From positions 1 to 4,504 of the IMG/VR virus record IMGVR_UViG_2778261570_000002: a DNA stretch of 4,504 bases. One strand, 5' to 3'. Positions within the stretch are counted from its first letter, which is position 1, and each line of letters begins with the position of its first letter. The translations under genes and the position numbers were made by a program. Positions 1-4,504 of this stretch are shown in pieces. The DNA comes from a virus. Its lineage: Duplodnaviria; Heunggongvirae; Uroviricota; Caudoviricetes. The notes below the pieces were generated by a model. That model worked only from the letters and a program-made list of their open reading frames with translations. It was not told the DNA's origin and did no database searches.

Positions 1-107
1 CCGTTGCCGGAGCGCCCTTGCGAACAATTAACCTACTGCGCAAAAAATGAATCTGTGCGGGGGAATTATATCAACCGCGTGGAGAAGCGCCACAATTGCC
101 GAATAAC

Positions 108-140
108 AGGCAAAACAAAGGCCACCCGCTACGGTGGCCC
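108..140 (-). terminator. Putative Rho-independent terminator ending the leftward small-gene operon
   Basis: GC-rich 7-bp stem ggccacc (120-126) / ggtggcc (133-139) with a 6-nt loop. On the minus strand the hairpin is followed by a T-rich tract (complement of aacaaaacaaag, 108-119). It lies about 80 bp downstream of the stop of the 219..392 gene. Confidence 0.4.
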
Positions 141-218
141 TTCAACACAAGCTACACGTTATCCCCAACGCATGAGCATTACCGACAATGCCACATTTGC
201 GGCTGGTGGGCAATGTGA

Positions 219-392
219 TCAGTCAGATTTGGTTCGTTCCAAGGTTTGCAACGAGAGCTTTTTCCTGTGCTCTTTAAGGAATTGCTCAAGGGCAAAAGCA
301 CATGGCGCGAATCTTTCTGATTCATGCTCTATCTTTCTGCGCCGTCTTTTCCGTGTCGGTGATAATGTTTTGGTCAATTCTTTATCGGTCAT
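219..392 (-). CDS. Small, strongly basic hypothetical protein (57 aa from the second ATG; an alternative start at 407 gives 62 aa)
   Basis: Six-frame track ORF 219..407 (-). The internal ATG at 390-392 has an AGGA motif about 8 nt upstream. It sits 57 nt downstream of the 450..755 gene on the same strand. It contains a KRRRRK run suggesting nucleic-acid binding. No family recognised. Confidence 0.4.
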   Translation of the reverse strand: MTDKELTKTLSPTRKRRRRKIEHESERFAPCAFALEQFLKEHRKKLSLQTLERTKSD

Positions 393-449
393 TGTGTTGT
401 CCTGCATAGCAATGCGCCGTAATACCTTACACCACGGCGCTGGTGATGG

Positions 450-755
450 TTATTCCTGCTCTTTGGCCTTGCGACGCTGGAGTTCTTCACGTGCGACGGT
501 GACGAGCTGCCCGATCTCCTCGACAGCTTTGACTCCGATTTTTTCCACCTGCGCCAGCGCATCGAGCGAAGAAACCAGGGGATTTTCTCCGCTTCCTTCT
601 GCCTGGCGGCGGGCGATCTCACCGCGTACAGCCGTAACTATAAAATTCGCTTTAGTTTCCCATGGCTGTAGGGATGCCTCAATGCCACTCACTACTTCAT
701 GTGGAAATCTGGCATTCAGTTGCTGTGATTTATTGTTAACAGAACTCGTGGACAT
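450..755 (-). CDS. Hypothetical protein, 101 aa; first gene of the leftward unit, candidate regulator by position only
   Basis: ATG at 753-755 (minus strand) is preceded by a strong Shine-Dalgarno GGAGGTG (complement of 761-767) with a 6-nt spacer; stop at 450-452. The 180-aa track ORF (450..992) extends upstream through the operator-like repeats with a hydrophobic, low-complexity N-terminus and no RBS, so the shorter start is preferred. Confidence 0.6.
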   Translation of the reverse strand: MSTSSVNNKSQQLNARFPHEVVSGIEASLQPWETKANFIVTAVRGEIARRQAEGSGENPLVSSLDALAQVEKIGVKAVEEIGQLVTVAREELQRRKAKEQE

Positions 756-797
756 GTTTGCACCTCCGATTAATAACGGGATGCAGTGTAATACAAA

Positions 798-853
798 AGT
801 GAATACCAAAAAAGACTTGAAATGGTATTCACCAAAATGTAATCTGAATACCA
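798..853. promoter_or_regulatory. Operator-like repeats in the divergent control region (iteron-like half-sites)
   Basis: gtgaatacca (799-808) and its exact reverse complement tggtattcac (823-832) form a 10-bp inverted repeat with a 14-bp spacer, and a third copy tgaatacca lies at 845-853. The core tattcacc (826-833) is one mismatch from the iteron TGTTCACC. The repeats lie 45-100 bp upstream of the 755 start codon. Confidence 0.4.
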
Positions 854-1144
854 CAAGGGCTGATACATGCAATTCAGCAATTGAAACGACGAAGCCCCGC
901 ACTGTTGGAGCAGTAACGGGGCTTCTAACCAAACCGTTAACTGGAGTAACGATTATGGCTGTAAGACAGCATACCCCACGACTTGCGCACACACAAACGG
1001 TCTTTGTGTGGCGTTTTCTGGCACTAAGTGCCGGAGAATCTCAAATCGTCCACGTAACCGCCTGGACGGAACGCGAAGCGCGTAACCGTTGCCCGTCCGG
1101 TTGTGTCGCTGTATTCGCCGCCCGTATTCGTCAGGGGGTGCGCC

Positions 1145-1405
1145 ATGTGCAATAAAAACACGCCGGACGCAGCCGCCGAAGCCATCAAAACGCTAATGCA
1201 CGCGCTGATTGATATTTCATGCACGGCAGCAACCGCAGAAAAACACATTACCAGAGAGCCGGAGTATACAGGGGCAATAATCCCCCATTCGCTGGCCTAC
1301 GCACAGCTTACCGCTGATATGGCACTGAATGAGGCTAAAGCCATCCTGATTGCTGATTGTGAAAATGGGGGGGGGTTATGCGTGATGATCGTTTTAATGC
1401 CCTGA
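1145..1405 (+). CDS. Hypothetical small protein (86 aa), first ORF of the rightward replication operon
   Basis: ATG at 1145 is preceded by AGGGGGTG (1132-1139), a good SD with 5-nt spacing. The ORF ends at TGA 1403-1405 and its 3' end runs through a G9 tract. No family recognised. Confidence 0.45.
   Translation: MCNKNTPDAAAEAIKTLMHALIDISCTAATAEKHITREPEYTGAIIPHSLAYAQLTADMALNEAKAILIADCENGGGLCVMIVLMP
1367..1375. repeat. Homopolymeric G9 tract at the junction of two overlapping small ORFs
   Basis: Nine consecutive G read directly at 1367-1375. The tract encodes GGG in the 1145 frame and serves as the SD region for the ATG at 1378. Confidence 0.9.
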
Positions 1406-1611
1406 AACAGGAATTTGATGGCGCACCGGATGATACAGGCGATGCGTTGCTGGCTGTTAATGACCTGATAAAGGCCGCATGTTTTTTAATTGGAACCGCT
1501 GAACATTCAGGAACCGGCAACGATATTCTTATTATTGCGTCGGATTATGCTGAATATGTGGCAGAGGCGCGTTACAGAAGAAAATTACCGGAGGATGTAA
1601 GCCATGCATAA
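1378..1611 (+). CDS. Hypothetical small protein (77 aa)
   Basis: ATG at 1378 lies 2 nt after the G9 tract, which can act as SD. It overlaps the preceding ORF by 28 nt in a different frame. Stop TAA at 1609-1611. No family recognised. Confidence 0.45.
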   Translation: MRDDRFNALKQEFDGAPDDTGDALLAVNDLIKAACFLIGTAEHSGTGNDILIIASDYAEYVAEARYRRKLPEDVSHA

Positions 1612-1756
1612 TCATGAAGCACACTTACCTGTAGTGCTGAATGTACCGTCAGATTATACGGGGCGCGTTTTGATATTCCTGGATAAAGGGAAAGTGAAAT
1701 CACAATGCCGCCTTAGAAATAATGAGGTTGTTGGTTCTCTGGCTTTTTTTTTCTGA
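1604..1756 (+). CDS. Possible small ORF (50 aa) not in the supplied track
   Basis: ATG at 1604 has a strong SD GGAGGA (1590-1595) with 8-nt spacing. The start overlaps the stop of the 1378..1611 ORF. The ORF ends at TGA 1754-1756 after a T9 run that encodes FFF. Confidence 0.25.
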   Translation: MHNHEAHLPVVLNVPSDYTGRVLIFLDKGKVKSQCRLRNNEVVGSLAFFF

Positions 1757-1809
1757 AGCCTGTATTCGTGCCGGAATAAAACCGGAATCACTGACAGGAA
1801 AATAAAACC

Positions 1810-2124
1810 ATGAAAAAGAAAAATTCTGGCTTTACTGCCAGCGGCCCCGCTCGGCCTGAAATCCGCCCCGACGATATTTTCAAAGATAAATACGGCGGAC
1901 GAATAACGATAAAAACCGTCGATGATTTTCGCGTGACTTATATCCGCGAAGGTTATGCGCATCCCTGCGTGTCGTCACATATGCGTTTTGAGAGTGAATT
2001 CACCCTGGTAAGCAAAGCACCACCAGCGAACTTAAGCGACATCGACAGAATCATGCGCGTTACAGGTATGGAACGCATTAAGGCAGTACGTGAAATTATT
2101 CGTGAGCGGGGAAAGGCAAAATGA
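1810..2124 (+). CDS. Hypothetical protein (104 aa), translationally coupled to the helicase gene
   Basis: ATG at 1810 has AGGA about 10 nt upstream. Its stop TGA (2122-2124) overlaps the ATG (2121-2123) of the next gene as ATGA. No family recognised. Confidence 0.5.
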   Translation: MKKKNSGFTASGPARPEIRPDDIFKDKYGGRITIKTVDDFRVTYIREGYAHPCVSSHMRFESEFTLVSKAPPANLSDIDRIMRVTGMERIKAVREIIRERGKAK

Positions 2125-3926
2125 AACTGGCACCGAACTTAAAAAAACAGCCACACGACAAAATGACCGAAGTCATTATTTTTGCGGGTAGTGATGCCTG
2201 GGCGCACGCGAAACAATGGCAGGAGCAGGACGGGCGACTTGCCGGCGACAATGTTCCGCCTGTATGGCTTGGAGACAGCCAGCTTGACGAACTGGCAGAC
2301 CTGAAAATTATCGACGATGGTCGCTATTGTGTCCGGCTGTACAAGGCAGGCCACATCAAGCCATCAAATATTAATGCCATCGGGCAAAAGCTGGCGGCGG
2401 CAGGTGTACGGGATGCGAATTATTACCCTGAGGGGATGCACAGCCAGAAGCGGGAGAACTGGCACGAATATCTGGAGCGTGAGCGCCAGAATCTTTCTGA
2501 TGGTCTGGTTATTCAGCTTCCTGTTAAGAAAAAAACAGAAGACAGCGCCGCACCACTGGCGCTTAACCAGATGGGAGCAAGCCAGCGCGGCGAAGTTCTC
2601 CTGGCACGTTATGGCGGTGAACTGGCAATTAATGCGGACTCTGACACCGTTCACCACTACAACGGCGTTGTATGGGAGCCGGTACAGGATAAAGAGTTAC
2701 AGCGGGCTATGGCGCAGATTTTTATTGATGCGGAGATCAGTTATTCGCAGAACGCCATCAAATCGGCGGTCGATACAATGAAGTTAAGTTTGCCCGTAAT
2801 GGGGAATACCGCCCGTAACCTGATTGGATTCAGTAACGGTGTTTTTGATACCCGGACAGGCGATTTTCGGGAGCATGACAAAAACGACTGGCTGTTAATT
2901 GCCAGTGAATTACCGTTCAGCCCGCCAGCAGAGGGGGAAACGCTGGCAACGCATGCGCCGAATTTCTGGAAATGGTTGCGCCGTTCGGTGGCTGAGAATG
3001 ACCGTAAAGCGGATCGCGTACTGGCGGCGTTATTCATGGTGCTGGCGAACCGATACGACTGGCAGTTATTTCTTGAGGTAACGGGGCCGGGTGGAAGCGG
3101 TAAAAGCGTAATGGCGGAGATTTGCACCATGCTGGCGGGTAAGGCCAACACGGTATCGGCAAGCATGAAGGCGCTGGAAGATGCCAGGGAACGCGCGTTA
3201 GTGGTTGGATTTTCGCTGATTATCATGCCGGATATGACCCGCTACGCTGGTGATGGCGCAGGAATTAAGGCCATTACAGGCGGTGACAAGGTGGCAATCG
3301 ACCCGAAGCATAAAGCCCCCTACTCAACACGCATTCAGGCGGTCGTGCTGGCGGTGAACAATAACGCCATGTCATTCAGTGACCGCAGCGGGGGGATCTC
3401 ACGTCGTCGGGTGATATTCAATTTTTCGGAGGTTGTACCGGAAAACGAACGCGACCCCATGCTGGCAGAAAAAATAGAAGGAGAGCTGGCGGTTGTGATT
3501 CGCCACCTGCTTACTCGTTTTTCTGACCAGGACGAAGCTAAACGCCTGCTGTATGAGCAGCAGAAATCAGAAGAAGCACTGGTGATAAAACGCGAGGGCG
3601 ATTCGCTGGTGGACTTCTGCGGCTATCTCATGTCGTCGGTAATGTGTGATGGTCTGTTAGTGGGTAATGCCGAAATTATTCCGTTCAGTCCGCGCAGGTA
3701 TCTTTATCACGCCTATCTGGCATATATGAGGGCACACGGATTCGGTAAACCTGTAACACTGACGCGCTTCGGTAAAGATATGCCGGGGGCAATGGCGGAA
3801 TATGGCAGGGAGTATATGAAACGGAAAACGAAGCACGGTTTGCGTTCAAATGTGACCCTTACAGAGGATTCAGAAGACTGGATGCCATCATGTGCATCGG
3901 TCACAAATGACGATGGAAAAAATTAA
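2121..3926 (+). CDS. Replication protein: SF3 (D5/P4-alpha-type) helicase with a probable C-terminal origin-binding region (601 aa)
   Basis: Longest ORF in the window. Walker A GPGGSGKS at aa 322-329 (nt 3084-3107). Walker B-like hydrophobic stretch ending in Asp, LIIMPD, at aa 366-371. SF3 motif C with Asn, VLAVNNN, at aa 409-415. A cluster of P4-type iterons lies immediately downstream. SD-like GGGGAAAGG upstream of the ATG. Confidence 0.88.
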   Translation: MKLAPNLKKQPHDKMTEVIIFAGSDAWAHAKQWQEQDGRLAGDNVPPVWLGDSQLDELADLKIIDDGRYCVRLYKAGHIKPSNINAIGQKLAAAGVRDANYYPEGMHSQKRENWHEYLERERQNLSDGLVIQLPVKKKTEDSAAPLALNQMGASQRGEVLLARYGGELAINADSDTVHHYNGVVWEPVQDKELQRAMAQIFIDAEISYSQNAIKSAVDTMKLSLPVMGNTARNLIGFSNGVFDTRTGDFREHDKNDWLLIASELPFSPPAEGETLATHAPNFWKWLRRSVAENDRKADRVLAALFMVLANRYDWQLFLEVTGPGGSGKSVMAEICTMLAGKANTVSASMKALEDARERALVVGFSLIIMPDMTRYAGDGAGIKAITGGDKVAIDPKHKAPYSTRIQAVVLAVNNNAMSFSDRSGGISRRRVIFNFSEVVPENERDPMLAEKIEGELAVVIRHLLTRFSDQDEAKRLLYEQQKSEEALVIKREGDSLVDFCGYLMSSVMCDGLLVGNAEIIPFSPRRYLYHAYLAYMRAHGFGKPVTLTRFGKDMPGAMAEYGREYMKRKTKHGLRSNVTLTEDSEDWMPSCASVTNDDGKN

Positions 3927-3937
3927 ACTTATGGAAT

Positions 3938-4168
3938 AACTGTTCACCACTGTTCACCCTATCATAAATGTCTTTTATATCAGTACATTATAGGGTGAAC
4001 AGTTATTTATGAACTGTTCACCAAACTATTCACTGTTCACCTTTTTGATTGTTTATTGAGCTTAAGGGTGAACAGTGGTGAACAGTTGGTGAATAGTTTT
4101 TGTGAAACTGTTCACCCCTTAACATCATGAATAAAAAGGGAAAATCTCAAAAGGTGAACAGGTGAAGG
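3938..4168. repeat. Iteron cluster, putative origin of replication (P4 ori/crr-like)
   Basis: Nine perfect copies of TGTTCACC: on the + strand at 3941, 3951, 4015, 4034 and 4109, and as GGTGAACA at 3994, 4067, 4077 and 4153. At least three one-mismatch copies at 4027, 4088 and 4161. AT-rich spacers at 3959-3992, 4120-4150 and 4169-4200. It is directly 3' of the helicase gene. Confidence 0.7.
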
Positions 4169-4212
4169 GTTAAAATGCAAAAATTTTATTTTATTGCTGT
4201 GAGGTAAAGCCC

Positions 4213-4458
4213 GTGACAACGAAGCACGCAAAAAAACCACAATCTCACGCCCTTGATTTGACAGAACACTGGCTGAGAGTGGCGATAAAAATCATCGATC
4301 GCAACGCGGGAGAAGGATACGCGAAAGCACATCCTGAACTGATAAGCGCATTCATGACAACGGCGGCGGCAAACTTTGCCACGCTGACAGAACGAGAGAT
4401 TGCCGAAGCGGAACAGGTGACAACCATCAACGTTAAACCCGGAGAGCAGACAGCATGA
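4213..4458 (+). CDS. Hypothetical protein (81 aa), first gene of the operon downstream of the origin
   Basis: GTG start at 4213 with SD GAGG (4201-4204) and 8-nt spacing. Its stop TGA (4456-4458) overlaps the ATG (4455) of the following gene. No family recognised. Confidence 0.5.
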   Translation: MTTKHAKKPQSHALDLTEHWLRVAIKIIDRNAGEGYAKAHPELISAFMTTAAANFATLTEREIAEAEQVTTINVKPGEQTA

Positions 4459-4504
4459 CAGCACAGATAGCGGCTTACGGGCGGCTGGTGGCTGACCCGC
4501 AGTT
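4455..4504 (+). CDS. 5' end of a gene running off the window (16 codons visible); SSB-like N-terminal motif, tentative
   Basis: ATG at 4455 with SD GGAGAG (4441-4446) and 8-nt spacing; ATGA overlap with the upstream stop. The visible peptide MTAQIAAYGRLVADPQ resembles the hhhhG(N/R)LxxDP(E/Q) start of OB-fold single-stranded DNA-binding proteins. Only 48 nt are available. Confidence 0.35.
   Translation, partial: MTAQIAAYGRLVADPQ

Follow-up and report, generated by a model that had tools for sequence, protein, structure and literature searches.

What governs the divergent stretch between a small leftward gene and a rightward replication operon in this virus-derived DNA, and does that control act through a protein, an RNA or both? 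The window considered here is the whole stretch that was analysed (4,504 nucleotides), and an earlier note had described within it a divergent control region of 390 bp, dense in symmetry and holding no convincing open reading frame, which might encode a leader RNA of the kind used by phage P4. Judged from its sequence and its relatives, this region probably works as the switch that controls an E. coli phage-satellite island of the PICI / cf-PICI type. Of such an island the 4.5-kb window carries no more than the origin, the primase and this control region; the features by which Gram-negative PICIs and cf-PICIs are recognised, namely int, an alpA-type HTH gene, a primase with an adjacent iteron origin, capsid or packaging genes and an island of about 10-12 kb, are found in its closest complete relatives (L002 and L001). 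Of 5426 complete E. coli genomes, 1170 carry DNA that matches positions 700-1200 of the window, and E. coli 042 has a copy with 87.5% identity.

Comparative analysis supports the divergent control region as such, and changes its dimensions. The divergent gap, or true intergenic region, covers positions 756-954 and measures 199 bp, not 390, since the sequence beyond it codes for an Icd-like protein. The two genes that face away from each other are as follows.

450-755, minus strand: ylcI-type gene, 101 aa, encoding a predicted ribbon-helix-helix operator-binding repressor (NCBIfam NF041551).
955-1155, plus strand: icd-like ORF of 66 aa, which opens the rightward operon (match to NF033153, RefSeq annotation).

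The rightward ORF scores 62.8 bits against NCBIfam NF033153 (E 2.3e-17, residues 17-60, curated cutoff 25), the same ORF is annotated as Icd-like in RefSeq relatives, and Icd homologues with 40-93% identity occupy the same position in about 78 of 80 loci. Its Shine-Dalgarno sequence, GGAG at 943-946, lies 8 nt upstream of the ATG, and its stop codon overlaps the ATG of the next ORF (1145). This comparison sample of about 80 related islands was drawn from scans of viral contigs, a scan of genome contigs with the 66-aa Icd protein having given only 2 loci; many of the loci are closely related, so that covariation counts are inflated by shared ancestry. The described density of symmetry is real as far as repeats and hairpins go, but four of the listed features fall in coding sequence. 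The interval 756-954 has 4 inverted repeats of 9 bp or longer where 0.008 would be expected; within 955-1155, those of at least 5 bp number 5 against 1.4 +/- 1.3, a marginal excess that 3% of shuffles reach and in which two of the five matches are nested within one hairpin, and the fold of this coding part has z = -2.2.

The left-hand part of the gap is occupied by repeats of TGAATACCA, three exact and two degenerate copies spaced 21-24 bp apart, which bracket the likely -35 and -10 boxes of both divergent promoters. The elements are these, operators being given without strand.

777-786: operator O0, degenerate (GGGATGCAG, resembling GGTATTCAG), over the inferred ylcI transcription start.
788-793, minus strand: putative -10 box TATTAC of the leftward ylcI promoter, with a poor -35.
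799-808: operator O1, GTGAATACCA, within the spacer of the ylcI promoter.
817-845, plus strand: putative rightward promoter P(icd), with -35 TTGAAA (817-822), a 17-nt spacer, -10 TAATCT (840-845) and a start near 853.
823-832: operator O2, TGGTATTCAC, within the P(icd) spacer.
844-853: operator O3, CTGAATACCA, across the -10 box and start of P(icd).
868-877: operator O4, degenerate (TGCAATTCAG, 8/10), read from the sequence, with full equivalents in other types.

The inverted repeat reported at 799-808 / 823-832 and its third copy at 845-853 are thus all present. Allowing up to one mismatch, the window has 5 copies of TGAATACCA where 0.98 +/- 0.93 would be expected, and none of 200 shuffles has as many. 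The degenerate O0 is a full site at the equivalent position in relatives (e.g., GGTGGTATTCAG in L021). At least six half-site types exist among the approximately 80 related islands, and each has its own version of the N-terminal strand in the YlcI-type protein; in L021, for instance, an 80%-identical protein with the same strand retains the GAATACC half-site. As expected of sites for a ribbon-helix-helix repressor, the half-site sequence tracks the residues of the strand, and proteins with the same strand retain the same half-site. Comparison therefore bears out the proposed likeness to operators: the repeats exceed chance and co-vary with the adjacent 101-aa protein. The promoters, the transcript ends and repression itself are what we infer from this arrangement. 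A box is kept at the ylcI -10 position in other types (TATACT, TATATT, TAATGT), and at the position of P(icd) relatives carry TTGACA-like -35 and TAAnnT -10 boxes. A promoter scan flags the P(icd) equivalent of L032 (TTGACA-17-TAAAGT, 10/12), not the window copy, and the promoter hexamers of the window (TAATCT, TATGCT, TTGTGT) are weak.

The 101-aa protein is the best candidate for the predicted operator binder. It matches the YlcI/YnfO family (NF041551) with 53.6 bits over residues 9-50 (cutoff 30), and the alignment of YlcI-type proteins is modular, with a variable N-terminal part of about 40 aa and a near-invariant C-terminal part of about 60 aa. Its N-terminal strand, QLNARFPHEV, aligns weakly and over a short length to QFNLRWPREV of Arc (E 0.0025) and to HFNFRMPMEV of Mnt (E 0.059); Pfam PF07704 matches with E 0.079, under its cutoff, and one UniRef homologue is named as a CopG family protein. 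PDB profile searches with the protein returned no ribbon-helix-helix match and a weak HhH-like match to Hef/XPF (E 0.007), and a single-sequence AlphaFold model is poor (pLDDT 67). A literature search for what YlcI/YnfO proteins do found no paper. Moreover, other relatives carry the same module of RNA and icd beside different small Arc/CopG-like genes.

The RNA of this module is predicted on the strand opposite to icd, and comprises the following elements.

884-962, minus strand: predicted cis-antisense RNA of about 77 nt, sar-like, complementary to about +32 to +108 of the icd mRNA, including its Shine-Dalgarno sequence and ATG.
928-959, minus strand: stem-loop 1, with a 12-bp stem and a 7-nt loop, CUCCAGU (946->940), which is an anti-Shine-Dalgarno sequence.
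891-925, minus strand: stem-loop 2, a GC-rich hairpin of 14 bp and probable intrinsic terminator, with the tail GUCGUUU at 890->884.
968-973, minus strand: putative antisense -10 box TATGCT, inside icd codons 5-7, with a possible -35 TTGTGT at 996->991.

With a covariance model (R1), the minus strand reaches 95.5 bits at 878-962 and the plus strand has a local match of 19.5 bits, and the minus-strand RNA folds with -35 kcal/mol (z = -6.2). The earlier note had placed a 9-bp stem at 892-900 / 918-926; the stem is real, its true coordinates being 891-899 / 917-925, off by one. In the alignment of this hairpin, the paired cells amount to 96.0%, compared with 84% in shuffles and 41-49% in slid controls, and double (compensatory) changes occur in 7 of 14 pairs, among loci that are partly close relatives. 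The proposed covariation check across homologues thus supports stem-loop 2, and it does so on the minus strand: over 45 variants, G·U pairs of the minus strand that would be A·C on the plus strand fill 79 cells, the opposite case never occurs, and the hairpin is stabler on the minus strand in 41 of 42 variants. The stem is strong; as for the tail, the minus strand averages 4.1 U per 8 nt, few for an intrinsic terminator, and the plus strand 1.1. Stem-loop 1 is likewise stabler on the minus strand in 33 of 33 variants, by a mean of -4.75 kcal/mol, and its stem is kept in three sequence types (CGUUA/UAACG, CGAUA/UAUCG, AACG/CGUU). The UGGUUAGA linker is invariant. A TAnnnT box is kept in all icd types although the residues it encodes vary (QHT, QST, HDT, QLN, QSN, KST), always 8 nt before the first paired base of stem-loop 1, and it shifts by 6 nt relative to the ATG between types. 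At the level of sequence, then, comparison among the islands shows the strand, the covariation and the conservation of the RNA structure, as it does the icd-like ORF. Promoter and terminator scans (terminator rule of at least 5 T in 8) flag no antisense unit in the window or its relatives, and when applied to P22, the same simple scanner overlooks Psar and the sar terminator, both known, and is thus insensitive to units of this kind. Rfam 15 includes no counterpart of the RNA: when the whole window, the narrow region and whole related islands were scanned, the only match besides spurious miRNA ones on the iteron origin was to the sar hairpin, below threshold. Within the window, there is no second target complementary to the antisense RNA, and the literature search found no paper on antisense RNAs opposite icd-like genes.

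The most probable reading, which we hold with fair though far from complete confidence, is that positions 756-954 and the first icd codons form a master switch, a dual lock of repressor and antisense RNA like that of P22 immI, on the icd-replication operon of the satellite. In the first layer, the leftward 101-aa ribbon-helix-helix repressor would bind the five phased half-sites (777-877), which cover the spacer and start site of both back-to-back promoters, shutting the rightward icd-replication operon and autoregulating ylcI. In the second layer, a leftward promoter within the first icd codons would produce the antisense RNA of roughly 77 nt (about 960 -> 884), with loop 1 as anti-Shine-Dalgarno sequence and stem-loop 2 as terminator. 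This RNA may pair with the ribosome-binding site and ATG of icd and block Icd translation, and the overlapping stop and start codons, together with polarity, could lower expression of the downstream replication genes too. An RNA-based layer of control, as the earlier note had supposed, is therefore likely, on the opposite strand from the one proposed. Counting against a repressor is published work according to which induction of Gram-negative PICIs runs via the activator AlpA (PMC6092414; 10.1101/2022.09.08.507074).

Four other explanations can be set against the dual lock. Although unlikely, the best of them is that the minus-strand hairpin serves only as an insulating terminator that would keep stray antisense or convergent transcripts out of the promoter region and ylcI, without a dedicated regulatory RNA. 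The strand asymmetry and the U-rich tail indeed point to a minus-strand terminator and not to its function, and the antisense promoter is sub-consensus in the window. However, insulation leaves unexplained the conserved stem-loop 1 with its anti-Shine-Dalgarno loop, the invariant linker and the constant 8-nt distance of the TAnnnT box from stem-loop 1 despite coding changes and the shift relative to the ATG, and the layout matches that of the regulatory RNA sar.

It is rather improbable that the icd-like gene and its antisense RNA are mainly a stabilisation or abortive-infection module resembling a type I toxin-antitoxin system, in the manner of SymE/SymR, instead of a gate on the replication operon. 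P1 Icd halts cell division through FtsZ (PMC11897509), and a cis-antisense RNA over the ribosome-binding site of a toxin fits the type I design; nevertheless, icd is the first cistron behind a putative repressor-controlled promoter, with its stop overlapping the next start, and toxicity of the 66-aa homologue is an assumption by analogy. The roles of toxin-antitoxin module and gate are not mutually exclusive.

A reading close to that of the earlier note, that hairpins in the plus-strand leader act as a processed immunity RNA like P4 CI or P1 c4, or as an attenuator that ends transcription early, ahead of the replication genes, has become very improbable. The plus-strand leader folds well too (z = -4.0), P1 sets an immunity RNA before icd (PMC8198154) and C4/isrK RNAs occur in some Gram-negative PICIs (PMC10111431). 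The plus strand also offers one terminator-like hairpin with UUUU, 35 nt into icd and conserved within this icd subtype.

990-1018, plus strand: 8-bp hairpin followed by GCGUUUUCU, in icd codons 12-21, flagged by the terminator scan.

This hairpin is present as described (990-997 / 1003-1010, then GCGTTTTCT), an 8-bp stem being expected by chance in 2.2% of shuffles; it is identical in all 7 members of this icd subtype, too alike for covariation, and missing from other icd types. The smaller hairpins ggcac-taa-gtgcc (1020-1032) and acgcg-aag-cgcgt (1071-1083) and the repeat cgtaaccg at 1053 and 1081 also exist, as coding sequence rather than leader RNA: the 1020-1032 stem and the cgtaaccg repeat are disrupted in close relatives, and the ERE-AR palindrome is a conserved peptide motif. 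Half of the supposed leader, including everything listed from 990 to 1088, is thus icd-like coding sequence, and most of its hairpins are not maintained. Moreover, in the conserved hairpins every G·U pair of the minus strand becomes an A·C mismatch on the plus strand (79 such cells against 0), where the 891-925 hairpin is not followed by a U-tract. Rfam C4 and isrK gave no match, the thresholds being E <= 1 for the window, E <= 10 for 840-1000 and the gathering score for whole related islands.

Finally, there is next to no chance that the repeats at 799-853 are iteron-like sites through which the primase-helicase (601 aa) would couple replication to transcription. Their core is literally one mismatch from the iteron (TATTCACC versus TGTTCACC), and the origin includes variants such as CTATTCAC; this likeness is coincidental and carries no meaning, since the half-site follows the YlcI-type protein and its N-terminus, and neither the primase nor the origin iterons. 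Over window positions 700-1200 the control region of L001 is 100% identical, and yet L001 has a DUF927 primase and TAACCCGCA iterons without TGTTCACC, whereas L092 and L113 have the iterons of the window and differ from it in the operators, and other operator types are found in islands with 7-10 CTGTTCACC iterons. The repeats are thus not common to the origin and do not travel with a cognate replication protein, and with this double dissociation their link to iterons was rejected. Of the two binders suggested earlier for the promoter, the repressor is favoured and the replication protein is not.

If the dual lock is correct, it bears on a gap in the literature on Gram-negative PICIs, which names only the activator AlpA and calls the global repressor 'unclear' (PMC6092414). 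The module is a testable candidate for the silencing of a potentially division-blocking gene and of the replication operon in these islands. More speculatively, and with real doubt on our part, the YlcI-type protein and the sar-like RNA might together supply the immunity (master repression) that is still missing for a large class of PICIs and cf-PICIs in enterobacteria, in which the DNA-reading heads would be exchangeable (at least six specificities) and the invariant C-terminal helix would be the target of an inducing factor that depends on the helper phage or on AlpA. The RNA would then represent a new and widespread family of antisense regulators of phages and satellites, distantly related to sar and absent from Rfam.

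Several known systems resemble the region in part. In the Stl(Rpr)-Str region of SaPIs and Gram-positive PICIs, as in the switch proposed here, a master repressor gene points toward int and diverges from the excision-replication operon, and the islands differ among themselves in a large number of repressor specificities (PMC6092414). Unlike the YlcI-type protein, Stl repressors are larger and of the HTH type. We know of no antisense RNA in the Stl-Str control region. Type I toxin-antitoxin systems such as SymE/SymR recall the way in which the predicted RNA of about 77 nt would cover the ribosome-binding site and start codon of a small, potentially toxic protein; unlike their toxins, the Icd-like protein is neither a membrane peptide nor a nuclease, and it is encoded by the first gene of a longer operon. 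P4 CI, like the RNA proposed here, is an RNA brake on a satellite operon containing a primase-helicase. It acts, however, by premature transcription termination through same-strand seqA/seqC pairing and belongs to the C4 family, and neither strand nor family fits here.

The immI operon of P1 and P7 (c4 RNA - icd - ant) also begins its translated part with an Icd-family ORF; an RNA of antisense type over the ribosome site controls whether this ORF is translated, and the downstream genes depend on icd (PMC8198154). P1 c4 differs in being transcribed upstream of icd on the same strand, processed, and paired through short complementary boxes, whereas the RNA predicted here is a true cis-antisense RNA from the opposite strand and has no Rfam C4 match. 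Coupling and Rho polarity in the P1/P7 immI operon were reportedly described by Biere et al. in 1992.

The closest model, by analogy, appears to be P22 immI (Mnt/Arc plus sar) and not P4 immunity. Both regions have a divergent gene for a small ribbon-helix-helix repressor (here predicted) and operators in back-to-back promoters, and P22 sar, a cis-antisense RNA of 68 nt, begins just inside its target gene (PMC7968456), as the RNA predicted here would do. The sar-type layout recurs here, with two stem-loops opposite the target strand, an anti-Shine-Dalgarno loop 1 (CUCC in both) and then a terminator hairpin, all over the ribosome-binding site of the target. The sar terminator (GAAGCCC...GGGGCUUC) has, like the hairpin here, a weak U tail and a position about 30 nt upstream of the target ATG, and the outer stems of the two are near-identical; sequence likeness is limited to this hairpin. 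Rfam sar (RF00262) matches with 16.8 bits (E 0.43) at model positions 32-64, the terminator hairpin, below the gathering score of 43, whereas P22 itself scores 97.8 bits. Homology with P22 sar was considered and is not established, model R1 recovering only the P22 terminator hairpin (15.8 bits, E 0.16). Stem-loop 1 also differs, with 12 bp and a 7-nt loop here versus 6 bp and a 16-nt loop in sar, and the target here is an icd-like gene heading a satellite replication operon instead of ant, without an arc cistron. The proposed mechanism, a repressor combined with a cis-antisense RNA as in P22 immI, is thus a familiar one, and what the region would add is a new family in a new biological setting rather than a new principle.

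The earlier note took positions 756-1144 for a leader holding no convincing ORF, but 955-1155 (+) is the gene of a 66-aa Icd-like protein, which scores 62.8 bits against the Icd-like family NF033153 (cutoff 25) and whose ATG has GGAG 8 nt upstream. RefSeq annotates its counterparts in relatives as Icd-like, and an icd homologue with 40-93% identity stands divergent from the YlcI-type gene, encoding a predicted RHH repressor, in almost every one of 80 related loci. Since 955-1155 is coding, the true intergenic region is 756-954 (199 bp). The surrounding genes are arranged as follows:

450-755, leftward: gene of the 101-aa YlcI-type protein, with the gap on its right
between the gap and the primase-helicase, rightward: string of small ORFs and a DUF4222 gene
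2121-3926, rightward series: D5/P4-type primase-helicase, 601 aa
about 3925-4165, right of the primase-helicase: iteron-rich origin

The closest complete relatives, 10-12-kb islands in E. coli chromosomes carrying int, an alpA-type HTH gene, a window-like block, SSB, and capsid or packaging genes, are phage-inducible chromosomal islands (PICIs) of classical or capsid-forming type. Of 5426 complete E. coli genomes, 1170 contain DNA resembling window 700-1200. One of the related islands is inserted within a prophage terminase gene, a location already described for helper-embedded PICIs (PMC10111431; PMC6092414). At 112-139, GGCCACC-cgcta-cGGTGGCC, then TTTGTTTTG on the minus strand, looks like an intrinsic terminator closing a leftward unit of ylcI (755 to 450) and a 62-aa ORF (407 to 219). 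The G-run at 1367-1375 is G9 in the window versus G8 in the related islands L001 and L002, where ORF2 ends in ...ENGGGYA and its TGA overlaps the next ATG (ATGCGTGA); the extra G, which is a sequencing error or else a variant in homopolymer length, alters the last residues of ORF2 to ...ENGGGLCVMIVLMP. The third small-ORF slot (1604-1800) is unrelated to the cassette at L001 9899-10160 and L002 9385-9640, a gene-cassette replacement within the early operon.

All the repeats and hairpins reported in the earlier note were found in the sequence, the 9-bp stem being shifted by one base to 891-899 / 917-925. Symmetry is far above chance in 756-954, which holds 4 inverted repeats of at least 9 bp versus 0.008 expected. 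Moreover, the window has 5 occurrences of TGAATACCA at no more than one mismatch versus 0.98 ± 0.93 expected, and 5 was reached in 0 of 200 shuffles. Promoters were identified from boxes conserved in position among relatives:

777-786: degenerate operator copy
788-793 (-): putative, weaker leftward -10, TATTAC (793 to 788)
799-808: exact operator copy
817-822 and 840-845 (+): putative rightward promoter, -35 TTGAAA, 17-nt spacer, -10 TAATCT
823-832: exact operator copy
844-853: exact operator copy
868-877: degenerate operator copy

The five half-sites alternate in orientation with a centre-to-centre spacing of 21-24 bp, and each promoter has one half-site in its spacer and one over the inferred start. 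Relatives carry TTGACA-like and TAAnnT boxes at the equivalent position, which in the related locus L032 was flagged by a promoter scan (TTGACA-17-TAAAGT). Judged from sequence, the half-site layout matches that of a divergent promoter pair under repression and autoregulation.

The YlcI-type protein is the candidate binder of these operators. At least six half-site types occur among related islands (GAATACC, GTAAGAC, GTGTnnACAC, TGTGATTC, TGTGTTTC, and TGTATATCAC), each accompanied by its own N-terminal segment in the leftward protein (KSQQLNARF, KSQSLTARI, RSQMKNIRF, KSKQISIRI, KSQLTTVRV, and KSQMTTIRV), and an 80%-identical protein sharing the strand of the window's protein retains the GAATACC site. 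Alignments to Arc (QFNLRWPREV) and Mnt (HFNFRMPMEV), which score weakly, place this segment on their DNA-reading beta-strand and first helix. The C-terminal ~60 aa (window 450-629) are nearly invariant across operator-specificity types, form one long predicted helix (pLDDT 78-95) with a weak helix-hairpin-helix-like match to Hef/XPF (E 0.007), and may be an oligomerisation or inducer-sensing domain. In other relatives, different small Arc/CopG-like genes occupy the same divergent position.

The resemblance of the operators to the origin iteron, pointed out in the earlier note, is coincidental, because operators and iterons dissociate among islands. L001 is 100% identical over window 700-1200 and has a DUF927 primase and TAACCCGCA iterons (12587-12731), with no TGTTCACC, while islands with 7-10 CTGTTCACC iterons have other operator types; operators as iteron-related sites were thus rejected. 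The identical control region of L001 beside a different primase and iterons indicates that control and replication modules are shuffled. The window origin (3925-4165) contains about 9 CTGTTCACC copies, oriented either way, that surround an AT-rich centre; Rfam plant miRNA matches on it are spurious.

All operator types conserve the 891-925 hairpin together with the 29 nt that separate it from the icd ATG. Among 42 distinct variants, the minus strand folds more stably in 41 and equally in 1 (mean difference -5.3 kcal/mol). In an alignment of 45 distinct sequences, its 14 pairs give 526 Watson-Crick cells, 79 cells with G·U on the minus strand and therefore A·C on the other, 25 others, and 0 in the reverse direction. 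Paired cells amount to 96.0% versus 83.7 ± 0.9% shuffled and 41-49% with partners slid, and 7 of 14 pairs have changed on both sides; shared descent among many close relatives inflates these covariation counts, but not the strand asymmetry. Covariation supports the hairpin, and the asymmetry marks it as a minus-strand RNA structure, not one of the leader. The minus-strand tail after it is U-rich (GUCGUUU in the window, GCUUUUU and GUUUUUUU elsewhere), averaging 4.1 U per 8 nt versus 1.1 on the plus strand.

The minus strand has, upstream of this hairpin, a first stem-loop (959 to 928), made of a 12-bp stem with many G·U pairs and a 7-nt loop, CUCCAGU, complementary to the icd Shine-Dalgarno (SD). 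It folds better on the minus strand in 33 of 33 distinct variants (mean difference -4.75 kcal/mol) and is kept by three sequence types using different bases; the invariant TCTAACCA corresponds to its 3' side and linker. A putative -10 box, TAnnnT, lies within icd codons (TATGCT, 973 to 968, minus strand). Across icd types it reads TATGCT, TAGACT, TATCAT, TAAGCT, TATGAT, or TATAAT and the encoded residues vary (QHT, QST, HDT, QLN, QSN, and KST), with T as the third base of the middle codon in every case. The spacing from the end of the box to the stem-loop's first paired base is a constant 8 nt, although icd types differ by 6 nt in how far the box lies from the ATG. For the predicted RNA, of roughly 77 nt (about 960 to 884), the folding energy is -35 kcal/mol (z = -6.2); our own covariance model of this RNA matches the minus strand of the window with 95.5 bits and the plus strand with 19.5 bits, the latter from the hairpin only. 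Simple scans flagged neither the putative antisense promoter nor its putative terminator; they also miss P22 Psar and the sar terminator.

The antisense-RNA/icd module is paired with another divergent gene in Klebsiella phage P12620-1 (L086, 1734-2330) and likewise in L095, L109, L111, L115, L119, L124, L127, L129, L139, and L144. The products of these substitutes are Arc/CopG-like, 55-75 aa long, and end in ...GIEPKG, and every one of the genes has inverted repeats of its own. In PQ569648, a 253-aa CDS annotated over the module spans the repressor gene and icd, an apparent miscall. Decayed copies (1960-2100 in both L085 and L087, phages mEp460_ev081 and vB_YpM_46; RNA model 54.6 bits), with the icd frame truncated or containing a stop, adjoin an identical 1350-bp gene in a lambdoid and a P2-like phage, which suggests that an inserted element carries the fragment along.

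Coding sequence, not a leader, contains the hairpins at 990-1010, 1020-1032, and 1071-1083 as well as the cgtaaccg repeat. The ACGCG-AAG-CGCGT palindrome (1071-1083) encodes the conserved E-R-E-A-R motif of the Icd-like family, close relatives carry uncompensated disruptions of both the 1020-1032 stem and the cgtaaccg repeat, and structure in the icd ORF is in mild excess over shuffles (z = -2.2). At 990-1018 (icd codons 12-21), an 8-bp hairpin with GCGUUUUCU / GCGTTTTCT, flagged as terminator-like, is identical in all seven members of the window's icd subtype and missing from other icd types. The hairpin could arise as a side effect of the HTQT.FVW codons, could supply the -35 (TTGTGT) of the putative antisense promoter, or could be a translation-sensitive attenuator.

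Comparison of sequences brings out an icd ORF, non-random operators co-varying with the YlcI-type protein, and a minus-strand, covarying two-hairpin element with a predicted anti-SD loop. The YlcI-type protein would repress both divergent promoters, and a short antisense RNA would start from the intragenic -10 box, terminate at 884-890, and occlude the icd ribosome site, probably lowering downstream replication-gene expression via the overlap of the icd stop with the next ATG (1145-1155) and polarity. According to published work, induction of Gram-negative PICIs is AlpA-dependent (PMC6092414; 10.1101/2022.09.08.507074); our literature search turned up nothing on what YlcI/YnfO proteins do, on RHH repressors of PICIs, or on RNAs antisense to icd-like genes, and the predicted antisense RNA is absent from Rfam 15.

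The underlying principle is a familiar one, that of P22 immI. With the arc-ant spacer of P22, this region of the window shares the outer stem GAAGCCC...GGGGCTTC and about 30 nt to the target ATG; both elements have an anti-SD loop in the first hairpin, a weak U tail, and a promoter inside the target gene (putative in the window), next to a divergent RHH gene (predicted in the window) (P22 features: PMC7968456). In an Rfam scan of the region, sar was the sole family touching it, with a score of 16.8 bits (cutoff 43) that comes from the terminator hairpin only. Since our own model finds in P22 the sar hairpin alone (15.8 bits, E 0.16), the window element would work like sar, but neither membership nor homology is established. 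The P4 CI / P1 c4 analogy of the earlier note fails both on family (no match to Rfam C4 or isrK) and on strand, the structure being on the minus. The likeness to P1 that does hold is an Icd-family ORF as translationally gated first cistron (PMC8198154), P1 Icd being a protein that blocks division via FtsZ (PMC11897509).

Follow-up and report, generated by a model that had tools for sequence, protein, structure and literature searches.

Homopolymeric runs of the length considered here slip during replication, and in the contingency loci of Campylobacter jejuni, Neisseria and Helicobacter, which carry poly-G/C tracts, adjacent annotated ORFs form one gene in one phase. In Escherichia coli, repeat-based switching is uncommon. 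For contingency loci of the kind found in C. jejuni, Neisseria and Helicobacter, see PMC5084427 and PMC1891110. The DNA analyzed here, referred to throughout as the window, is the complete 4,504-bp contig NLMT01000141.1 of assembly GCA_002228995.1, and it carries a run of nine G at the junction of two small overlapping reading frames, ORF1 and ORF2. This tract shares with the contingency loci an uninterrupted coding G run of at least seven nucleotides, a length that differs in near-identical strains, and a gain or loss of one nucleotide that toggles between a one-ORF and a two-ORF annotation. Unlike those loci, it lies on a natural gene boundary where no frame would abolish either polypeptide, and the predicted outcome is fusion or fission instead of on/off; moreover, tracts of G7 to G8 are among the shorter and slower ones of this class. 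A likeness also exists to the translationally coupled overlapping genes of phages and satellites, which are joined by ATGA or 8-nt overlaps and have G-rich ribosome-binding sites inside the upstream gene: an overlap of this design is formed by the G8 allele (ATGCGTGA), by the next junction of the window (ATGCATAA) and by distant relatives (ATGAATAA and ATGCCTAA). In contrast to such coupled genes, however, the putative ribosome-binding site has here become a long homopolymer, so that the junction is mutationally unstable and has been fused repeatedly. Likewise, programmed -1 frameshift sites, such as that of dnaX (A AAA AAG) and those of IS element transposases, resemble the tract in its perfect slippery heptamer (G GGG GGG) and the open downstream frame, whereas no stimulatory structure was detected here and the shift that would be required differs between alleles. 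Finally, the island gene order of relatives and the replication module with a probable iteron origin in the window are similar to those of the E. coli PICIs and cf-PICIs, including EcCICFT073 and EcCIEDL933 (bioRxiv 10.1101/2022.09.08.507074; PMC10085698), although the window, in contrast to complete PICIs, ends before any int, alpA or packaging genes. The tract is not mentioned in these PICI and cf-PICI papers, and our literature search found no paper describing it. The features of the window to which the following text refers are these:

955 to 1155, + strand: Icd-like gene, identified by an NF033153 match (2.3e-17) and the PGAP annotation of homologues; 11-nt overlap with ORF1.
1145 to 1405, + strand (the ORF list also gives a start at 1103): ORF1, 86 aa in the G9 state, matching phrog_5146 and the N-terminal half of phrog_2512.
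1367 to 1375, + strand: G9 homopolymer, made up of the C-terminal Gly codons of ORF1 and a G-rich, Shine-Dalgarno-like element of ORF2; a hypermutable site, G6 to G11 in relatives.
1378 to 1611, + strand: ORF2, 77 aa, matching phrog_24341 and the C-terminal half of phrog_2512; its Met is the start of stand-alone homologues.
1604 to 1756, + strand: ORF3, 50 aa here, with an 8-nt overlap with ORF2 (ATGCATAA); truncated by a T9 run at 1744-1752.
1810 to 2124, + strand: DUF4222 gene (RgdR-type), Pfam PF13973 (7.6e-18), in the same overlapping operon.
2121 to 3926, + strand: D5/P4-type primase-helicase, Pfam D5_N, DUF5906 and Pox_D5; its TIGR01613 score of 97.9 bits is below the curated cut-off of 108.7 bits.
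3938 to 4162, no strand assigned: iteron cluster and probable origin, with 10-nt iterons, ACTGTTCACC five times on the + strand and GGTGAACAGT in four to five copies on the - strand.

The nine G occupy positions 1367-1375 in the context GAAAAT-GGGGGGGGG-TTATG, with GATTGTGAAAAT on the 5' side of the run and TTATGCGTGATGAT on its 3' side, and form an uninterrupted mononucleotide tract of slip length within and next to coding sequence. Such a run is not expected by composition, as dinucleotide shuffles of the window (n=200) gave an expectation of 0.02 and contained a G9 run in 4 of 200 cases, compared with one run in the real window. As the preliminary description had stated, and as both the sequence and the ORF list bear out, ORF1 (ATG at 1145, stop at 1405) and ORF2 (ATG at 1378, stop at 1611) overlap across this tract. 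The overlap measures 28 nt, and ORF2 is in the -1 frame relative to ORF1. The ATG of ORF2 starts 2 nt 3' of the G run, with TT alone between them, and the run is the sole candidate Shine-Dalgarno element for ORF2, which agrees with the earlier proposal that it also forms the ribosome-binding region of the downstream gene. A putative G-rich ribosome-binding site, CAGGGGG, precedes the start of ORF1 as well. The conserved part of ORF1 stops at ...ADCENGG(G), while its final nine residues, LCVMIVLMP, come from reading the 5' end of ORF2 out of frame. When the tract length was edited in silico in the window and the ORFs were read again, G7 gave a 154-aa ORF1-ORF2 fusion and G10 a 155-aa fusion with the junction ...CENGGGVMRDDRF..., in agreement with the suggestion that one additional G, or two fewer, joins the frames into a protein of about 155 aa. 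In the G8 and G11 edits the predicted C-terminus of ORF1 was ...GGGYA*, with an 8-nt ATGCGTGA overlap with ORF2, and in the G6 and G9 states, the latter being that of the window, it was ...LCVMIVLMP* with the 28-nt overlap; the preliminary description, which expected a change in length to alter the end of ORF1, is therefore accurate. Judged from these readings, ORF1 and ORF2 would both be open in all three frames, and the ATG of ORF2 together with its putative G-rich ribosome-binding site would always be kept. At this level, tract length is predicted to fuse or separate the two halves and to add a 9-aa tail, with no on/off effect on expression, and the tract is probably not an on/off switch.

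The length of the tract proved to be highly variable among related elements. The six E. coli loci that were aligned first had one 154-aa CDS at G7, two CDS at G8 and at G9, and one 155-aa CDS at G10, so that homologues with the fused frame anticipated in the preliminary description exist at G7 and G10. A pattern scan of IMG/VR for the junction then yielded 89 contigs, in which uninterrupted tracts of G7 (23 contigs), G8 (34), G9 (17), G10 (4) and G11 (2) were found, along with nine interrupted ones (GGGGGTGG in three, GGGGTGGG in two, GGGGGGGGTGG in one and GGGGAGGGGGGG in three). In terms of reading frame, 27 of the 89 were fused, 42 were split with the 8-nt overlap and 20 were split with the 28-nt overlap, and all six tracts in this set that are interrupted by T were in the two-gene frame with the 8-nt overlap. 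Exact-junction searches over 5,426 complete E. coli genomes, about 737 of which are carriers, returned G6 (7), G7 (371), G8 (164), G9 (94), G10 (about 9) and G11 (3), where G7 is the commonest allele with a count inflated by the oversampled O157:H7 clone; individual strains include E. coli 042 with G10 and O157:H7 with G7. No tract shorter than G6 occurred among the approximately 830 copies from IMG/VR and the complete E. coli genomes. Among complete genomes, the closest relative over 1112-4504 is 98% identical and has G10, and the exact junction was present in one of 185,579 species representatives, a Shigella flexneri with G8; spread beyond Escherichia/Shigella was not found in this set.

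Comparison of the tract with its flanks demonstrated that close relatives with the same flanks differ in tract length, as contingency loci do. When contigs were clustered by their flanks (at most two differences in 850 nt), the tract was heterogeneous in six of the seven multi-member clusters, and one cluster with zero flank differences contained four G7 copies and one G8 copy. Moreover, an identical ORF2 protein is encoded in contigs with G8 (three) or G9 (three), the latter including the other assemblies L112 and L114. The tract mutates faster than its flanks and the polymorphism is real among relatives, although some assembly-to-assembly differences in tract length could be sequencing artefacts. 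In these relatives the proteins are not always separate, nor is the tract fixed at a shorter length, and the description of the site as one of slipped-strand type is in keeping with the range of G6 to G11 and with the variation among copies with identical flanks, so that slippage is presumably the mutational mechanism. On the other hand, G7 was uniform in eight sampled genomes of the O157:H7/O145 type, as judged from equal match lengths.

Our analysis of more distant relatives did not sustain the proposal that the tract splits what had been a single gene. A profile of the fused proteins was compared with 1.84 billion 50%-identity representatives, and this search found few fused relatives, while most of the distant matches were proteins of 70-90 aa covering only positions 1-77 or only positions 79-155 of the profile. 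In the ORF2-type matches their own residue 1 falls on profile position 79, the Met after the tract, and the distant stand-alone homologues of ORF1 are 73-84 aa long. In four loci (L096-L099) the ORF2-like gene has no ORF1-like partner and follows an Icd-like or an unrelated small gene, with a ribosome-binding site of caggaggtacgtccATG or AGGAGG type and no G run, and two others (L103 and L105) have ORF1-like and ORF2-like sequences as separate genes with 8-nt overlaps. The overlaps of such distant relatives, ATGAATAA and ATGCCTAA, follow the same design as the ORF2/ORF3 junction of the window (ATGCATAA). Since distant relatives are separate genes, since stand-alone homologues start at the Met that follows the tract and since the T-interrupted tracts lie in the two-gene frame, we conclude from these comparisons that the two-gene arrangement is ancestral, with fusion as a recurrent by-product of slippage. 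A second, unrelated example supports this origin of the fusion: L103 (~2700-2735), with CCCCGGGGG, is split, while L104 (~2060-2100), with CCCCGGGG, has lost one G from the CCCCGGGGG motif and is fused. The N-terminus of the L104 protein is also altered, and this copy may be of low quality or decaying. Regardless of the frame, ORF2 is 73-79 aa long in 85 of the 89 IMG/VR loci, and dN/dS was 0.25-0.44 for both halves in every combination of tract states, a comparison by tip state that has low power given that the tract flips faster than substitutions accumulate; both halves thus appear to be under purifying selection whatever the tract state. In line with the mixed annotation of the module, PHROGs distributes it over three families, one fused (phrog_2512), one with ORF1 only (phrog_5146) and one with ORF2 only (phrog_24341), and its function entry for the ORF1 and ORF2 families is unknown function. 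Searches of Pfam, NCBIfam and PDB sequences returned no match for ORF1, ORF2 or the fusion. An origin of ORF1 and ORF2 as tandem paralogues was rejected (hhalign probability 0.1%), and an AlphaFold2 model of a fused homologue, all-helical with a pLDDT of 54 and of low confidence from the Gly junction on (residues 75-99), was too poor to use.

Taken as a whole, the junction is probably best described as a pair of translationally coupled genes in which a G-rich ribosome-binding site and Gly codons have formed a slippage-prone run, with both the fused and the split forms tolerated. ORF1 and ORF2 would descend from two small genes that were separate at first, and would belong to the early/replication operon of an E. 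coli PICI-type satellite, an operon whose genes would be chained through short start/stop overlaps. The terminal Gly codons of ORF1 may have merged with the G-rich ribosome-binding site of ORF2 to give an unbroken G run 2 nt before the ATG, and a run of 7-10 G would slip in replication, so that copies of the element would drift among three frames. G8 and G11 would give the first of these, in which the two genes are separate and overlap by the canonical 8 nt (ATGCGTGA); G6 and G9 would give the second, in which they are again separate but overlap by 28 nt, and ORF1 has a junk tail of nine residues; and G7 and G10 would give the third, a single protein of 154 or 155 aa with a Gly linker. Since each frame would keep both polypeptides as well as the ATG and the putative ribosome-binding site of ORF2, changes would be tolerated and would be seen as standing polymorphism without an on/off switch, and the tract variation would be near-neutral. 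With only TT before the ATG, the run would have to contain about seven G or more for a GGGGG element to be suitably spaced, and this need may be the reason why no tract shorter than G6 was found. Several observations stand against this explanation. As G7 is the commonest allele, the fused protein could be the preferred form in some lineages; the floor at G6 hints at selection for a long run, either for the ribosome-binding site or for mutability, as opposed to pure neutrality; and in the G9 state ribosomes translating ORF1 would run 27 nt past the ATG of ORF2, which may make its initiation less efficient.

The remaining explanations account for parts of the same data. The tract could be an adaptive contingency locus, that is, a selected and reversible switch of architecture between fused and split or, via translational coupling, of the dose of ORF2 and the genes downstream (ORF3, the RgdR-like gene and the primase), which would diversify satellite behavior within a clone. 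That no flanking site changes as fast as the length of the tract, that the approximately 830 copies include no allele below G6, that the next gene has a second polymorphic homopolymer (T7/T8/T9) which varies independently, and that the genes are a chain of overlapping reading frames are all consistent with such a switch. However, all three frames are common and none is avoided, both halves are translatable in each frame, 9 of the 89 copies have interrupted tracts, and the uniform G7 in the eight sampled O157:H7/O145-type genomes indicates that this allele, the commonest, is not highly unstable, so that we consider adaptive switching unlikely. Hence, of the phase-variable switch suggested in the preliminary description the hypermutable length stands, while a simple on/off switch is improbable given halves that are open in each frame and the frequency of all frames. 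Still more doubtful is a wider version of this explanation, in which the G run and the independent T run together would serve E. coli PICI satellites as a mutability device kept by selection, one that alters the fusion state and the coupling along the series icd-ORF1-ORF2-ORF3-rgdR-like-primase. It is also improbable that the G9 allele is recoded, either by ribosomes that slip by -1 on the G GGG GGG heptamer or by slippage of RNA polymerase on the run, to yield fused and separate products from one genotype. Although the heptamer is a perfect X XXY YYZ in the frame of ORF1, a -1 slip would give exactly the ...NGGGVMRDD... protein that G10 encodes, and both polymerases and ribosomes are known to slip on long homopolymers, the 131 nt from 1320 to 1450 fold at -34.5 kcal/mol compared with -33.3 kcal/mol for shuffles (z = -0.38), which is no significant structure, and Rfam gave no match at or near the tract. 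In addition, the frame relationship is not conserved as it is at true programmed sites, since homologues would need a -1 shift, a +1 shift or none and are spread over all three frames (27 fused, 42 with the 8-nt and 20 with the 28-nt overlap).

A miscalled G8 or G10 in the window, which is after all a 4.5-kb contig of a draft assembly, with the T9 run then possibly a miscalled T8, would explain why two 9-nt homopolymers that disturb reading frames occur within 400 nt, and an error of +1 in both would restore the canonical G8/T8 combination seen in three IMG/VR contigs. Nevertheless, G9 is common (94 complete genomes and 17 IMG/VR contigs) and occurs with an identical ORF2 in other assemblies (L112 and L114), T9 recurs together with G8 in L110 and thus the two tracts vary independently, and the ORFs that contain the shorter A7 runs of the window are intact, which makes a base-calling error very unlikely. 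The least credible explanation, in our judgment, is decay of a single gene, according to which the 155-aa gene would be the functional unit and the G8 and G9 alleles frameshift pseudogenes heading for loss. Fused forms are indeed frequent and are annotated by PGAP as one CDS; however, approximately 70% of the IMG/VR copies are split, yet neither of their halves is truncated or has acquired secondary stops, dN/dS is far lower than 1, and the distant relatives are separate genes. The coupled-gene explanation accordingly remains the one that we favor.

The replication module that holds the small ORFs is defined by the primase-helicase gene, just downstream of which the iteron cluster is located as the probable replication origin of the satellite. 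Weak Rfam 'miRNA' matches at 3967-4146 are artefacts of the inverted repeats of the iterons, and the + strand ORF from 4 to 1155 in the mechanical list is not a gene. On the - strand, positions 450-758 contain a divergent ORF of 102 aa that matches phrog_6522 and whose homologues are annotated as members of the YlcI/YnfO family. With regard to the PICI type, the content of the window is restricted to the primase-helicase gene and the iterons, as the contig ends before int, alpA and packaging genes. In complete E. coli genomes, the islands of relatives comprise int, an AlpA-type HTH gene, the icd-like gene, small ORFs, DUF4222, helicase/primase, SSB and PerC, and the O157:H7 island, which adjoins pepT/roxA, has capsid genes too; its order matches the PICI or capsid-forming PICI type described for EcCIEDL933. 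In this capsid-gene island the G7, fused module lies directly upstream of the RgdR-type gene (L100, 6499-6798). RgdR is described as a DUF4222 protein of OI-51 in O157:H7 (PMC10877973) and is a regulator of type III secretion.

Variation at this locus is not restricted to the G tract. In silico, a T8 run in ORF3 would restore a 66-aa protein, the C-terminus of which matches that of an intact homologue in L097, and the run in relatives is T7, T8 or T9, independent of the G run; PGAP marks the T7 homologues of ORF3 as 'frameshifted'. At least three unrelated types of ORF3 were found when L002, L004 and L001 were compared, one of which (L002 and L008) has a G7 run of its own. The region between the icd-like and DUF4222 genes is a cassette zone, as L102 has a 98% identical backbone in which unrelated small ORFs (1441-1894) replace ORF1/ORF2 (window 1145-1800). 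The junction itself (~1340-1420) is a recombination crossover, with the ORF2 parts of L110-L114 differing by 2 nt from the window and their ORF1 parts by 15-56 of 230 nt. Over about the first 12 codons of ORF2 there is almost no synonymous diversity, which is forced in part by the search pattern and explained in part by the recombination crossover, but the two do not fully account for it.

In summary, the tract is a genuine, if rather ordinary, slippage hotspot of the familiar contingency-locus type, for which the host, E. coli, and the carrier, a PICI satellite, are unusual, and its variation looks tolerated rather than used. Because tract length varies between copies, hundreds of E. coli genomes differ in whether the same two-gene module is listed as a single protein, as two or as 'frameshifted', PHROGs has it in three families, and neither the fused nor the split form should be called a pseudogene. 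The locus also provides a natural case in which a putative ribosome-binding site and a run of Gly codons repeatedly fuse and split neighboring genes. This repeated fusing and splitting suggests that the two proteins act together, as do the viability of the fused form and the adjacency of ORF1 and ORF2, which distant relatives keep. If the tract were to tune the early operon, to which the primase gene and that of the RgdR-type regulator belong, it would represent a rare repeat-based switch in E. coli, and if the G and T runs were a selected mutability device, they would generate heritable but reversible subpopulations with different satellite replication, helper interference or RgdR-type virulence regulation, and would amount to phase variation by repeats in a phage satellite and in E. 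coli.

Follow-up and report, generated by a model that had tools for sequence, protein, structure and literature searches.

The alpha protein of P4 (777 aa) possesses a Zn_Ribbon_Prim domain (PF08273) at residues 30–66 (E 2e-18) and a Toprim_3 domain at residues 210–299 that contains the EGYATA motif. P4 is known from the classical literature to replicate independently of host dnaG. In the EcCICFT073 island, pri-rep together with ori maintains a temperature-sensitive plasmid in DH5alpha when the helper phage is absent, and deletion of pri-rep lowers transfer about 100-fold (Fillol-Salom et al., PMC6092414). For PriRep5 of SaPI5, residues 1–322 are invisible by cryo-EM (PMC9371898). Helicases with D5_N/"primase C_term" domains are commonly mis-annotated as primases (Bebel, Rice and colleagues, PMC10061031).

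The helicase gene analyzed in this study lies in a stretch of 4,504 nucleotides, hereafter the window, and its main features are listed in Table 1. It belongs to the known and very common family of PICI Pri-Reps, which are relatives of P4 alpha. The window protein shared 600 of its 601 residues with the RefSeq protein WP_000761766.1, which is equal in length and annotated as "DNA primase family protein", and 1912 of the 5426 complete E. coli genomes matched parts of the window. In the closest genome, NZ_CP148463.1, a near-identical locus was found in an element between abgR and smrA. This element contains, in this order, the genes for an integrase, an AlpA-type HTH regulator, YlcI/YnfO, an Icd-like protein, three small hypothetical proteins and DUF4222, followed by the 601-aa gene, a hypothetical gene and the genes for SSB, major capsid, head decoration, an HTH protein and TerS. 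The unidirectional layout of int, alpA-type regulator, pri-rep and ori was present, and the iterons directly follow the 3' end of the gene. The window represents the replication module of a phage satellite that is integrated in E. coli, and the gene order of the element is that of a capsid-forming PICI. The DUF4222 stop codon and the start codon of the helicase gene overlap (ATGA at 2121–2124), and in E. coli DUF4222 was found in the same overlap arrangement 5' of the versions with DUF927 and RepA. Neither a Pfam scan of the protein nor the gene neighborhood in the closest genome revealed a recognizable primase domain or gene in this satellite. In addition, a 10.8-kb circular "plasmid" record was found to be a complete PICI carrying such a gene, which fits episomal replication.

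Table 1. Features of the helicase gene and its surroundings in the window.
Feature	Residues (aa)	Position (nt)	Strand	Evidence or remark
DUF4222 gene		1810..2124	+	Pfam DUF4222, E 8e-18
P4-alpha-like/PICI "Pri-Rep" initiator-helicase gene	601 aa	2121..3926	+	Intact ORF
N-terminal domain (N-domain)	1–125	2121..2495	+	Undescribed alpha/beta module in primase position
Disordered linker	about 126–150	2496..2570	+	Low pLDDT; P4 alpha homology from aa 134
D5_N collar domain	158–287	2592..2981	+	Pfam PF08706, E 1e-13
SF3 helicase ATPase core	321–429	3081..3407	+	Pfam DUF5906 (PF19263), E 1e-10
Walker A, GPGGSGKS	322–329	3084–3107	+	BLASTP alignment to P4 alpha
Walker B, LIIMPD	366–371	3216–3233	+	BLASTP alignment to P4 alpha
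Motif C, NNN	413–415	3357–3365	+	BLASTP alignment to P4 alpha
C-terminal winged-helix origin-binding domain	492–587	3594..3881	+	Pfam Pox_D5, E 7e-13
Iteron array (ori/crr-like)		3938..4163	.	9 exact TGTTCACC copies, both orientations, plus one GGTGAATA variant

By BLASTP, residues 134–591 of the window protein were 50% identical to residues 313–771 of P4 alpha, a region that spans the D5_N collar, the SF3 ATPase and the winged helix. When both proteins were compared, nothing in the window protein aligned with residues 1–312 of P4 alpha. The alignment to full-length P4 alpha that the sequence-only reading had suggested thus showed that the homology starts only at residue 134 of the window protein and residue 313 of alpha. 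That reading, which was made before any database search, had described the helicase as about 175 aa shorter than P4 alpha, and the computed difference is 176 aa. Its positions for Walker A, Walker B and motif C agreed with the BLASTP numbering, and its estimate that the core lies about 190 residues nearer to the N-terminus than in alpha was close to the measured 179 residues (Walker A of P4 alpha is at 501–508). In addition, the ATPase region matched the SaPI5 PriRep helicase 7OLA (E 3e-10), and the C-terminus matched 1KA8, the C-terminal domain of P4 alpha (phmmer, E 2.3e-24).

The iteron array is directly 3' of the helicase stop codon, where its nine exact TGTTCACC copies span 3941–4160. In the whole window, 10 exact copies of TGTTCACC were found versus 0.13 expected by chance. 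The same octamer is also within the annotated crr repeats of P4, which are likewise just downstream of alpha, and the TGTTCACC repeats are P4 type-I iterons. Because of the match to 1KA8 and the TGTTCACC octamer shared with P4 crr, the window protein is a P4-type origin binder and helicase; its predicted function as an initiator-helicase is well supported by homology. The Rfam matches in the iteron region were plant miRNA models that scored far below the gathering scores, and they were rejected as inverted-repeat artefacts.

Different from the helicase body, the N-terminal part gave no match to known domains. No Pfam match was found for residues 1–157 even at E≤10, and at the same threshold Zn_Ribbon_Prim had no match in the window protein. 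Searches of Pfam, NCBIfam and PHROGs with the whole protein, residues 1–160 and residues 1–300 returned only D5_N, DUF5906, Pox_D5 and "primase_Cterm". Of these, the NCBIfam "primase_Cterm" match falls on the helicase region, and residues 1–157 were covered only by PHROG families that have no assigned function or are generically labelled "primase". Pfam searches at E≤10 with 44 diverse N-domain sequences yielded scattered single matches and no recurring family; Toprim, Toprim_2 and Toprim_3 matched neither these sequences nor the window protein. The AEP catalytic domain (Prim-Pol, PriCT) had no match in Pfam or NCBIfam either, and an AEP core is too large for a domain of 125 aa. Moreover, a search of PDB sequences with the N-domain profile produced only a WD40 repeat-summation artefact, in which no single stretch passes, and a second-iteration profile search linked the N-domain to no annotated domain.

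When the N-domain profile was aligned by hhalign, the probability was 1.8% for residues 1–312 of P4 alpha and 0.2% for a P4-type Toprim profile, which was built from 19 sequences of alpha homologs. The correspondences that had been noticed by eye, IIFAG/IAEG, PPVWLG/PVVSLG and ENW/DWND, are therefore not statistically supported and were rejected. The sequence-only reading had also pointed to KIIDDG at residues 62–67 as a possible hhhhDDG element. KIIDDG is present, but it is not conserved in the N-domain family, whose members have, e.g., IVPDG, IIDKG or LAVDV at this place; it is thus not a DxD motif of Toprim. The other N-terminal observation of that reading held: the EGYATA-type primase motif is absent from the sequence. 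The profile-HMM check that it had called for returned no match to Toprim, PriCT or Prim-Pol in the N-terminal region. With both the profile searches and the alignment to P4 alpha negative, the absence of a canonical primase from the window protein, also suspected in that reading, is well supported at the sequence level. Literature searches found no publication describing the N-domain, and the absence of a primase together with an unannotated, portable, Toprim-like N-domain appears not to have been described previously.

When 1.84 billion representative proteins were searched exhaustively with the profile, only 130 relatives of the N-domain were identified, and it was N-terminal in all of them. 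Four architectures with unrelated helicase cores were found, in which the N-domain is followed by D5_N/SF3/Pox_D5, by DUF927, by AAA_25 (RepA-type helicase) or by VapE, and all four sit in similar integrase-AlpA islands. A Pfam scan detected a primase domain in none of 20 full-length relatives, and the gene neighborhoods inspected around the relatives contained no recognizable primase gene. According to the source names, the family ranges over Escherichia, Shigella, Citrobacter, Klebsiella and Serratia as well as Pasteurellaceae; the N-domain is confined to Enterobacterales and Pasteurellaceae.

The identities of the N-domain and of the remaining parts of these proteins differed substantially. 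The N-domain of the window protein shared 88% identity with the N-domain of a DUF927 protein, the two proteins being unrelated over their remaining parts. Compared with EcCICFT073 Pri-Rep, the N-domain (residues 1–130) was 71% identical and the rest 43%, whereas compared with a vB_KppS-Ant protein the N-domain was 45% identical and the rest 87%. Compared with P4 alpha, the N-domain had no match and the remainder was 51% identical. Judged from these identities, the N-domain shuffles independently of the helicase cores, and their histories are discordant; it is thus a recombining cassette rather than a decaying stump. It is accordingly very improbable that the N-terminus is a functionless remnant of a primase in decay, or that a truncation or wrong annotation of the gene is involved. 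Public databases do contain many derivatives of the gene that are truncated or fused (fragments as well as fusions to SSB, PerC and capsid), as such a reading would have it. However, the ORF in the window is intact, the encoded protein shares 99.8% identity with a RefSeq entry of equal length, its N-domain is confidently folded in the model and conserved from Escherichia to Pasteurellaceae, and N-domains recombined onto four helicases are still up to 88% identical.

The full-length AF2 model had a pLDDT of 84 and kept the N-domain fold of the separate domain model, in which the N-domain was confidently folded. The best structural matches of the N-domain were primase Toprim cores, and a Toprim-like fold is predicted with moderate support. 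A Foldseek search of the N-domain against PDB found nothing (best E 0.095) and so did not reproduce the match to Toprim, and a search against BFVD returned a single match, an uncharacterized stand-alone protein of 112 aa from an uncultured phage (E 8e-5). The pLDDT values were below 50 at residues 126–145 of the full-length model and at residues 134–140 of the domain model. Thus, the N-domain is tethered flexibly to the collar.

Only A4, G23, A26 and L55 are invariant across the N-domain family, and no conserved Cys or His was found in it. Mostly acidic residues were found at E17 (98%), position 104 (70%) and E112 (86%), and R120 and R122 are conserved. The catalytic positions of Toprim were mapped by topology, not by superposition. 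In this mapping, the position of the Toprim Glu after strand 1 corresponds to A22-G23, which is not acidic (residue 22 is Ala, Val or Ile in the family), and the position of the DxD motif after strand 3 corresponds to K75-A76-G77, where no acidic residue is conserved. Over the family, the places of the Toprim Glu, Asp and DxD are taken by Ala/Val/Ile, Ala and Ala-Gly, respectively. Since the acidic catalytic residues of Toprim are missing, the database name is probably misleading, and most likely the window protein is no primase.

It is improbable, in our assessment, that the N-domain itself makes primers, as a minimal domain of divergent or novel type that uses an unconventional active site and functionally replaces the Toprim or AEP domains. 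Catalysis by DnaG-type primases requires the Toprim acidic cluster, the N-terminal subdomain and the Zn-binding domain, all of which are missing here. With about 125 residues the N-domain is small, none of its acidic residues is invariant in the family, and no sequence similarity to any primase family was found. Moreover, E17 is located, by topology, at the N-terminal end of strand 1, on the sheet edge opposite the usual active site. What a priming domain would account for is the placement of the N-domain, which occupies the primase position in four families of helicases that usually have a primase as fusion or partner (PMC10061031), and the lack of any other primase gene in the elements inspected. 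The structural matches to primase Toprim cores and the conservation of three mostly acidic and two basic positions also point in this direction. So do the self-sufficient replication of the homologous EcCICFT073 Pri-Rep with its ori in E. coli and the presence of unexpected primases on mobile elements, e.g., CcPol-MP (PMC7581432). Improbable as well is that the N-domain is a hitherto unrecognized minimal module, either a drastically reduced Toprim derivative or a new fold family, that makes primers itself; as a portable cassette, it would provide primase function to any of four unrelated replicative helicases from satellites of Enterobacterales and Pasteurellaceae.

A role of the N-domain unrelated to priming is possible, albeit doubtful. 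It could regulate helicase loading or hexamer assembly, handle ssDNA at the melted origin, or act together with the small DUF4222 protein, which is encoded upstream and translationally coupled, or with a helper-phage factor or a host-defence factor. The flexible tether is consistent with such roles, as is the portability of the N-domain, which in some comparisons is better conserved than the helicase body. For SaPI Rep, too, no function of the N-terminal domain has been published (PMC9371898), and the structurally similar phage protein of 112 aa stands alone. In each of the seven loci checked, namely the window, L001, L005, L006, L007, L008 and L009, a small ORF overlapped the start of the gene, which would also agree with a role of this kind, but this ORF encodes DUF4222 in the E. 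coli backbones only. In addition, the EcCICFT073 homolog replicates without a helper factor, and a role apart from priming leaves the primase position in four helicase families unexplained. Two neighbors were considered as obligatory partners and rejected: DUF4222, which was undetectable in the Klebsiella, Avibacterium and vB_KppS-Ant loci and is thus not universal, and SSB, which is missing from the RepA, VapE and Avibacterium loci.

We favor the reading, with a probability of roughly 0.55, that the window protein is a primase-less initiator-helicase with a portable, probably non-catalytic, Toprim-like accessory domain and that priming is provided by host DnaG. The C-terminal winged helix would bind the TGTTCACC iterons that follow the gene, and the ring of D5_N collar and SF3 ATPase, by homology to P4 alpha and SaPI Rep, would melt and unwind the origin. 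The Zn-ribbon/Toprim part of P4 alpha would have been swapped at the flexible linker for the alpha/beta domain of 125 aa, and the P4-type independence from host dnaG would have been lost along with the primase domain. Primers are then probably made by host DnaG. As a portable non-catalytic accessory module, the N-domain may, as our favored speculation, couple the foreign helicase to a component of the host replisome such as DnaG. A non-catalytic adaptor of this kind fits the data, because the N-domain is in the primase position in four helicase families, has a narrow host range and lacks invariant polar residues. The cautious view of the sequence-only reading, that the element relies on a host or helper primase or else carries a divergent or novel priming domain, is supported in that primase signatures are absent from the N-domain. 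By analogy with the 49%-identical EcCICFT073 homolog, a protein built in this way should suffice as a replicon when host factors are available. The self-sufficiency of the EcCICFT073 replicon in E. coli argues against the need for a helper primase.

Genes of this kind are named "DNA primase" in annotations and "Pri-Rep" in the PICI field. If the window protein is no primase, the annotation is wrong, and how these common satellites prime their replication becomes a directly testable question. Recombination of the N-domain among helicases of four families in a narrow range of hosts is the pattern expected of an adaptor to the host replisome. Knowing its partner would show how foreign helicases connect to the replication machinery of E. 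coli and might explain the host range of the satellites. Should the N-domain prove to be catalytic instead, it would represent a new type of primase.

Comparisons with known systems place the window protein as follows. The Toprim domains of DnaG-type primases, such as those of Aquifex and B. subtilis DnaG, T7 gp4 and Twinkle, have catalytic acids that are absent from the N-domain. DnaG-type primases also possess a Zn-binding domain and the N-terminal subdomain of the RNA-polymerase core, neither of which is in the window protein. Similar to the window protein, the self-loading helicases SaPI5 PriRep (7OLA) and Cch/Cch2 of SCCmec have the plan of D5_N, SF3 and C-terminal winged helix (PMC9371898), and the N-terminal part of SaPI5 PriRep is flexibly attached, as suggested for the window protein by its linker. 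In SaPI1, however, a separate pri gene is upstream of rep (PMC9371898), and in SCCmec the helicase is paired with the CcPol-MP primase (PMC10061031); the window satellite has neither a recognizable primase gene nor a primase domain.

EcCICFT073 Pri-Rep (WP_000761835.1) and the window protein could be aligned over their full length, N-domain included, with 49% identity at 592 positions. The two proteins have the same four-part architecture, and their genes share DUF4222 upstream and a hypothetical gene and SSB downstream. However, the C-terminal domain differs, the helicase body of EcCICFT073 Pri-Rep is only 43% identical to that of the window protein, and no TGTTCACC array was found in the EcCICFT073 island. 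Judged from the differing C-terminus and the array, the window protein is another allele, with P4-type origin specificity. Different from P4 alpha, the window protein lacks the Zn ribbon and the EGYATA-containing Toprim and has an unrelated N-domain of 125 aa instead. Different from P4, its gene is also in the backbone of a capsid-forming PICI, with int, an AlpA-type HTH, Icd-like, DUF4222, SSB, capsid, decoration and TerS genes. Similar to P4 alpha, it possesses the collar, the ATPase and the winged helix, and the same iteron octamer is clustered directly downstream of its gene like the crr of P4.

The gene for the helicase, a 601-amino-acid protein similar to P4 alpha, is preceded by a DUF4222 gene and followed by an iteron array, and the ATGA shared by the DUF4222 stop codon and the helicase start codon suggests that the two genes are translationally coupled. 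Similar to the window, the E. coli loci in which the N-terminal domain of the helicase (N-domain, residues 1-125) precedes a DUF927 or RepA core also have a DUF4222 gene immediately upstream. The loci of Klebsiella, Avibacterium and vB_KppS-Ant contain overlapping small ORFs without a DUF4222 match.

Features of the window around the helicase gene
Feature	Position	Strand	Remark
ORF of 383 aa	4-1155		probably spurious
Early region	1-1800		mosaic
DUF4222 gene	1810-2124	+	stop overlaps helicase start
ATGA	2121-2124		
Internal TGTTCACC copy	3353-3360	-	exact; within helicase gene
Iteron array	3938-4163	both	P4 type-I iteron TGTTCACC; directly 3' of stop codon
AT-rich stretch	~4165-4210		just past the array

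The early region aligned with the closest genomes only in pieces (84% coverage, four pieces). Its equivalent in the relatives contains YlcI/YnfO and Icd-like genes, and several of its small ORFs had no Pfam matches.

The record of 'Escherichia phage vB_KppS-Ant' (LR881103.1, 16.5 kb) was deposited as a phage. It possesses terminase, capsid and portal genes, but its tail module is reduced to a tape-measure gene, so vB_KppS-Ant looks like a capsid-forming satellite. Its helicase was 87% identical to that of the window in the helicase body and only 45% identical in the N-domain, a contrast that clearly marks the linker as a recombination junction.

Another record, NZ_CP148328.1, is circular, 10,790 bp long and deposited as an E. 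coli plasmid, and its content is an entire PICI. The genes found in it are those for an integrase, AlpA, YlcI/YnfO, an Icd-like protein, DUF4222, an N-domain helicase and a prohead protease/capsid fusion. Presumably, it is an excised PICI that replicates as an episome. In addition, many short proteins in public databases carry the N-domain joined in frame to an SSB, PerC, DUF4222 or capsid domain, and truncated fragments are numerous there as well (for instance, database proteins P0011, P0016, P0054, P0233, P0234 and P0236). These look like deletion derivatives of satellites that have lost the helicase body.

The array contained nine exact copies of TGTTCACC and one GGTGAATA variant, all densely packed. 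Matches to the plant miRNA precursors MIR821, mir-395 and MIR1508 at 3967-4146 scored far below the Rfam gathering scores and are artefacts, because the inverted iterons form hairpins. The internal copy overlaps the codons immediately preceding motif C and may be either a chance occurrence or an internal binding site. The EcCICFT073 island, a Gram-negative PICI with a related Pri-Rep protein, lacks such an array and has one chance copy of TGTTCACC in 17.5 kb, whereas the array of the window matches P4 crr, the repeats just downstream of P4 alpha, in both sequence and position.

Follow-up and report, generated by a model that had tools for sequence, protein, structure and literature searches.

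The repeats at positions 3927–4212 are very probably the replication origin (oriV) of an Escherichia coli phage satellite of the PICI or capsid-forming PICI (cf-PICI) type, recognized by the product of the gene immediately upstream. They were identified in a 4,504-bp stretch of viral DNA, referred to as the window. Origins of this kind are known, with experimental validation in the island EcCICFT073, and E. coli genomes commonly carry the sequence. The genes and protein domains surrounding the origin are as follows.

1810–2124, plus strand: DUF4222 ORF of 104 aa that belongs to the conserved replication block and shares 4 nt (ATGA) with the start of the helicase gene
2121–3926, plus strand: initiator-helicase gene, the "Pri-Rep" of a PICI-type satellite, 601 aa, comprising an SF3 helicase and a C-terminal origin-binding domain
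2121–2495, plus strand: N-terminal domain of about 125 aa with a Toprim-like fold, without a Zn ribbon and with the Toprim acidic motifs not conserved
3597–3887, plus strand: C-terminal origin-binding domain, residues 493–589, matching PDB 1KA8, the winged-helix domain of P4 alpha (phmmer, E-value 2.3e-24)
3813–3854, plus strand: hypervariable segment Y565–V578 (YMKRKTKHGLRSNV), co-varying with the iteron core
4213–4458, plus strand: 81-aa ORF (orf81, PHROG 1231), conserved and always located between the origin and ssb
4455–4504, plus strand: start of the ssb gene, running off the window end and matching the SSB (PF00436) gene of island L027 (12335–12757; DNA 99% identical)

Architecture of the repeat array

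The octamer TGTTCACC occurs ten times as an exact copy in the window, with nine copies falling within 3941–4160. Its chance expectation is 0.13 per window, and none of 200 dinucleotide-preserving shuffles of the window reached ten copies. An earlier interpretation of this DNA, termed here the sequence-only reading, had reported nine perfect copies in both orientations within about 230 bp and a chance figure of about 0.14 per 4.5 kb, all in agreement with the present counts. Its "at least three one-mismatch copies" require correction, as only one such site exists and two further sites carry two mismatches each. Both of these sites match positions with better copies in relatives. Because the degenerate copies occupy conserved positions, the array is counted as 12 iteron sites in 228 bp, all of them at places conserved among relatives. 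Beyond the 8 nt of the octamer, the conserved repeat unit is approximately (A/C)ACTGTTCACC.

3941, 3951, 4015, 4034 and 4109 (start positions), plus strand: five exact copies of TGTTCACC
3994, 4067, 4077 and 4153 (start positions), minus strand: four exact copies of TGTTCACC
4088–4095, minus strand: iteron with one mismatch, TATTCACC, the sole one of this class in the array
4027–4034, plus strand: iteron with two mismatches, TATTCACT
4161–4168, minus strand: iteron with two mismatches, CCTTCACC

AT-rich stretches interleaved with the repeats had likewise been proposed, and composition bears this out: the array region is 66% AT, compared with 51% for the whole window, and the spacers reach 69–77%. 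The least stable 30-mer of the window lies inside the array at 3964–3993 (−29.9 kcal/mol, against a mean of −41.2 with a standard deviation of 3.4), and 6 of the 10 least stable 30-mers fall in 3916–4195. The first iteron begins 15 nt past the helicase stop codon (3926), and the origin is located directly 3' of the helicase gene in 25 related loci as well. The array resolves into two modules and three spacers, in which F and R denote plus- and minus-strand octamers, respectively, and lower case denotes degenerate copies.

3941–4041, minus strand: left origin module, P4-ori type and inverted, with F3941, F3951, R3994, F4015, f4027 (two mismatches) and F4034
3959–3993, no strand: left AT-rich spacer, 35 nt and 77% AT, between convergent iterons and holding the least stable 30-mer
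4042–4066, no strand: central spacer, 25 nt and 76% AT, with the approximate dyad center of the whole origin near 4054
4067–4168, plus strand: right origin module, collinear with the core of P4 ori and comprising R4067, R4077, r4088 (one mismatch), F4109, R4153 and r4161 (two mismatches)
4117–4152, no strand: right AT-rich spacer, 36 nt and 72% AT, between convergent iterons

Start-to-start spacings are F3941 -10- F3951 -43- R3994 -21- F4015 -12- f4027 -7- F4034 in the left half and R4067 -10- R4077 -11- r4088 -21- F4109 -44- R4153 -8- r4161 in the right half, with 33 bp separating the halves (F4034 to R4067). Each module thus consists of three tandem iterons, a 21-bp step, one opposed iteron, an AT-rich spacer of about 35 nt and two further iterons. 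Since the left half, read on the opposite strand, repeats the iteron order of the right half, the origin is described as two P4-ori-type modules of about 100 bp each, inverted about a dyad near 4054 and each collinear with the core of P4 ori, the iterons being set 10/11, 21 and 43/44 bp apart. An inverted repeat of 36 nt with 83% complementarity in the array is consistent with this arrangement. Most spacings lie near whole helical turns (10/11, 21, 33 and 43/44). The left spacer (3959–3993) is a candidate unwinding site, given its low predicted stability. Searches for DnaA box, IHF, Fis and GATC consensus sequences in 3850–4260 returned none.

The tenth exact octamer lies apart from the array, at 3353–3360 on the minus strand within the helicase gene, where it overlaps the codons GCG GTG AAC AAT of a conserved LAVNNN motif. 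A functional role for this copy was considered and rejected, since the octamer encodes the conserved AVNN residues; it is most likely a coding coincidence. Exact octamer copies occur at similar distances from the stop codon in L026, a P4-like relative.

Likeness to the origins of P4, EcCICFT073 and SaPIs

The P4 record (GenBank X51522) labels TGTTCACC an "ori type 1 repeat" at ori as well as at crr. The window therefore shares with P4 an identical type 1 iteron octamer, present in several copies and in both orientations, as the sequence-only reading had claimed. Similarity extends beyond the octamer: blastn aligns window positions 4066–4123 to P4 ori 9309–9367 with 81% identity over 58 nt. The P4 ori core has the spacings R -10- R -11- R -22- F -43- R -10- R, and the right module (4067–4168) is collinear with it (10-11-21-44-8 here, 10-11-22-43-10 in P4), with which further alignments agree. 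The two 120-bp units of P4 crr share the module part consisting of F, the AT-rich spacer and R R. On the protein side, residues 134–591 of the 601-aa product align with P4 alpha 313–771 at 50% identity, a stretch spanning the helicase and the C-terminal DNA-binding domain, and the segment motif K-x-x-T-K-x-G-x-x-x-N is kept.

Several features of the P4 replicon differ from those of the window. In P4, ori and a duplicated crr lie 4.5 kb apart, whereas here a single compact cluster contains two inverted modules; the complete related elements likewise carry one iteron cluster each, with no separate ori and crr. Next to its type 1 repeats, P4 has type 2 repeats (3 × 10 bp, CACTTAAAG-like), and no repeats of the latter type were found in the window. 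P4 alpha carries a Zn-ribbon and Toprim primase, in contrast to the Toprim-like fold of about 125 aa without catalytic motifs in the window protein. Upstream of the initiator, P4 encodes the Cnr regulator, whereas the window has the DUF4222 ORF and no Cnr (DUF5375) homolog; the DUF4222 ORF was itself considered as a Cnr homolog and rejected, as it has no similarity to P4 ORF106 (DUF5375). The surrounding genes are psu-delta-sid in P4 and those of a PICI or cf-PICI here. The designation "P4-type origin" consequently holds for the iteron, the module layout and the binding domain, but not for separated ori and crr, type 2 repeats, the Zn-ribbon/Toprim primase or Cnr. Judged by these comparisons, the origin is homologous to that of P4 and would work like one, yet belongs to a PICI-type replicon.

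Lying directly 3' of the helicase gene, the array has the position of P4 crr. Its sequence and spacing match P4 ori best. Together with the F, AT-rich spacer and R R part shared by the crr units, this position raises the alternative that the array is a crr-like cis enhancer or a copy-control (handcuffing) site, with the true origin located elsewhere, as ori and crr are separated in P4. This is improbable, although slightly less so than the other alternatives considered below. No second iteron cluster was found within the 10–22 kb of the complete elements L027–L030, L001, L033 and L002, the right module follows the arrangement of P4 ori itself, and the EcCICFT073 rep-ori plasmid no longer replicates once the equivalent region is deleted (PMC6092414).

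That plasmid provides the experimental precedent for the oriV assignment. A temperature-sensitive plasmid carrying EcCICFT073 rep and ori gave colonies at the restrictive temperature, and rep or ori mutants gave none (Fillol-Salom et al. 2018, ISME J, PMC6092414). The EcCICFT073 locus (NC_004431, 1377930–1388654) has the same gene order as the window, namely ylcI/ynfO, icd-like, small ORFs, DUF4222, helicase, ori, orf81 and ssb; its origin is likewise directly 3' of the initiator gene, and iteron layout and spacings are equal. EcCICFT073 Pri-Rep and the window protein share 49% identity overall, and their N-terminal domains align with few differences. The iterons differ: in EcCICFT073 the core is TGTCTACC, accompanied by TATCTACC-like variants in the 288 bp past the stop codon, whereas the window has TGTTCACC. 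At the DNA level, only the N-terminal domain (77%) and orf81/ssb (90.6%) align by blastn, the helicase core, binding domain and origin having diverged past blastn detection. Because the flanks align and the middle does not, the helicase core, binding domain and origin appear to have been swapped as one cassette, as expected of a cognate pair.

The PICI origin organization has been described as common to no other known replicon, with Pri-Rep only distantly related to alpha (PMC6092414). For the window allele, the match to P4 ori in both spacing and sequence argues otherwise. The features of a Gram-negative PICI rep-ori unit are present, with the origin directly 3' of pri-rep and convergent iterons flanking AT-rich DNA (the 35- and 36-nt spacers).

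A further parallel is found in the SaPIs, the staphylococcal PICIs, whose Rep is a self-loading SF3 helicase with a C-terminal winged-helix domain that binds iterons just 3' of rep; these iterons lie on both sides of an AT-rich center, and binding data fit one hexamer per side (PMC9371898). The two systems have in common oppositely pointing iterons around an AT-rich region directly downstream of rep, as well as allele-specific specificities. SaPI iterons, however, are 5–6 nt long and number 6–12, and the likeness described here is one of architecture.

The initiator and its co-variation with the iterons

The 601-aa protein contains the Pfam domains D5_N (158–287), DUF5906 (321–429) and Pox_D5 (492–587). 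These domains, the alignment to P4 alpha and the match of residues 493–589 to 1KA8 support the earlier identification of the adjacent gene as an SF3 helicase with a P4-alpha-type origin-binding C-terminus. The N-terminal domain occupies the place of Toprim_3 in P4 alpha. Inspection of its invariant columns found the Toprim glutamate and DxD acidic residues to be absent, and the domain is read as a putative degenerate Toprim; for this reason the protein is probably not a primase.

To examine conservation, one genome per species was scanned, yielding 23 loci from Enterobacterales. The layout set (n = 25) counts in the window, phage vB_KppS-Ant and EcCICFT073, and spans Escherichia, Klebsiella, Citrobacter, Kluyvera, Raoultella, Serratia, Rahnella, Erwinia, Pantoea and other genera. 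A repeated octamer was found within 330 nt past the helicase stop codon in the compared loci (n = 25), and the layout is recognizably the same in most of them: [F F]-43-[R]-21-[F f F]-33/45-[R R r]-21-[F]-44-[R R], with recurrent 10-, 43/44- and 21-bp spacings. Among seven diverged TGTTCACC-type loci, mean pairwise identity was 0.89 in iteron columns and 0.63 in spacers (Mann–Whitney p = 3e-14, a statistic without phylogenetic correction in which all columns share one tree). The iterons are under selective conservation.

Across 27 initiators, the octamer core takes six forms, each accompanied by its own version of residues 565–578, with one exception; the co-variation statistics are without phylogenetic correction.

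Core TGTTCACC: segment K-R-K-T-K-H-G-x-R-S-N, in the window, P4 and 11 others
Core TGTCTACC: segment with a 5-residue insertion (..CTRGPDKGR..), in five loci
Core TCTCCACC: segment ..KST-KGNMRSN, in three loci
Core TGTCCGCC: own distinct segment version, in L016 and L017
Core TGTCCACC: own distinct segment version, in L018
Core TATCTACC: own distinct segment version, in L023 and L024

Pairs of initiators with different iterons have a mean identity of 32% in the segment versus 62% in the rest of the domain; for pairs with the same iteron, the values are 68% and 74%. The divergence is sharpest between close relatives. L017 and L018, whose iterons differ by a single base, are 37% identical in the segment and 96% elsewhere in the domain. 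Two contigs of one metagenome-assembled genome (MAG Enterobacterales SMAGNO137; L021 and L025) encode initiators with 47% identity in the segment and 89% elsewhere, with the cores TGTTCACC and TCTCCACC, respectively, as if specificity had diverged so that co-resident replicons stay orthogonal. The exception is EcCICFT073, which combines core TGTCTACC with a short segment unlike that of other TGTCTACC loci. Because EcCICFT073 breaks the pairing, either the segment falls short of a simple one-to-one code or residues elsewhere play a part.

In the winged-helix fold, the β-hairpin wing is the stretch following the third helix. On this topology, Y565–V578 is a candidate for the wing and for the specificity determinant of the iteron core; the AlphaFold2 model of the C-terminal domain (pLDDT 38) gives no support for the wing position.

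The same co-variation bears on whether the repeats are mainly operators that put transcription of the orf81-ssb-morphogenesis genes downstream under the control of the helicase or some other regulator. The array is intergenic and lies upstream of orf81/ssb, and initiators often autoregulate via their iterons, so that a secondary regulatory role alongside origin function may exist. As the principal function, regulation is a slim prospect, marginally slimmer than a crr-like site: what the repeats co-vary with is the binding domain of the helicase itself and not a regulator, their layout and spacing match the proven EcCICFT073 origin, and no sigma-70-like promoter or intrinsic terminator was found in 3800–4504, which suggests read-through from the helicase gene.

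Least probable of all is a role as a structured element of RNA or DNA, such as a hairpin or cruciform, or as a site of packaging or recombination, with the repeats incidental to a long inverted repeat, for although the 36-nt inverted repeat exists and weak Rfam miRNA-precursor matches reflect its hairpin potential, these matches are biologically implausible, conservation falls on the octamers and not on pairing partners, and the cos sites of EcCICFT073 have been identified as separate cos sequences away from ori. The Rfam matches themselves, obtained in E-value mode in 3967–4146, are to plant miRNA precursors (MIR821, MIR395 and others) far below their gathering scores, and were rejected as artifacts of the long, imperfect inverted repeat that the two modules make up together.

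Element context, replication model and further observations

In the public collection, 407 blocks contain an exact match to the 601-aa protein. This protein is encoded in PICI-type islands (L027 and L028) with the order int, alpA, ..., DUF4222, helicase, orf81, ssb, as well as in capsid-forming PICI islands (L029 and L030) carrying capsid, protease, portal, HNH, TerS and TerL genes, in line with the satellite or PICI-like element proposed in the sequence-only reading. Window positions 1800–4504 are at least 99% identical across L027–L030 as one block, and the upstream DNA is mosaic. One replication cassette (DUF4222, helicase, ori, orf81 and ssb) is thus shared intact by PICIs and capsid-forming PICIs, between which gene flow of the primase-replicase has been described (PMC10085698). 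The island context, with int and alpA, a unidirectional operon, pri-rep, genes for interference or packaging and site-specific integration, is provided by L027/L028, L029/L030, L001 and EcCICFT073, the window being too short to show it alone. On this gene context, the element is assigned to the PICI/cf-PICI replicons and not to P4.

At a threshold of at least 90% identity, the origin segment was found in 594 of 5426 complete E. coli genomes (~11%), with up to six copies per genome; the present analysis assigns a function to this conspicuous array. One genome, CP025676.1, contains two capsid-forming islands, L029 (2746859–2768664) and L030 (3724466–3746271), with identical helicase and origin. 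Given these two islands and the genomes with up to six origins, a common iteron specificity evidently does not block co-residence in the integrated state. A further record, NZ_CP148328.1 (L033; 10,790 bp), was deposited as a circular, non-mobilizable E. coli plasmid and is in fact a complete PICI-like island with int, alpA, ylcI, icd-like, DUF4222, helicase, ori (95% identity), capsid-protease fusion and DUF1441. This circular record suggests that an excised episomal form was assembled; as a sign of autonomous replication it is suggestive only.

By analogy with the P4 and SaPI systems, a mechanism can be proposed for the window allele. After induction and excision of the island, the C-terminal winged-helix domains of the initiator would bind the helically phased iterons (~10.5, 21, 33 and 43 bp), and this binding would nucleate the assembly of hexamers on both flanks of the AT-rich spacers. 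The spacers would then melt, and the SF3 motor would translocate 3'→5', establishing theta replication, with the unwound strands coated by the element's own SSB, whose gene starts at 4455. The host would supply the polymerase and, most likely, the primase; priming is probably host-supplied because the protein has no recognizable catalytic primase domain. The sufficiency of rep and ori has been shown on the homolog EcCICFT073, which has a different iteron and 49% protein identity. The sequence-only reading had spoken of a "self-contained replicon", which fits the autonomous replication of the homologous rep-ori unit (PMC6092414) but needs qualification insofar as host priming is most likely still required.

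These results leave the current picture of satellite replication unchanged. When the full-text literature was searched for the octamer, the only hits were primer sequences with no relation to it. What may be modestly new is the apparent tracking of the iteron core by one short initiator segment over six specificities, as may be the retention by the window allele of P4's exact iteron together with an ori-collinear module. The constant layout, six cores and one hypervariable segment offer a concrete and cheap handle on how a winged-helix domain chooses its iteron, and the identity of the iteron with that of P4 raises the question of whether different satellite families sharing a cell compete for initiators or make use of one another's. 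Tentatively, and with some doubt, we suggest that PICI origins and P4 ori/crr could be homologous versions of one module of about 100 bp, the window allele having retained P4's iteron specificity, and that the six cores and their segments could form a readable recognition code. If so, cross-firing or replication interference could arise when P4-like satellites and the PICI/cf-PICI lineage share a cell, and the six cores, each paired with its own initiator segment of 14–19 residues, could serve as a code for building orthogonal replicons.

Other observations concern the upstream part of the window. The divergent intergenic region between a ylcI/ynfO-like gene (450–758, minus strand) and an icd-like ORF (955–1155, plus strand) contains a 9-bp GC-rich hairpin at 891–927 (GAAGCCCCG...CGGGGCTTC) and a short inverted repeat at 808–830 (GAATACC...GGTATTC). 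C4 antisense RNA accompanies icd in P1 and P4. Neither structure had an Rfam match, including to C4 antisense RNA; they could be a regulatory RNA or an operator.

A poly-G tract of nine residues (G9, 1367–1375) lies at the junction of the ORFs 1145–1405 and 1378–1611. In the relatives L001, L027, L028 and L032, a G8 tract leaves two separate ORFs coupled by ATGCGTGA, and in L030 a G10 tract fuses both into one 155-aa product matching full-length PHROG 2512. Either this homopolymer is hypervariable or the G9 tract is a sequencing error.

Follow-up and report, generated by a model that had tools for sequence, protein, structure and literature searches.

A predicted twelve-iteron replication origin with mirror symmetry, located directly downstream of a P4 alpha-like initiator gene in a capsid-forming phage-inducible chromosomal island of E. 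coli

The DNA analyzed here (referred to as the window) comprises 4,504 nucleotides from a virus assigned to the Caudoviricetes (IMG/VR record IMGVR_UViG_2778261570_000002, positions 1 to 4,504). From position 1797 onward, the window shares 99% identity with a ~14-kb island of the E. coli chromosome that lies between cspD/yljB and clpS. According to the annotation of this island (locus L001), int is followed by genes for an HTH regulator, an Icd-like protein, a DUF4222 protein and a 601-aa "primase family" protein. Next comes a 286-bp iteron region, which is followed by a small ORF and the genes for SSB and PerC. The 3' part of the island codes for capsid, protease, portal, connector, HNH, TerS and TerL. 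Phage-inducible chromosomal islands of the capsid-forming kind (cf-PICIs) have a size of ~10-18 kb, carry int, regulation and replication modules, code for their own capsid, protease, portal, HNH, TerS and TerL, and are devoid of tail and lysis genes. All of this applies to the island (~14 kb from yljB to clpS), so that, by gene set, the host element is a cf-PICI of E. coli. The iteron region was found in 594 of 5,426 complete E. coli genomes, with 90-100% sequence identity.

The product of the 601-aa gene is similar to the alpha protein of phage P4 and is referred to as the initiator. It has a D5_N domain, an SF3 helicase domain (DUF5906) and a C-terminal origin-binding domain, and it gives an additional weak match to PPV_E1_C (Pfam). 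The initiator is 45% identical to P4 alpha in the alignment, with gaps opposite the N-terminal primase region of alpha. While the Pfam families Zn_Ribbon_Prim and Toprim_3 are matched by P4 alpha itself, the initiator was found to lack both the zinc-ribbon and the Toprim primase domain. Its residues 1-150 lack a Pfam match and match only phrog_2850, for which a function is not annotated. At the other end of the protein, residues 493-589 are homologous to the origin-binding domain of P4 alpha, the structure of which is available as PDB 1ka8. The positions of all features are listed in Table 1.

The intergenic region 3' of the initiator gene carries 12 iterons, nine of which are exact, while the other three are degenerate, with 1-2 mismatches each. 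The iteron is TGTTCACC, the "type I" repeat of phage P4. It has a length of 8-9 bp and occurs in both orientations. Repeats and inverted repeat are far above chance. With at most one mismatch, CTGTTCACC occurs 13 times in the window (0.76 expected; none of 200 shuffles had as many), and 10 of these 13 copies fall in 3940-4161. Within the 286-bp region, perfect inverted repeats reach 23 nt, while in 300 shuffles the longest one had a mean of 7.9 and a maximum of 12. A search of the full island did not reveal a second iteron cluster, leaving the array after the initiator gene as the only one. Neither a sigma-70-like promoter nor an intrinsic terminator was detected in 3800-4300, so that a terminator between the initiator gene and the array was not found either.

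Table 1. Features of the predicted origin and of the adjacent genes (window coordinates; arrowheads give iteron orientation)
Feature	Position	Strand	Basis or remark
Initiator gene, 601 aa, P4 alpha-like	2121-3926	+	Pfam D5_N, DUF5906, Pox_D5
Winged-helix origin-binding domain, codons 493-589	3597-3887	+	phmmer E 2.3e-24 to PDB 1ka8
Hypervariable stretch, codons 565-575 (MKRKTKHGLRS)	3813-3845	+	Domain alignment of ~80 relatives by iteron type
Whole predicted origin, 12 iterons, dyad about ~4055, ~230 bp	3940-4168		Axis scan, self-alignment, relatives
Left half-origin, ~105 bp	3940-4041	+	Start-to-start distances (8-mer starts): > 10 > 43 < 21 > 12 > 7 >
Site 1	3940-3948	+	Center 3944.5
Site 2	3950-3958	+	Center 3954.5
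Left outer spacer, 35 nt, 77% A+T	3959-3993		Candidate unwinding region
Site 3, GGTGAACAG	3994-4002	-	Center 3997.5
Site 4, CTGTTCACC	4014-4022	+	Center 4018.5
Site 5, degenerate CTATTCACT	4026-4034	+	Center 4030.5
Site 6, exact	4033-4041	+	Center 4037.5
Central spacer, 25 nt, 76% A+T, includes dyad axis ~4055	4042-4066		Axis scan, composition
Right half-origin, ~105 bp	4067-4168	+	Start-to-start distances (8-mer starts): < 10 < 11 < 21 > 44 < 8 <
Site 7	4067-4075	-	Center 4070.5
Site 8	4077-4085	-	Center 4080.5
Site 9, GGTGAATAG, 1 mismatch	4088-4096	-	Center 4091.5
Site 10	4108-4116	+	Center 4112.5
Right outer spacer, 36 nt, 72% A+T, purine-rich on + strand	4117-4152		crr-like
Site 11	4153-4161	-	Center 4156.5
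Site 12, degenerate GGTGAAGG	4161-4168	-	Center 4164.5
Downstream gene, first after the origin, 81 aa	4213-4458	+	phrog_1231; followed by the SSB gene in the full island

The array consists of two inverted half-origins with a mirror axis at ~4055. Each half is built from a double iteron, an A+T-rich spacer of 35-36 nt, one iteron in inverted orientation and, after another 11 nt, a triple iteron. When the sites are paired from the outside inward (1/12, 2/11 and so on to 6/7), all six midpoints lie between 4054 and 4055.5. In an axis scan, position 4055 ranked first, with 10 of the 13 called sites mirrored at ±1 bp, while axes at 4008 and 4012.5 scored 4 each. Upon alignment of 3938-4054 to the reverse complement of 4056-4172, 79 of 122 positions are identical (score 24); the corresponding scores are -21 ± 5 for shuffled sequences and -24 for the direct orientation.

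A first-pass annotation of this sequence had proposed an iteron-type origin that adjoins its helicase gene and has mirror symmetry. This is supported, with the symmetry being that of the 12-site dyad. Several of its detailed observations are also accurate: the perfect 23-bp inverted repeat (3938-3960, AACTGTTCACCACTGTTCACCCT, recurs in exact reverse complement at 4065-4087), the two tandem iterons per arm at a 10-bp period (two copies of CTGTTCACC in each), and the iteron pair at 3994-4022 (GGTGAACAG, an 11-nt spacer and CTGTTCACC), although the complementarity of this pair really reaches 11-nt arms with a 7-nt spacer. The architecture built upon these elements has to be revised, however. It had been taken to be a symmetric unit spanning 3938-4087 with the iteron pair as a central palindrome. 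The midpoint of the palindrome (4008) is 4.5 bp off that of the arms (4012.5), and it is the axis at ~4055 that pairs all 12 sites, with the symmetric region extending to 4168. Two iterons between the arms had been overlooked (site 6, which is exact, and the degenerate site 5), as had the four iterons to the right of that unit (sites 9 to 12). The 23-bp identity is attributable to the conserved double-iteron unit and is, therefore, no proof that the arms are partners. The 20-nt core of the arms, CTGTTCACCACTGTTCACCC, also occurs in P4 ori. The 23-bp arms and the "central" palindrome are by-products, or sub-patterns, of the iteron array and not the architecture itself.

Among close relatives (82, of which 64 are distinct sequences), iteron positions are 98.4% conserved, compared to 91.9% for the spacers. 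Perfect complementarity of the 23-nt arms is retained in 49 of the 64 variants, while 11 have one mismatch and one has two. Two further variants lack one 10-bp iteron unit in one arm (L038 in the left arm, L012 in the right arm), and the arms align poorly in the remaining one.

A more distant sample was obtained by scanning one genome per species, which resulted in 80 loci. The array is found directly 3' of the homologous gene in every locus that was scored. The iteron cores of these relatives include TGTTCACC, TGTCTACC, TCTCCACC, TGTCCGCC, TATCTACC and TGTATACC. The layout > 10 > 43 < 21 > 11 > 9 > G < 11 < 10 < 21 > 43/44 < 9 <, where G is the central gap, is followed by 10 or more of the 12 sites in 47 loci. 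These relatives are from Klebsiella, Pectobacterium, Serratia, Rahnella, Xenorhabdus, Photorhabdus and Zobellella and use at least six iteron sequences. Symmetry is kept in them at the level of the dyad, with the midpoints of the six mirror pairs agreeing within 0.5-2.5 bp (n=47), but not at that of the unit proposed initially, where the offset between arms and palindrome drifts from -2.5 to +5.5 bp. The left outer site spacing is 42-43 in all 42 relatives that could be scored. The central gap is either 19-25 or 31-34 nt, without any values in between (47 relatives). The two classes hint at helical phasing, though weakly, because they follow lineage and the independent lineages are few. A second iteron cluster within ±5 kb was not found in any of the 67 relatives for which at least 9 kb of sequence is available.

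When ~80 relatives are aligned, residues 565-575 of the origin-binding domain are seen to vary with iteron type. By analogy, this stretch would correspond to the "wing" of the winged helix. The window and P4 both pair the motif K[RK]xTKxG with TGTTCACC. Iterons of the TGTCTACC type go along with an insertion of five residues (GPDKGR), and TCTCCACC iterons with one of a single residue in the hypervariable stretch. A further case is the relative L082, the protein of which is 90% identical to that of the window, while all of its iterons are TGTTCAT(T/C). In its C-terminal domain, the cluster KRKTKHGL is replaced by KKRTTAGV; the other changes are one conservative Ile-to-Leu exchange and the extreme C-terminal tail. 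Because wing and iteron sequence co-vary, which is good indirect evidence, we infer that the C-terminal winged-helix domain probably recognizes the iterons.

This kind of origin is already known, having been described by Fillol-Salom et al. (2018, PMC6092414). According to the accessible text of that study, E. coli PICI origins are sets of iterons that flank an A+T-rich region and are located 3' of the initiator gene, and the Pri-Rep proteins were compared with P4 alpha. A pri-ori segment from EcCICFT073 maintains a temperature-sensitive plasmid; removal of pri abolishes plasmid maintenance, and removal of ori significantly reduces it. A statement of the 12-site dyad, or of its relation to P4 ori and crr, was not found in the accessible text. 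In the window, the first iteron is 14 nt past the stop codon of the pri-rep gene, the island carries int and alpA-type regulation, and the iteron sets surround spacers with 72-77% A+T. Judged from these sequence features, the window origin belongs to the PICI-origin family. The 288-bp region after pri of EcCICFT073 (L245) has the layout >9>48<20>11>9>33<11<20>48<9<. Gene order and site layout are as in the window, with the origin immediately 3' of the pri-rep gene. EcCICFT073 differs in that its iterons are TGTCTACC/TATCTACC, both outer spacings are lengthened to 48 nt, only 11 sites are present, and the initiator is 48% identical.

Replication of phage P4 starts at ori and requires crr in cis, and alpha bridges ori and crr. 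The following comparison is based on the annotation of the P4 genome (GenBank NC_001609), which lists ori as the origin and has a separate entry for crr, a region required in cis. A literature text search for the iteron sequence returned only unrelated primer sequences. In the P4 record, TGTTCACC is annotated as "ori type 1 repeat", and its copies, which face both ways, number six in ori and five in each of the 120-bp crr repeats. When read in the direction of alpha, ori has the layout >10>43<22>11>10> and is located ~2.3 kb upstream of alpha, while crr consists of two units with the layout <14>18>43<9< and begins ~50 nt past alpha (both in P4 and nine close relatives).

P4 and the window share the iteron and a homologous C-terminal binding domain. 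The left half of the window origin (>10>43<21>12>7>) resembles P4 ori, and the outer module of the right half (>44<8<) resembles part of the crr unit (>43<9<). An ori-like element is followed by a crr-like element in both systems, in the same order and in the same orientation relative to the initiator gene. This correspondence extends to the spacers. The right outer spacer is identical to each of the crr spacers at 27 of 36 positions (z 4.0-4.6; 0 of 500 shuffles were as good), compared to z 1.9 for the P4 ori spacer, while the best match of the left outer spacer is that of ori (22 of 35 positions, z 3.4). When 39 distinct relatives were compared, all had a left spacer closer to ori than to crr, and in 31 of them the right spacer was closer to crr than to ori.

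An ambiguity concerns the inner triple of the right half, the best alignment of which is to P4 ori with the orientation flipped (blastn; window 4066-4123 to P4 ori 9309-9367, 81% over 58 nt, E 4e-5). This is to be expected, because the dyad consists mostly of iterons. As a consequence, the assignment of the halves to ori and crr rests mainly on the outer spacers and the spacing. That the right half is the counterpart of P4 ori was considered and rejected; only the flipped blastn match points to it, while spacing, orientation and spacers make the left half ori-like and the right half crr-like.

The two systems also differ. In P4, ori and crr are 4.7 kb apart, one on each side of the alpha operon, and a 120-bp sequence is directly duplicated in crr. 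In the window, the halves are separated by 25 bp, are present once, and are both downstream of the gene; a distant crr is absent, with the crr-like module being fused to the ori-like half. The window further lacks a terminator between gene and array, and its initiator lacks the zinc-ribbon and Toprim primase domains of alpha. The first-pass annotation had contrasted the mirror arrangement with the direct-repeat organization of P4 crr. This is correct insofar as two inverted halves are found here and two direct 120-bp repeats in crr. As a contrast with P4, however, it misses the mark. The P4 record lists type I repeats that face either way, not only in crr but also in ori, and the layout of P4 ori recurs in the left half of the window origin, that of a crr unit in the outer part of its right half.

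The compact mirror form with 12 iterons is found in the window and in elements from Xenorhabdus, Photorhabdus, Pectobacterium and Serratia, and EcCICFT073 is a further example. From these sequence comparisons, the compact dyad is the usual form in the sample, and the split ori and crr of P4 look like the exception. It is possible, although we would not yet call it probable, that P4 crr is the second half of a dyad origin that was split, its halves having been parted by the 4.7-kb alpha operon, and crr having been duplicated.

Similarities to better-known origin types are of a general nature. The origins of theta plasmids (R6K, pPS10, P1) also have repeated initiator sites beside A+T-rich DNA, with spacing in helical steps. 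Typically, such iteron origins have direct repeats of 17-22 bp and DnaA boxes, are bound by a Rep protein without helicase activity, and depend on host DnaB. In the window, by contrast, the sites have only 8-9 bp and occur in both orientations, the initiator is the helicase itself, and a DnaA box (with at most one mismatch) was not found in 3900-4300. A plasmid-type iteron origin was ruled out on the basis of the short bidirectional sites and the missing DnaA box. SV40 and the papillomaviruses share with the window an SF3 helicase as initiator (large T antigen, E1), sites arranged in a dyad, and A+T-rich flanks. Their origins are, however, unrelated in sequence, and their binding domain is N-terminal to the helicase, whereas it is C-terminal in the window. 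While the core origin of SV40 has ~64 bp, the window origin has 12 sites over 230 bp.

In our judgment, the array is quite probably the replication origin of a cf-PICI, being of the P4/PICI type, with 6 + 6 iterons directly 3' of the gene for a P4 alpha-like initiator. Initiation may be envisaged as follows. The C-terminal winged-helix domain of the initiator would bind the iterons, and each half with its six sites would gather one hexamer, because a hexamer carries six DNA-binding domains. Two SF3 helicase rings would then face each other across the 25-bp A+T-rich center. Helicases of the SF3/D5 type are known to form head-to-head double hexamers on DNA, as exemplified by mpox E5 and SV40 large T antigen (PMC12137749), so that head-to-head loading of two hexamers, as suggested in the first-pass annotation, is plausible by analogy. 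Melting would occur in the three A+T-rich spacers, and replication would run both ways, as in P4. Because the initiator lacks the primase domain of alpha, priming is presumably left to enzymes of the host or the helper. Some observations speak against this model: among the window sites three are degenerate, EcCICFT073 has only 11 sites, and variants that lack an iteron occur in nature.

The two halves are not equivalent, with an ori-like left spacer and a crr-like right spacer found consistently among relatives. Given this consistent difference, an origin plus an auxiliary site fits the data as well as symmetric loading does. Initiation would then be confined to the left half, which is ori-like, the right half, being crr-like, would be an auxiliary site for initiator binding similar to crr in P4, and the mirror geometry would serve the looping or bridging of bound proteins rather than the loading of two rings. 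Such an asymmetric bipartite origin would mirror the P4 record with its separate entries for ori and crr, each of which has its own counterpart among the spacers. We nevertheless consider it unlikely. The geometries of the halves are mirrored to 1-2 bp in 47 relatives, and the lengths of the outer spacers change jointly (43/43-44 in most, 48/48 in EcCICFT073), a constraint beyond what a simple auxiliary site for binding would require. That the symmetric unit ends at 4087, with one ring loaded per 23-bp arm on either side of the iteron palindrome, seems very improbable. The 23-bp repeat is exact and is kept in most of the close variants, and arms and palindrome are nearly concentric in the Xenorhabdus group (offset ~0.5 bp). 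However, six conserved sites would be left unexplained, the palindrome is displaced from the midpoint of the arms, to an extent that differs among relatives, and natural variants lack a unit in either arm. Furthermore, the right arm is part of a longer run, which comprises three iterons plus an inverted one, reaches beyond 4087 and can be aligned with P4 ori.

Two other interpretations deny that the sites serve in initiation or that they are bound by protein. Plasmid iterons do serve in copy control, and the array is located between the initiator gene and the next operon, without a terminator. It might, therefore, be mainly regulatory, as an operator of the downstream ssb operon or by iteron "handcuffing". 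This is less likely still, considering the homology to P4 ori, the missing sigma-70-like promoter, and the lack of any other iteron cluster that might be the origin, both in the full island and in relatives. In addition, the equivalent region of EcCICFT073 is needed for efficient replication, according to the accessible text of PMC6092414. Least likely of all is a role of the inverted repeats as structured DNA, be it a cruciform or single-strand hairpins, for example as a priming signal. An initiator without a primase domain would be consistent with this, and as single-stranded DNA the region folds with -49.9 kcal/mol (z -6.4). The lowest-energy fold, however, is made of local hairpins and does not involve the 23-bp arms. 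Strong folding is an automatic result of having iterons in both orientations, and is therefore uninformative, while the co-variation of wing and iteron points to recognition by a protein.

If the array is an origin of the P4/PICI type, both P4-type cis elements are placed side by side within 230 bp, resulting in a compact natural version of such an origin. A fragment this short makes it easier to test ring loading by each half, the need of P4 for crr, and the specificity for an iteron that a short domain stretch confers. Natural specificity switches, such as L082, are at hand for this purpose. For genome annotation, PICI origins may be found by the fixed spacing rule of the 12 sites even when the iteron sequence differs, and attention is drawn to the "DNA primase family" proteins of E. 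coli PICIs that are devoid of a recognizable primase domain. The requirement of P4 for crr in cis would be accounted for if one hexamer is loaded by each half with its six sites.

The origin-binding domain of the 601-aa initiator contains one short hypervariable stretch (residues 565-575), which shows insertions of 1-5 residues and varies in step with the iteron sequence, as illustrated by the relatives L082, L087, L097, L100, L154 and L163. In one of these, L082, five clustered substitutions accompany a change of the iteron from TGTTCACC to TGTTCAT(T/C). This looks like a recent natural switch in specificity between these two iteron sequences.

The gap between the inner iteron triples, which is the A+T-rich centre of the origin, falls into two size classes among the origins of the related loci L084-L163. 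It measures either 19-25 or 31-34 nt and never 26-30 nt, and the classes differ by about one helical turn. They sort by lineage, so that there are few independent gap-size events. All outer spacers, in the window, its relatives and both the ori and crr of phage P4, have a common motif that is distinct from the iteron (roughly C-TTAAC/TATAA-N4-5-(C/A)TG-A/T). It is located at the start of the spacer, where this adjoins the single iteron.

P4 has a second origin, located within its alpha gene. An inverted pair of iteron copies, each with one mismatch, is found within the initiator gene of the window, the copies being 31 nt apart.

Coordinates of sequence features in the window and in the phage P4 record (L002)
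Feature	Record	Position	Strand or location
First-half phrog_2512 ORF	window	1145-1405	
Second-half phrog_2512 ORF	window	1378-1611	
Nine-G run	window	1366-1374	
One-mismatch iteron copy	window	2616-2624	(-)
One-mismatch iteron copy	window	2647-2655	(+)
Hypervariable stretch, residues 565-575	window	3813-3845	
Outer-spacer motif	window	3977-3993	reverse strand
Outer-spacer motif	window	4117-4133	
Outer-spacer motif	P4 (L002)	9361-9377	ori
Outer-spacer motif	P4 (L002)		crr spacers

The 601-aa protein is annotated as "DNA primase family protein". P4 alpha matches both a zinc-ribbon and a Toprim domain in Pfam, whereas the window's initiator has neither, and phrog_2850 is the sole match of its residues 1-150 (window 2121-2570). 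Relatives of the initiator occur in two size classes, a short one (ca. 580-617 aa) and a long one (777-831 aa).

A record deposited as a phage (L003; LR881103.1, "Escherichia phage vB_KppS-Ant", 16.5 kb) codes for an integrase and a capsid and terminase module, and its alpha-like initiator shares 76% identity with that of the window. It also has a 12-site origin of the window's type. Despite its deposition as a phage, it is, by its sequence, organised like a cf-PICI-like satellite.

At the left end of the window, two overlapping ORFs match the first and second halves of phrog_2512, a single 154-aa family. They meet at a nine-G run, which suggests that the gene is frameshifted or prone to slippage. 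The window's 99% match to L001, the ca. 14 kb Escherichia coli cf-PICI with the same replication module, begins only at position 1797. When positions 1-1796 were compared with that island, 1112-1606 matched at 92% and no match was obtained across the first 1.1 kb. Islands with a common replication module differ mosaically at their regulatory left end.
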